From Octopus sinensis (Eukaryota): a DNA stretch of 64,000 nt. The translations under genes were made by a program, and so were the position numbers. The first letter of the stretch is position 1, and every line of letters begins with the position of its first letter. The notes under the pieces are model-generated. The model worked only from the letters and a program-made list of their open reading frames with translations, had not been told where the DNA came from and did not search any database. The DNA is taken from positions 8,556,001 to 8,620,000 of the forward strand of contig NC_043013.1 of assembly GCF_006345805.1 (NCBI RefSeq). The letters are read 5' to 3'. Shown here one piece after another: positions 1-64,000 of the stretch.

Positions 1-715
1 CACTTGTTAACCGGGGAAAAACCATTCCTTATGCTGCTTCATATTGATGTACAGGCACCATTTTTCATTGCCAGTAATGATTCAGTAAAGACATCATTGC
101 TTGTGTCCATGAGTTGAGTGGTGACGGTCAAGCAAACCATCAGAGATTGTGGCCAGTTGATTTTTGTTGTTGTCACTTAAAGCATGCGGAACCCATGCTC
201 CATACTTCTGAACCTTTCCCATCAAGTGAAGATGCTTCTCTGTAGCAGTGTGGAAGCATTCCATTTTCTCTGCCAGTTCCCTTGTTGTTTGACAAGAATT
301 TTTATGCAAAAGTTGGTTTAATCGCTCTTCATCGAACTCAACTGGACGGCCAGAATGAAGTGCATCTTTGAGGTCAAAATTTCCATTTTTGAACTTGGCA
401 TACTGATTATGAGCGGTTCTTTCAGCTATGGCACCCTCTCCATACACAGCGCAAATGTCACGAGCAGCTTTTGTGACCTTGGAGCCTTGATTAAAAGCAA
501 AAAGATGTCAAAAATGCTTGTTTTTCTTAACTTGACATTCCATTTTAATGATCTGAAAATAAACAAAAATTAACTAAAATTAACTAGAAAAAAAAACAAA
601 ATAGATTCCAAAATGATTCAAAAATAGAATTCTTGGAAAAAATAGATTCCAAGATTTAAAAACGCAATAGATTCCAAAATTTTAAAAAACGGCGGGAACT
701 TAGTTGCCAACCCAA
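1..715 (-). mobile_element. Mariner (DD34D) transposon, 5' half, pseudogenised transposase; runs off window start
   Basis: TIR TTGGGTTGGCAACTAAGTTCCCGCCG ending at 715, with TA at 716-717. ATG at 543. Translation MECQVKKNKHF*HLFAFNQG..AARDICAVYGEGAIAERTA..FKNGNFDLKD..SGRP..WVPHALS..IITGNEKW contains the WVPHEL and TGDEKW motifs. In-frame TGA at 508, 94 and 82. Confidence 0.93.
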
Positions 716-1264
716 TACCTAATACTCCTAAGAGAGGACATCCATTTTTGATCTCTTTGTATTGACTTTTTACCAAATTTTCTCTTGTTTCTGAATATGT
801 TTCCACCAATTATTGTTAGTTGTCTTCGACAAAGACTTCATTCTGTTTTATGTATCACGAATCTTCTGTTTCCACATCTACCAAGATATTCTTACTAAGA
901 AACATCAGGAGAATACCATAGAAATGACCTTGTCTGTGAGTCTGATCTGGACAAATCTGGAATATTCTCCAAAATGTCAAATGTTGCTTTCTCATTCAAT
1001 TCAGCCTCATTGATTTTGAAGTATTTTGGAAAAAAATATCTTAAAATTTCCAATCTTCTAAATATTTCTTCATTTTGAAACTATTTGATAATTAATTTGG
1101 TCAGTTTCGTTTAATTTTATGCAATGCAAAATAATATTTATAAAAGAAAAAAAAAGAATGTGTTGTAGATTTTTAAAAATGTTTTCTCTTTCTTCGTTTA
1201 AGATTTTCTATTTGATATTTGAACTAATTCTTATGTATTTGATATGTGAACTGCTTTCTATCTA

Positions 1265-1453
1265 CAGAGTCTGCCAAAAGAATGTATACACACTTCAGGA
1301 AAGGAAAACTCTGTGTAAATATTTAACTTGTATAAGTACCTCTATAAATATAGATACTTATTTCGATGTTGTATCAAATTGCAATAACACTGAAAATTTT
1401 TATACAGATTTTTCCATTGCTAAAGTCTATGTACATTGCTTTGGCAGGCTCTG
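1265..1453. mobile_element. Tc1/mariner-type MITE
   Basis: Imperfect ~31-bp TIRs (CAGAGTCTGCCAAAAGAATGTATACACACTT vs reverse complement CAGAGCCTGCCAAAGCAATGTACATAGACTT), flanked by TA at 1263-1264 and 1454-1455. Confidence 0.8.
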
Positions 1454-1544
1454 TAATTGTTAACTAAAGCTAGGCATAAGTGAATGTCTGCTCCTGAAAC
1501 TATATAATCACTGTAGTGATATATGAATTCATTCCCTGATATCT

Positions 1545-1760
1545 TGTATCTTTTATTGGTTTGTCATTAGACTGTGGCCATGCTGGGGCACCACCTTGAA
1601 GAATTTTTAGTCAAATGAATCGACTCCAGTACATATTTTTTCAAGCCTGGTACTTATTCTATCAGTCTGTTAGGCCAAACTGCTAAGTTACGGGGACACA
1701 AACACACCAACGTCAGTTGTCAAGTGGTGGTGTGAGGCAAACACAGACACAAAGACACAT

Positions 1761-1797
<37 letters not shown>

Positions 1798-2393
1798 ATA
1801 GGCTTCTTACAGTTTCTTATTTCTTTATTGCCCACAAGAGGCTAAACATAGAGGGGACAAACAAGGACAGACAAACAGATTAAGTCCATTATATCGACCC
1901 CAGTGCGTAACTGGTACTTATTTAATTGACCCCGAAAGGATGAAAGGCAAAGTCGAGCTCGGCAGAATTTGAACTCAGAACGTAGCGGCAGATGAAATAC
2001 CTATTTCTTTACTACCCACAAGGAGCTAAACACAGAGAGGACAAGCAAGGACAGATAAATGGATTAAGTCGGTTATATCGACCCCAGTGCATAACTGGTA
2101 CTTATTTAATCGACCCCGAAAAAATGAAAGGCAAAGTCGACCTCAGCGGAATTTGAACTCAGAACGTAGTGGCAGACAAAATACCGCTGAGCATTTTGCC
2201 CAGCGTGCTAATGATTCTGCCAGCTCGCCACCTTACAGGCTTCTTACAGTTTCTGTCTACCAAATCCACTCACAAGGCTTTGGTTGGACCAAGGTTATAG
2301 TAGAAGACAAATGCTGAAGGTGCCATGCAGGGCAACTGAATCCAAAGCCAAGTGGTTGGGAAGCAAGCTTCTTACCACAAAGCCATGCCTACT
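1545..2393 (-). mobile_element. SINE family A with nested SINE-B dimer (1818-2236)
   Basis: Matches the family A consensus seen many times in the window. The nested insert is flanked by an 18-bp TSD AGGCTTCTTACAGTTTCT (1800-1817, 2237-2254). Confidence 0.85.
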
Positions 2394-2487
2394 CTTTTAT
2401 TTCCAATTTTTTAATTGAAATACACTGTCTTTGTTTTGATTAATTTTGAAAATAATTAAGAATTTAATAAAATAATCTCGTTATTGG

Positions 2488-3295
2488 TGAGCTGGTAGAA
2501 TCATTAGCATGCTGGACACAATGTTTAGCAGCATTTCATCCATCTTAATGTTTTGAGTTCAAACTCTTCAGAACTCAACTTTGCCTTTCATCCTTTTGGG
2601 ATTGATGAAATAAGTACCAGTTGAGCATTGAGGGCCACTGAAGTTGACTAGCTCCTTATTTCTTTACTGACCACAAGGAGCTATACACAGAGGGGACAAA
2701 TAAAGACAGACAAACGGATTAAGTTGATTACATCGACCCCAGTGCGTAACTGGTACTTAATTTATCGACCCCGAAAGGATGAAAGGCAAAGTCAACCTCG
2801 GCAGAATTTGAATTCAGAGTGTAGTGTCAGACGAAATACCTATTTCTCTACTACCCACAAGGGGCCAAACATAGAGGGGACAAACAAGGACAGACATAAG
2901 TATTAAGTCGATTATATCGACCCCAGTGTGTAATTGGTACTTAATTTATCGACCCCCGAAAGGATGAAAAGCAAAGTCAACCTCGGCAGAATTTGAACTC
3001 AGAATGTGGCAGCAGACGAAATACCTATTTCTTTACTACCCACAAGGGGCTAAACATAGAGGGGACAAACAAAGACAGACAAACGGATTAAGTCAATTAT
3101 ATCGAACCCAGTGCGTAACTGGTACTTATTTAATCGACCCCAAAAGGATGAAAGGCAAAGTCAACCTCGGCAGAATTTGAACTCAGAATGTAGCAGCAGA
3201 CGAAATACTGCTAAGCATTTCACCCGATGTGCTAACGTTTCTGCCAGCTCGCCGCCTTAGTTGACTAGCTCCTTCCCTGAAAATTTCAGGAGATT
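2488..3295. mobile_element. Old SINE-B copy (+) containing a SINE-B trimer (2658-3258, -)
   Basis: Nin/Deu-domain-like core GGTCGACTTTGCCTTTCATCCTTTCGGGGTCGATAAATTAAGTACCAG. The trimer is flanked by a 16-bp TSD AGTTGACTAGCTCCTT (2642-2657, 3259-3274). Confidence 0.85.
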
Positions 3296-3469
3296 ATTAA
3301 TCTTGTGCTTGGAACATAAATTAACATGAAATTTTGATGGAAAATTTTGATTTAGACTACTTTAACTCATTCGTAACCATATTCCTGTAAAAATACAATG
3401 CCTTGGTTTCAAATAATGAAGTCAGTTACAAAACTTTGCCATTTTTAAACAGTTGTTTGGAATATATAT

Positions 3470-4272
3470 TGGTTTCTATTTTTGGCACAAGGCCAGCAAT
3501 TTCATGGGAGAGTGTAAGTCAATTGACTCTAGTAATCAACTGGTGCTTATTTTGGCATGACTCCTGAAAGAACAACTGATACAACTCCTGAAAGAACAAA
3601 AGACAAAGTTGACCTTGATGGGACTTGAACTCAAAATGTTAAGACGGCTGAAATATCCTTTCTAGTAAAGGCACAAGGCCTGGAATTTTGGAGGAGGGGA
3701 CTAGTCAATTATATTGACCCCAGTGTTCAACGGGTACTTATTTTATCAACCCTAAAAGGATGAAAGGCAAAGTAAACTTCAACGGAATTTGAACACAGAA
3801 TGTAAAGATGGACAAAATACCACTAGGCATTTTGTCCAGAGTGCTTACAATTCTGCCAGCTAACCGCCTTATTTGGAATATAAATTGGTTTCAAATTTTG
3901 GCATAAGGCTGGCAATTTCGGGGAGGGGGCAAGTTAATGACCTTGACCCCCCAAATTACGCTGAGGTCGACTTTGCCTTTCATCCTTTCAGGGTCGATAA
4001 ATTAAGTACCAGTTACGCACTGGGGTCGATGTATTCGACTTAATACCTATGTCTGTCCTTGTTTGTCCCCTCTATGTTTAGCCCCTTGTGGGTAATAAAG
4101 AAATAGGTACTTATTCCATTGACACCAATGCCCAACTGGTACTCGTTTCATTGACTTCCAAATGGATGCAAAGGCAAAATCGACTTCAGCAGAATTTGAA
4201 CTCAGAATGTAAAGATAGATGAAATGCCACTAAGCATTTTGCCTGGCATGCTAACGGTTCTGCCAGCTTACC
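3470..4272. mobile_element. Cluster of decayed SINE-B copies
   Basis: Three degenerate minus-strand copies and one plus-strand fragment (~3957-4105) of the Nin-domain SINE. Confidence 0.75.
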
Positions 4273-4894
4273 AAATTCTTTAAAACATAAATTAACATGA
4301 AGCGTTAATGGGAGATTTTTAATTTAAATAACTTTAAAACAGGAAGCTTGTATCATTTGACCAAGGGTGGTCTCATGCGGATTTGTATCAAAATTATCGT
4401 GTTGATACAAAATCACATACAGCAAAATCTTGACCATTACATGCCTACTGAACCATAGTGGTTAATATAGTTGTGCAAGTCACTGATTAATTAAAATACA
4501 AAGCTAATTAATCTATTTACATTGCATATGTAGAGTGTCTGGCCATTTCAGTGGCTTGACTCAGTAAGAGAAAAAAATGTTTTTGTAATGTTTTATAAAA
4601 TGGTGCTCCTTTACAAGATAATTATACAATTTATATGTTACATCCAGCCAAGTTATTGATTTGGCAAGAATTCAAGCCAAAAGGAATACAAGAAACCAAA
4701 GATTAACTGAGTTAAATAAATGCCAAGTTTTCATTTTAAAACGTCCCCACACTAAATTTCGGTAAGTCAGTTGGAAAGTGTTTCTTGAAAATATATTTAA
4801 AGATTCTTCTAAAATTCTAAAATATTATTTTGTTCTGGTATTGCTTTGTTCATGCAGAATTGGTTCTGGACAACAACAGTAATTAACCTTTATA

Positions 4895-4905
4895 TGCACA
4901 CACAT

Positions 4906-4989
<84 letters not shown>

Positions 4990-5211
4990 GTTTGTGTTTG
5001 CTTCCCACCATTGCCTGACAACCGATGCTGGTATGCTTATGTCTCCATAACTTAGCAGTTCAGCAAAAAGTAGCTGATAGAATAAATATTAGGTTTACAA
5101 AAAATAAGTCCTGAGATAGATTTTTTCGCTTAAAAAAATCCTTTAAAGTGGTGCTCCAGCATGGCTGAAGTCAAATGACTGCAGCAAGTAAAAGAATAAA
5201 AGAATAAAAGA

Positions 5212-5212
<1 letters not shown>
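4895..5212 (+). repeat. (CA)n followed by 3' half of SINE A
   Basis: CA array, then ...GGTGCTCCAGCATGGCTGAAGTCAAATGACTGCAGCAAGTAAAAGA tail. Confidence 0.8.
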
Positions 5213-5246
<34 letters not shown>

Positions 5247-5256
5247 TATATATATA

Positions 5257-5553
5257 TAGGGTGTGGTGAAAAAATTGTTGTGTAAATTACGCAAAAATGA
5301 AAATAACACTTATCTCATTTTAACAGATATATTTACCAAAAATACATAAAAATAGAATAAAATGCTAAAGAGTAAATTTATTCAATAAAATCGCCATTGG
5401 CTTCAATCAGAGCCCCAGACGACTTTGGAATCTAGTGCAATACTTCTGGATGTTCTCCATGTTTAAGTTGGTGAATGCTGCCATAATTCTTGCCTTCAGT
5501 TCATCTTTGGTGTTACAAGGAGTTTTGTTGGTCTCTCACTCAACTGCACCCAC
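5257..5553 (-). mobile_element. Tc1/mariner-superfamily (maT/DD37D-like) transposon 3' end
   Basis: Minus strand encodes VGAVE*ETNKTPCNTKDELKARIMAAFTNLNMENIQKYCTRFQSRL/(frameshift)IEANGDFIE*, a typical maT C-terminus, with the stop at 5378-5380. TIR-like (C/T)AGGGTGTGGTGAAAAAATTG lies next to a TA array. Confidence 0.8.
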
Positions 5554-5930
5554 TCTTTGGATGATTTAAGTTGCTTTGGTAGTATTTCTTTCCACCAAAT
5601 AATGGATTAAAAAAGTATGGAAGACCCTACATGCAAAAAAACTATGTACATACAACAAATTAGAGAAAATCTTGTGTAAACCATTGTTTTCCCCAATTTG
5701 TCCATTTACGCAGGAGCTAGGGGCAAAATGTTAAAGTGCATAACCATCCTCAGGACATAAGTGTGTGTGTAAAGTTTGGTGAGAATCGGAAGAGAATTGT
5801 GGAAATGTATGTGTTAGTCGATACACACACACACATACTGTGATTTATATACACTAGACTAGCAAACATACCTGTCCTTTGAACGGTTTAAGTTGCTTTG
5901 GTGGTATTTTTTTCACCAAATAATTGAACT
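5554..5930 (-). mobile_element. Non-autonomous Helitron-like element, head-to-tail tandem junction
   Basis: Minus strand reads a subterminal hairpin remnant CCGTTCAAAGGACAGG..TTTGCTAG|TCTAGTGTATATAAA. TTTAAGTTGCTTTGGTRGTATTT is repeated at ~5565 and ~5887. Confidence 0.6.
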
Positions 5931-7499
5931 ACCAAGAAGGTTTATGAGTAGCACGGCAATCTATGTTTCCAATTAACCTAGGAATGGAAAACCAAATTGA
6001 AGGCTGGTTATTGTGGAGATCATTGCACTTTAATGATCAAAGAACATATAAGTTTGCAAGCGATGCAAAGTAGAGCTACTGAAGTGTTTTGGGAGTAGAT
6101 TACAGATAATGACTACAAAATGTAGTTGTTTTACATGAAAGTGAAATTTCTTGTCAGAAACAGCCACATAAATGGTGTAAGGAAATTGAAGGAAGACATT
6201 GAAAGTTCCCCTCTGAAAGTTTATTTTATTCAACAGCAAAGGAAGTTATTTTTTTAGAACGATAAGCTAACAAAAGCTCCTTTATTCTGTCTTCCTACAT
6301 AGCATGCACATAAACTAACAGCAAATGCTGCATAAAGTTAAATTGGTATGGAGCTTCCTGAAAGACATGTATAGCTTTCACTTGTGGAAGCAAAACTCTT
6401 GTTTAAAGGTTGATTCTTTGGGACGAGTCATATGTGAGTGTTTAAAAATGGCTAGAATGACAATCTAAGATGTAATATCAACAAATAGAAGACCAAGAAG
6501 GGAACATTCCATTTCGAGTAACTCAGAAAAGGTAAAGGTAAGCTTGCCAAACTTTAATGCCATTTAAAAATAGGGATTAAGATTGTTTGGTATTGGATAT
6601 TCATCATGTACAGTGTTCAAAGTCAATTTAATCACTGTCACAGGTAGAGAGATGAAATAAATAAATAGACAAAATTTGCACGGTTCTACGAAAGAGTTGT
6701 ACAAGCCCAAAGGATGTGGAAACAAGAAGTAAACTGAAACCCTTGTAGCAGTGGATTCGATCCCACACTTAGCCACATGGTAATCTCAATCCACAGTTCA
6801 GTCATAGTTTGAGCATATGCAACAATCAAGATTTTCTCCAATAAACAACTGTTGTTCACGTGATAGTTTGGTGGCCTAACTAGAACCTTCCATGAGCAGG
6901 GTCTACAAATACAGCCATATTGAGTGGCAAAATTCAGAGTGTTTTGGGTTGAGTTGTGTTACACTCTCCCAATAGCAGTTCTGACAGCTGCATATTCAAT
7001 CAAGGATAATCAAAGATGCATTATGGCACCTTAATATTTACTTGGTATATAAAGAAAATTAACCCCTGTGTTGAGTTGCTAACAGATACTTTCTCTTTGT
7101 GTCATATTACACTGTTTCATCCAAATGTTTCCATTAATTGTATTGCATGAACACCTTTCCTATTAATGTAACAAATACATTAAGTTCAAACACAATAAAA
7201 AGAGAACATGATACATCCTGTTACACCCTTATAGCCATGTCACCATTCGAGAAACTTTCTTTTGGTATAAAGTTACAAATCTGATTAAGTCTGGAAGAGT
7301 CAACAGTTTTAGTGAGACACAACCATATGTTACCAATCATTTCCAACAAAATCCATACAGTTCAATACGGCAAGCTTTAAAAGTGCTCTCTGTTTCACAC
7401 AGCTCTACCTTTCCCATGCTATTATATTCAAATATAATGGCATGGGAAGATTTCAATTATGGATAGTTTAGACATTAACTGACAATGGTAAACATACAA

Positions 7500-7620
7500 G
7501 ACTGACCATATGTGACCATTGTTTCAAAAACCAGTGGCTCAAACTGCGTTGGGAACATTTTGCTCAGTGATGAAGCTATATCTCATGTTAGGGGTACTGT
7601 CAACATGTCAAATATGTTGT
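7500..7620 (+). pseudogene. Highly decayed Tc1/mariner-superfamily transposase fragment
   Basis: NILLSDEAISHVRGTVNMSN from 7554 resembles the FSDEAHFHLxGxVN first-Asp motif. Confidence 0.4.
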
Positions 7621-7849
7621 TATAAAAAAACCCCTAACAAAATACCTTGATTGTTGCTTACAATCGGTGGGAAGTAATACAACACAGTATCCTTTTAGTC
7701 ACTAACTTTTAGTCCCTAACTTTTTGATGCCACTATATCAAAAGATAAATGAAATTTTTCATAATAGTTAGTTCTCACTGTGCTATGAGAGACACATAAG
7801 GCCACAATATGATCTCGATCTCTCTAATCTGCTCTGTTTTCTGCCACGT

Positions 7850-8856
7850 TTCTGGTTTCATTTCAGCTTCTTCAGCCTTCTCATCTCTTTTCCTTGTCAA
7901 TAGTCCTTCACCATGTAGCTTTAGGGCACCCTGCTGCCCTTTCTCCCTCAGACTGCCACTTTAGTGCCACCATACAATTGTTTTCTTGATCTTGTCTGAA
8001 GACATGTCAATCCACTTCCAGTGTCTGCATCACAGAAACTGCAACAGACTTCAGAATACCTTCAGCAAAATCTACTTTGTTACAAGCATTCAGGTTTTTG
8101 ACACCTTTAACACCATTGCTAGGCACCTCAGGGTTAGTTGTTTCTCTCAAAGCCATGTCGAACATGAGGTTGCAACATGATCTCTCCCACCATATCTGTT
8201 TTCTGTAACTGTTCTGGTGTCATTCCAGCTTTTCCACCCTTCTTGTTTCCTTCCTTTGTCAATGGTCCTTCGCCATGTGGTTTTAGGGCACCCTGTTGCT
8301 CTTTCCCCCTCAGGCTGTCACTGTGGTGCCATCATACAATCGCTTTCTTGACCTTATCTGAGGATGTGTCTGATCCAGTCCCAGGGTCAGCATCTTACTT
8401 CATCACTGATCCTATTGGTGCCTGTTGTCGACTCAACTGTGTCGTTTCAGAATCTTTGCAACTATTTATTGTCGAATATTTTCCTTAAACATGTAAATTT
8501 GAAGCTGAGGATCATTTTTTTTCTTTCCCCCCATTTTTGTCACTTTCCAGCTTTCACATCCATAGAGTAACACTGATTGTTAAGCTGGCAGAATTGTTAC
8601 CACGCTGGGGGAAATGCTTAGCGGTATTTCATCTGCCGCTACGTTCTGAGTTCAAATTCCACCGAGGTCGACTTTGCCTTTCATCCTTTCAAGGTCGATA
8701 AATTAAGTACCAGTTATGCACTGGGGTCGATGTAATCGACTTAATCCCTTTGTCCTTGTTTGTCCCTTCTGTGTTTAGCCCCTTGTGGGCAATAAAGAAA
8801 TAAGAGTAACACTGATCGTACCAATGTCTTGAACAGTTTCAGCTTTGTTGAGCTGA
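7850..8856 (-). mobile_element. Two tandem RTE-clade LINE 3' fragments; the right one is interrupted by SINE-B
   Basis: TKLKLFKTLVRSVLLYGCESWKVTK reads across the SINE. A WIGHVLR..MVALKW..GRPKTTWRRT-like segment is present twice (~7890-8040 and ~8245-8400). Confidence 0.85.
8578..8802 (+). mobile_element. SINE-B (Nin-domain) monomer
   Basis: 14-bp TSD AGAGTAACACTGAT (8564-8577, 8803-8816); B-box-like GAGTTCAAATTCC. Confidence 0.92.
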
Positions 8857-8889
8857 TTACAGACACAACAACAGATCAAAACCTACTCA

Positions 8890-9830
8890 TTTTCATAATA
8901 CCATACTTAATAATTAAAATAGTTGACAGAACTGCGAACGTGAAAATTAGTTTCATCATTGAATAAAGTATTCATACAGTGGTTTGTGTCTCTGAATATT
9001 GAAGTCAATGACGTGTTCACACATAACCGATTCTTGCATATTTATGATTGCCAATTAATTTCTGAGATATTCACAAATGAAAAGCATTTCTTGCTTCTGT
9101 ATTTCAAACACCTTTGAGTAGAAATGTATGCGATAGAGAGCTGTTGTAATGAACTGAGTAGATTCTGTTGAGAATGAATGGTAACAGATAGCTGTGTTTC
9201 TCTGAGGCTGTTTGGCCTTCCAGATTTTGGTAAGTCCTCAACTGTACCTGAACCTTTGGGTAAAAATATTCTCAAGCATTATTCTATAAGATGATGCAAC
9301 TCGATGTACAGAAATTACTTACTTACTTGTACTTGTGGCAACATTCACCCTGGGTGGGTTGAGTCGGCCTCTTCTACCACCCTCGAGGCATCTCGAACCA
9401 TGGCAGAAGTTTTGTGGGAATATGTGGATTTCTTAAGCAGTCCCCAACAATCCCGCATGTAGAGACATCCTGTTTGCTGCAGATTGTCCGCAGATGCAGG
9501 GACAGAATGACCGAGGAGCCGCCGGTTGCCGAAACAGACACTTCGAGGATTTTTACCAGAGTCCCGTCTACCGAGTTGTGGCCCTAATACCACTCGGTGT
9601 CAGACCAATCTGCCTTGGGTGGCCCTACCAGGAACCGAAGTTCCCGACGGCATAGCTCTGACACTACCCGTTGCCAGCGTCCCCACCATTGGTAGAAAAC
9701 AGATGGACAGATCTTTTGGCTACCAAGAAATCATGATCTTGGTTTTTGATTTTCTTCTTTTGGGTCTATCTTCGTGGTCAGCTCTGTGGAACTGCAATCA
9801 CAGACATTGAGTATTTAGAATGAAGAATCT
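8890..9830 (-). pseudogene. Decayed Tc1/mariner-superfamily (DD41D-like) transposase, split by an RTE-related insert
   Basis: SVIAV.. near 9800, GTVEDLPKSGRP (ORF 9042-9275) and LFNDETNFHVRSSVN near 8925-8970 are collinear with the HTH and first catalytic Asp. Confidence 0.6.
9315..9692 (-). mobile_element. Non-autonomous bipartite RTE-related element
   Basis: Minus strand carries an RTE 5'UTR-like AGAGCTATGCCGTCGGGAACTTCGGTTCCTGGTAGGGCCACCCAAGGCAGATTGGTC and an (AAGT)n tail; no RT ORF. Confidence 0.65.
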
Positions 9831-10039
9831 TAGAAGCAATGAAAATTTAGATCACAATGCTCTTGGCGAATTCGATTTTAGTTGTTGAGAACAAAAATGC
9901 TGATAATCTGCTGGACATTTTGAGCTGTTTGCAAAGTAAAATGGCATGGACTTTATTTAGACACTATACAACTTTTTATTTGTCTGTCTGCCTCTGTCTC
10001 ACTCTCTGCTTCTCTGCATATATGTATATATGTATATAT

Positions 10040-10057
10040 GAACACACACTCTCTCTC

Positions 10058-10107
<50 letters not shown>

Positions 10108-10297
10108 ACTCACACACGCTTAGCTGTTTGGCAAAAGAAACCAATAGAATAAGCACCAAACAATAAAAATAATACATACATACATACATACATGCTTAAA
10201 CACCAAGAATGCATACACACATACACATACACTGTAAACTCATATATACATATGTGCATACATACATGTACACATACACATATATATTCGCACACGC

Positions 10298-10329
<32 letters not shown>

Positions 10330-10458
10330 CATGCATATATACATGCATACATGTATGCATACACACACACACACATATATATATATATGCACGCATGCCT
10401 ACATACATACACATACATGCATACAGGTATGCTCGTACAGACATAAACGTACACACAT

Positions 10459-10505
<47 letters not shown>

Positions 10506-10566
10506 GTATATAATTGCATAACATAGATAATCACATATATACACCTATATGAACACACATATGTAA

Positions 10567-10612
<46 letters not shown>
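10040..10612. repeat. Compound microsatellites (CT)n, (TACA)n, (CA)n, (TA)n
   Basis: Direct inspection. Confidence 0.95.
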
Positions 10613-10615
<3 letters not shown>

Positions 10616-10839
10616 TTAGAGATAAAACCACCATTAGGCAAATGAAACAGTGAAAAACATAAGCCAATACATAGAAAAAAATTAATTAAAAAATATATAA
10701 AAAATATAAAATATAAAATATAAAAATCCAATTAAAATATTTAAATTAAAGTTAAAATTTTAAAAAATTATTTAAATTAATAATTTAAACTTACAAATTT
10801 AAAATATATATCTATAAATATATATTTATATGTGACCTC

Positions 10840-11035
10840 GTGAGGACTACCTGCAATTTTTTTTTCCTCTGTCCTCCCGTCTCGGGATCTTTCTTTCTCC
10901 TATGTTTCCGACGAAGAGCTCCGCTTGAAACATCATACCCACCTTCTTCCATTTTCCTGAGCGCCTAATAATAATAATACTGTAATTGTTCCACGTGTTG
11001 TTGTTTTTTCTGTTTTCCCGTTTGGATTAACCTTA
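10840..11035 (+). mobile_element. Solo PLE terminus with decayed HHR (10904-10938)
   Basis: Homologous to 61033-61205. GTTT-CCGACGA-A-GAGC-TCC-GCTT-GAAA-CATC. Confidence 0.65.
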
Positions 11036-11094
11036 TATATATATTTATTATTATTTTATTTATTTATTTATTTATTTATTTTTTTAAAAAACTA

Positions 11095-11759
11095 TCATAC
11101 ATACATACGTACGTACATACATACATACATACATACATACATACATACACACATACATACACACTGGCTATATCGATATATGAATATGCCTTCACCAAGG
11201 TGCACAACTGTTCAATTGGCTAACAGATTCTAAAAATAGATGGTTATTTATAGCCAAAATTTAATTGGATTTGTTTAAAATACATTCATATACGCACACA
11301 CATTCCCACGCACAAGCATACACACGTATATATATTCTATGCTGCTCTGCTGTTTTGTTCCTGCAAATACTACATATATATATACAAATGCATATATGCA
11401 TATACATACATGCATACATACATACATACATACATACATACATACATACATACATACATACATACACACACACATACATTCATACATACATACATACATA
11501 CATAGATATATACATACATACATACATACATCCATAGATACATACATACATACACATACATACATACATACATACATACATAGATATATATACATACATA
11601 CATACATCCATAGATACATACATATATACATACATACATACTACATACATACATACATACATACATAGACATACATACATACATACATACATACATCCAT
11701 AGATACATACATACATACATACATCCATAGATACATACATACATACATACATCCATAGA

Positions 11760-11795
<36 letters not shown>

Positions 11796-11832
11796 CATAC
11801 ATACATGTATGTATATGTTTATATGTATGTAT
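11095..11832. repeat. (TACA)n-rich arrays
   Basis: Direct inspection. Confidence 0.95.
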
Positions 11833-11837
11833 AAATA

Positions 11838-12077
11838 TCTTTTATCATTTACCTGTTTCAATTATTAGATTGTGGCCATGCTGGGGTACCGCCTTGAAGT
11901 ATTTCGGTCAAATGAATTGACCCTAATAATTTTTTTCTTTTCAAAGCCCGGAACTTATTCTATCAGTCTGTTTTGCCGAACTGCTAAGTTACAGGGATGT
12001 AAACACACCAACACCAGTTGGTGTTGGTGGTAGCGGGGGACAATCCCAAGCAGACACATGCACATACATGTGCACAC

Positions 12078-12108
<31 letters not shown>

Positions 12109-12882
12109 TACACACACACACACATATATTGGTCAATAGTTCATATATCTGAAAAAGAAGCAGACTCTAATACAATAAAGCAGTAATATATTTAAAAGGT
12201 CATTTATTATGGCTGGTCAGAGAGTGACCATTAGTTTTGCACCTATAAAGCACGCAGCTGTATAGGCATAGCACGAATTTATATTAGTTTCCACGTTTGT
12301 TTCACCATAGAGGTTATTTGTAACTTCGCACTAGATGTCCCAAATACAGGTCGATGCTCAACTGTCAACGGTCGCAATTGCAAATTTAATTTTTACGCGC
12401 GCACACAGACACAATATATATATATATATTCATTTTCATTTACGATTTACTTGTTTATGATTGCAGCCGTGCTGGAGCACCGCCCTGAAGGTTTTTTTTC
12501 AGTTGAAGAAATCAACCCAAGGACTTACTCTTCGTAAGCCAAGTACTTAATTCTGTTGATCTCTTTTGCTGAACCATTATGTTACAGGGATGTAAACACA
12601 CCAACATCAGTTGCCAAGTAATGGTGGGTAGACAAACACAGACACAAAGACACATATTCAGATAAATATATATAAATATATGCATATATATCTATCTAGA
12701 TATATGTATATATATATATGTATACACACACACACATATATATATATATATATGTATATATACGATGGGCTTCTTTCAGTTTCCATCTACCAAATCCATT
12801 CATAAGGCTTTTGCTGGCCTGCTGATATAGTAGAAGACACTTGCTCAAGGTGCAATGCAGTGAAGCTGAACCCACAACCATG
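11838..12882 (-). mobile_element. Two SINE A copies (11838-~12060 partial; ~12430-12882)
   Basis: Family A tail and body motifs, separated by ~270 bp of unassigned sequence. Confidence 0.75.
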
Positions 12883-12950
<68 letters not shown>

Positions 12951-12957
12951 GTATATA

Positions 12958-13170
12958 TATTTGTTTTTATCTTCAGTTACAATTAAAGTAATTTTACATT
13001 AATCTCATGGGTTACTCTAATTCTTTTGTAGAGTACAAATTTATTATTCTTAAACAATGTTGTTGACAGTGACTTCAAAGTTTTGGACGCTTAACCCATT
13101 GATGGGGCTGTCTGACAATGGTTTAGCTGGCCAAAACTTCAGTCACTGTTAACAATATTCTTGTTTAAGA
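12958..13170 (-). mobile_element. Short PLE-like terminus with inverted 5' duplication and decayed HHR
   Basis: Imperfect palindrome 13048-13170. The reverse complement of 12958-13055 matches 17681-17780. Confidence 0.55.
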
Positions 13171-13265
13171 TGTGGGTGTGTGGTAAGAAGCTTGCTTCCA
13201 ACCACATGGTTCTGGGCTCAGTCCCACGGCATGACACCTTGAGCAAGAGTATATATATATATATA

Positions 13266-13418
13266 TCTGGCAGAGTTTCTACAGTTATGAAGGGCATTCA
13301 GCTGTAGAAACTCTGCCAGATTGAAGCCTGGTGCAGCCATCTGTTTTGCCAGCCCTCAGTCAAATCGTCCAACCCATGCTAGCATGGAAAGCGGACGTTA
13401 AACGATGATGATGATGAT
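13266..13418 (+). mobile_element. 3' end of a SINE with (GAT)n tail and a 19-bp 5' inversion
   Basis: AGGGCATTCAGCTGTAGAAAC..CCAACCCATGCTAGCATGGAAAGCGGACGTTAAAC(GAT)n. 13266-13284 is the reverse complement of 13302-13320. Confidence 0.7.
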
Positions 13419-13427
13419 ATATAAATA

Positions 13428-13680
13428 TAAACTTAGATAAACTTAGATATGTTTCGACCAGAGATTGGTCCAGGCCATGTCTAACTTAATAGCACCACCT
13501 GATAGGATTATTCGAATCCTGTTTAAGTCAAGTTTTGTTCAAGTAGTGAGTTTTTGTTGGGTGAGTTGTATCCAATTATGGGTGGCTTATCTGGTATTCT
13601 TTGAAGGAATCTATCCAGACTCTGTTTGAAGTTGATGGGATCCTTTTCCTCTTTGATCTCCCTCGGGACAATGTTAAATA
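13428..13680 (-). mobile_element. CR1-like LINE 3' end
   Basis: FNIVPREIKEEKDPINFKQSLDRFLQRIPDKPPIIGYNSPNKNSLLEQNLT*, then a 3'UTR hairpin and (TCTAAGTTTA) tail repeat. The same tail recurs at 51835-51891. Confidence 0.75.
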
Positions 13681-13754
13681 TATGTATATAAAACCTCAAA
13701 ATACACTGAAAGCTTTAGTCCCAGGAAGGTATTGTAAATAGATTTTTTTTTTTT

Positions 13755-13975
13755 TTGTACTTGTTTCAGTCATTTGACTGCCGCCATGCTGGAGCACCGC
13801 CTTTAGAGTGGTGAAAGAGTACAGCAGGGATCACCACCATCCCCTGCCGGAGCCTCGTAGAGCTTTTAGGTGTTTTCGCTCAATAAACACACACAACGCC
13901 CGGTCTGGGAATCGAAACCGCGATCCTCCGACCGCAAGTCCGCTGCCCTAACCACTGGGCCATTGCGCCTCCACA
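13755..13975 (-). mobile_element. SINE A tail fused to SINE C head
   Basis: 13755-13805 is the family A tail; 13806-13975 is the family C tRNA-like head. Confidence 0.75.
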
Positions 13976-14191
13976 TTCATAAAATTTACATATTCATAAA
14001 ATTTACGGATTTGGTTTACTCCATCAATTGAACCCTTAACGTTGATCCCATGCTGATTTAGCATTACCCACAGGTTCCACATACCCAAGTGCACTCATGT
14101 AACCCGAGATTATAACAAAATACATCTGCACGAAAAGCTTTAAAGTGGGACTGATCTAGGGGCTACATGCTTACAACGTGAACCTCTTAAC

Positions 14192-15495
14192 CATTGGTTC
14201 TCAACCAGTGTCCATATGACCCTTGGGGGTCCACATAAGATTTTGTTCTTAAAATTTATCTGCAATAAATCTCTCATGCTTCTACAACACTCGAAAGATT
14301 ATAACAATTTTTTTAGGCGCAGGAGTGGCTGTGTGGTAAGTAGCTTGCTTACCAACTACATGGTTCCAGGTTCATTCCCACTGCGTGGCACCTTGGGCAA
14401 GTGTCTTCTACTATAGCCTCGGGCTGATCAAAGCCTTGTGAGTGGATTTGGTAGACGGAAACTGAAAGAAGCCCGTCCTATATATGTATATATGTATGTG
14501 TGTGTGTGTGTATATGATTGTGTGTCTGTGTTTGTCCACCCCCCAACATCGCTTGACAACCGATGCTGGTGTGTTTACGTCCCCATAACTTAGCAGTTCG
14601 GCAAAAGAGACCAATAGAATAAGTACTAGGCTTACAAAGAATAAGTCCTGGGGTCGATTTGCTCGACTAAAGGCGGTGCTCCAGCATGGCCATGGTCAAT
14701 TGACTGAAACAAGTAAAAGAGAGTAAAAGAGAGTATGCAATTCCTAATAATATTTAATTAAAAATAATATACAGTAATCCCTCGATTATCATGGGTGTTA
14801 CCTTCCAAAACCCCCACAATAGGTGAAAATCTGCAAAGCAGAAACAGTACTCTTTTACTTGTTTCAGTCATTTGACTGCGGCCATGCTGGAGCACCGCCT
14901 TTAATCAAGCAACTCGACCCCGGGACTTATTCTTTTTGTAAGCCCAGTACTTATTCTATCGGTCTCTTTTGCCGAACTGCTAAGTAACGGGGACATAAAC
15001 ACACCAGCATCAGTTGTCAAGCAATGTTGGGGAGACAAACACAGACACACAAACACACATACGCATATATATATATATATATACATATATACTATGGGCT
15101 TCTTTCAGTTTCCATCTACCAAATCCACTCACAAGGCTTTGGTCGGCCCGAGGCTATAGTAGAAGAGACCTGCCCAAGGTGCCATGCAGTGGGACTGAAC
15201 CCGGAACCATGTGGTTGGTAAACAAGCTACTTACCACACAGCCACTCCTGCGCCTATATACAGTACTGTATATTTTTTAAATTATTTTTATAATCTGTAT
15301 ATATTTATTTTATTATAAAAGCAAAACAACACAACGGAGGAATTACTGTAAGCTTAAATAATACCTCGATGGATGAACTGTGATTGGTGAACCGTGATAT
15401 GGCGAGGAATTACTGTAATGAGATTTTATTAAAACTTCAAATGGTTATAGGGGCCCATCCATGCAAAATAGGAATCAAAGGTGTTCATAGGTGTG
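14192..15495. mobile_element. hAT-type MITE remnant hosting SINE A (14315-14733) and a Tigger-like MITE
   Basis: Left end CATTGGTTCTCAACC; the flanking segments match the 28607-29595 family in reverse. Confidence 0.6.
14772..15415. mobile_element. pogo/Tigger-like MITE containing SINE A (14851-15256, -)
   Basis: TA|CAGTAATCCCTCG ... CGAGGAATTACTG|TA; an extra copy of the right terminus at 15335-15350. Confidence 0.75.
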
Positions 15496-16104
15496 GCTCT
15501 AATACATTCGGCACTGCTCTAAACCATTCGGCCATGTATACATCCATATTCGTATGAACATGCTTTGGACTATGGCCATGCTGGGGTATGTGATCCGGTC
15601 CTGTTATATTGACCTCGGTATTCAGTTCAGACTTGTACTAATTTTATTGACCTCTGCTTGTTGAATCTTTTGAGATATGGCGATACCTGGACTCAGATAC
15701 TCACTGTGGGATTGAAACACTAACCACGAGATTGTGAGATGAAATTTTTAACCACACAGCCATACCTATACATACACGGTAATTATGTGTATGTGTGTTT
15801 GTGTATGTGCATATGTATTTATAACATGTATACACACACACATGTACATGTACATATGCATATTTATATATATGTATATATACATTCACACACACATGTA
15901 TACACACACACATACCTACCCTCACACCATACATACATATACACATATGTAAACGTATATGTGTGGTGTATGTATGTATATATACATATACATAAGTGAG
16001 CATGTATGTATATGAGTATATATGTGTACAAGTGTATATTTATATGAATTCCATGAAGCACAACCGCCATTTTGTTTTTTCCATAAATCTCTCTCTCTCT
16101 CTCT

Positions 16105-16204
16105 NNNNNNNNNNNNNNNNNNNNNNNNNNNNNNNNNNNNNNNNNNNNNNNNNNNNNNNNNNNNNNNNNNNNNNNNNNNNNNNNNNNNNNNNNNNNNNNN
16201 NNNN
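16105..16204. other. Assembly gap (100 N)
   Basis: Run of N. Confidence 1.
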
Positions 16205-16761
16205 TTCTGTCCATAACGTGCCATGTCCCTTTATGACTTATTCTCTAGCGGTTCGACAAATTGATATTGGTAATATAAATAAAAGGAGGAAATTTGTATT
16301 GATATATATATATGATTGACTAAACTCCTTGATTATGGCCGAAGTGAAATGGTAGAAAACCAATAAAAAGAATGGGATAATATATATGACCGCTGTATCA
16401 AACAGGTTATTCTTATTAAGAAATTAAGAAATTTTGTATCAAATTTCTTATCAAATTCTTCCCCAATTAAATTTCTTCTTTTCGAACTAAAAAATTATTC
16501 TCAGTGTTCGTTAAAAGCTTCTCAGTTGAGAAACTCCGTCGGCCGATTGTGTATGTGTGTGAGTGTCTTTCTACTGCGTCATTAACTAACACTCCGTCCG
16601 TCATAGTTTTCATGTATTTAAAATGTTCTACACATAGGTTTAAAGGGATAAAAAATCTGTCTTTATTAACTCTCTCCAGCAGGGTTTGCTAGATCTGTGT
16701 AAATTAAAAGAAGCTCAAAATTTTCAAAACGTAGCGAATTGTTTTAGAAAGTAGCAAAAAT

Positions 16762-16946
16762 ATGTTTGTATGGTGTATGTTAGTATGTATGTATTATGTA
16801 TGTAGTATGTATGTATGTATGCATGTATGTATATATCTATATCTGTATATTATATATATACATATATATGTGTGTGTATATATGTTTATACACATATATA
16901 TGTGTATATACATATGTATATGTATGTATATGTATGCAATTCTATA

Positions 16947-16982
<36 letters not shown>

Positions 16983-17622
16983 TATATATATATATATACA
17001 TACAGATATAGATATATGTATGTATATACATATATATACATATATATATACATATGTATATACATATATATATACATATATATATATATACACACACACA
17101 AGAATTTATGCATGAATATATACGTGTCTATATGTGTGTGTTTTTGGGTACGAATGTATGTATGTCTGCATGTATATAGATGTAGATATATATATACATA
17201 TATGTATAAATGTATGCACGTATATGTAATATTTATGAACTTTTATGTGTGTAGATGTATGCATGCATGTGTAAATATATGTGTATGCATTTATGTGTTT
17301 GTGTCTGTCCATCTGTGTGTGACTGTCTGTCTGTCTGTCAGTCTGTTTCTCTGTATATATATATATGTATGTACGTGTGTGAGTGTATGTATGTGTGTAT
17401 GTATGTGTATGTGTGTATGTGTGCATGTATGTTATATATAAAGATACCTTAGATTTTTTAACCGTACTCGGAGATAATTTGATATTCAATGGAATTTTTA
17501 CCTAGAAAAGAATATTAAAATATCAAGTTGTCCAAATGATATATACAATATACATAGTGTGTGTATATATAATATATATATATATATATATTATATTAAT
17601 ATATATATTATAATATACGTAC
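16762..17622. repeat. TA/TG/TATG compound microsatellite
   Basis: Direct inspection. Confidence 0.95.
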
Positions 17623-17626
17623 ATAT

Positions 17627-17780
17627 ATCTTATACAAGAATGCTATTGACAATGACTCGAAGTCACCGCGAAACAACGTCTTGTATAAGATAATAAAATT
17701 TGTATTCTACAAAAGGATAGTGTAACCCATCAGATTAATGTACAATTGTTTTTTATAACTGGACATAAAAACAAATACGT
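17627..17780 (+). mobile_element. Second copy of the 12958-13170 family with inverted 5' end
   Basis: 13-bp perfect inverted repeat (17627-17639, 17679-17691); downstream matches the reverse complement of 12958-13055. Confidence 0.55.
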
Positions 17781-18237
17781 ATGTATGTATGTATGTAGTA
17801 TGTATGTATGTCTGTATGTATGTATGTAGTATGTTGTATGTATGTATGTATGTATGGTATGTTGAGAGATGTGCTACTTGTGGCCCAATCTGGTGGCATT
17901 CTTCTCCAACACAACACTATCTTCATTATTACCAACATCGAAAACGTGCTAAGTAAAAATCGTGCCTGCTAAAATTTAGAAATCAAAGTTCCCTCAAATT
18001 ACATCATCCTACAATAATAATTTTTTTAAGGAAAAGGATGCATTCTATAACGTAGTAATAAATATGTTCCCTGAAATAAAGACGGAATGGTCACGGTCGG
18101 AATGCTTTTGATCATGGGTGTAGTCTACTGAAAGTTAGTTCACCTGTGGCTAAACAACAATAGCAACAGTATCACCAAGACATCGAGGAAGTGTATATTT
18201 TTCAACCTACTTAATACAGCTTCCAAATCTTCGACGA

Positions 18238-18621
18238 GGCGCTAGCATGGTTGTGTGATTTAAAAGCTGGCTTTGCAACGAAATGGTTTCGGGTTCAATC
18301 CCACAGCATGACACAGCATTGGGCAAGTGTCCTCTGGTATATCCCCAGACCGACTAATGTCTTGTGAGAGAATTCGGTAGACAGGAGCTGTCTGGAAACC
18401 CGTCGTGTAAAGGCGCTGGCGAGGCTGTGTGGTAAGAAGCCTGCTTCCCAACCACGTGGTTCCGGGTTCAGTCCCAGTGCGTGGCACATTGGGCAAGTGT
18501 CTTCTTCTATAGCCTCGGACCGACCAAAGCCTTGTGGGTGGATTTGGCAGACGGAAACTGAAAGAAGCCCGTCATATATATGAATATATATGTATATATA
18601 TATATGTGTGTGTGTGTGTGC

Positions 18622-18680
<59 letters not shown>

Positions 18681-18902
18681 TTTGTGCCTGTGTTTGTGCC
18701 CATCCACACCACCGCTTGACAACCGGTGCTGGTGTGTTTACCTTCTCATAACTTGGCGATTCGGCAAAAGAGTCTGATAAAAATAAATACCAGGCTTATA
18801 AAATGTATGTATTGGGGTCGATATATTCGACTAAAACTTCTTTAAGGCGGTACCCCAGCATGGCCGCAGTCTAATGATTGAAATGAGGAAAAGATAAAAG
18901 AT
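18238..18902 (+). mobile_element. SINE A: decayed head followed by full copy (18411-18902)
   Basis: tRNA-like head TGGC/AGGCTGTGTGG..GGTTCAGTCCC, CCTTGGGCAAGT-like core, internal (TG)n, family tail. Confidence 0.85.
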
Positions 18903-18948
18903 ATATGTGTGTGTGCGTGTGTGTTTGTGTGTGCGTGCGTGTGTGTGC

Positions 18949-18987
<39 letters not shown>

Positions 18988-19051
18988 TATACACACACAC
19001 ACACACATTATTTACAATGGACGGATAAATGTCCTCATCCTCTTTGTTGTT

Positions 19052-19097
19052 ATCACAACATTTCGACTGATGTACTCTCCAGTCTTCATCAGGTGTT
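19052..19097 (-). ncRNA. Minimal type I hammerhead ribozyme motif in inverted pLTR
   Basis: CAC-CTGATGA-A-GACTG..CAGTC-GAAA-TGTT^GTG. Confidence 0.65.
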
Positions 19098-19561
19098 CAA
19101 TGTGAAATTTCGAACCCAACCCTTTATTTGACTAATGAGGTACGCTGTTCTCATTCCTAAGGTATGTTGCTGATGTTATTATTGAGGAGTTGGCCATGAA
19201 GATTCCAAAAGCTCAGGGGGATGAACTAAGATGGAAAATGAGACAGGTACTAGAGAAGACGAAACTTCCTAAACGAAACATAACTATGGAAGAAACGTTC
19301 GCTATTAGAACATTACAGAGTGACAGTTCCGTCCTAATACTTCCAGCGGACAAGGGCAATGTTACAGTGGTAATGAACAAGTCTGAATACTCGGAAAACT
19401 TGGCAAGTCTCATAAGTGATGGTAGCTACAGCAAGATTAAGAAAGACCCACCTCCGAAAACAGAGAGGAAATTCAGTTCTGTATTTAAGAGATAAGGAAT
19501 TATGTACTTTATTTACATTATTTACGTTTGACTGATATTTGTCCTCATCTTGGTTGTTGTT

Positions 19562-19607
19562 AACACAAGGTTTCGGCTAATATACCATCCAGCCTTCATC
19601 AGGTGTC
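19562..19607 (-). ncRNA. HHR motif, left arm (two substitutions)
   Basis: GACAC-CTGATGA-A-GGCTG..TAGCC-GAAA-CCTT-GTGTT. Confidence 0.6.
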
Positions 19608-19746
19608 TTTGGGGAAACTTCGAACCTGGGTTCTCATTCCTAAGGTATTTTTCGATGTTATTGCTATTGTTATTATTCAGGTCCACTGCCTGGAATCGAA
19701 CTCGGAATCTTGGGTTTAGTAGCCCACCACTACGCCACATGCTCAC

Positions 19747-19819
19747 GGGCATATGGCGTAGTGGTTAAGAGCGCGGACTACTAACCCCAAGATTCCGAGT
19801 TCGATTCCAGGCAGTGACC
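19747..19819 (+). promoter_or_regulatory. tRNA-derived internal Pol III promoter (pseudo-tRNA)
   Basis: A box TGGCGTAGTGG (19754-19764) and B box GAGTTCGATTCC (19797-19808) at tRNA spacing. The acceptor and T stems are mismatched. Confidence 0.75.
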
Positions 19820-19830
19820 TGAATAATAAT

Positions 19831-19864
<34 letters not shown>

Positions 19865-19911
19865 TCGAAAAATACCTTAGGAATGAGAACCCAGGTTCGA
19901 AATTTCCCCAA

Positions 19912-19957
19912 GACACCTGATGAAGGCTGGATGGTATATCAGCCGAAACGTTGTGTT
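19912..19957 (+). ncRNA. Minimal type I hammerhead ribozyme motif, intact core
   Basis: Stem I GACAC/GTGTT, core CTGATGA, stem II GGCTG/CAGCC, GAAA, palindromic stem III AACGTT; predicted cleavage after GUU (19952). Confidence 0.8.
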
Positions 19958-20832
19958 AACAACAACCAAGATGACAAATATCCGTCAAATGTAAATATAG
20001 AGAGGAAGTTATCACAGATCTTAATCAAGAACAAGATGACTTCATACCAATGAAGTACAGACAACTGACCTAGCACTACAATAAGCTGCCACACATGTAC
20101 AGTCTCCCGAAGATTCATAAGGATGGTATTACATTAAGACCTGTAGTGAACTGTAGGGATTCAGCATGTCATCCACTGGGCCGCTTCCTTGTGAATATAG
20201 TCAGTCCATTAGCAGGTAAGTGAACGTCGTATGTGAAGAATTCCACTCACTTCACAGAATTGATCAAGGATACTCCTATTGGATCCAACCAGATGGTGAG
20301 TCTAGATGTAATAAGTCTTTTTACCAAAGTCCCAACTAATGAAACACTATCAGTGATTCAAGACAAACTAGTGATGGATACAGCTCTAAAAGAACGCACT
20401 AGTATACCAATAGAAAACTTGATGGAAATGTTGGCTTTCTGCGTAGAAATTACCTATTTCAGAGTAGATACTAATATATATCGACGAATGAGGGTTTAGC
20501 TATGTGTTCGCCATTATCACCAGTAATAGCCAATATATACGTGATATACTTTGAGAATTTGGCTTTAGGATCTATACCATTAAAGCCAACCCTATGGCTT
20601 CGATATGTTGATTACACATTCATACTCTGACCCACACCAAGAGGATGTCTCAGTACTACTAGATCATGTGAACTAAACAAAGCCATCCATACAGTTCAGA
20701 ATCGAAATGGAAAAAGACAATCAGTTGGCATTCCTGGACGTATTAATAATACGCACTGAGTATGGGTTCAGGACATCCGTATACCGCAATCCAACCTTCA
20801 CTGGACAATACTTGAACTTCATTTCCCACCAT

Positions 20833-21124
20833 TTTTTGGTTTGTTTGTTTGTTCCTTCTCGAGCCACGCTTGGCTCATAAGGGCCGGTTTCCCGGTTTCT
20901 TGGCGTATAGGTTCCCCGAAGGTGAGCTGCAAGATGCAGGAGGAAAGAGTGAGAGAAAGTTGTGGCGAAAGAATCAGCAGAACTTCGCCATTACCTTCTG
21001 TCGGAGCTGCGTGGAGCTTAGGTGTTTCGCTCATATACACACACATCGCCCGGTCTGAGATTCGAACCCGCGATCCCTCGACCGTGAGTCCGCTGCTCTA
21101 ACCAATAGGCCATGTGCCTCCACA
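20833..21124 (-). mobile_element. SINE family D (tRNA head, (ACAA)n tail) inside the PLE
   Basis: 13-bp TSD CATTTCCCACCAT (20820-20832, 21125-21137); A and B boxes; second copy at 58265-58568. Confidence 0.92.
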
Positions 21125-22908
21125 CATTTCCCACCATACATACAGTATAAAGAGAGGGATTTCTCAGTGACTAAAACATTGATCAAAGACTATATAAGTA
21201 GCGATCCTGATACACACCAGGAAGAAATGACCAGGCTAAGAAACAATCTGCTATGCATCAACTACCCAAAGAACATAGTATCCACTCCAATTAGGAAGAG
21301 GAGAGGGGATGAAACCCATAAACTGAGCACAGTCTGTCCACCTTATGTCAAAGGCCTCTCGGAAGAGATTTAAAAAATATGCGGTCCATATGACATCAGG
21401 ACAGTATTCAGAAGTAACGCAACACTTTGCAAATATTTTCTCCGAGTAAAACCACCTATAGAAAAAATATATAACCAAAAACTGCGTATATTCGATCCCA
21501 TGCAATTGTGGTAGGTTATACAAAAGCAAAACATGTTGCCCCCTTAAAGTAAGGGTAGCGGAACATCGTAAAGCTGTGATACGAGGGTATGTTGAAAAAT
21601 CGGGTATAGCCGATCATGTAAGGAAAAACGGAGACTACCGCTCGCTGTAGGATGAAGTTAAAATAATCGACAGAGAACACCACTGGAAAATACGAAAATT
21701 CAAAGAGGCTGCACATATGCTAAGCAGATCTAGTTGCAGATATGAATGTAATATGGGAGCCAGTAATAAGAAAAGATAAAATACAAAGTTTATAAACCCT
21801 AAAATTCGTTCTATAGTTGCCCACGGACATGTAGCGTTGTGGATACTAACCCTCTGATTCTAAGTTCAATCCCAGGCAAATCAATGAAACAAGTACATGA
21901 TATGGAATTAGAACTCTTCCTTGTGTTCCGATAAAAAAAAGCGGCCAATTTTTCCATTAATCGAACAACCTGTCGACTGGATTAGCGTGTAAATTTGATC
22001 TGTCAACCCAAGCCATAGTAGACATTTTCCCATCATTCAACATACTGGAATCGAACCTTTAACCTCGTGGTCTTAAACATTCAGCCAATACATGCGACCT
22101 CACATATAAACACGTATAACTTGTATCCCTCAAACTGTAGTTTTACAAGCTCATTTATCACGAACTCCCGAAGCTACGAGATATATATACAAATTGTCTG
22201 TGAAATAAATATGTATGTTCGTTGAGAAAAATACCCTTAGGAAGAAAAGAAGAAAGTTTAGATATACAAAACTTAGTTACTAAAATCAACATTATACGAA
22301 ATAAATTTGAGAACGAAGTCCGTATAGCAATACATTGCTGCTCAGAATAAAGACAGACAACGTCGTACAATCTATTATGTAAATGGCATACCAGAACTGG
22401 ACAATCACTAATGAGACACGAGATCCAATACTCCTAGTATTTTTGTTGTAGCTGCTTTCGTTTTTTTTATTAGACGAACTCATTAACTTTGCTTTTAACC
22501 AAAAAACACCATTATATACAGCTAGACAAAGTTAAGTACGTTTACGCACACATAATATAATTACATTATTTGCTCAGGGAAGTAGGTAATGTTTCATTTT
22601 AACGTTGGTTAGGTTTTTTTTTCTTTTACATAAATGAATGTCCTATACCCTGTAACTTATAAAATTACAATAGACCAGTGAGCTGTGTTTGAAGAGTATA
22701 TGGAAGGAAGAGGAGGATGGGTGTGAGGTGGATCTAACTGAGGGAGAAACTAACGTGCATTGGTTGAGGGTTAGGTAACTTTACAAGAGATGTATGCATG
22801 TATATGTTTGTTTGCATGTATGTATGTATGTATGTATGTGTGTGGTGTGTGTTTGTATAGCTAGACAGAAAGACATGTTTGTGCATTTGTGTCTGTATAA
22901 ATACATAA

Positions 22909-22954
<46 letters not shown>

Positions 22955-22957
<3 letters not shown>

Positions 22958-23421
22958 CTCTTTTTACTCTTTTACTTGTTTCAGTTATATGACTGTGGCC
23001 ATGCTGGAGTATATATATATATACTCTTTTTACTCTTTTACTTGTTTCAGTCATATGACTGTGACCATGCTGGAGCACCGCCTTTAGTCGAGCAATTCTT
23101 ATTCTTTGTAAGCCTAGTACTTATTCTATCGGTCTATTTTACCGAACCGCTAAGTTACGGGTGTAAACACACCAACATCGGTTGTCAAGCGATGTTGGGG
23201 TGGGTGGGACAAACACAGACACATAAACATATACACACACATATATATACACATAAACGACGGGCTTCTTTCAGTTTCCGTTTACCAAATCCACTTACAA
23301 GGCTTTGGTCGGCCCGAGGCTATAGTAGAAGACACTTGCACAAGGTGCCACGCAGTGGGACTGAACCCGGAACCATGTGGTTGGTAAGCAGGCTACTTAC
23401 CACACAGCCACTCCTACGCCT
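22955..23421 (-). mobile_element. SINE A with duplicated tail segment
   Basis: Family A consensus; the tail occurs twice (22957-23009 and 23022-23075). Confidence 0.88.
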
Positions 23422-23912
23422 ATATACATATATTTACACAAATATATTGTATGTATATGTACGTTGTATATATACACACATGTATATGTACGTATGGATA
23501 TATATACATATCCACACATATTGAGAGTATTCATTACACACACACACGCACACACACACACACACACATCACTGAGGCATAGCGATACAATAACCTGGTA
23601 TTAGAACTCAGTGTTACATGCTTCAAAATAAAGCGTTTGTCGAGTATGAAATTGAATAGAAGACAAAGGAATCGAAAATCATGCAAGGAACTGCATTAGT
23701 TTACAGATGTTTCTGCCATAAATTGGTGTGCACTCAGAGCTCATAGCTTCCCCGGAGCTTCAAATTCACGCACTGTTCGACCTACAAGAAATAACAACCA
23801 AATCTCCTTCGTTATCACCACGCAGCCTTGTTACAAAAAAAAAAGAAAGAAAGAAAGAAAAAAGACGGAAAGGGATATTGGATAAGAAAACAAGAAAAGC
23901 AGTATGTTTATA

Positions 23913-24429
23913 TCTATATATATATAAAACTGTAGTTGTGTGAGTGTCTGTCCCCTTCGATTAAGATTCCTAACTACTCCCACATTTTGCGGTGCAGTTT
24001 AACCAAATTCGGGTATCTTATAGTCGTGATTCATATCGAGCCCGTCTGAGTATTAGTGCGCGTCTACGATGAGTCTACGATTTTAAAAATAATTTAACAT
24101 AATTTTTTATTCCATTTTAATGCATAATTTTTCGTGTGTCGATGGCGGCGGAGTTGGCGTCCATGGTCACAGCTGCACCTGTGTTTGCTTCTCCCCCTTC
24201 TTCGCTCCCTCGTGAAGCTGTGGGGAAGGGAGTGTAAGGAAATCAACGTCGTAAAGCGTTGTCAAGGAGACCAGCGTTCTTTTAGAACAACGACTTCATG
24301 GCTTGAAGACACCAAAACAGAAATGGCTAAGAAAGCCCGAATTGGCATCTATAAGGGAAGTAACTCTCTAAAAATGCTTATATAGTTATTTCCCTTACAA
24401 ATCCGAGCAACGCCGGGCGATACTGCTAT
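23913..24429 (+). mobile_element. Non-autonomous Helitron
   Basis: A|TCTATATATATATAAAAC start; 3' hairpin CCGAGCAACGCCGG then ATACTGCTA(T), the same terminus as 29048-29445. Confidence 0.8.
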
Positions 24430-24907
24430 CTTGGATACGTTAAATCAGACATTTGCTCGGTCACGTTTGCTGTGGCGCTAAATAACTGCTTGTAAACACG
24501 TACATTTGTGACATCACACGCACACAAGAATATGTCTATATACGTGTGTGTGTGTGTGTGTGTGTGTGTACGCGCGTGTGCATACACAAATCGACGCAAA
24601 GTAGCATAGCCACAAACGACACATTTATGATTAAGTTAAACTCTGTTTTTACTTATCGTTTTTTTTTTCTTCTCTTCCCGTCCTCATCTTTCATATTCCT
24701 TTCTAGTTTCCTGTTTGCAACTCATTCCCTCTTACTGTATTTTTCTCTCCCGTTCTCTCTGTCTTTCATAAGGAGAAGGGGCACAAGGAATAATATTTTC
24801 TGAGTTTTTTTTTTTGACTTTGAGAAAAAAAATTTTTTTACAAATGTTCATAAACCTTACAAAAACTACATCAGCTAAGCAAATAACCTTCTCTAAATAC
24901 ATTAAAA

Positions 24908-25068
24908 GTGGAGGCGCAATGGCCCAGTGGTTAGGGCAGCGGACTTGCGGTCGGAGGATCGTGGTTTCGATTCCCAGACCGGACGTTGTGTGTATTTATT
25001 GAGCGAAAATACCTAAAGCTCCACGAGGCTCCGGCAGGGGTGGAGGGTCAGGGTTGTACTCTTTCGCC
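24908..25068 (+). mobile_element. SINE C head fragment
   Basis: GGAGGCGCAATGGCCCAGTGGTTAGGGCAGCGGAC..GGTTTCGATTCCC. Confidence 0.8.
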
Positions 25069-26137
25069 CAAAAGTAGCAGCCACTTGACTGTTCCAAACT
25101 TTCTCAACTTCAACAACAACTGTACTGAGTAATTTTGATTCCCCAAAACGATACAACTGTGCAAAACGACGATGCAATACTTAGAATGTAAAATTTCAAA
25201 CAAATAAGAAGAAAATAGCAAAATATCAAAAATTACTCATTTTGCCCCGCTTAGCCATTTTGTATTCCCAGCCATTACTCTTTCACACCTCTGTTCCTGA
25301 TCTCCCTCTCTCACACGCGCACACACGGAGTAATTCGACAAATAACGTTTACAACGGAATTATCCGGAAACAGCCGAAGTGTTCCTTTTTCCATTTTGCA
25401 AGCAGAAGATAACTTTATAAAGAAGAAAAGTTAATTGCTTAGAATCGTATCACTTTCGCTTCATTCCCAAACTCTTCACGCAGACGTCTAAAGTCAACAT
25501 TGAATGTTAAGTACCTTATTGAATTCATTGAAAAATATTCATTTCTTCTTTACTTGCTTTCAAAATTGTACTTAGCCAGTCGTCTATCACGAATCTACAA
25601 AGACAGCTTTCCAAAGAGGAAATTGATATTGTTTAGACCTTTTATTAGTCTGTGGTGTTGACATAGTCAATCACCATCCTCTTCAAAAGTTTAAACTGAA
25701 GGTAAAATACTTTATTAAATTCATTGAAAAATATTGAACAAAAGCAAATTAACTTATTTCTTTTGTAAAGTCATGGGTGGCGGTAATTGCATGCTTAGAA
25801 CTGTGTCAGTCTTGTTCAATAGCAGTTCAAATTACCGAACTGCTCGAGAAGCTATACAGCTATACATATACAATAATTGCAGGCATTTTCATTCTTTTAT
25901 TTCGAACAGCACAATCAGGAATATCAAACATACCTGAGCAGGGATGGAACATACGGCGTTAATGGTGAATAGGCTAGGATTAAGTGAATTGTACACGATA
26001 GCAATTCAGGTTCATCACCAAAAAGAAAAAAAAAGAAAGAAAAAAAAAGAAAAGAAATGGATATAAAATTCTTCTTCCTCTGTTTACCAAATGTAGCCGA
26101 ATGGTTAAGGAAAGAAATATATTTGTGTGTGCGTGTG

Positions 26138-26205
<68 letters not shown>

Positions 26206-27037
26206 TGTGTGTATAGGGGTCAGATTGGGGTCAGAAATATATTTGCGTGCGTGTACGTGCGTGCATATGTGTGTACCTGTGTGTGAATGTGTGTGTATAG
26301 GGGTCAGAATTATATTTGCGTGCGTGTGCACTCGTGCATGTGTGTGTACCTGTGTGTGTGTGTGTGTACCTGTGTGTGTATAGGGGTCAGATTGGTAATG
26401 GCCACTACGATGCTCTCTTTCCCATAAACAATTACGCGTATAAAGAGGGAAAAGAAACATCAGAAGATAATGAAAAAGAAAAGTAAAGAATTGAAGGTTT
26501 AAAAAAAAAATAATAATAATGGCGTTTAATAGTAAGAAAATATTAGAAGAAAGCGAAAAAAGATCGAAAAACGAGATTGCAGAAGATGAGGGAATGAAAG
26601 CGGAGGAGGAAAAGAGAAGAAGATTGTGGAGAGACAGAGAAATAAGATTGCAGAAAAAGAAGGAAAATTAGAGAAATAAAAGAAATAACACATGGAAATA
26701 AATATTAACAAAAAAAAAAAAAAATGACTAAGAAATAAGATTGCCAGGGGGGGAAAAAAAGGAGAAAAAGAAAGAGATATAAAGATAGAATAATAGAGCA
26801 GAGGAGAGAGTGAAAAAGATCGAAAGATAAGATTCGAAAAGAAAAGTTTTGCAGAGACAATTTGCAGGAAAAGTATGGACGGATGCAAATGCAGAGTTGA
26901 GCGTTTAATTATGATCCTAATCATGATTATGCATCCCTGGCCTCTGTGTGCAAAATATGATAAGTGTGGAACTAGAAAGGGGGACAAGGAATCGATATGT
27001 ATGTGTTGTTCTTCTAATAGTAAGGTGTATTTATCTA

Positions 27038-27288
27038 GATTTGATAAGCTTCAGGAAAGGCAGTGGTGAAGATTAGCGTCGGGAGTGGCAAAGGTAAAAT
27101 TTGATAAGCTTCGGGCAAAGGCAGTGGTACAGATTAACGCTGGGAATGGCAATGGTAAAGATAAGCGTGGGGAATCACAATAGTAAAAATTAGCGTCGGA
27201 AAAAGCGATTGTACTGATTAGTGTTGGGAACGGCAATGATAAAAATTAGCGTCGGGGGAAGCAATGGTTAAGATTAGCGTCGGGATCG
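27038..27288. repeat. Degenerate ~28-bp minisatellite (~9 units)
   Basis: Consensus approximately GATTAGCGTCGGGAATGGCAATGGTAAA. Confidence 0.8.
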
Positions 27289-27380
27289 ACCATATCTCCA
27301 CTCATCGTCTAGTGGCTTCCGTTCAAGCATTTCAACAATCTCACCATACCTACCTTTCATTGTCATTGTAGCTGTTTGGA

Positions 27381-27745
27381 AGGCGGCGAGCTGGCAGAAA
27401 CGTTAGCACGCCGGGCGAAATACTTAGCAGTATTTCGTCTGCCGTTACGTTCTGAGTTCAAATTCCGCCGAGGTCGACTTTGCCTTTCATCCTTTCGGGG
27501 TCGATTAGATAAGTACTAGTTACACACTGGGGTCGATATAATCGACATAATCCGTTTGTCTGTCCTTGTTTGTCCTCTCTGTTTAGCCCCTTGTGGGTAG
27601 TAAAGAAATAGGTATTTCGTCTGCTGCTATGTTCTGAGTTCAAATTCCGCCGAGGTCGACTTTGCCTTTCATCCTTTCGGGATCGATGTAATCGACTGGC
27701 CCCCTCCCCCAAAATTTCGGTCCTTGTGCCTAGAGTAGAAAAGAT
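27381..27745 (+). mobile_element. SINE-B monomer plus partial second unit
   Basis: GGCGGCGAGCTGGCAGAAACG head; junction GAAATA|GGTATTTC at ~27610. Confidence 0.88.
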
Positions 27746-28221
27746 TGTGGTTGTTTGAAAGTTGTGGACCCAACAAATATGATTTTAATTGACATATGGA
27801 AATGAAATCACACACACAACATGCAGAAATTTCAACGAAAAGATTTTACATGAATTTTTGCTTTGCACAGAAATTCATAGACGCTTGGAAACATTTATAC
27901 ACAGACAATGTTTTCAGCAAGTCTTGTGTTTCAAAGGAATGGTTTTTGAATGAATATCGTCCAACTCAAATTGCACAACTGTAGAGTGTTTTACCAGTCA
28001 TGCTTCAAATGGAGTAAGAAACTTTATTGACAAATGATAATGAATCGGTGAAGTCATGTTTGATGGGTGGTTGAGAAGCTTGCTTTGCAACCACTTCGTT
28101 TCGGTTTCAGTCCCACTGCGTGGTACCTTGGGCATATGCCTTCTAAGTATAATATCGAGCTGACCAATGCCTCGTGAACGTATTTGGTAGATGGAAACTG
28201 TGTAGAAGCCCACTGTGTATG

Positions 28222-28254
<33 letters not shown>

Positions 28255-28300
28255 AGTTGGTAAGCAAGCTACTTACCACACAGCCACTCCTGCGCCTATA

Positions 28301-28338
<38 letters not shown>

Positions 28339-28606
28339 GTATGTATGTATATAAGTATATATTAATGTGTATATAGATAGATAAATAGATAGATAGATAT
28401 TACAGATATATATATATATAATATGTATGTATATTATATATATTCTTACATACGTGTGTATATTTGTGTTTGTTTCCACTACTACTTGACAACTAGTGCG
28501 GGTTTGACGACCTGTCCGTAACTTAACGGTTCGTTAAAAGATACTGCTAGTATAAGTACCAAACTTTATAAGAAATTCGACTTGTGGTTGATTTGTTCGA
28601 CTAAAA

Positions 28607-29595
28607 CAGTGGTTCTCAACCATCTTTTGCCTACGGAAACCCTTTCATTCCAATTTTACTTTCTTGGTTCCCCCATAGCCATTCGATGAACCATATGGTT
28701 CCGGGTTCAGTTCCACTACGTGGGACAATGGACAAGTGTCTTCTACTACAGCATCGAGCCGACCAAAGACGGAAAATGGAGGAAGAAGCTGTCGTATTTA
28801 TGTATGTGTGTGTGTGTGTGTTTCTGTCTGTCTGTCTTTGTGTCAGCGTTTGTCGCCCCACCATCGCTTGACAACCGATGTTGGTGTGTTGACGTCCCCG
28901 TAACGTAGCAGTTCGGTAAAAGAAGCCGATAGAATAAGCATTAGGCTTACACAGAATAATCCTTGGGTCATTTCTTCGACTAAAACCCTTTAAGGCGGTG
29001 CTTCGGCAAACGACTGAATCAAATAAAAGGATAAAAGAATATTTTCATCTTTCTGTATATAAAGCTGAAGTTGTCTGTGTGTGGCAGGTTTGGTAGCCTT
29101 CAACTAACACTATCTCCTCCGAGACTCTGTGGTGCAAGTTGACCAAAATTAAGAGTATGATAAAAGAAGGCTTGCTCTTTATTCCGTAGAAGAAAAAAAT
29201 TCAAATAGAACCATGTTAAGACCAAAAATTATTTACATCAAAAGGTGCTTTTTTACTATGAAAATCCCTATTTTTTACGATTCTTTTACTGCTGTGTCGC
29301 CATTTTTCGGTGTATTTCAACCAGAAAAATGTTCACTTAAAGAGAACAACAAGCTAAATAATGCAAAAGTTTTACTTTTCAAAAATTCCAATTCTAAAGG
29401 GTCAAAAAGAAAATAAACCCGAGCAACGCCGGGCTATACTGCTAGTAATTAAATATTATTAAGAATCGTATAAGAAAGTTGTTAAAACATTTTGCGTATT
29501 GTAGAAGAATAACCAATTTGTTACACTTAAACTTTAATAATAAAATCTTCTGTGGACCCTCAAGGTTCATGTGGACCCCTGGTTGAGAACCACAG
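28607..29595. mobile_element. hAT (Charlie-like) MITE containing SINE A (28688-29040) and a Helitron
   Basis: TIRs CAGTGGTTCTCAACC / GGTTGAGAACCACAG; degenerate 8-bp TSD GACTAAAA/CACTAAAC. Confidence 0.8.
29048..29445 (+). mobile_element. Non-autonomous Helitron
   Basis: A|TC start, subterminal hairpin CCCGAGCAACGCCGGG, CTAG|T end, no TSD. Confidence 0.85.
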
Positions 29596-29668
29596 CACTA
29601 AACCCTTCAAGGCCCCTGTATGGTCGCAGTCCAATGATTGAAACAAGTAAAAGATAAATTATAATAAA

Positions 29669-29900
29669 GGTGGCGAGCTGGCAGAAACGTTAGCACGCCG
29701 GGCGAAATGCTTAGTGGTATTTCGTCTGTCGCTACGCTCTGAGTTCAAATTCTGCCGAGGTCGACTTTGCCTTTCATCCTTTCGGGATCGATTAAATAAG
29801 TACTAGTTACGCACTGGGGTCGATATAATCGACTTAATCCGTTTGTCTGTCCTTGTTTGTCCTCTCTGTGTTTAGCCCCTTGTGGGTAGTAAAGAAATAA
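29669..29900 (+). mobile_element. SINE-B monomer
   Basis: Full consensus; flanked by the repeated ATAAATTATAATA. Confidence 0.9.
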
Positions 29901-30219
29901 ATAAATTATAATAGATTTTTCTCCTGACAAAATTATTTCCTTTTCAACATATTTCAGCCAATGTTTTTTTCTGGTTTATTTATAACATTTCTGCACTTAA
30001 ATCAGTGCACACGTGAGTTAGATATACTTGGCCTGAAGACAGTTTAAGGATATTCGAAATTCTGATAGTTTATTTATCAAAAAAACATTTATCATCTTTT
30101 CTGTTATTGTTGTTTAACACAAGATTATGAAGTAGACTTATAATTTTAAAAAACGCATTATAGCCGTCCCCATCTTGTTTTTTTTTGTTTTTTTTTGGCG
30201 GGTTTCTTAGGTAGAACTA

Positions 30220-30570
30220 CCATTGTGCGGCGGCACCTTGGGCAAGTGTCTTCTACTATAGCCCCAGTTCGCCCAATACCTTGTGAGTGAATTTTCTAGA
30301 CAGATGGAAACTGTATGGAAATCCATCGTGTATAAATGCGCGCACGTGTATATAAGTGTGTGTCTGTGTTTACTCCTCTTCCAACAATTAACAACCGATG
30401 TTGGTTTGTTTACACACCAGTAACTTAACAAGTCGGCGAATGGGAGCGATATATGTCCCGGACTTTAAAAAATATACGAGTACTGAGGGCGACCTTGCTC
30501 GATTAAAACATTCAACGGAGCTCCAGCATGACCGCAGTACAATAAATGAAACAGGTTAAACATAAAGATA
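30220..30570 (+). mobile_element. Decayed SINE A
   Basis: GGCACCTTGGGCAAGTGTCTTCTACTATAG core and degenerate tail. Confidence 0.7.
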
Positions 30571-31156
30571 TATTTCAAAATTAATAATTGTACGTGAAAA
30601 TTAATTAATTATTTTTTTTTAAATTCGTAGCAGATATAATTGAAATGTAATATAATAAATAACATCGCGATAGATAAATAAAAAATAAATACATTAGTAA
30701 CAAGACAAAAAAAGAAAAAAAAACAAGTTTAATTAAATCAAATAAAAATTAGTATTTACGCCTAATAACATAATTATAAATAACTTGTTTGAATAATGCT
30801 TTTTTTTTTTTTTGGCAATTTGGTCTAATTTGTTAATGTTAATTGTTGTTAATTGGGTTGAATCGTCACTGAAATATAAATTATTATGCAACTGTAATGA
30901 GTGGAACACTGTTCTGAGATTTTGGGAGATTCCTTCGAACTTGTGCGTTCTAAGCCAGGAATAGGTAACACGTTTCGAGAAGTGAGCTGCATCATCAGGT
31001 GGGCCGCACTACAACGGAAAAAAATTCAAGATAATTTTTCGTTTAGGCATGCCATTTAGAAATTCTCGGGAGCCGCAGTTTTTCTAGGACTGTTTGTTCT
31101 AAGCTATAACTCGTTTCATTTATTCCAAAATCCAGTCGCAGTTGCAGTTATATACT

Positions 31157-31389
31157 TATTTCTTTACTATCCACAAGGAGCTAAAACACAGAGAGGACAA
31201 ACAAGGACAGACAAACGAATTAAGTCGATTATATCAACCCCAGTGCGTAACTGGTACTTATTTAATCGACCCCGAAAGGATGAAAGGCAAAGTCGACCTC
31301 GGCGGAATTTGAACTCGGAACGTAACGACAGATGAAATACGGCTACGCAGGTCGCCCGGCGTGCTAACGTTTCTGCCAGCTCGCCGCCT
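31157..31389 (-). mobile_element. SINE-B monomer
   Basis: 15-bp TSD TTGCAGTTATATACT (31142-31156, 31390-31404). Confidence 0.92.
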
Positions 31390-31469
31390 TTGCAGTTATA
31401 TACTAAGGTGGATTAAATCAATTCTCTTTTCTTCTAAAATGTGCAAAATTGATAAGTTTTCTTTATTCT

Positions 31470-33345
31470 TGCTATATGTTACAGTAGACGGTGATGCGTT
31501 TTATACAGTTCAGTGAATTACCTGCAGCAAAGACTGAACGTATTTTTCTATATTCTTCTTTCAGCAATCAAAAACTTGGGGCTGTCAATTACTATCTGTT
31601 ATGGTCAGTCTTGCGATGGAGCAAGCATCATAGTAGGTGAGCTGGCCAAGGCGGCGAGCTGGCAGAAACGTTAGCGCGCCGGGCGAAATGCTTTGCGGTA
31701 TTTCATCTGTCTTTTGCGTTCTGAGTTCAAATTCCGCCAAGGTCGACTTTGCTTTGCATCCTTTCGGGGTCGATAAATTAAGTACCAGTTACACAATGGG
31801 GTCGATATAATCCGTTTGTCTGTCCTTTGTTCGTCCCCTCTGTGTTTAGCCCCTTGTGGGTAGTAAAAAATAGGCATAGTAGGTGAAATATCTAGTCTCC
31901 AAACAAAGACTAGAGAAGCTCTCTTTACGCACTGCTGTGCACATACTTTAAATTTGATTCTGTTTGATGCAGTAAGCTCCAATATTCAAACCAAGTTGTT
32001 TTGTTTGGAACTCCAGAAAGTGTTTATACCATTTTCCCCGACAGTTTACTTCGTCTTTCAATGCTAGAAGAAGAACCGCGCAGTCAGATGAAATTTTTCG
32101 CACTAAAGAAACTTTGTGATACTAGATGGATGTCCAGAAAGTCAGCAGCAGAAGCAGTCTTACAGAATTTATCAACACTAGTAGTTGCTCTATAATGAAT
32201 CCTGGATGGTTAGAAAAAAAGCTGTAATCTTAAGCAACTCGCTGAGGCAAAGAGTATACTGCCAAAACTAAGTATTTATGAATTCTAAGTTGTTCCTATA
32301 TTTTGGAGTAGAATGCTAGAAAAGATTTTCAGTTTATCCACGTATTTATAGAAAAGTATTCTAGATCTGGTAACGGTTTCTCAGTTTATTCAGATTTTTG
32401 AAAAAGAAATGAAAGATATACGGAATGAGTTTGAATCTCAGTTCAAACAGATTGAAAATGAAGCAATTGAATTGGCTCAAATATTTGATGTTAGTACTAA
32501 ATACAGACAGAGCAGACAACGTAAAATTAAAAGATTCCATGACGAAATTGCAGAAGATGAAAGAATATATGATGCCAGAAAAATTTAATGATGAAGCCTA
32601 CTAAGTGTCCTTAGATTCCATTATGAATAGCACTGGTAAAAGATTTTTAAAATGTGGCTTCCAAATTGTATGTTTTAGGTCTAAAGCATTTTGACAACAA
32701 CGACGTATGCAGGCATCATATAGCTCATATGAAATCGTTTAGAAGTTTCTTTCATTCAAAGACATATACAAAGAAATAATGAGTAATAGGAGTAAAGCAA
32801 ATTCAAGTGTGGGGAAACTGACTGGCAACGATGTACTTAAAAATCCATGATTGCCGATAACCTGTGTTCCATTTATCCTGACCTGTCCATACTGTACCAC
32901 ATTTTTCTGACCTTACCAATTACTAGCACAGCTGCTGAACGATCCATTTGTTGGCTGAAACGAGCTGGCAGTAACGTTAGCACGCCGGGCGAAATGCTTG
33001 GGGGTTTTTCGTCTGCCGCTACGTTCTGAGTTCAAATTCCGCCGAGTTAGACTTTGCCTTTCATCCTTTCGGGGTCGATAAATTAAGTACCAGTTACGCA
33101 CTGGGGTCGATGTAATCGACTTAATCCGTTTGTCTGTCCTTGTTTGTCCCCTCTATGTTTAGCCCCTTGTGGGCAATAAAGAAATATGAAACAGATAAAG
33201 TCCTATCTTTGTTCGACAATGGGCGACGATAGATTGTCTTGGTTACCTTCGCTCTCCGTTGAAAGAGCCTTAGCTACTGACGTGGATTATAATAAAGTTA
33301 TAGATAACTTTGCTAGAATGAAACCTAGACGAAAGACACTGTTGT
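31470..33345 (+). pseudogene. hAT (Tip100/ZMYM1-like) transposase remnant interrupted by two SINE-B copies (31641-31874, 32962-33186)
   Basis: GQSCDGASIIVGE, FTHCCAHTLNL, LKKLCDTRW, LTLPITSTAAERS, KQIKSYLCSTMGDDRL..VIDNFARMKPRR (hAT dimerisation domain). 12-bp TSD CATAGTAGGTGA around the first SINE. Confidence 0.9.
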
Positions 33346-33349
33346 ATAC

Positions 33350-33757
33350 TCTCTCTCTCTTTTACCTTTTCCAGTCATTTGACTGCGGCCATGCTGGAGC
33401 ACCGCCTTTAGTCGAGCAAATCGACCCCGGGACTTATTCTTTGTAAACCCAGTACTTATTCTATCGGTCTCTTGCCGAACCGCTAAGTAACGGGGACATA
33501 AACACACCAGCATCAGTTGTCAAGCAATGCTAGGGGGGACAAACACAGACACACAAACAGACACACACATACACATATATATACATATATATATGACAGG
33601 CTTCTTTCAGTTTCCGTCTACCAAATCCACTCACAAGGCATTGGTCGGCCCGGGGCTATAGCAGAAGACACTTGCCCAAGATGCCACGCAGTGGGACTGA
33701 ACCCGGAACCATGTGGTTGGTTAGCAAGCTACTTACCATACAGCCACTCCTGCGCCT
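33350..33757 (-). mobile_element. SINE A, full length
   Basis: Family A consensus. Confidence 0.9.
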
Positions 33758-33917
33758 GAATATATCAGCTATATTCATAATTTTACTATACTTTATGCAA
33801 AGGAAGGATGATGATGAAATATTTTTAACACTTTTGCTCACAGCCCCAAAGTCAGACTAGGATATAACTCAAGGAAAACTACGTTTTGTGCGTGTATGTG
33901 TGTGTGTGTGTGTGTGT

Positions 33918-33958
<41 letters not shown>

Positions 33959-34140
33959 AATCAAGGTAATGTCCTGGTGTGATTTGGTGAAAATAATTGA
34001 ACGTATCTGAATTCAAACATACCCATTCCACAGAAACATATCTGTCTCCAAATTCTTTAGACCTGTGTTATCGTTGCTTCTTTTTCTTAGTAGCGATATG
34101 CGTGCGTGTATGTGGTGTGTTACATATATATATATATATC

Positions 34141-34207
<67 letters not shown>

Positions 34208-34219
34208 CATATCATATAA

Positions 34220-34476
34220 ATATTGATAGAAATGGTAAGACAACAAAAGAATGAAAGAGACCTCGATATTATGTAATAGAGGAATTTATCTGTAAATATG
34301 ATATGTGACAATTATTCAGTAGCTATGATAAAACTCCGAGTTTCGGATGTCGTGGCGGAAACCCACGCCGCCATCTCCTCAGTTATCCGGCCATCGATGG
34401 GTTTCCGCCCCGACATCCGAAACTCGGAATTTTATCATAGCTACTGAATAATTGCCACATATCATATTTACTGATA
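34220..34476 (-). mobile_element. PLE-like terminus, head-to-head inverted repeat, HHR motif at 34327-34387 (-)
   Basis: ~78-bp arms (34288-34365, 34398-34475). GATAA-CTGAGGA-GATG..CATC-C-GAAA-CTCGGAG-TT^TTATC. Embedded in (TA)n. Confidence 0.65.
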
Positions 34477-34494
34477 TAACATATATATATATAT

Positions 34495-34736
34495 ATTTCT
34501 TTACTGCCCACAAGGGGATAAACACAGAGGAGACAAACAAGGACAGACAAAGCGATTAAGTCGATTCCATCGACCCCAGTGCGTAACTGGTACTTAATTT
34601 ATCGACCCGGAAGGATGAAAGGCAAAGTCGACCTCGGCGGAATTTGAACACAGAACGTAACGGCAGACGAAATACGGCAACGCATTTCGCCCGGCGTGCT
34701 AACGTTTCTGCCAGCTCGCCATATATATATATATAT

Positions 34737-34770
<34 letters not shown>

Positions 34771-34902
34771 ACGGGACTTATTCTTTTCTAAGCCCAGTAC
34801 TTATTCTATCGGTCTCTTTTGCCGAACCGCTAAGTAACGGGGACATAAACACACCAGCATCAGTTGTCAAGCAATGCTAGGGGGACAAACACAGACACAC
34901 AA

Positions 34903-34945
<43 letters not shown>

Positions 34946-35111
34946 TACGACGGGCTTCTTTCAGTTTCCGTCTACCAAATCCACTCACAAGCCATTGGTC
35001 GGCCCGGGGCTATAGCAGAAGACACTTGCCCAAGATGCCACGCAGTGGGACTGAACCCGGAACCATGTGGTTGGTAAACAAGCTACTTACCACACAGCCA
35101 CTCCTGCACCT
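34495..35111 (-). mobile_element. SINE-B (34495-34720) and SINE A (34772-35111)
   Basis: Family consensus matches. Confidence 0.88.
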
Positions 35112-35147
35112 ATATATATATATATAATATATATATATATTATATAT

Positions 35148-35211
<64 letters not shown>

Positions 35212-35871
35212 TTATATATATCATGTAATATATGTATATATGTAAGGTATATGTATACATACCTTGATAATTTAGTGTTGTTTATCCCCTACTCAGATAA
35301 AATTTCAATTGAACAGCCCCTATGCCCAAAGACCTTCAGATTGCGACAATCACCTTTTCTCCGATACTTTTTATCCAACATGTCCTTCCTTTCTTAAAAC
35401 GACAGGATTTAATGTCATGGAGATGTGTGTGCATTTTTTTCTTTGTTTGTTTTGGCTGCTATTTCTAACAAATTGTGCAACTGCATTGAGACAGACAGAC
35501 AGAAGCTTTTTTCTATGGCTTCACACATAACGAACAGTGTTGCAGTATTCTTCTGCCGGATTATTGTTATCACTTCAAACATTGAGTATTACTAAACAAT
35601 CCATAACATAACACAAGCGTCAACTAGATTTCCTCTTAAGAACATCAGTGAAAAAACGTAATCACCAAAAGATTATTTTTATTTCTAGCTGTCCAACATT
35701 TCTAGTTGTAGCTAAACTTCTATATTTATCGATTTCTTAACAGTTATTTTATTTATTTATTTATTCATTTATTTATTTCCAATTTTTTTTTTAAACGAAT
35801 CAATTGTGTTTGTATAATATATTCTCTTTCATAAATATCTGTCAAAGCAAAAACGGAAAAAAAAACAATAG

Positions 35872-35874
<3 letters not shown>

Positions 35875-35942
<68 letters not shown>

Positions 35943-36138
35943 GTGTATTATGTATAAATGTATAATATTATATATAAATGTGATATATATATATTATGTA
36001 TATATATATATAAATGTAGATTATATATATATATTATATATAAATGTGTATATATATATAAATGTATATATATATATATATATAAATGTGTATAATATGT
36101 CCATGTATATATAACATAATATAATATATATAATGTTA

Positions 36139-36176
<38 letters not shown>

Positions 36177-36391
36177 GTATATATATATATATATATATAA
36201 ATGTATATATATATATATATATATAGAATGTGTATATATAATATATATTATATATATAATAAATGTATATATATATATATAATATATATATATATAATGT
36301 GTATATATATATTAATGTATATATATATATATTATATATATATATTATATAAATGTAATATATATATATATATATATATATATTAATAATG

Positions 36392-36445
<54 letters not shown>

Positions 36446-37187
36446 ATATACATACAAACACTCACGCTATATTTGTTGGTGTTTTTTTGGTGTTTTTAAT
36501 TAGGGGGTTAACAGTGTTGACTAACCCCTACCTTTGATTTCAGGGTCAACACATTTTAATCTGTGATGCCTTTTAGTTTAATTTTCTTTTATAACTGTCA
36601 GATGTTTTTTAATGTATTTATTTCATCACATCGATTTAGCAAAATAATGTGTATGTAAGTATGTATGTATGTATGTATGTATGTATGTATGTATGTATGT
36701 ATGTATGTATGTATGTGTGTGTGTATGTATGTATGTATGTATGTATGTATGTATGTATGTATGTATGTATGCATGTATGTATGTATGTATGTGTGTGTGT
36801 GTTTGAATGCATATGTGCACGTACGTATGCATGTATGTGTATATGTTCATGTATGTGTATGTGTGCATGTATGTATGTATATGTGTGCATTTTTGTATGT
36901 GCATGAGCGCATGTATGTATGCATACGTATGTATGCCTGTATGTATGTGTGTGTACATATGTATGTTCATTTTGTATATATGTTCGCATGTACACATGTA
37001 CGTATCTATGTAAGTGTGTGCATACCTTTTGTACGTATGTATGTATGTATTATGTATGTACGTATGTATATATGTAAGTACGTACGTACATATTTATGTA
37101 TGTATATACGTGCATATGTATGTACGTACGTACGTATTATGTATTGTGTATACATGTATGCAGTACGTATGTGTGTACATAGGTACG

Positions 37188-37218
<31 letters not shown>

Positions 37219-37225
37219 TGTACAT
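35875..37225. repeat. Long degenerate (TA)n (35875-36452) and (TATG)n (36648-37225) arrays
   Basis: Direct inspection. Confidence 0.95.
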
Positions 37226-37663
37226 AGCATATACCTGCAGTTTATCTTGTAGGAACATAAGTCTTATTTTTTTTTGCCATAAAATTTTAATGATGTTTTA
37301 TTTCATTATTGTTCTTCTTTTATCTGTTTTCCTTGTGTCCTAATTTATTTTCCTTTTCCTTTTCCTTTTTTTTTTTGTTTTTTGGTATGCGGCGATGATA
37401 TTCTGTAACCTAATTCGATGTGATGTTTAATATATATGTAAGCAACGTAGAAAGATATTACATTGTATTTACACACCGGAATGTTGTTGACATTCATTTA
37501 ACGAACTTTCAATGATCACTTTATCGAAATCTCTTTATTTCTTTATCGACCTAACAATCAGATAACGCTCGTCACAATTCGCTTCTATTGCTCCCTTAAT
37601 TGCGCTCTTCTCTCGCATATGGGTCCTAATTGTTTGACACTGTAGCCTTCTCATAATCTTGGC

Positions 37664-38231
37664 CAGTGCTTTTCAACCATTTTTTAAACCTTTATACCCC
37701 CTTTTCATTATTATTCTATTTTGGTGACCCCCCAAAGCCATTTGGTGTTTAACCCTTTAGTATTCAGATTTACTCTGTCAAATGTAAAGCCTGTTTAATT
37801 ACATTGTTTTAAATTAATTGTACAGCATCTTGTAACTCTGAGATTTTGATGATGTCCCTGTTTAATTTTAGAATGACTTTGTAGGGTAGGTGTGAGAGGT
37901 CAGAGCTGGCTGGTTTGAGCATAAAACAGGAAGGCAATTTTGGCCTGATATGGCCGGTTTAAACACTAAAGGGTTAAAGACCAGCTTTATAAATGCTTCT
38001 TTCAAAATTCCTAATTTGTCTTTCACACATTGGCTTGTGTAGGTTGAACTATGTTAAATGTCAGAGAAAGAAACCAAGCTTTTTCTTGCAATAAATACAT
38101 CCAAGATAACATTTCTTCATGGACCCTTAAAATACTACTGTAGATTCCAGTTTACTATTTTGCTTGCGCAGACCCCCAAAAGTCTTACATGAAACTCCAG
38201 GGGTCACATGGACCTCTGTTGAGAACCACTG
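37664..38231. mobile_element. hAT-type MITE
   Basis: CAGTGCTTTTCAACC ... TGTTGAGAACCACTG. Related to 28607-29595; the right end recurs at ~50690-50795. Confidence 0.7.
37753..37973. mobile_element. piggyBac-like MITE
   Basis: TTAA|CCCTTTAGTATTCA ... TAAACACTAAAGGG|TTAA. Confidence 0.82.
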
Positions 38232-38547
38232 GTGATGGCAGTCTTTTGAATGGTTTCTTCCGTTCTTTTGGATATCATTTGACAACTGCAAGAGTACACC
38301 AGTTGCCTTTGAACTTTGCGGCATGTCTAACCCAGCGGAACTTGCACTTTCACTATTACGCGATCACATCGTTCGCTCCACTCCGTTCTTGAATAACTTC
38401 ACTTCGGATATGCTTCTGAAATGATATACTTTGCTTGGATCTTCCGATAGTCCTTTATTGTGGCCAGTCGTTGTTCTTCTTTCTTCATCGTAGCCCACTT
38501 CTCACTTACATATAAAAGCGCAGGTCGGACTACGTTATTCAAGATTG

Positions 38548-38982
38548 GGATCTTTTCGGTTTGAACGGCAGTTTTTAAAAATAATTTCCACCTAACTAAA
38601 CACTTTTAAACTTCGTATACTGGTTGAATGTGTTTATAAAACATCTTTTTCTCTTGGCTTTATTAAGAAAATTCTATGGTTTGTAAGATATTTGTTGTTG
38701 TTTTTCTTCAATTTCTGAAATTTCAACCAATCAATGACGTCTATTGAGGTGAAAACATTCTATGCCGTATGAAAATGTCCCTCGTTTAAGAAACAGATTG
38801 GGTTTATTTACATTTGTGAAGAAAAAAAGATACCCTTCCCCCCACCCCTAACCCTAACCCTAACTCTAACCCTAACCCTAAAACAGATTGAAATGCAATA
38901 GATCGATATTAGGGTCATAATTATGGGTGACAATTTCATATGACACCGCTAGAAAAAACTGCCGTTCAAACCGAAAAGATCC
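38548..38982 (+). mobile_element. MITE with 29-bp GG-starting TIRs and 8-bp TSD (Merlin-like), internal (CCCTAA)n
   Basis: TIR GGATCTTTTCGGTTTGAACGGCAGTTTTT; TSD CAAGATTG (38540-38547, 38983-38990). Confidence 0.9.
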
Positions 38983-39189
38983 CAAGATTGGCTCGTAGTA
39001 TATAATTCGATCGTGCTTTGAGCACAAATTTAATCAAGACAAACGCCCTTCATCTTACTCTAACTCTACACCAGATTTCAGTGTTCATGTCGTCTTCACG
39101 TACTCCTTTACTTCTTCCGTATCATCATTTCCCACCATTTGGCCAATTGACACAAGACTAAATTGTCAATATGCTATAAATATATATAG

Positions 39190-39377
39190 TCGTTTGACTG
39201 CGGCCATGCTGGAGCACCGCATTTAGTCGAGCAAATCGACCCCGGGACTTATTCTTTGTAAGCCTAGTACTTAGTCTATCGGTCTCTTTTTGCCGAACCG
39301 CTATGTTCGTCACGGAGACGCAAACACACAGCATCGGTTGTCAAGCGATGTAGGGGGGACAAACACAGACACACAAG

Positions 39378-39468
<91 letters not shown>
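39190..39468 (-). mobile_element. SINE A 3' half ending in (CA)n(TA)n
   Basis: Family A tail. Confidence 0.8.
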
Positions 39469-39469
<1 letters not shown>

Positions 39470-40467
39470 AGGTCTTTCCCTTGTTCTTTTTTCAGATGAG
39501 TTTTATTATTTATTTTATAACTGTTTTTTTCTCATTAGTGGTATAAATTCAATTAGTTTACAGTTATTTTCGGTTTACTAGATTAACTATGTTAATCAGT
39601 ACTTAACTATGTTCTTCGTGCAGAGGCACCCCTGGAAAGTTTTCTACCACTATTACACTAAATTGCCTAATCAGTACATTATTGCTCCATCCTCACAGAT
39701 GTTTACCGTTTCATTGAGCTTCCTCCTTTCCGTTGTTGTCAGTGGCATTTCTGATTTTCCATCCATGGCCTCTCAGATGACTATTCAGTGACAGATCTAC
39801 ATGGTTTAAAGCATAGATGACAGACGAAATTTGTAACTTACTATGTTTCCAACTGGTTTCGTTTGCACACGTTACCATTCTTCTGTCGCCATTGGACTTT
39901 CAGTAGATGGGACGACACATGTGGTCATCATAAAAAAATATCTGTACATAACTGGATTATAAGGATAAATCCCTGTACCAATACGAGTACCACTCTCTGA
40001 GTATCCGTGATTAGGACCTAATAATTGGCCGAAGCGAGATGACCCCTAATCACGTAAAGCTGCGGGTTTTTACATTAGAGTGTCCTCGTAAAAGGATACT
40101 GTGACAACACCTGTAGATTTCTCGCTCCCCCTGGTTTTACTACATGTCCTGACTCCAACAAAGAGTATTTCTTATTTCTTTATTGCCCACATGGGGCTAA
40201 ACATAGAGAGGACAAACAATGACAGACAAAGGGATTAAGTCGATCACATCGACCCCGAGTATTTCTCTGCGTCTCTGCGCTCAGATGGAATATCATCATA
40301 AATACTAAGTAGGCTATGACTGGGACCCTCAGAGGTGCTACTACTCTTGGTGGGAGTAGAGCTGGGAACAATACTGGCTAAGAAGAGGTACCACGCTTCT
40401 CAAATTCCTTGAATTCCCGAACCAGAGCCCCACTACCGAATGCAGCTTAAAGTCATAACTAGAACGG

Positions 40468-40888
40468 GTATACATGCATTCACACACACACATACAAGCA
40501 TACATACATACATACACGCATACACTCACATGCACATATACATACGTACACACACACATACACACACACGCACATATATAAATGTATGTATATATATTTA
40601 TATATGTATTTATATATACTTTATTATTAATCACTGAAGTTACACTAGTTCTTGTATCACCTGACCAACATATATGGGTGTGTGTGTATGTATGTATATT
40701 TGTGTGTATATATATACAAACACACGCACACGTATATATATATACATACATACATGTGTGCGTATGCATATATATATATATATATGTGTGTGTGTTTATA
40801 TATACATATACATGTGTGTATATATATATGTGTGTATTTGTGTATGTGTGTGTGCGTTCATATCTGTGAGTATGTATGTGTGTGTGTA

Positions 40889-40920
<32 letters not shown>

Positions 40921-40925
40921 TGTGT
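40468..40925. repeat. CA/TA/TG compound microsatellite
   Basis: Direct inspection. Confidence 0.9.
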
Positions 40926-41059
40926 TTTATTTGGCATGCAGTATTCAGACACCTGGTAATTTTCCAGGAGGACACTCATATATAATAAAATTTATTGTAC
41001 TGAAATACAGGCAACAACGAATACAAAGAACTCAATATTAGAAGTAAAGTAATATAAAT

Positions 41060-41430
41060 TCTTTTATTCTTTTCTTTTTATTCTTTTACTTGTTTCTGTC
41101 ACTTGACTGCGACCATGCTGGAGCACCGCCTTCAGTCGAGCAAATCGACCCCAGGACTTATTCTTTGTAAGCCTAGTACTTACTCGAACCGCTAAGATAC
41201 GGGGACGTAAACACACCAGCATCGGCTGTCAAGCGATGTTGGGGAGACAAACACAGACACACAAACATATACACACACATACATATATATACATACATAT
41301 ATACGACGGGCTTCTTTCAGTTTCCGTCTACCAAATCCACTCACAAGGCTTTGGTCGGCCGGAGGCTATAGTAAAGGACACTTGCCCATGGTGCCACGCA
41401 GTGGGAATGAATCCGGAAGCATGTGGTTCG
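41060..41430 (-). mobile_element. SINE A
   Basis: Family A consensus, head truncated. Confidence 0.85.
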
Positions 41431-41559
41431 TGTGATTTTTATATGATGGAGAAAAAAAAAGTTAATCATTATATTTCTGGAAGATATAACCGGTTAGGAG
41501 AAATAAGTTTCATTGATAACTTCAGCCGTCTGGTGTTATAAAGGGCTTAAATTATATTA

Positions 41560-42930
41560 GTGTTTTAAAGAGATTATGCTGAAAAGGATAAGCTAATTCC
41601 GCGTGGAAATTATGAAGAACGGAGGCTGGAAAATAAAATTTCAAAAGATTCTCACATACAGAATAGCAGGGCTTACTCTTTTACTTGTTTCAGTCATTTG
41701 ACTGCGGCCATGCTGGAGCACCACCTTTTAGTCGAGCAAATCGACCCCGGGACTTATTCTTTGTAAGCCCAGTACTTATTCTATCGGTCTCTTTTTGCCG
41801 AACCGCTAAGTGACTGGGACGTAAACACACCAGCATCGGTTGTCAAGCAATGCTAGGGGAACAAACACAGACACACAAACACACACAGACACACAAACAC
41901 ACACATATACATATATATATACATATATACGACAGGCTTCTTTCAGTTTCCGTCTACCAAATCCACTCACAAGGCATTGGTCAGCCCGGGGCTATAGCAG
42001 AAGACACTTGCCCAAGGTGCCACGCAGTGGGACTGAACCCGGAACCATGTAGTTGGTTAGCAAGCTACTTAGCACACAGCCACTCCGGCGCCTGTTAGAA
42101 TTCTCCATCTCTTGTCATAGCATTTGGGTATCTAAGATTTCATATAAATTGAGAGTAACTGGTATCTGCGCTTCTAATTTTATGGCGAAAATTGTTCAGA
42201 TATTGATCGTAGTGTAATTTGAAACCATTAGAAGTTAACTTGATGAATGAACTAGAAACCGTCTGTTTTGATAGTATCAATGTAAATAAGCTCTTTTGAA
42301 GCGTGTTCACGGTTTAGTGGGCATTCATTTCAGCTAAGACAATTGCATGTCTGTGAACGTTTAGATAGGCAGAAAAAAGGCTAAGTTTGAAGCGATTCAT
42401 GTTAGATAACGTTTGTGTGAAATTACATGTCGTATCAATTTTGTTAAACAATTTGTTACACTTAAAGCGTGGATGAAGTAAATTTTACAAACGGCTCAAA
42501 AAGATTTTGGCTACCAATGTTGAATTGTGTGCCTATACAGGGTATTGAACCATGTAATACATCTCTTTTATTTTTGAGGGATTCGTAAAATGACATACAG
42601 TATATTGTAATGGAAAATCCATGTTATTTTAGTGTATAAATGTGGTATTTTGAAGTGTCTGTGAGAACTGATTCGTTGGAGAGAGGCTGGAGAAATGTAA
42701 AGACAATATTCTCAACTAGATTGTTTAATATGCTGTGTGGATGATTAGAAAGTTTGTGTATGTAGTAAAGAGAATCGTAAGGCATTCTGAAAGGTAGGAA
42801 TTAAGAGTAACTGCGAGGACGCTGAGAATTTTCAGACCGTATTCGAGCTTTCAATCCGAGTTCTTTGAAAAAATTATGTTCTTTCCCAAATATTTCTGCT
42901 TGACAGTGTTTAAAATTGCGCAGAAATATG
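41560..42930 (-). pseudogene. Decayed Naiad-type Penelope-like element (RT thumb, linker, GIY-YIG), interrupted by SINE A (41674-42093)
   Basis: FFKELGLK, YIHKLSNHPHSIL, KRCITWFN, KLFNK, TCNCLS*NECPL..LIY, FKLHY..NNFRH..TSYSQFI*NL..WRIL are collinear with Naiad-like motifs (SNHP, IWFNPP, CNC-CPL). Confidence 0.75.
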
Positions 42931-42966
42931 CGTGCATGTATGTATGTATGTATGTGTGTATGTGTG

Positions 42967-43337
42967 TGGAGGCGCAATGGCCCAGTGGTTAGAGCAGCGG
43001 ACTCGCGGTTTCGATTCCCAGACCGGGCGTTGTGAGTGTTTATTGAACGAAAACACCTAAAAGTTCCACGAGGCTCCGGCAGGAGATGGTGGTGATCCCT
43101 GCTGTACTCTTTCACCACAACTTTCTCTCACTCTTACTTCCTGTTTCTGTTGTACCTGTATTTCAAAGGGTCGGCCTTGTCACTCTCTGTGTCACGCTGA
43201 ATATCCCCGAGAACTACGTTAAGGGTGCACGTGTCTGTGGAGTGCTCAGCCACTTACACGTTAATTTCACGAGCAGGCTGTTCCGTTGATTCGGATCAAC
43301 CGGAACCCTCGTCGTCGTAACCGACGGAGTGCTTCCA
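42967..43337 (+). mobile_element. SINE family C (tRNA-Arg-like head), full length
   Basis: A and B boxes; TCG in the anticodon-like loop; near-identical to 53934-54314. Confidence 0.9.
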
Positions 43338-43341
43338 TGTA

Positions 43342-43379
<38 letters not shown>

Positions 43380-43721
43380 CGTGCGTGCGTGCGTGTGTGT
43401 GTGTGTACGTGCACACGTGTGTGTATTCGTGTATATGTGCATGAGTGCGTGTGTGTACATATGTGCATGTGTGTGTATGACGGACTTTCTGGCCAGTTTC
43501 TATCTAGCATGCTCCACTCACAAAACTTGATAGCATCCTACCCTCCAAAGATGTTAATGCAGTGGAATCAAACATGTGGGTAGCCATGCAGTCGCGACTG
43601 TCTTCATACCCATAATACCGAAAGCCGGCCACCGGAAGTGTTGTCGAGACTGCCATCAAGCGGTTGTGAAGTAAACTTCCTAACTACACAACCATGTTTG
43701 CGTATAATATACACTGTTTTT

Positions 43722-43949
43722 TTTTTTTACTCTTTTACTTGTTTCAGTCATTTGACTGCGGCCATGCTGGAGCACCACCTTTTAGTCGAGCAAATCGACC
43801 CCAGGACTTATTCTTGGTAAGCCTAGTACTTATTCTATCGGTCTCTTTTCCCGAACCGCTATGTCACGGAGACGCAAACACGCAGCATCGGTTGTCAAGC
43901 GATGTAGGGGGGACAAACACAGACACACAAGCATACACAGACACACAAA

Positions 43950-44001
<52 letters not shown>

Positions 44002-44178
44002 TATATATATATATATACATATATACGACAAGCTTCTTTCAGTTTCCGTCTACCAAATCCACTCACAAGCCTTTGGTCGGCCCGAGGCTATAGTAGAAGA
44101 CAATTACCCAAGGTGCCACGCAGTGGGACTGAACCCGGAACCATGGGGTTCGTAAGCAAGCTACTTACCACACAGCCG
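43722..44178 (-). mobile_element. SINE A
   Basis: Family A consensus. Confidence 0.9.
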
Positions 44179-44199
44179 CGTTGGTAATTTAGACACAAT

Positions 44200-44990
44200 A
44201 TTGAAGGGGGTTGGGGTGGGGGTCAGTCGATACCATCGTCCCCAATTCTTGACTGGTGCCTTATTACATTATTTTAACGACTCCGGGTGGATGAAAAACA
44301 AAGGTGACCTCGATGAGATTTGAAATCGGAACGAAAAGAGCCGGAGAAGATACCGCAAAGCGTTTTTTTTTTTTGTTCTGACGCTCTAACGATTCTCATT
44401 ACTTTATTGCCCACAAGGGGCTAAACATAGAGGGGACAAACAAGGACATACAAAGGGATTAAGTCGATTACATCGACCCCAGTACTCCACTGGTACTTAA
44501 TTTATCGACCCCGAAAGGACGAAAAGCAAAGTCGAACTCGGCGGAAGTTGAACTCAGAACGTAACGGCAGACGAAATACCTATTTCTTTACTACCCACAA
44601 GGGGCCAAACACAGAGGGGACAACCAAGGACAGACAAAAGGATTAAGTCGATTACATCGACCCCAGTGCGTAACTGGTACTTAATTTATCGACCCCGAAA
44701 GGACGAAAAGCAAAGTCGAATTCGGCGGAATTTGAACTCAGAACGTAACGGCAGACGAAATACCTATTTCTTTACTACCCACAAGGGGGCAAATACAGAG
44801 GGGACAACCAAGGACAGACAAAGGGATTAAGTCGATTACATCGACCCCAGTGCGTAACTGGTACTTATTTAATCGACCCCGAAAGGATGAAAGGCAAAGT
44901 CGACCTCGACGGAATTTGAGCTCAGAACGTAGCGGCAGACGAAATACGGCTAAGCATTTCGCCCGGCGTGCTAACGTTTCTGCCAGCCAC
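44200..44990 (-). mobile_element. Old SINE-B (44200-44398) and SINE-B trimer (44400-44990)
   Basis: Three ~181-184-bp units joined at GAAATACC|TATTTC. Confidence 0.88.
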
Positions 44991-45332
44991 CCGCAACGGG
45001 TGTATATATATAACAAAAACTATTCGCCACTATGACTACAAATTGCAGACTATGAATTTTTCCAGATTTTTCTACACAATCGGAATTTACGCGTGTAATT
45101 TTAGTTCCACTTTATAAGATACAACCATCAATCATTGTGAAATTGTTTCCTTTAATTATTTGTTATCTCAAATCCTATTTTCAGACAACATCATACATAC
45201 ATACATACATACATGCATGCATGCATACATGCACATATATATAATGTATATATATATATATAATGTATATATATATATAATGTATATATAAATGTATATA
45301 TATATATATATAATGTATATATATATAATGTA

Positions 45333-45586
45333 TGTGTTCTTGAGCAAGGCACTTTATTTCACGTTGATCCAGTTCACTCAGCTGTAGAAATGAGTTGCGA
45401 CGTCACTGGTGCCAAGCTGTATCGACCTTTGTCTTTCCCTTGGATAACACTGGTGGCGTGGAGAGGGGAGGCTGGTATGCATGGGCGACTGCTGGTCTTC
45501 CATAAACAACCTTGCCCGGACTTGTGTCTAGGAGGGTAACTTTCTAGGTGCAATCCCATGGTCATTCATGACCGAAGGGGGTCTTT
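45333..45586 (+). mobile_element. SINE family E (CORE-like), 5'-truncated
   Basis: TGTGTTCTTGAGCAAGGCACTTTATTTCACGTTG..CACTCAGCTGTAGAAATGAGT; relatives at 47035-47355, 53232-53460 and 57915-58065. Confidence 0.7.
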
Positions 45587-45713
45587 TATATATTATATAT
45601 ATATATACATATACACATATATAAATAAATGTATATATATATACATACATACATGTGTGTGTGTGTGTATACATACACACATGTGTATGTATGTATATGT
45701 GTGAGTTTGTGCG

Positions 45714-45784
<71 letters not shown>

Positions 45785-46100
45785 CATACATACATACATA
45801 CATACATACATACATACATACATACATACATACATGCGCGCGTGTGAGTGTGTGTAATCTGCATTATTTTAAGCTTCGCAAATGTAAAAAAAAAAACATG
45901 TATGATGGTTTCTGAGTGTTGATTGGTCTTTTCTTTCATTTGAATACACACTACACACACACACACGCGCGCGCACATCCCTACGTATATAAATATATAT
46001 ATTAAAAAGTCTCGATTTGAGAGAAACATAAAAAAGTATATGCATTTTTTCTATGTCTTTGATGTGCATGTGTACGCGCGTGTGTATGTATGTACCTGTA

Positions 46101-46167
<67 letters not shown>

Positions 46168-46258
46168 ATCCTAACTTGTGAGATTTTGAGTGTTAAGCAT
46201 GCTTTAGATTAAATCGGTCGAAATGTGTAGCATTCAAAACATATATCTCTTAAATCTA

Positions 46259-46490
46259 AGGCGGCGAGCTGGCTGAATCGTTAGCACGACGGGCGGAATG
46301 CTTAGCGGTATTTCGTCGGCCGCTACGTTCTGAGTTCAAATTCCGCCGAGGTCGACTTTGCCTTTCATCCTTTCGGGGTCGATTAAATAAGTACCAGTTA
46401 CGCACTGGGGTCGATTGAATCGACTTAATCCGTTTGTCTGTCCTTGTTTGTCCTCTCTGTGTTTAGCCCCTTGTGGTTAGTGAAGAAATT
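46259..46490 (+). mobile_element. SINE-B monomer
   Basis: Full consensus; a head fragment also occurs at 46883-46979. Confidence 0.9.
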
Positions 46491-46677
46491 TATATCTCTA
46501 AATCCTTTTATAAATTCGTCTAGTTTGCTTCTTTTATCTTTTCTTTTTTTTTACCGTAGAGTTGGGTCGCCCACTACTTGTTAGGCGCTCATAAATTAGT
46601 TCGGTAGTCGGTCTCTGATTGGCTGTATGCAAAGGAGTTCACAACTGGGGTCAGGAACTCTTGTGGGAAAAAAAATA

Positions 46678-46845
46678 CGCGGCCGGCTCAAGGTACCGGC
46701 AACGTAGGTAGTCGCCCGGGGCGCCATGTGCTTTTTAGTGTACATTTTCAATTTTTGCGCGTGTGAAAGTTTTAAAAAAATCATACTTGTTAGGGTGCCG
46801 AAGTTCTGCTTATCCGGGGCGCCAACAACCCTAGGGCCGGCCCTG
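46678..46845. mobile_element. hAT-like MITE (CAGGGCCGGC-type ends)
   Basis: Right end AGGGCCGGCCCTG, left end CGCGGCCGGCTC, internal CCGGGGCGCC repeats; no clear TSD. Confidence 0.55.
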
Positions 46846-47085
46846 TGTCCAGAATCGATTAAATAAAATCCAAGTCAAATAAAGCGGCGAGCTGGCAGAA
46901 ACGTTAGCACGCCGGGCGAAATGCGTAGCCGTATTTCGTCTGCCGTTACGTTCTGAGTTCAAATTCCGTCGAGGTCGACGAGCAGACCAACATTCCACAT
47001 GATCGGAAGGCTACTTTGTTGCAGGGTTACACATTTACAACTGGGTGGACTGGAGCAACGTGAAATGAAAAGCTTTGCTCTAGAA

Positions 47086-47269
47086 CAGTGCTCCACAACC
47101 GGATACAGCGGCACACTTGTGTGCCTCGAGACGATGCTAGATGTGTCGCACCGTAACCAGAATATGATTTATTTCCCTATACGTTTAGTTATATTTTTAG
47201 TTCATGTGTGCCGCTAAATTTTGAAAAGAAAATAAGTGTGCCGCAAGCGAAAAATGTTGCAGAGCTCTG
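47086..47269. mobile_element. hAT (Charlie-like) MITE inside SINE E
   Basis: CAGTGCTCCACAAC / GTTGCAGAGCTCTG; TSD CTCTAGAA/CTGTAGAA. Confidence 0.8.
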
Positions 47270-47383
47270 CTGTAGAACACAATGCGCCACTCAGTCCAGG
47301 AATCGAACCCACGATCGCGAGTACAATGCCCTAACCACTTGGCCACGTGACTTCACTATTGCTTTAGGAAAAAGGAAGGACAC

Positions 47384-47567
47384 CAGTGGCATAGATAGAG
47401 TGTGTTGCTGCCCGGGGCAGTCACTGAGCTTGCACCTCCACCCTGATCTCCGCCAAGTTTAAACGGTGGGCCTCAAAGTGCTTGACCCTATAAAAGTGTT
47501 ACCCGGGTCGGACTGCAACCCGCATGCCATCGCCACTTCATTCCCCATCACGCTAGCTATGTCAATG
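47384..47567. mobile_element. hAT-type MITE
   Basis: CAGTGGCATAGATAG / CTAGCTATGTCAATG; TSD AAGGACAC/AAGGAGAC. Confidence 0.78.
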
Positions 47568-47705
47568 AAGGAGACATTGGATAGAATTGCTTTTATCACA
47601 AGAAAAGAAATAAAACCTTTGTCTCGTTTGATAGGAACGCATTGTCTGCTCGATCAAGATTGACCAGGGAGGGTCCAAACAACAGCGATAACAACAACAG
47701 TTACA

Positions 47706-47865
47706 GTGGAGGCGCAATGGCCCAGTGGTTAGGGCTGCGGACTCGCGGTCATAAGAACGCGGTTTCGATTCCCAGACCGGGCATTGTGAGTGTTTATTGA
47801 GCAAAAACACCTAAGCTCCACGAGTATCTGGCGCAACTTTCTCTCGCTCTTTCTTCCTACTTCTG
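47706..47865 (+). mobile_element. SINE C head fragment
   Basis: tRNA-like head matches family C. Confidence 0.8.
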
Positions 47866-49291
47866 TCACAAAGCAGAAGAACCGTGGTGTAACCCACTAT
47901 GGTGTGGTAAACTTTCAGACCCAAGTCTAGATTGTGAATCCTCTGTACCCCAGGATGGTTCAGCTCTCTCTCCGTTAAAAGTCACCGTTTACGGAATGAG
48001 GATAACAACGTAGCTTTCGCACCTGTGCAACCGCCAGTCTATCGCGTGTAGTAGGTGGACCTTCAAGTTGCCGCACGCATTCTTAGTAGCTTAGAGTAGG
48101 CTCGAATTAGAGATTATTCTTTGTGGCTAATGGCGTGAGTCCTGATTGGAAGAAGACGTAGAAGACAACAACAGCAACTGGAACAAATCTTCGGGCAGAG
48201 CATGGTTATGTTTTTGCCCCTTCTCTAAAATATTTGGATATTATATTAATGTAATAAAACTAACATCATCAAAATTAGATGAATGAACAAGCGATATCTA
48301 TGGCTGAATTCAAACATCAAACCTGGCATATGCAACATTCATACATACATACTACATACATACATACATACATACATACATACATACATACATACATACA
48401 TACATACATACGTGTGTGCATGTGTGTGTAGTGTATAGGTTTGTAAATTTTAATATACACCGGATATCGGCCTCTACATATGCGTGTGTGTGTATGTGTG
48501 TGGTGATTGTATGTATGTATGTATGTATGTATGTGTTTGTACGTATGTGTGTGTGTGTGTGTGTGCGTGTGCTAGAGAGGGGGGGCAGTGGTTATATTGA
48601 TTTCTATTGTACTTAGTAACAATAACGATTTCTTTTGATGTATTTTATTGATTCACACTTATGCACACACATGCACACACATGCACACACACACACACGC
48701 AATCACACACACGCGCGCGCACACATGCATACACACGCGCACACACTTTCACGCATGTACACACACAGCCACACACACGCGCGTATACTCGCCTACACAT
48801 GTACCCACGTATACATACACATTCTCTTTCATATCCACACTTTTATTTACAGCCAAAGTATATTAGCCCAACCGCAAAAAAAAAGAGAAAGAATAAAATA
48901 GATAAAAAACAATTTTTTAAATATTAAAAAATATATATATATTCCGTGTTATTGATGTTTCTAGTTCATCTCTCAATATTCAAATATATTTAAAAATTTA
49001 TATCGGAATTTTATCCGATCTTTCATCGCTTTAATTCATTGCAATATTTTATCTTTAAACAAGAGAGCGCTGGATCGGAAGATTCGGTAGAGCGTCAGGA
49101 AAAAAAAATCCCTTACGGTATTTAGTTGCGCCCCTTTATAATATTATCTGAAATGGAATCTCGCTGAGGTCGACATTTTGTCTTTTATCTTTCCAGGATG
49201 GCTAAAATAAGAACCATTCAAATACTGAGATTCGTCTAATCGACAATTCCGTCCCCGTCGCCCCGACCTCCTGAATATGTGTGGTGATTGT

Positions 49292-49895
49292 TATTTCTTT
49301 ATTGCCCACAAGGGGCCAAACATAGAGGGGACAAACAAGGACAGACAAAGGAATCAAGTCGATTACATCGACTCCAGTGCGTAACTGGTACTTAATTTAA
49401 TCGACCCCGAAAGGATGAAAGGCAAAGTCGACCTCGGCGGAATTTGAACTCAGAACATAGCAGCTGACGAAATACCTATTTCTTTACTAGCCACAAGGGG
49501 CTAAATACAGAAAGGACAAACAAGGACAGACAAAGGAATTAGGTCGATTACATCGACCTCAGTACGTAAATGGTACTTAATTTATCGATCCCAAAAAGAT
49601 GAAAGGCAAAGTCAACCTCGGCGGAAATTGAACTCACAACGTAAAGACAGATGAAATACCTATTTCTTTACTACCCACAAGGGGCTAAATACAGAAAGGA
49701 CAAACAAGGACAGACAAACGGATTAAGTCGATTATATCGACCCCAGTGCGTAACTGGTACTTAATGTAATCGACCCAGAAAGGATGAAAGGCAAAGTCGA
49801 CCTCGGCGGAATTTGAACTCAGAACGTAACGGCAGACGAAATACAGCTACGCATTTTGCCCGGCGTGCTAACGATTGTGCCAGCTAGCCGCCTTA
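49292..49895 (-). mobile_element. SINE-B trimer
   Basis: Three units; 18-bp TSD with 2 mismatches (49274-49291, 49896-49913). Confidence 0.9.
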
Positions 49896-50261
49896 AATAT
49901 ATGTGGTCATTGTGCTTCTTAATCTTAGAAAATCAATAGTTTGTCGCTTTACACGCTTCGCTTCTTCTCGCTTCATGCTTTTTGCTTGATGGGGCTGAGG
50001 TCATATCATGTTAGTGGTCCCAGAGACATTATCCTGTGTAGAGAAGACCTCTTGAGAACTGTGGAGAAGATTTGTCGATAGCCTATGCTCTATAATGAAT
50101 GAAGGGCTTAACTAAGGAGCAGAAATCTTAACGACAACGTTGACTCCTGTGGGAGTTGAACTCAAAGCATAAAGATAAAGGTGCAAAGCTGAATACTACA
50201 ATGCGTTCAGTCGGTCGCTTTACTTTCTCAGCCACTCGCCATCTTAACCCAAAAATGCACT

Positions 50262-50640
50262 GGGCGCAGGAGTGGCTGTGTGGTAAGTAGCTTGCTTACC
50301 AACCACATGGTTCCGGGTTCAGTCCCACTGCGTGGCATTTTGGGCAAGTGTCTTCTGCTATAGCCTCGGGGCGACCAAAGCCTTGTGAGTGGATTTGGTA
50401 GACGGAAACCGAAAGAAGCGTGTTGTATATATGTATGTGTATATATATATATGTGTGTGTGTGTGTATCTGTGTTTGTCTCCCAATATCGCTTGACAACT
50501 TAGCGGTTCGGCAAAAGAGACCGATTGAATAAGTACTGGGCTTACAAAGAATAAGTCCTGGGGGTGATTTGCTCGACAAAAGGCGGTGCTCCAACATGGC
50601 CGCAGTCAAATGACTGAAACAAGTAAAAGACTGAAAGAGT
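50262..50640 (+). mobile_element. SINE A
   Basis: Family A consensus with an internal deletion. Confidence 0.9.
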
Positions 50641-51757
50641 TTTGTTTTTCACACATTGTACAACGCCAGAGAAAGAAACCTGATTCTTGCAATAGATACA
50701 ACCAAAGTAAACATTTTTTTCATGGGCCCCAGTTTACTATTCTGTTTGTGTGGAGGCCCAAAAGACTTACATGGGACCCTGGTTGAAAACCGCTGAGTTA
50801 GCTGTACAAATTTCTGTGTGTGTGTTCGCGCGCACGTGATCACGGTTTGAACGCCTGTTCATAGGTAACGGACACGATACGAACCATTGATTCTTGGGCT
50901 TGTAGTGTAATTAATAACTTTATACGTAAGACTGAGCACATCTCTCACTTAAGAACCGCAAAGACATGATTCCCAAAGGAGATTTACTGAAAAACTAATC
51001 ACAGATAATAGATGAGAGAAGCATTTAGCTAAGTGTAACAGCACTAACGGTTGCAGCAGCAGCAGCAGCAGCAGCAACCGCTTTCCATAAATCTGTTTGG
51101 CAAATGGCGGCGTGACATTTTTGTCTGGGATATTATACGTAATAGATGTATTGCACTATAATTCCGCAAATAAGTGTTGATGGAACTTTCGACTATGAGT
51201 TTTTTTTTTTCTCTCGGGTGGGTTTTTTATTTTTCTATGGATCAACAGCGTGAATTCATTATCACGTGATGACGTGTAACAAAAAAAAAAGAAGAAAAAA
51301 AACGAAAAAATTTACAAAGAGATACAAAAAAATTCAAGCTTTTAAACTTCATCTGTTGTGTTTCTATTGACACTTCATTTCAGTCGCTATAATCTTTTGT
51401 TATTTTCTGGTGTTATAATTATGCGCATATATAAATGCAGGCGCCCATGGATAGATGTGTTATGTAGTTATATATGTATGTATATAGGTATTAATACACA
51501 CGCACACACACGTATATGTAATATGCACACGCTGTGTCGTGTACAATGGTAACTGAACAGAGATGAGAGACAGAAGCGTTTAACACATGTAATGGGAGTT
51601 AAAAGCATTTATTAACAGGTTGACTCAGCTTTTTTGACCCCGAACAAGTGACAACGTAGCCGTTTATCTGCACCTACAAAACTTTCAGTAATGTATCACG
51701 CTGCTAATACACATACACACACACACACAATTAACACTTTATCAATGTAAGAGTGTT

Positions 51758-51804
<47 letters not shown>

Positions 51805-51888
51805 ATATACGTACACATCTTTATATATATATATAAACTTAGATATGTTTCGACCAAACATTGGTCCAGGCCATGTCTAACTTAATAG

Positions 51889-51948
<60 letters not shown>

Positions 51949-52021
51949 TCGTTATATCGAACAATGAGAATGAGTGTTCAACACACCACATTGGTGGATA
52001 AAAATTCTTTCTTTATGGGTT

Positions 52022-52075
52022 AAGGCTACCATTGGTTTCATGTTAAATGAAATCCCTTAACAATTATCAAGCCTT
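52022..52075 (-). ncRNA. Decayed HHR motif in a short element next to (TA)n
   Basis: AAGGC-TTGATAA-T-TGTTAA..TTAACA-T-GAAA-CCAATGG-TA^GCCTT. All three stems pair; the core has two changes. Confidence 0.55.
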
Positions 52076-52365
52076 CCACATGGAACGTCGGTGTCCATTT
52101 CCGTCTTGGATTAAAACACGTATAAACACAAACACAGATGTGTGTATATATGTGCGTGCATGTGTGTGTGTGTGTGTCTGTGTTAAATAATGAGGGTAGA
52201 TATAAATATTATTAATTAATATCAATTTAAATCAGTGGCTAGCATACTTAAAATATATATGTGTATATATATATATATAATATATATATATATATGTATA
52301 TATATATGTATATATGTATATATATATATACACACACACACATATATATATTATATATATAATAT

Positions 52366-52435
<70 letters not shown>

Positions 52436-52453
52436 AGAGGTGAGACGAAGACG

Positions 52454-52852
52454 GGATCTTTTCGGTTTGAACGGCAGTTTTTCTAGCGGTGTCATATGAA
52501 ATGGTCACCCATAATTATGACCCTATTGCATTTCAATCTGTTTTAGGGTTAGGGGTGGGGGGAAGGGTATCTTTTTTTCTTCACAAATGTAAATAAACCC
52601 AATCTGTTTCTTAAACGAAGGACATATTCATACGGCACAGAATGTTTTCACCTCAAGAGACGTCATTAATTGGTTGAAATTGCAGAAATTGAAGAAGAAA
52701 AACAACAAATATCTTACAAACTATAGAATTTTCTCAATAAAGCCAAGAGAAAAAGATGTTTTATAAACACATTTTACCAGTATGCGAAGTTTGAAAGTGT
52801 TTAGTTAGGTGGAAATTATTTTTAAAAACTGCCAGTCAAACCGAAAAGATCC
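52454..52852 (-). mobile_element. Merlin-like MITE, copy 2
   Basis: Same TIRs; TSD CGAAGACG (52446-52453, 52853-52860). Confidence 0.9.
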
Positions 52853-53509
52853 CGAAGACGATGGGATTCTCAGAGTTTCTCTTTACTAAATTCATTTACA
52901 AATTATGTCAGCTCGGACTGGGGTTGTATTATAATGGAAAATACCAAAGGTGCCTCACTGTGAAAATGGACCTAAAACTACGTAGTTGCAAACCAAAATT
53001 GTTAACCATGTAACCGACACTATAAAACTAGTAGGAGCTTTTCAATACCTATAATACTCTTAACTTACGGTGTTCTTTCTTTCTGAAAGGTTCTACTACT
53101 TTGAGTAGTTTTATACATTTAGATTAGACATAATCAGCATGGTAATAACTTAAAATTTTGAATTTTCTTTCAAATTTTCAAGTTGTAAATGTAAGAACTT
53201 TTAATGAAATTGTATCTATAAAGCAACCACTAGGAGGCGCATGGCTTAGTGGTTAGGGTATTAGATTCACAACCATAAGATTGTGGTTTCGATCCCTGGG
53301 CTTAGCGATCTGTTGTGTTCTTGAGCAAAACACTTCACTTCATGTTGCTCCAGTTCACTCAGTTGTAGAAATGAGTACCACTAGTGGAGGCACGTTGCTT
53401 AGTAGTTAAGGTGTTGGATTCACGACTGTAAGATTGTAGTTTCGATCCCTGTACTGGCCGATCCGTACAGGGATCATACTCATCAAAACATACACACGTT
53501 GTGTGTGTA

Positions 53510-53579
<70 letters not shown>

Positions 53580-53933
53580 CATAATGAAATGATTCTTTGA
53601 GGTTTGAATAATTTACCTCTGGAAACGTGGGTTTTCTTTCATTATGATTCCTTAATAGAATCTGAAACACTACGAATATGCTTCCGAGTTTCACCTTTCT
53701 TTTTGTCGAGTAATAGTAAAATAACAAAGACATACAGATAAAACAACGAGCTTTTTGTATGCAGTGCTTGAATGCGCCACAACAGAAGATAGGGGCAGGC
53801 GCCCTTGAAAAAACATAAGTTATTTTCAAGAAAAAAATGTAAGAATAACATTTTCCTCACTAAATCCTTTCTCCTTACATTTATTCATTTACTTCCATCT
53901 GCTTTCTCTTCTTTTATTTACATGCTTCGTCAG

Positions 53934-54314
53934 GAGGCGCAATGGCCCAGTGGTTAGGGCAGCGGACTCGCGGTCATAGGATCGCGGTTTCGATTCTCAG
54001 ATCGGGCGTTGTGAGTGTTTATTGAGCGAAAACACCTAAAGCTCCACGAGGCTCCGGCAGGGGATGGTGGTGATCCCTGCTGTACTCTTTCACCACAACT
54101 TTCTCTCACTCTTACTTCCTGTTTCTGTTGTACCTGTATTTCAAAGGGCTGGCCTTGTCACTCTCTGTGTCACGCTGAATATCCCCGAGAACTACGTTAA
54201 GGGTGCACGTGTCTGTGGAGTGCTCAGCCACTTACACGTTAATTTCACGAGCAGGCTGTTCCGTTGATTCGGATCAACCGGAACCCTCGTCGTCGCAACC
54301 GACGGAGTGCTTCC
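53934..54314 (+). mobile_element. SINE family C, full length
   Basis: 14-bp TSD ACATGCTTCGTCAG (53920-53933, 54315-54328). Confidence 0.93.
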
Positions 54315-54673
54315 ACATGCTTCGTCAGCATTGAGTATATTTTTGTTACTCTAGAGATATTTGAAAATATTATTTTTAAAAATCAAGCCTGCTTCTTCGA
54401 CCGTTTCTCCACCTCTTTGCCTTTCTTCCTCCTCTGTGTCTAAATTTTTTTTTATCTTGTTTCACCTGTTCGTCATTTTTTCTATTCTCTTTCTTTCTTT
54501 CTATCCCTTAGCCACAGTTTCTATACATAACCGTTTTATCAAAGATTAATCTGTCGGCATCCAACAACTATTCAAAGTATGTGTCTACTTTCAAATATTT
54601 TTGTGACTTTTCAACGATGCCAAAAATCATGTGTGGTGTATATAAATGTATGCTCTTTCTTATCTCACTGTTT

Positions 54674-54729
54674 CCCGATGACCCAGTGACCCGATGACCC
54701 GGTGACCCGATGACCCGATGACCCGGTGA
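54674..54729. repeat. 8-bp tandem repeat (GACCCRRT)x~7
   Basis: CCCGATGACCCAGTGACCCGATGACCCGGTGA... Confidence 0.85.
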
Positions 54730-55153
54730 AACTCGGAGGGGTAAATTTTCAGTTTCTTATGGCTGCAATTTTACTCTGCACTTCGTAATGGATAATTTTT
54801 CACGTCTTTGGATGTCCTACCAGGCATAATTTTCATTTGTCATACGTGCATCTTTGATCATGAGCAAGAGTAGTGGGAGTGCGTCATTGTCACGTGTTGA
54901 GAGGAATTCTTTGAGCTTTGAATAATTCACCTCTGGAAACGTGGGTTTTCTTTCATCATCCTTAAACAAATCTATCTCTATGTCGCGCACATACGATTGT
55001 GATGCATATACCTGGTGTACCCTTATCAAACGGGTAGTCATGATAGGTATATTGGACCTTGTATATTTGAACCCCAGTGTCACTTTGATGGCATATACTG
55101 CTCTCTTATTTAATAACAACAACAACAACAATAATAATAATAACAACAACAAT

Positions 55154-56165
<1,012 letters not shown>

Positions 56166-56524
56166 TGTCGGCATCTTAAGAACTTAGCAATATTTTGTTC
56201 GTCTTTACGTTTTGAATTAAAATTCTGCCGAGGTCGACTTGACTTTTCTTCATTTCTGGGTCGATAAAGAATTACCAGTGAGACACTGGGATCGATCGAT
56301 GTAATTGACTAGTCCCCTCCCTCCAAAATTTCAGGCCTTGTACCTTCAGTAGAAGGATTACCTACAGCATTATTTGCTTCGAGATCCATCATAAACTCAA
56401 TGTGGTGTTCCAAAGAACCATAATGAACATATCTTAATTTCTCCCGCATTTGCTCTGTATTTCATTACACACACTCTCTTCTCTCTCTTTTTTCTCTTCC
56501 CCTCTCTTTCTCACTATACATATA

Positions 56525-56850
56525 TTCTTTTATTCTTCTATTCTTTTACTTGCTTCAGTCATTTGACTGCGGCCATGTTGGAGCACCGCGTTGAAGGGTT
56601 TTAGTAAAACAAATTAACTCCAGGACTTATCTTTGTTAAATCCTGGTACTTATTCTAGCGCTCTCTATCTTACTTATTCTATCGCTTAGGCGCAGGAGTG
56701 GCTGTATGGTAAGTAGCTTTCTTACCAACCACATGGTTCTGGGTTCAGTCCCACTGCGTGGCACCTTGGGCAAGTGTCTTCTACTATAGCCTCGGGCCAA
56801 CCAAAGTCTTGTGAGTGGATTTTGTAGACGGAAACTGAAAGAAGCCTGTC

Positions 56851-56882
<32 letters not shown>

Positions 56883-57088
56883 GTGTGTGTGTGTGTCTGT
56901 GTTTGTCCCCCCAACATCACTCGGCAACTGATGCTGATGTGTTCATGCTCCCATAACTTAGCGGTTCGGCAAAAGAGACCGATAGAATAAGTACTAGGCT
57001 TAGAACGAATAAGTCCTGGGGTCGATTTGTTCGACTAAAGGAGATGCTCCAGCATGGCCGCAGTCAAATGACTGAAACAAGTAAAAAA
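56525..57088. mobile_element. SINE A tail (-, 56525-56685) abutting full SINE A (+, 56688-57088)
   Basis: Family consensus matches. Confidence 0.85.
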
Positions 57089-57147
57089 TATATATATAAC
57101 CTTATTGCCCGTTGTGATAGCTAGTCTGCCAGATATATATCTATAGC

Positions 57148-57529
57148 CAAGCCCTCATCAACTATTTCAAGTTTCACTTGAAAAGGAAGTTGAGGGTGGA
57201 GAGGGAAGTGTTGTGTTCTAGCAAGTTTATTGAAAGGTGGGTGAATGTTAGAAGAATGGCCAGTGTGAAATGACTAATTCTGAGCACACACCCGTGAGAA
57301 ATAAAAGAAGGGCTCTTGCCCTGTTGATCAGACACCCGTAGCTTTTCTGGGTTTTTCCACGAGGATCTTAAAGCGCTTCCCCTATTGGGAGTTTTAATTT
57401 GTTCAATTTTAATTGTTATTTATCTTGTTTACACGCAGAAAACCCATTGTATCATCCTGTTTCTGTTTTTTATGTTGTATGTCTTTTAATGTTGTTTTAT
57501 GTGACCCCTTGTAGCTAATAAAAGAACAA

Positions 57530-57566
<37 letters not shown>

Positions 57567-57588
57567 TATTATTATTATTATTATTAAT
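57148..57588 (+). mobile_element. L1/Tx1-like LINE 3' end with (ATT)n tail
   Basis: QALINYFKFHLKRKLRVEREVLCSSKFIERWVNV, T-rich 3'UTR, AATAAA at ~57517, then (ATT)n. Confidence 0.55.
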
Positions 57589-58078
57589 TAGCTCAATTTG
57601 ATTTCTGGAAGACTCTAATAGAATGCTCGAATTACTGAAATTAAATTTAAAAGTGGAGTTCTATATCAGCTTACATAAACGAGTCTCTTGTAGTAATTAA
57701 TTATAAGGATAAATACTTTGCAGTCACCACGAAAATATTTCTTTTGTGCAAAGCGATTTTGCAAAAGGCTGAATGGAATTGAATAAAAATAATCAAGTTT
57801 AGAACAGTCAACAATATGATAATTGCCACAGTATATTTTTATATTTTGTGTCACGCAAAGCGTCTTGATTAAATTTCAATATATTTGCATATAACGTGCA
57901 ACTATAGGCACAAATGTGAAAGAGCGTGGCCTAGTTGTTCGGGTATTCCGTTGATGATCATAATGTGGGTTCAGTTCCTCGATTGGACAGCACGTGGTGT
58001 TCTTGAATACAGCATTTTATTTCACGTTTATTTCCAGTTTACTCAGCTGAAAATGAGTACCTGCTGAGTGCTGATGCT

Positions 58079-58140
<62 letters not shown>

Positions 58141-58264
58141 TCTCTCTCCCCGCCTCTCTCTCTCTAATTGTCACATCTTGGATGTCCTGGATGTGTGGTA
58201 CTGGTTCAAAGGATGGGAGAGTCTAGAGGGTGCCTACAACAATTAGCAAATGCATAGTACTTAT

Positions 58265-58568
58265 TTTACGTTTGTTCCTTCTTGAGCCATGCCTGGCTCA
58301 TAAGGGCCGGTTTCCCGGTTTCCTTGGCGTATAGGTTCCCCACCTGAACGGGACGCCGGCCCGTCGCAGGTGAGCTGCAAGATGAAAGAGTGAGAGAAAG
58401 TTGTGGCGAAAGAGTCAGCAGAAGTTCGACATTACCTTCTGCCGGAGACGCGTGGAGCTTTTAGGTGTTTTGCTCATAAACACACACACATCGCCCGGTC
58501 TGAGATTCGAACCCGCGATCCCTCGACTGCGAGTCCGCTGCTCTAACCACTAGGCCATGTGCTTGCAC
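58265..58568 (-). mobile_element. SINE family D
   Basis: Homologous to 20833-21124; flanked by the repeated CATAGTACTTATT. Confidence 0.9.
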
Positions 58569-59132
58569 ACATAGTACTTATTACTAAACTATACTCGTTC
58601 GTGAGTGACGGCTGGCTTCAAACAGTTACAAATATTTTGAATCTATCTCAAAAAATTATTTGGCTTGCCAGAATATTTAATGAAGAACACAAGTCCAAGT
58701 AATTTTCAACATCTGCTTATTTACAACAAAACTTTGCATTTGAATATTCGATAGACACAACGCATAATCATAAGTAAGATTCTTTTGAATTTTTCTAAAA
58801 TATAATTCGACTTTCCAATAGATTTATCGAAGCGAAATGATGCAGACAACGATAATATCCCGTGTAATTTTGATAAATTTCTATTTACAAAAATGTTCTA
58901 AATATAATATTTGGTAGGTGTAACGTATGACTACAGTTACATATGCTTAGGAAATTTTTGAAAACAATATATTGATCCTGTCGGGAATGCCTCTGTTCTA
59001 GTTGAAACCAAAACTTTATATGACTATTATGATTTTATGTGACATTGACACCTATGCATGCGTCTCTTCGTTTGTGATATGTGTGTTTATGTGCATCAGC
59101 TGTTTGCATATGCATATACATACATACATACA

Positions 59133-59168
<36 letters not shown>

Positions 59169-59171
59169 TAT

Positions 59172-60300
59172 ATGGCACCCATCATCGACCCTATCGCATC
59201 ATCAACTCCCTCACCTGCACCTCCAGCAATATTATCTATTGCGTCTCTTGCTCTCTCTGCCATTCCCTGTACATCGGACAAACGGGACGCCGCTTGGCTG
59301 ACCGGTTCGCGGAACACCTTCGTGACATCCGCCTTGCGAACGACACACCAGCCTCACGCCATTTCCGCTCCACCGGTCACTCCTTGCAACACCTGTCTGT
59401 GTTCGGTTTGTCCTTACACAGAGGCCATCCGGATTCCCGTTTGCGCCGTGAACAGGAATTAATCTTCTCTCTTCGCTCTTATACGCCATTTGGTCTCAAC
59501 TCCCCCCCTTCATCTAACCCCCCTCTCCCCCCTCCTCATCTAACCTCTCTCCCCCGCCCCCTACTTCTCTTCAGTCCTTCATCCTTTCACTCCTACTCCT
59601 CTTCCTTTCTTCCCTCTTTCTCCCTCCCTCCTTCTTCCCTCTTCCCTCTTTCTCTCTGCTCCCTCACTCCCCTTCTCTCTCTCCCCCTCTCCCTCTATCC
59701 TCCCTCCTCCTCTCCCCCTCCTCTTTTCCTCTCCTTCCTTCTCCCCCTTCTCTCCCCTCCTCTTCTCCTCTCCTTCCTTCTCCCCCTTCCCCCTCTCTTC
59801 TCCCCTTTCTTTCTCCCCCCTCACCCCACCCCTCCCCTCCCCTCTTCCCTCATCTCCTCTCTCTACACTACACCATACGACTTTACACATCACATCATAT
59901 ATACATACACACGTCCAGACCTCTCATACGCACTAATACTCTCTCATACACACACACACACACTCTTCTCATACACACACACACACTCTTATGTTGGAGC
60001 GAGGTCACTTAACCCTATTATCTCCCCTAATTTCGCTCTTGCGTCTCACGTTTGATCTTTGACTTCTGGCCGAAATCAGATTGCCATGTTGATTCGCTAG
60101 CTTCTGCACGCATATTTTTTTTCTCTGTGTATCTTTCTGTTGAAGAGCGTAGGCTCGAAACGTTAAAGACTAGTTTTATTTATATTTCCTGAGCGCCATA
60201 CTAATACAATTGTTTGTTTGTATTCCACCTGCCTTCGTCTTTTGTTTATTTCCGTAAACCTGCCTTCGTCTTTTGTCTATTTTCATAAAGCTTCCTTTTA
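59172..60300 (+). mobile_element. 5'-truncated Neptune-type PLE: open GIY-YIG endonuclease, pyrimidine-rich UTR, pLTR with HHR
   Basis: LTCTSSNIIYCVSCSLCHSLYIGQTGRRLADRFAEHLRDI..SRHF..GHS..RLRREQELIFSL..PFGLN; flanked by (TA)n on both sides. Confidence 0.92.
60132..60169 (+). ncRNA. Minimal HHR motif, variant core CUGUUGA
   Basis: TCTTT-CTGTTGA-A-GAGC-GTAG-GCTC-GAAA-CGTT^AAAGA. Confidence 0.7.
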
Positions 60301-60403
60301 TATATATATATATATATATATATAAATTTAGAGATAGTAGGCACCTTTCATCTCACCATATAAAAAAGAATTTTTATTTTAAATACCTACTACTTTATAA
60401 CTT

Positions 60404-60498
60404 GGCTACACGTGTTTCATGAGGTACATTCCCCGGTTCCTAAACCACTGCGTGTTTTGCTGGAACCCTTCTTAAAATGTAACCCCAATCATCAGGCC
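60404..60498 (-). ncRNA. HHR motif with extended stem II, in a PLE-like terminus (~60325-60740)
   Basis: GGC-CTGATGA-T-TGGGGTTACATT..AATGTACCTCA-T-GAAA-CACGTG-TA^GCC; palindromic stem III ACACGTGT. Confidence 0.7.
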
Positions 60499-60793
60499 CT
60501 TATATCACTTTATCATTGTTCAATACTATAAACTATATTTTAATTTTTAAAAAACCCTTAAGTATGTGTAAAATATAAAATTAGTGCTGTATGAACATTT
60601 AATGTGGTTTTAGAGTCAAGTTTTGGCTGCTATTCTAGCGTGGTGGTATCTCTTAGATACCCTAAATTATACTTTTTATAATAATTATTACCTTCGAAGA
60701 TTTTTATTCCTATGCTGGCCGCTTGAAGTTTCTGAATCAACGATATGCACGCATACATACATATATACATAAACACACGTACAACGATATGCA

Positions 60794-60852
<59 letters not shown>

Positions 60853-60858
<6 letters not shown>

Positions 60859-61210
60859 TTACTGGACGCTCAGGAAAGAAGGAGGGTTTAACGTTTCGAG
60901 CGGAGCTCTTCGTCGGAAACATAGGAGAAGGAAAGATCCAGAGAAGGGAAGACAGAGGAAAAAACAACAAAAAAAAACGTCAACGATACACACGTCAAAA
61001 TGTGACCGCGTGTGTACCGTTGGCGATTTTTATTCCCTCTGTCTTCCCTTCTCAGGATCTTTCCTATTCCTATGTTTCCGACGAAGAGCTCAGCTCGAAA
61101 CGTTAAACCCTACTTCTTCCCTTCCTTCCTGAGCGTCCAATAATACTATATTTGTTCCACGTCCTCGCGTTGTTGTGTTTTTTTGTGCTTTCTTGTCTGG
61201 ATTAACTAAC
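60853..61210. mobile_element. Head-to-head PLE terminus palindrome with two HHR motifs (60886-60920 -, 61074-61108 +)
   Basis: The arms are reverse complements about ~60998. GTTT-CCGACGA-A-GAGC-TCM-GCTC-GAAA-CGTT^AAAC. Confidence 0.8.
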
Positions 61211-61223
61211 TATATGTATATAA

Positions 61224-61672
61224 TGTTCGTCCTTCGGGTTCGAAGATGACCATTGACATCATTTGGTGGAATTGCTGCTATGAGACCGGAGGTGGCTGGT
61301 GAGGCCAATCCGGGCAAGAAAGCCCCTTCCACAGGTGGGGCAGAAGTAGGTAGGGGCTGTGCTATTCGTGCAGGTGGCTCTGGCTTTCCGCATCTGGCGT
61401 TTCTGTTCTGCTGACTGAATCCGTCTCTCCTCGGCTGTCTTTGCTCCTGTGGTGATTGCGCTGCGCCAGGATGAGCGGTCGGCAGCAAGTGTCTCCCAAG
61501 TCTCTGTGCCGATGGAGAAGTCTTTGAGAGAGACTTTGAGACTGTCCTTGAAGCGTTTCTTCTGCCCTCTGACTTTGCGTTTTCCCTGGCTGAGTTCACC
61601 GTAGAAGAGCTGTTTTAGGATGCAAGTGTCGGACATGCGGGAGACGTGGCCTGCCCATCTCACCTGGGCTTT
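61224..61672 (-). mobile_element. RTE (BovB-like) LINE 3' end with C-terminal C2H2 finger
   Basis: RWAGHVSRMSD..KQLFYGELSQGKR..GQKKRFKDSLK..WETLAADRSSWR..FCPTCGRGFLARIGLTSHLRSH; 3'UTR hairpin CTTCGAACCCGAAG. Confidence 0.93.
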
Positions 61673-61823
61673 GCGCGCGCGCGCGTGTGTGTGTGTTTGT
61701 GTGTTTGTGTGTATACTTTATGTGTATGTATACAGCGTTATCTGCGTCTGTTTACCTGTAGCGCTGTACGTATATATGTGTATACATGAGTGTATCTGAG
61801 TGAGTATGCCTGTATCCATGTAT

Positions 61824-61881
<58 letters not shown>

Positions 61882-62371
61882 TGAGCAATCTTGAGTATTT
61901 TACTGTAAATGTGTCTGAAATTTTCTGTATGTATATAAACATAGTGAGCACTCTTGAATGTATATGTGCATATATATTCACATATATAAATAAGCTTCGT
62001 ATTGTAACTACGTATCTTATACATAGTGTCTATCTTTGACTATGAGCGGGAAAAAGTGACTGGTAGTAAGAAACGAGGGAAGGTAATCATCTCGAGATAG
62101 ATTTATCATCTGCTGATATCTGTCTTCTTTCCTTTACTATTAACAGACGTTAATTTCCTGTGTTTCAGGCCGTTGCAATGACCATTAACAAAGCGCATAT
62201 ATTTTTACTAAATTTTATAGTAATTTTCAATTGGCCTACTCCTTCCAGTGTTATCACAGTACCATCACAGGTCAAATTATATTTAAACTGTCGGCCAGGC
62301 TAGGTCTAAATTATTGTATAAAATAAAATGTTCTGCATTCAGTTGTGTAACTGGGGCGGGAGTTGAGGCAG

Positions 62372-62792
62372 GGATCTTTTCGGTTTGAACGGCAGTTTTT
62401 AAAAATAATTTCCACTTAACTAAACACTTTTAAACTTCGTATACTGGTAGAATGTGTTTATAAACCATCTTTTTTTCCCTTGGACTTTATTGAGAAAATT
62501 CTATAGTTTGTAAGATATTTGTTGTTGTTTTTTCTTCAATTTCTGCAATTTCAACCAATCACTGACGTCCATTGAGGTAAAAAAAAAACCCTTCTGTGCC
62601 GTATGAATATGTCCCTCGTTTAAGAAACAGATTGGGTTTATTTACATTTGTGAAGAAAAAAAGATACCCTTCCCCCCACCCCTAACCCTAAAACAGATTG
62701 AAATGCAATAGATCGATACTAGGGTCATAATTATGGGTGACAATTTCATATGACACCGCTAGAAATAACTGCCGTTCAAACCGAAAAGATCC
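62372..62792 (+). mobile_element. Merlin-like MITE, copy 3
   Basis: Same TIRs; TSD TGAGGCAG/AGAGGCAG. Confidence 0.9.
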
Positions 62793-64000
62793 AGAGGCAG
62801 GAGCAACACGCCCTGGGTGACGCTTTTAGGGAAGTGGTGGTGGGAGAGGGGTGCGTTTCGATCTGCTGCATAAGCCTATATAGAGGAACGGGACAGCAGA
62901 TTTCGAGTGCTGCCCCTGGCGGTATACTCACTCTAGGCTGCACCACTATCTATCTTTAAAACCTATTGAGTTGTTTGACCATCCGACTCCCTTGTTCGTC
63001 ATGTTCTACGATCCTTCATGTATACCTGTGACTATCTTCTTCCACCCTAATTCCTCTTTCTCACTCTCTCACCCTATAAATACTCCTCCAACATTTACCC
63101 ACCTTTACTGATTCTACTGACGTAATGGCAGTTACAAAGGTCGGCATGATTACAAAGGAATATATGCATTCGTATTGCATGAGTGCATGCAACCAAACCA
63201 CGTCTAAGTGTTTATACAAATGATAGATACTTTGCTGGTTCGAACAAGAAAGCGTTGTTAATTCGTCAGTAACCGATTTTCATCCTGACAATTTTTTGTA
63301 ATTAAATATGTTTGTATACATTTCAGAGTTTGTTTATTAAATTGCTAATTTAGACAGATGAATATATAAATATACTAAATTATAAGAAATTAGTATTGTT
63401 TTCTTTCATTAATACTGAACTCAGTGGCGGCTCATGTATAAACACTGCAGAGCTGCAAATACCCCAATTTCTACTTGATACGATCGATAGCATCCAATAT
63501 AATGAGTCCTTTTTTTTCTTTAGTTCTTTCTTTATACTTGTACATTATATAATCCTTAAGCTCAATGCCAGTAGCCACCTCCTAGATTATGAAAAAAATA
63601 CAGAAGTCCTTGTATAGAACTATGTGCTTCACAGTTCCAGCAATGAAGTGTTTAGTTGTTGTGCGCACGCTCACATGTCTGAGATAGGAAGCTTCACACT
63701 AGGGAGAGAGAGCACTATGTGAAAAACAGTGCCAGGTAAAAGGTACTTTTTCTTTTTGACTCCGCGTGTGTTGTGCTTAAAAACGTGTTTATATTCTTGA
63801 ATGTAATAAAGTGTAGAATTAGATTATTATCCTACTTCTAGCTTCAGTGTTGCTGCCAGGATTTGAAAAAAGGGCAGACTTTCCTTCCTTATTTTGTGAT
63901 TTAAGGGGGATTTTTGAAAAACAAGAATTCGCGAAGGTGTTCAGTAAACAAATTAAACACACTATCCGGCAGTGGCTAAAACGCGAACCGATCAAGTTTA

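Follow-up and report, generated by a model that had tools for sequence, protein, structure and literature searches.

Judged by its translations, the locus described here is a decayed, 5'-truncated Penelope/Poseidon-type element (PLE), which we refer to as the host, lying in a 64-kb window (the whole 64,000-nucleotide stretch that was analysed) and interrupted by later insertions (Table 1). Four collinear pieces of its ORF match the intact 861-aa PLE protein P0165 at 37-65% (E values down to 1e-69), and they belong to a single ORF with a PLE-type RT and a C-terminal endonuclease, as in the Penelope/Poseidon group; we take the endonuclease motif to be GIY-YIG. The first ORF piece is 59-74% identical to five proteins, four of which are named Octopus sinensis, and 55% identical to P0165. 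The RT domain matches P0016 and P0165 at 45% (E ~1e-69), and the cluster mate P0016 contains Pfam RVT_1. The closest named relatives in the protein comparison were Octopus proteins, and comparison with the PDB returned distant RTs only. A Pfam search of six window pieces gave no real match, and relatives of P0016 searched for in viral and prokaryote contigs were not found. The translations also agree with a further feature of the Penelope/Poseidon group described in PMC3846280 and PMC8557442. No TSD surrounds the host copy, its two flanks having no 5-mer in common.

Table 1. Features of the host element and its insertions, in window coordinates.
Feature	Position	Strand	Remarks
Inverted, 5'-truncated host pLTR piece	19008..19183	-	ends at the 'short' end
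Host minimal HHR	19052..19098	-	core 19061-19092; stem II GACUG/CAGUC
PLE ORF piece 1	19184..19470	+	N-terminal domain with DKG motif, 5'-truncated
Left copy of the insert's 9-bp TSD	19462..19470	+	AGAGAGGAA
Palindromic insert	19471..19998		528 bp, two pLTRs head to head; arm L 19471-19745 (-), arm R 19746-19998 (+)
One-sided ~48-nt extension (PLE 'tail')	19471..19518	-	9 nt of the tail repeat the adjoining end
Arm L minimal HHR	19562..19607	-	stem III palindrome broken (ACCU)
Arm L tRNA-like head	19672..19744	-	9-nt deletion between A and B boxes
Central hairpin	19740..19751		-3.6 kcal/mol
Arm R tRNA-like head	19747..19819	+	A box 19754-19764, B box 19798-19808, starts 44 nt apart
(AAT)n array	19822..19862	+	arm R
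Arm R minimal type-I HHR	19912..19957	+	ACGU stem III intact; predicted cut after 19952
Right copy of the insert's 9-bp TSD	19999..20007	+	
PLE RT domain	20008..20832	+	with stops and frameshifts
Unrelated tRNA-head SINE inside the ORF	20833..21124	-	13-bp TSD 20820-20832 and 21125-21137
PLE thumb region and C-terminal GIY-YIG-type endonuclease	21138..21795	+	
ORF stop TAA	21793-21795	+	frame fixed by C-terminus of P0001 (76% match)
Spacer, stop codon to hairpin	21796..21817	+	22 nt, common to other copies
Start of host 3' pLTR	21818..21878	+	decayed hairpin 21818-21829, +1 at 21825, A-like box 21832-21842, B box 21863-21873

At its truncated 5' end the host carries an inverted piece of its terminal repeat (pLTR) without a TSD, an arrangement characteristic of Penelope/Poseidon elements, in which a one-sided tail is optional and TSDs vary. 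This piece consists of an (AAT)n end, a linker with 27 extra nt, a minimal type-I hammerhead ribozyme (HHR), and the first ORF codons, and an ATT at its junction with the ORF is common to both. The initial annotation considered the piece homologous to the arms of the palindromic insert, and the alignments agree: BLAST matched it to each arm over 108-112 nt at 78-80% (E ~1e-19), and a global alignment with arm R gave 119 identities and 21 mismatches, with the 27-nt segment present in the host piece only.

The insert, the only palindromic one in the window, is by all appearances the known Penelope signature of two pLTRs, a 9-bp TSD, and a one-sided tail, here from a younger subfamily. The arms share 208 identities with 13 mismatches (6%). 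The tail is found on arm L and is absent from arm R and the host 5' piece, whose ends coincide within ~4 nt while arm L extends beyond them. The insert does not have the structure of a tRNA-SINE, a single unit with a LINE-derived or simple-repeat 3' tail, because the head-to-head palindrome ends in PLE pLTR ends and its (AAT)n is internal. It had been proposed as a nonautonomous derivative of this PLE. Its tail, its TSD, and an in-frame match to the PLE N-terminus place both arms in the same lineage, but the palindrome cannot derive from this host copy since the two differ by ~15% mismatch and the 27-nt indel, compared to 6% between the arms.

Each arm begins with a tRNA-like head. Measured against what we take to be the A- and B-box consensus, both boxes of arm R are at consensus with the spacing of a tRNA, and the A box falls at position 8 of a tRNA. 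The axis of the palindrome (19745/19746) precedes the tRNA-like +1 by 1-2 nt, at -1/-2. The small central hairpin reported earlier is present and recurs in the host at 21818-21829 with one mismatch, where it barely folds (-0.1 kcal/mol). A decayed match to the head had also been noticed just after the host ORF, at 21818-21877, and we find the same: 21818-21878 agrees with the arm R head in 48 of 61 letters with one 13-nt gap, and none of 5000 shuffles reached the score of the host head against the arm head. BLAST alone is marginal for this pair (E=0.045), and two of 1789 window tiles have a higher local score (40 and 37 versus 36), both being the heads of another SINE family. In end-free alignments the host head scored 58 and 53 against the arms and 5-19 against four other SINE heads. 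Its box spacing is shortened relative to arm R. The host 3' pLTR is cut off at 21878; a decayed pLTR beyond this point did not rise above shuffles (310-749 of 1000 score as well), and the bases that follow show a weak likeness to the 3' end of another SINE (E 0.045-0.55). ARAGORN with default settings predicted no genes in the window; the arm R head was not recovered until the threshold was lowered to 70%, nor the host head until 60%, and the isotypes assigned were inconsistent. Whereas the initial annotation placed the whole tRNA/HHR module at the host's own ends, the host holds it as halves, the head at the 3' end and the inverted (AAT)n-HHR-ORF start at the 5' end, and the complete module is found at neither.

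HHR cores were located at 19061-19092 (-), 19571-19602 (-), and 19917-19948 (+), three pattern matches compared to none in 100 window shuffles. The core is intact in all three copies, which may self-cleave as dimers or with the help of a protein; the ACGU stem III palindrome is intact in arm R only; in the host it has decayed to AUGU, and stem I has one mismatch. In arm R the ribozyme extends over the region where the PLE ORF starts in frame, giving a pLTR with a minimal type-I HHR over the first ORF codons (97% of cells paired). The sense translation of the HHR-tail region aligns in frame with residues 22-63 of P0165, a result equaled by 0, 1, and 6 of 2000 shuffles, although this comparison with the P0165 N-terminus was picked post hoc, the match is partly the conserved HHR core, and an ordinary BLASTP search scores the pair at E=0.64. 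No octopus protein beginning in the tail frame was found, which is weak evidence. In P0002, P0015, and P0040 (3 of 175 proteins), antisense translations of the HHR-tail are joined to RT/EN pieces; their scores of 50-52 were within the null (best of 40 draws 40-53, one 94), and these fusions are retained as a lead only. Rfam returned no hammerhead or tRNA family match, and the HHR pattern scan found no loci in viral contigs and one unrelated locus (L001) in metagenome contigs.

The stem II sequences are as first read, GACUG/CAGUC in the host and GGCUG/CAGCC in arm R, with a G-U pair at the fifth position in arm L. They had been offered as evidence of stem covariation, which is not significant in this sample and which we do not use as evidence: only 1 of 12 stem pairs changed on both sides among just three sequences, a level reached by 171 of 500 shuffles, and two changes would land in one of five pairs by chance with a frequency of 11%.

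If the head behind the ORF were an independent insertion, other copies would be expected to lack it. Instead, in two organisms, contigs derived from other copies pass from the end of the ORF into the head, so the head belongs to the terminal repeat of the PLE family. These contigs leave the window sequence at 21878 and continue like an insert arm (16 of 20 letters of arm R), thus linking ORF end to head and head to an AAT-type linker. Summed contig depth over 21736-21879 was 2,600-6,000 in X1 and 220-645 in X9, followed by 48-86 and 0-8, and at 21880 it is at single-contig level. In X1, 21 of 1284 placed contigs have loose ends at 21878, and in X9 16 of 792 do; the agreement among these ends is only 0.73-0.78, and they may include ORF-less copies. 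Among the 32 of ~2,180 pieces listed, two from other copies bridge ORF end and head, X1 record 7 (21736-21878) and X6 record 24 (21769-21878, then 686 letters unlike the window), X1 record 5 spans 21561 to 21845, and no single contig with ORF, head, and HHR together was seen. The spacer of other copies has variants at 21808, 21809, and 21816 (21-25 contigs in X1, 3 in X6, and 18-22 in X9). Depth dips at 21838-21843 to 445-1,100 (X1) and 59-65 (X9) and both bridging pieces cross this stretch with no listed insertion; that the autonomous subfamily keeps the full 44 nt between its box starts is therefore putative. Run X10, which we guessed to be RNA, does not cover 21736-21831 and has little beyond, and says nothing on expression either way.

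Given the order and homologies of the pLTR parts, the two joins in other copies, and the tail and TSD of the insert, we lean slightly toward a reading in which the pLTR of this lineage, ~260-290 nt long, follows the stop codon and 22-nt spacer as hairpin, tRNA-like head with A and B boxes, (AAT)n, linker, minimal HHR over the ORF start, and optional tail, and undergoes a Pol III start, fold-back, and a SINE-like cycle. The head would have been taken into the pLTR from a tRNA or a tRNA-SINE. Pol III would start a few bases upstream of the tRNA +1 and produce a short pLTR RNA with the hairpin at its 5' end. The PLE protein would begin reverse transcription internally at tail sites, as has been shown for anole Poseidon, and the pLTR RNA would thus need no defined 3' end. 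The 3' end of the completed cDNA could then fold back on the hairpin and prime the second strand; the product would be a palindrome joined head to head, tailed on one arm only and flanked by a 9-bp TSD. Since every palindrome would restore the hairpin upstream of both heads, it could go through the cycle again as a passenger, in the manner of a SINE. The host would be a copy of an older subfamily in which a single pLTR was split at (AAT)n, with the head at the 3' end and the remainder inverted at the 5' end.

The steps of this reading differ in strength. From the sequence of the head we infer that it can act as a Pol III promoter, and the direction of its capture into the PLE pLTR is inferred likewise. 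Neither arm and neither host piece has a T4 run on its sense strand, which is simply compatible with Pol III; Pol III transcription of the whole ORF was dropped, as T4 runs are not depleted there (2 observed versus 2.8 expected). Self-priming by the hairpin is plausible by analogy and is not new in itself, given its precedent in PMC3846280. When the cDNA end was modelled from arm R and from the host head, neither folded better than shuffles (z 0.67 and -0.30), the hairpin being mutated in both copies. The palindrome may spread on its own; otherwise it would be a pair of inverted pLTRs lacking an ORF and produced by a younger autonomous subfamily. In the fullest version, put forward as a tentative proposal, the pLTR of an autonomous Penelope lineage would be a Pol III unit and the source of a palindromic SINE that renews itself and is mobilized by the Penelope machinery, with reverse transcription starting internally and the cDNA folding back.

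The head could also be an old SINE or tRNA fragment fixed in a pLTR that is transcribed by Pol II, as other PLEs are. The palindrome would then be an ordinary extreme 5' truncation, a pLTR with an inverted pLTR, templated by RNA from a younger autonomous subfamily and unable to propagate independently. Inverted pLTR pairs with a tail and TSD are routine for PLEs and TATA/Inr-like motifs occur in A. vaga pLTRs, according to PMC3846280. A TATAAA at 21791-21796, ~30 nt upstream of the head, would suit such a promoter but is absent from one X9 loose-end consensus. The T4/T5 runs of the ORF and their lack of depletion are also in keeping with Pol II, as is the shortened box spacing of the host head, whereas in arm R both boxes fit the consensus fully, with starts 44 nt apart, and the axis coincides with the tRNA-like +1. 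The arms lack the 27-nt host segment, as a trimmed derivative would, although a subfamily difference fits this too. We consider this explanation unlikely, if far from negligible. It is improbable that a tRNA-SINE first acquired the HHR-tail from a PLE and that a PLE subfamily later got the head by template switching or recombination with SINE RNA, in which case the head would not have originated in the autonomous lineage: many tRNA-head SINEs are present in the window and template switching is common in PLEs (PMC3846280), but the hairpin 5' arm and spacer are continuous with the ORF in many copies from two organisms, and the host copy is more diverged than the insert. An independent SINE remnant at 21818-21878 behind this one ORF, suggested by the marginal BLAST match and by the non-pLTR, faintly SINE-like bases that follow, is very improbable and largely refuted already by the diverged copies that bridge ORF and head and by multi-copy cover that stops exactly at 21878-21880 in two organisms.

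HHRs, 5' palindromes, and self-priming of pLTRs have been described previously. An HHR at the ORF start and internal RT initiation are known for PLEs (PMC11167929), as are 5' palindromes, tails, and 8-10 bp TSDs of pLTRs (PMC3846280) and the one-sided 'tail' (PMC8557442, PMC11167929, PMC3846280). Like the Penelope/Poseidon PLEs described in PMC11167929, PMC3846280, PMC8557442, and PMC4209133 (anole PAc, Adineta Pen2/Pen3), the octopus element has RT with a C-terminal GIY-YIG, 5' truncation with an inverted pLTR piece, a minimal type-I HHR over the ORF start, a one-sided tail, a 9-bp TSD, and a pLTR 5'-end palindrome read as self-priming. Its pLTR starts with a tRNA-like A/B-box head and (AAT)n, whereas the promoters described for those pLTRs are TATA/Inr-like or unspecified in these texts, which mention no tRNA-derived component. 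Our literature search, which covered article texts, found no description of a tRNA-like A/B-box head within a pLTR. Animal non-LTR retrozymes (bioRxiv 10.64898/2026.07.22.740005) and the nonautonomous Chlamys/MRC1 (PMC8557442) are, like the insert, ORF-less derivatives of PLE pLTRs, and retrozymes carry a type-I HHR like the octopus pLTR. The text portions consulted describe them as monomers or tandems arranged head to tail and report no tRNA head; each retrozyme unit has a type-I HHR. The two HHRs of the insert lie on opposite strands and cannot form the cis dimer.

The steps that form inverted ends in PLEs are called unresolved in PMC8557442, PMC11167929, and PMC3846280. A pLTR with its palindrome axis at the tRNA-like +1 predicts precisely where the RNA starts and which fold-back primer is used, which makes this question and that of SINE use of Penelope machinery testable on one 250-nt RNA. 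A tRNA-like head in a ribozyme-bearing pLTR may explain short SINE-like riders, and our reading suggests that an octopus repeat resembling a tRNA SINE is a Penelope terminal repeat. Ohshima and Okada reportedly described the Octopus tRNA-derived SINEs OK, OR1, and OR2 in 1994, the heads of which we take to be of Arg origin. These come from the same genus and also have tRNA-derived heads; compared with the insert by description only, one of the three may be identical to it. OR1 and OR2 are cited as CORE-SINEs. The Schistosoma Sm-alpha/Sj-alpha SINE-like elements, as described in the review PMC6765202, have a Pol III-type promoter followed by an HHR in a short noncoding repeat, as here. They are tandem or dispersed direct units with no autonomous partner named there, whereas the two arms of the octopus unit form a palindrome, head to head, its HHR is minimal, and its head recurs behind a PLE ORF. 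The octopus locus would tie this schistosome design to an autonomous PLE and, if our reading is true, would represent a direct SINE-Penelope pair in which the autonomous parent still has the head and a model for the origin of promoter-plus-hammerhead elements such as Sm-alpha.

The host is a decayed, 5'-truncated Penelope-like element (PLE) lying in AT-rich animal DNA with many microsatellites and SINEs. Four of the five nearest named relatives of its ORF are Octopus sinensis predicted proteins (66 to 74% identity), and a second protein search returned an O. vulgaris predicted protein as one of six matches, which makes it most probable that the window is octopus DNA. Four collinear host pieces match the intact 861-residue protein P0165 at 55, 46, 37, and 65% identity, and P0016, a cluster mate of P0165, has an RT domain. 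The ORF contains an N-terminal DKG domain, RT, thumb, and a C-terminal nuclease that we take, from its motif, to be of the GIY-YIG type, with no Cys-rich insert, and its frame at the stop was set by the C terminus of another protein, P0001. This architecture fits the Penelope/Poseidon group by the criteria in PMC3846280 and PMC8557442. The ORF is interrupted twice, by the palindromic insert and by an unrelated SINE with at least six relatives within the window (e.g., 58270-58572 at 85%). Another abundant SINE flanks the locus on both sides.

Coordinates of the host element, its insertions, and adjacent features
Feature	Position	Strand	Remark
Flanking SINE, left	18405-18619		opposite orientation to right copy, 87% over 215 nt
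Host PLE	19008-21878		
Host 5' segment	19008-19183	-	
Palindromic insert	19471-19998		9-bp TSD
Arm L	19471-19745	-	
Arm R	19746-19998	+	
tRNA-head SINE in host RT	20833-21124	-	13-bp TSD
TATAAA	21791-21796		overlaps stop; 29-34 nt upstream of tRNA-like +1
Host ORF stop (TAA)	21793-21795		
Host 3' segment (head)	21818-21878	+	
Weak likeness to 3' end of flanking SINE	21879-21897		directly after head; E 0.045-0.55
Flanking SINE, right	23213-23427		

The initial annotation had proposed that the host carries, at its own ends, the tRNA-like and hammerhead ribozyme (HHR) module of the insert. The 5' segment indeed aligned to both arms at 78 to 80% identity (E~1e-19), and the 3' segment aligned to the arm R head over 48 of 61 letters with one 13-nt gap. 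Alignment scores of the 3' segment were 58 and 53 to the arms versus 5 to 19 to four other SINE heads; in local alignment to the arm head, two heads of another SINE family scored higher. The head is called tRNA-like for its A and B boxes, which are spaced 44 nt apart, the A box falling at position 8. ARAGORN detects it only at a 70% threshold, and an Rfam search of the head gave no match.

Three HHR cores were present in the window versus none in 100 shuffles. Each is a minimal HHR in which a bulged base precedes stem II and stem III is a 4-nt palindrome, matching the PLE type of PMC4209133. The compensatory G-C to A-U change noted earlier in stem II is real, but it concerns 1 of 12 pairs across three sequences, and 171 of 500 shuffles show as much.

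Contigs from 4 of 24 sequencing runs were aligned to 21400-22100 at 80% likeness. One public contig, record 17 of run X6 and possibly the source of the window DNA, covers this interval with one difference, and the region is therefore not an assembly artefact. Summed contig depth, which is not a copy number, was 2,600 to 6,000 over 21736-21879 and then 48 to 86 in run X1 (organism A), and 220 to 645 and then 0 to 8 in run X9 (organism D), the step coinciding exactly with the end of the head in both. At 21816, between stop and hairpin, a letter differing from the window is common to 21 X1, 3 X6, and 18 X9 contigs, and at 21831, inside the head, the arm R letter occurs in 9, 1, and 8 contigs, respectively. 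Some contigs depart from the window at 21878 (21 of 1284 X1 contigs, 16 of 792 X9 contigs); the consensus of these loose ends starts GGGACTTGAAAAATAATATC, with 16 of 20 letters matching the arm R continuation, and ORF-less copies may be among them. Among the 32 pieces listed, with 2152 more aligned, at least two from other copies span the junction of ORF end and head: X1 record 7, and X6 record 24, which continues 686 letters past the head. Because of the shared letters, the depth step, the loose ends, and the bridging pieces, the head is very unlikely to be an independent insertion in this copy, the outcome named by the initial annotation as refuting it. Depth dips at 21838-21843 (445 to 1,100 in X1, 59 to 65 in X9). 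Since neither bridging piece has a listed insertion at these positions, the box spacing of the autonomous subfamily may differ from that of arm R. None of the contigs listed carried ORF, head, and HHR together.

Other features of the ORF end emerged from the same contigs. Extra ORF sequence at 21722 (39 contigs in X1, 25 in X9) indicates a short deletion in the host copy. Summed depth is maximal at 21640-21711 (720,000 in X1), where it exceeds that of the 3' end more than 100-fold, which suggests much larger related PLE subfamilies that have this nuclease stretch in common. The TATAAA is absent from one X9 loose-end consensus.

Translated in sense, the HHR and downstream bases align in frame to P0165 residues 22 to 63, a comparison chosen post hoc and including the HHR core; of 2000 shuffles, 0, 1, and 6 scored as well for arm R, arm L, and the host, respectively. 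Plain BLASTP gave an E of 0.64, and a database search for proteins matching this frame found nothing. The ends of arm R and of the host piece are no more than about 4 nt apart, and arm L extends ~48 nt beyond them. Given the in-frame match, these ends, and the PLE parallels described below, we are confident that the module, head included, is the terminal repeat (pLTR) of this PLE family and that the insert consists of two pLTRs joined head to head. Between the arms, 13 of 221 aligned letters differ, compared with 21 of 140 and a 27-nt indel between arm R and host, so the insert is younger and belongs to another subfamily.

The host copy has a single pLTR in two halves. The head half stops at 21878, and the inverted piece starts in (AAT)n about 10 to 20 nt further along the module and joins the ORF at a shared ATT. 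A single insertion event with internal inversion, as in L1 twin priming, would account for this. Also compatible is a standard inverted 5' piece followed by later deletion of the 3' pLTR, given that no TSD was found for the host and no pLTR-like sequence follows 21878; the SINE-like stretch after the head is a possible deletion breakpoint.

The axis of the palindrome is 1 to 2 nt upstream of the tRNA-like +1, and the ORF-linked copy already has the hairpin's 5' arm. We infer that a Pol III transcript beginning a few bases upstream of +1 could be copied into a cDNA that folds back at its 3' end and so primes its own second strand, producing the head-to-head form. With internal RT initiation, a ragged 3' end of the Pol III transcript would do no harm, and every palindrome would re-create the hairpin. 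As DNA, the mutated hairpins of arm R and the host head folded no better than shuffles, and T4 terminators are absent from the sense strands, which is not unusual for such a length. We lean slightly toward this combination of a Pol III-type head, fold-back priming, and a palindromic passenger. The main alternative, in which the head is a passenger under a Pol II promoter and the palindrome arose by ordinary truncation, is less likely. Pol III transcription of the entire PLE is not supported, because T-runs in the ORF are not depleted.

The non-PLE parts of proteins P0002, P0015, P0040, P0081, and P0008 resemble translated HHR-tail joined to RT or nuclease pieces, and look like the fusions that inverted pLTRs with other breakpoints would produce. 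For the first three, scores fell within the null range; for the last two, the likeness was assessed only visually. An AT-rich metagenome contig, L001, has a 714-bp palindrome (1322-2035, 94% perfect) whose center coincides with stem II of a minimal type-I HHR (1649-1681, minus strand); no tRNA head was seen in it, and its likeness to the window is limited to 46 nt of HHR.

The tRNA-like head in a PLE pLTR is a real feature. Searches of an open-access library listed no report of a tRNA-derived head in this position, and it may already be annotated elsewhere, e.g., in Repbase, Dfam, or the 1994 octopus SINE paper. The literature describes HHRs, 5' palindromes, tails, and inverted pairs in pLTRs (PMC3846280, PMC4209133, PMC11167929), ORF-less pLTR derivatives (bioRxiv 10.64898/2026.07.22.740005; PMC8557442), schistosome SINE-like elements combining a Pol III promoter with an HHR (PMC6765202), and 235 hammerhead loci in giant squid together with the CORE label for OR1/OR2 (PMC6962438, PMC4824008, PMC4758252, PMC5804259). 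In PMC3846280, the head-to-head form is ascribed to self-priming on an antisense template, and the Adineta pLTR contains the first codons, a 5' palindrome, and a tail on one inverted copy; the in-frame P0165 match of our module agrees with this organization. It likewise agrees with anole Poseidon, whose ORF begins inside the HHR and whose tail is defined by two internal RT start sites (PMC11167929).

Follow-up and report, generated by a model that had tools for sequence, protein, structure and literature searches.

The locus raises a question of identity: what is a two-armed insert of about half a kilobase, made of head-to-head copies of one sequence and lodged in a Penelope element? A sequence-only reading had described it as a 528-bp palindromic module that joins a tRNA-type promoter to a hammerhead ribozyme, and had proposed a Pol III-transcribed, self-cleaving SINE or retrozyme-like element mobilised by Penelope. 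We analysed it in the window (the whole stretch of 64,000 nucleotides) and sought its copies in the 2.72-Gb genome of Octopus sinensis. The head-to-head arms, the 9-bp target-site duplication, the A and B boxes, the (AAT)n tract and the hammerhead were all confirmed in place. The 528-bp size holds for the exact 9-bp duplication but falls to 525 bp (19474-19998) once the duplication is taken as 12 bp with a mismatch. The features of the insert and of its host are:

19462-19473, plus strand: left target-site duplication, 12 bp with 1 mismatch, of which 9 bp are exact (19462-19470)
19999-20010, plus strand: right target-site duplication, exact 9-bp part at 19999-20007
19474-19744, minus strand: left arm, a pseudo-LTR (pLTR) copy with terminal tail, a 9-nt deletion in the head and a mutated stem III
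19474-19518, minus strand: tail, second (distal) RT start site; encodes the ORF N-terminus in full-length copies
19562-19607, minus strand: left hammerhead, core intact, stem III palindrome broken
19745-19746, no strand: centre of the head-to-head joint, 2 nt, inside a natural short palindrome (head -7 to +5)
19747-19998, plus strand: right arm, a tail-less pLTR copy that stops at the proximal RT start site
19747-19819, plus strand: tRNA-like head, A box 19754-19764, B box 19797-19808; the 5' ends of copies concentrate here
19822-19862, plus strand: (AAT/AAC)n spacer, of variable length and often the target of other insertions
19883-19885, plus strand: ATG of the family's 835-codon ORF, within the pLTR
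19912-19957, plus strand: minimal type I hammerhead within the ORF, predicted cut after 19952
19180-21815, plus strand: host, a decayed member of the same family that is truncated at its 5' end and spans RT to endonuclease, 83-88% to the family majority
19005-19183, minus strand: pLTR arm of the host itself, inverted and without a tail; it is older and matches the majority at about 85%
21816-21878, plus strand: the host's decayed tRNA-like head, directly 3' of the host ORF

In their non-repeat parts, the left and right arms match the family majority at 94% and 98%, respectively. Inverted relative to each other, they are 94% complementary over 19545-19616/19903-19974 and 19609-19677/19843-19911, and 82% complementary overall, across 254 nt. 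The left arm, previously seen as a decayed mirror image, is indeed inverted and has lost the stem III palindrome through a base change found in its hammerhead only; it is not a plain mirror, being the sole carrier of a tail of ~40 nt and of a 9-nt deletion 3' of the A box. The proposed location inside a Penelope element is borne out. The host belongs to the same PLE family and retains an inverted arm and a decayed head of its own, which makes the insert the younger of the two, lodged in an older relative. The host is split twice, by the insert and by a different tRNA-headed SINE at about 20833-21124 (minus strand), which has an apparent duplication of its own and recurs at locus L253; the head of this SINE resembles the PLE head along its first ~32 nt, and a shared donor is possible. 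Two common SINE-like repeats lie upstream of the host, at 18317-18560 and 18680-18900.

The module is multi-copy, as the genome search suggested by the sequence-only reading was meant to establish. With the 528-bp insert as query we obtained 5686 candidates; the best 40 of the 5686, which were scored, are nearly all two-armed, an excess biased by the query itself. Exact patterns gave 136 head-to-head junctions, 650 head 28-mers, 2532 tail 34-mers, 2160 head anchors and 7597 hammerhead matches, with 0 matches for each reversed-sequence control. Given these counts and a divergence of ~7-9% per column, we infer insertions of this PLE family on the order of 10^4 genome-wide. Some near-identical loci with common flanks (L086, L087, L089 and L090 at C1:21.69-22.59 Mb; L050/L051; L131/L138) do not count as independent insertions, being either segmental duplications or repeats of the assembly. 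The family's (AAT)n spacer is a recurrent site of insertion for other elements (L041, L042, L043, L047, L053, L101, L113, L118 and others); some of these have RT-like frames, and they presumably resemble microsatellite-targeting LINEs. At L072 and L084 a SINE lies between the two RT start sites, at the border of body and tail.

The arms lead to a coding parent. Among 29 copies bearing the probable endonuclease region (the query locus excluded), BLAST places the tRNA-like head right after the ORF in 25; two of the remaining four have a partial head (27/29 by eye), in one the head is deleted and in one it is interrupted. The ORF stop is followed after about 30 nt by the head, then by (AAT)n, the ATG, the hammerhead and two fixed 3' end points. 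Going upstream, several head-anchored loci enter a reading frame that terminates about 30 nt short of the head, two others (L159, L167) are continuous from the head into the ORF, and the genome holds 81 exact tail-to-ORF junctions. The majority of 76 segments yields a frame of 835 codons, which opens about 130 nt downstream of the head and traverses hammerhead and tail. This frame has the RT motifs DKG at 296 and YVDD at 536; a real copy matches the RVT_1 profile (E 3e-10), and intact metagenome relatives share 34-37% identity across 655-826 aa. GIY-YIG-like motifs are visible by eye at 726-742 of the majority frame, and Pfam made no GIY-YIG call on a 107-aa fragment; position and relatives indicate a probable C-terminal endonuclease region, and the architecture points to Penelope/Poseidon-type membership. 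No intact ORF occurs among the best-scored matches, in which the longest open frames are of 551 and 384 aa, and copies average 91% to the majority; therefore the family, as judged from the best-scored candidates, now looks decayed and inactive.

Each arm is thus the pLTR of an abundant autonomous Penelope/Poseidon-type family. The whole module, head included, belongs to that pLTR, and the idea of an independent non-autonomous SINE or retrozyme has to be given up. A free-standing SINE with the same head and another body was sought and none was seen: 79 of 99 head-bearing arms have the hammerhead core downstream, and the other 20 are mostly interrupted in (AAT)n or truncated, one of them (L253) being the different SINE mentioned above. 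Other PLE-like families of the genome include a second, younger one with open frames as long as about 900 codons and 3' regions rich in (TA)n (L317-L324, L329; e.g. G000:C16:53369100-53374600) and at least two more (L325/326/331; L327/328/330); by eye, no tRNA-like head lies in the ~420 nt after the stop in these families (L317-L331). An intact metagenome relative of 827 codons has a similar minimal hammerhead 3' of its ORF (L283:2627-2656), without a B box.

The paired form of the insert was then compared across the family. Among 97 two-armed loci, one tail is present in 90, none in 5 and two in 1, with 1 unclear; in 43 pairs chosen by the head alone the figures are 40 with one, 3 with none and 0 with two. 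A duplication of at least 9 bp (mode 12) flanks 65 of the 97 pairs and only 6 of 285 shuffled pairs. The single tail and the ~12-bp duplication uphold mobilisation of the Penelope type. Excerpts of PMC8557442 describe PLE insertions in which a 5'-truncated copy is inverted and a tail of 30-40 bp is often confined to one end. The mirror layout with a single tail of ~35-40 nt and a ~12-bp duplication is the published Penelope insertion signature, and the palindromic two-arm module is this known structure and not, as had been supposed, a dimeric element unit. The same two 3' end points dominate the reads of another organism. Rare variants common to both arms of a locus number 37 (expected mean 9.9, maximum 18), and about 90% of arm-to-arm differences are private. 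The arms disagree at a subfamily site in 9 of 68 pairs, so that not every pair need derive from one RNA. At L040, L044 and L060 the tail sits on the short arm and the long arm is tail-less, which excludes a single cDNA folding back and rules out pure fold-back copying for such pairs. A MITE or DNA transposon is ruled out by unequal arms and varying duplication lengths. Many of the loci L333-L402 have 3' ends scattered 25-600 nt into the ORF, which implies extra RT start sites, so that RT starts are not confined to the two main ones; 7 of 70 tail-to-ORF copies begin precisely at the tail's edge, which would fit a second RT stalling at the first start site.

The reading that we prefer, at a probability of roughly 0.6, is that the insert is an integration product of a Penelope/Poseidon-type element whose pLTR opens with a tRNA-like head, and that the RNA would start there, probably through Pol III. 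The element's protein would bind its own RNA near the 5' end and cut both target strands, ~12 bp apart; two cDNAs would be primed internally at the two target ends, one from each RT start site, a scheme that predicts exactly one tail per insertion. Each cDNA would extend about 250-290 nt to the RNA 5' end, unless it halted before that point or at the ribozyme cut; microhomology would then join both cDNAs head to head, with help from the short palindrome at the head. Short palindromic insertions would likely be by-products that arise when cDNAs run off the transcript of the autonomous element itself; for a long copy, transcription would have to read through as far as a second pLTR.

The start of the RNA at the head was addressed through the 5' ends of copies. 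Of 100 head-anchored arms (the first 100 of 2160 matches listed, all on contig C1, with two loci counted by both arms and one arm from another SINE), 73 begin at +2 to -8, 7 at -9 to -45 and 20 further upstream. For a control anchor in the hammerhead (first 100 of 7597 matches listed, counted by eye), about 6 and at most 8 of 100 end within 10 nt. Random 5' ends reaching into the ORF had been named as the mark of ordinary truncated PLEs; the ends are non-random, although the 27 outside the peak continue upstream towards or into the ORF. An inverted partner was identified for 55 of the 73 head-peak ends, which are spread across 10 nt rather than fixed at a single base. The ORF-containing copies behave alike: in 70 of the 81 tail-to-ORF copies, 55 forward arms stop short of the head, 3 start inside it, 10 at it and 2 upstream, so that 10 of the 12 reaching the head start begin right there; the inverted partners of some of these copies also extend upstream (L345, L370, L390). 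The pile-up of 5' ends at the head, which ORF-containing copies share, is most simply explained by a template RNA beginning there, with a minority of copies derived from read-through RNA. In read runs of three other organisms the top loose 5' ends fall at -7 to +5, and these may be shared old insertions.

Could the peak be made at the joining step, by cDNAs of a longer RNA that fold back or anneal at the -7 to +5 palindrome, with no RNA 5' end there? The palindrome is fully spanned by 21 of the 73 ends, which means that joining bias does inflate the peak; the 136 exact symmetric junctions and an 8-nt palindrome at a second hot spot, near the ribozyme cut, point the same way. However, the other 52 ends are too short to span it, many are joined to internal positions or flank DNA, and at L040, L044 and L060 tail-less head arms are joined to tail-bearing short arms. 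We consider it very improbable that joining accounts for the whole peak. In the family majority, positions -6 to +4 of the head (19741-19750) could pair into a short stem capped by a 4-nt CACG loop, a loop type of unusual stability.

The head itself is recognisably tRNA-like. It aligns to the genome's tRNAs with a score of 60.5 (500 shuffles: mean 28, maximum 46), and the best-scoring candidate donor among 27 distinct tRNAs of 9 anticodon types sampled is tRNA-Arg(TCT), at 61.5. Both boxes match the consensus in the family majority, so that the proposed tRNA-type internal promoter motif stands. The tRNA fold, a prerequisite for RNase P processing, is unsupported (z 0.13), and neither ARAGORN nor Rfam (gathering cutoff over the window; E up to 10 over 18950-20050) called a tRNA or a hammerhead. 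Consensus-like boxes with a lost fold are what SINE heads present.

Which polymerase would use this head is less clear-cut, and we give Pol III roughly even odds. The 2657-nt sense strand of the majority unit has 0 TTTT runs where nulls expect 2.6-5.1 (P 0.026-0.028 for codon shuffles, 0.003-0.011 for base-composition nulls, 0.075 for first-order Markov), and GGGG is absent too (P 0.05). Real family copies, which are not independent, carry 32 TTTT against 64.6 expected; metagenome relatives have 51 against 48.6, the main other family of the genome has 2-6 per ORF, near expectation, and two other families fall below expectation (4 against 7.4; 6 against 12.7). The missing TTTT may be said to fit Pol III weakly. 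Unstranded raw RNA reads of a related organism show no start or end pile-up and are evidence neither way. Uncapped Pol III RNA is a poor mRNA. This, and the D. virilis Penelope promoter, described in excerpts of PMC2377424 as internal, TATA-less and of Pol II type (Inr/DPE), weaken the Pol III reading. That Pol III would transcribe the whole PLE mRNA is accordingly a tentative proposal, on balance unlikely. Equally doubtful is the fuller scenario in which an autonomous coding retrotransposon would have swapped its Pol II promoter for a captured tRNA-type one, the whole 2.7-kb unit would be Pol III-transcribed, TTTT would have been purged from the ORF and the copies would record cleavage in vivo.

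The same element and insertion mechanism could also operate with a head-start RNA that is a Pol II transcript, the tRNA-like piece being a captured SINE or tRNA relic. Besides the Penelope promoter just cited, the need to translate the ORF and the weakness of the T-run evidence favour this, as does the head being as close to another SINE's head, the second one in the window (59-65; shuffles maximum 37.5), as to tRNA-Arg(TCT). Yet both boxes match the consensus although the fold is lost, the 5' ends cluster just 5' of the A box, and the unit lacks TTTT; we regard it as improbable.

A division of labour between two RNAs was also weighed: a Pol II mRNA, plus short Pol III RNAs made from any pLTR head and mobilised in trans, in effect a built-in SINE. 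Short copies exceed tail-to-ORF copies about 30-fold or more (2532 and 7597 against 81, all exact matches of differing lengths), poly(A) is unnecessary for an internal RT start according to excerpts of PMC11167929, and Sm-alpha, in the partial accounts cited below, is a precedent. However, copies that continue into the ORF start at the head too (10/12), so that RNA begun at the head includes the ORF start; a subfamily of short copies with a sequence of its own was not seen, and priming near the mRNA 5' end explains the short-copy excess without a second RNA. Such an arrangement is decidedly improbable.

A second accumulation of 5' ends occurs at the predicted ribozyme cut. Once arms with likely internal deletions are set aside (262 of 445 remain), 22 ends fall in the 10 nt from the cut onward and 4 in the 10 nt before it (P 3e-4); ORF-junction copies contribute 13 versus 1 and the rest 9 versus 3 (P 0.07). 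This fits run-off on ribozyme-cleaved RNA, which would bear on the open question of PLE hammerhead cleavage in vivo; rival causes are RT stalling at the 3' edge of the ribozyme and the nearby 8-nt palindrome. The hammerhead at 19912-19957 has its core, an extra base after position 9, G10.1-C11.1 and a palindromic stem III; stems I and II fold with z -2.7, stem II having 5 bp and a 10-nt loop. Intact hammerheads were found in 48 of 251 arms. Within the family, stem II shows single changes only and no covariation in 196 arms, and the host arm's stem II carries one double change. The predicted cut is not the end of the element, as the arms stop about 55 and 90 nt beyond it.

PLEs are the least understood class of retrotransposons, and the many copies of this family document how they work in nature. 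The single tail, the ~12-bp stagger and the cDNA run-off points extend the in vitro result for PAc to a testable two-primer model. If the head drives the mRNA, Pol III would here transcribe a protein-coding retroelement, which would blur the division between LINEs and SINEs and suggest a route from PLE ends to Sm-alpha-like elements.

Our literature search found no description of a tRNA-headed PLE pLTR; Repbase and Dfam lay outside it, and the sequence may be deposited there with no such head annotated. The supplement of PMC8557442, as far as available, lists octopus Naiads and gives no tRNA match, and the excerpts of the giant squid paper hold nothing relevant to such a pLTR. The sequence-only reading was unaware of a description of this architecture in cephalopods; the combination of tRNA promoter and hammerhead is known from Schistosoma. 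There, excerpts of PMC6765202, PMC2770079 and PMC8490949 (citing Ferbeyre 1998 and Laha 2000) describe Sm-alpha/Sj-alpha, present in tens of thousands of copies, as having a Pol III promoter of tRNA origin with a type I hammerhead downstream. These elements are non-coding, SINE-like and tandem, with a canonical hammerhead, and the excerpts mention no ORF-bearing parent with the same head; the octopus module, by contrast, belongs to a coding element and its insertions are inverted pairs.

Metazoan non-LTR retrozymes share short hammerhead repeats related to PLE pLTRs, and the portions of PMC7229834 and bioRxiv 10.64898/2026.07.22.740005 consulted contain no passage on Pol III or tRNA promoters. 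Retrozymes are described there as tandem repeats, with monomer and circular RNA formed between two hammerheads, whereas the octopus arms stand head to head and leave one ribozyme per strand. An informal inspection of loci revealed single or inverted arms and occasional partial tandems, and head-to-tail arrays of the retrozyme type were not apparent. The identification of a minimal hammerhead in a PLE pLTR proves sound: the features given in excerpts of PMC4209133 (extra base 9/10.1, G10.1-C11.1, palindromic 15.2-16.2, short helix I) are present, with no notable difference.

The closest kin are the Penelope/Poseidon PLEs, in the parts available of PMC11167929 (PAc), PMC2377424 (Penelope) and PMC8557442. 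Like the octopus family they have an RT followed by a C-terminal endonuclease region (a probable one in the octopus family), an ORF that starts inside the pLTR and reads through the hammerhead, an inverted 5'-truncated copy, insertion into older copies, and a one-sided tail of 30-40 bp delimited by RT start sites that lie about 120-160 nt from the ORF start. In Anolis Poseidon, according to excerpts of PMC11167929, the ORF begins at the hammerhead and the tail is located 111-172 nt inside that ORF; RT starts internally at two sites, both strands are nicked and a dimer is predicted. The promoter described for Penelope is of Pol II type. The octopus family differs in lacking sense-strand TTTT and in a 5'-end peak at the ribozyme cut, a position at which the excerpts report no reads in PAc RNA-seq. 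Above all, its pLTR opens with an A/B-box head where copies start, and this pile-up of copy 5' ends at the tRNA-like head of a PLE pLTR is what is new here.
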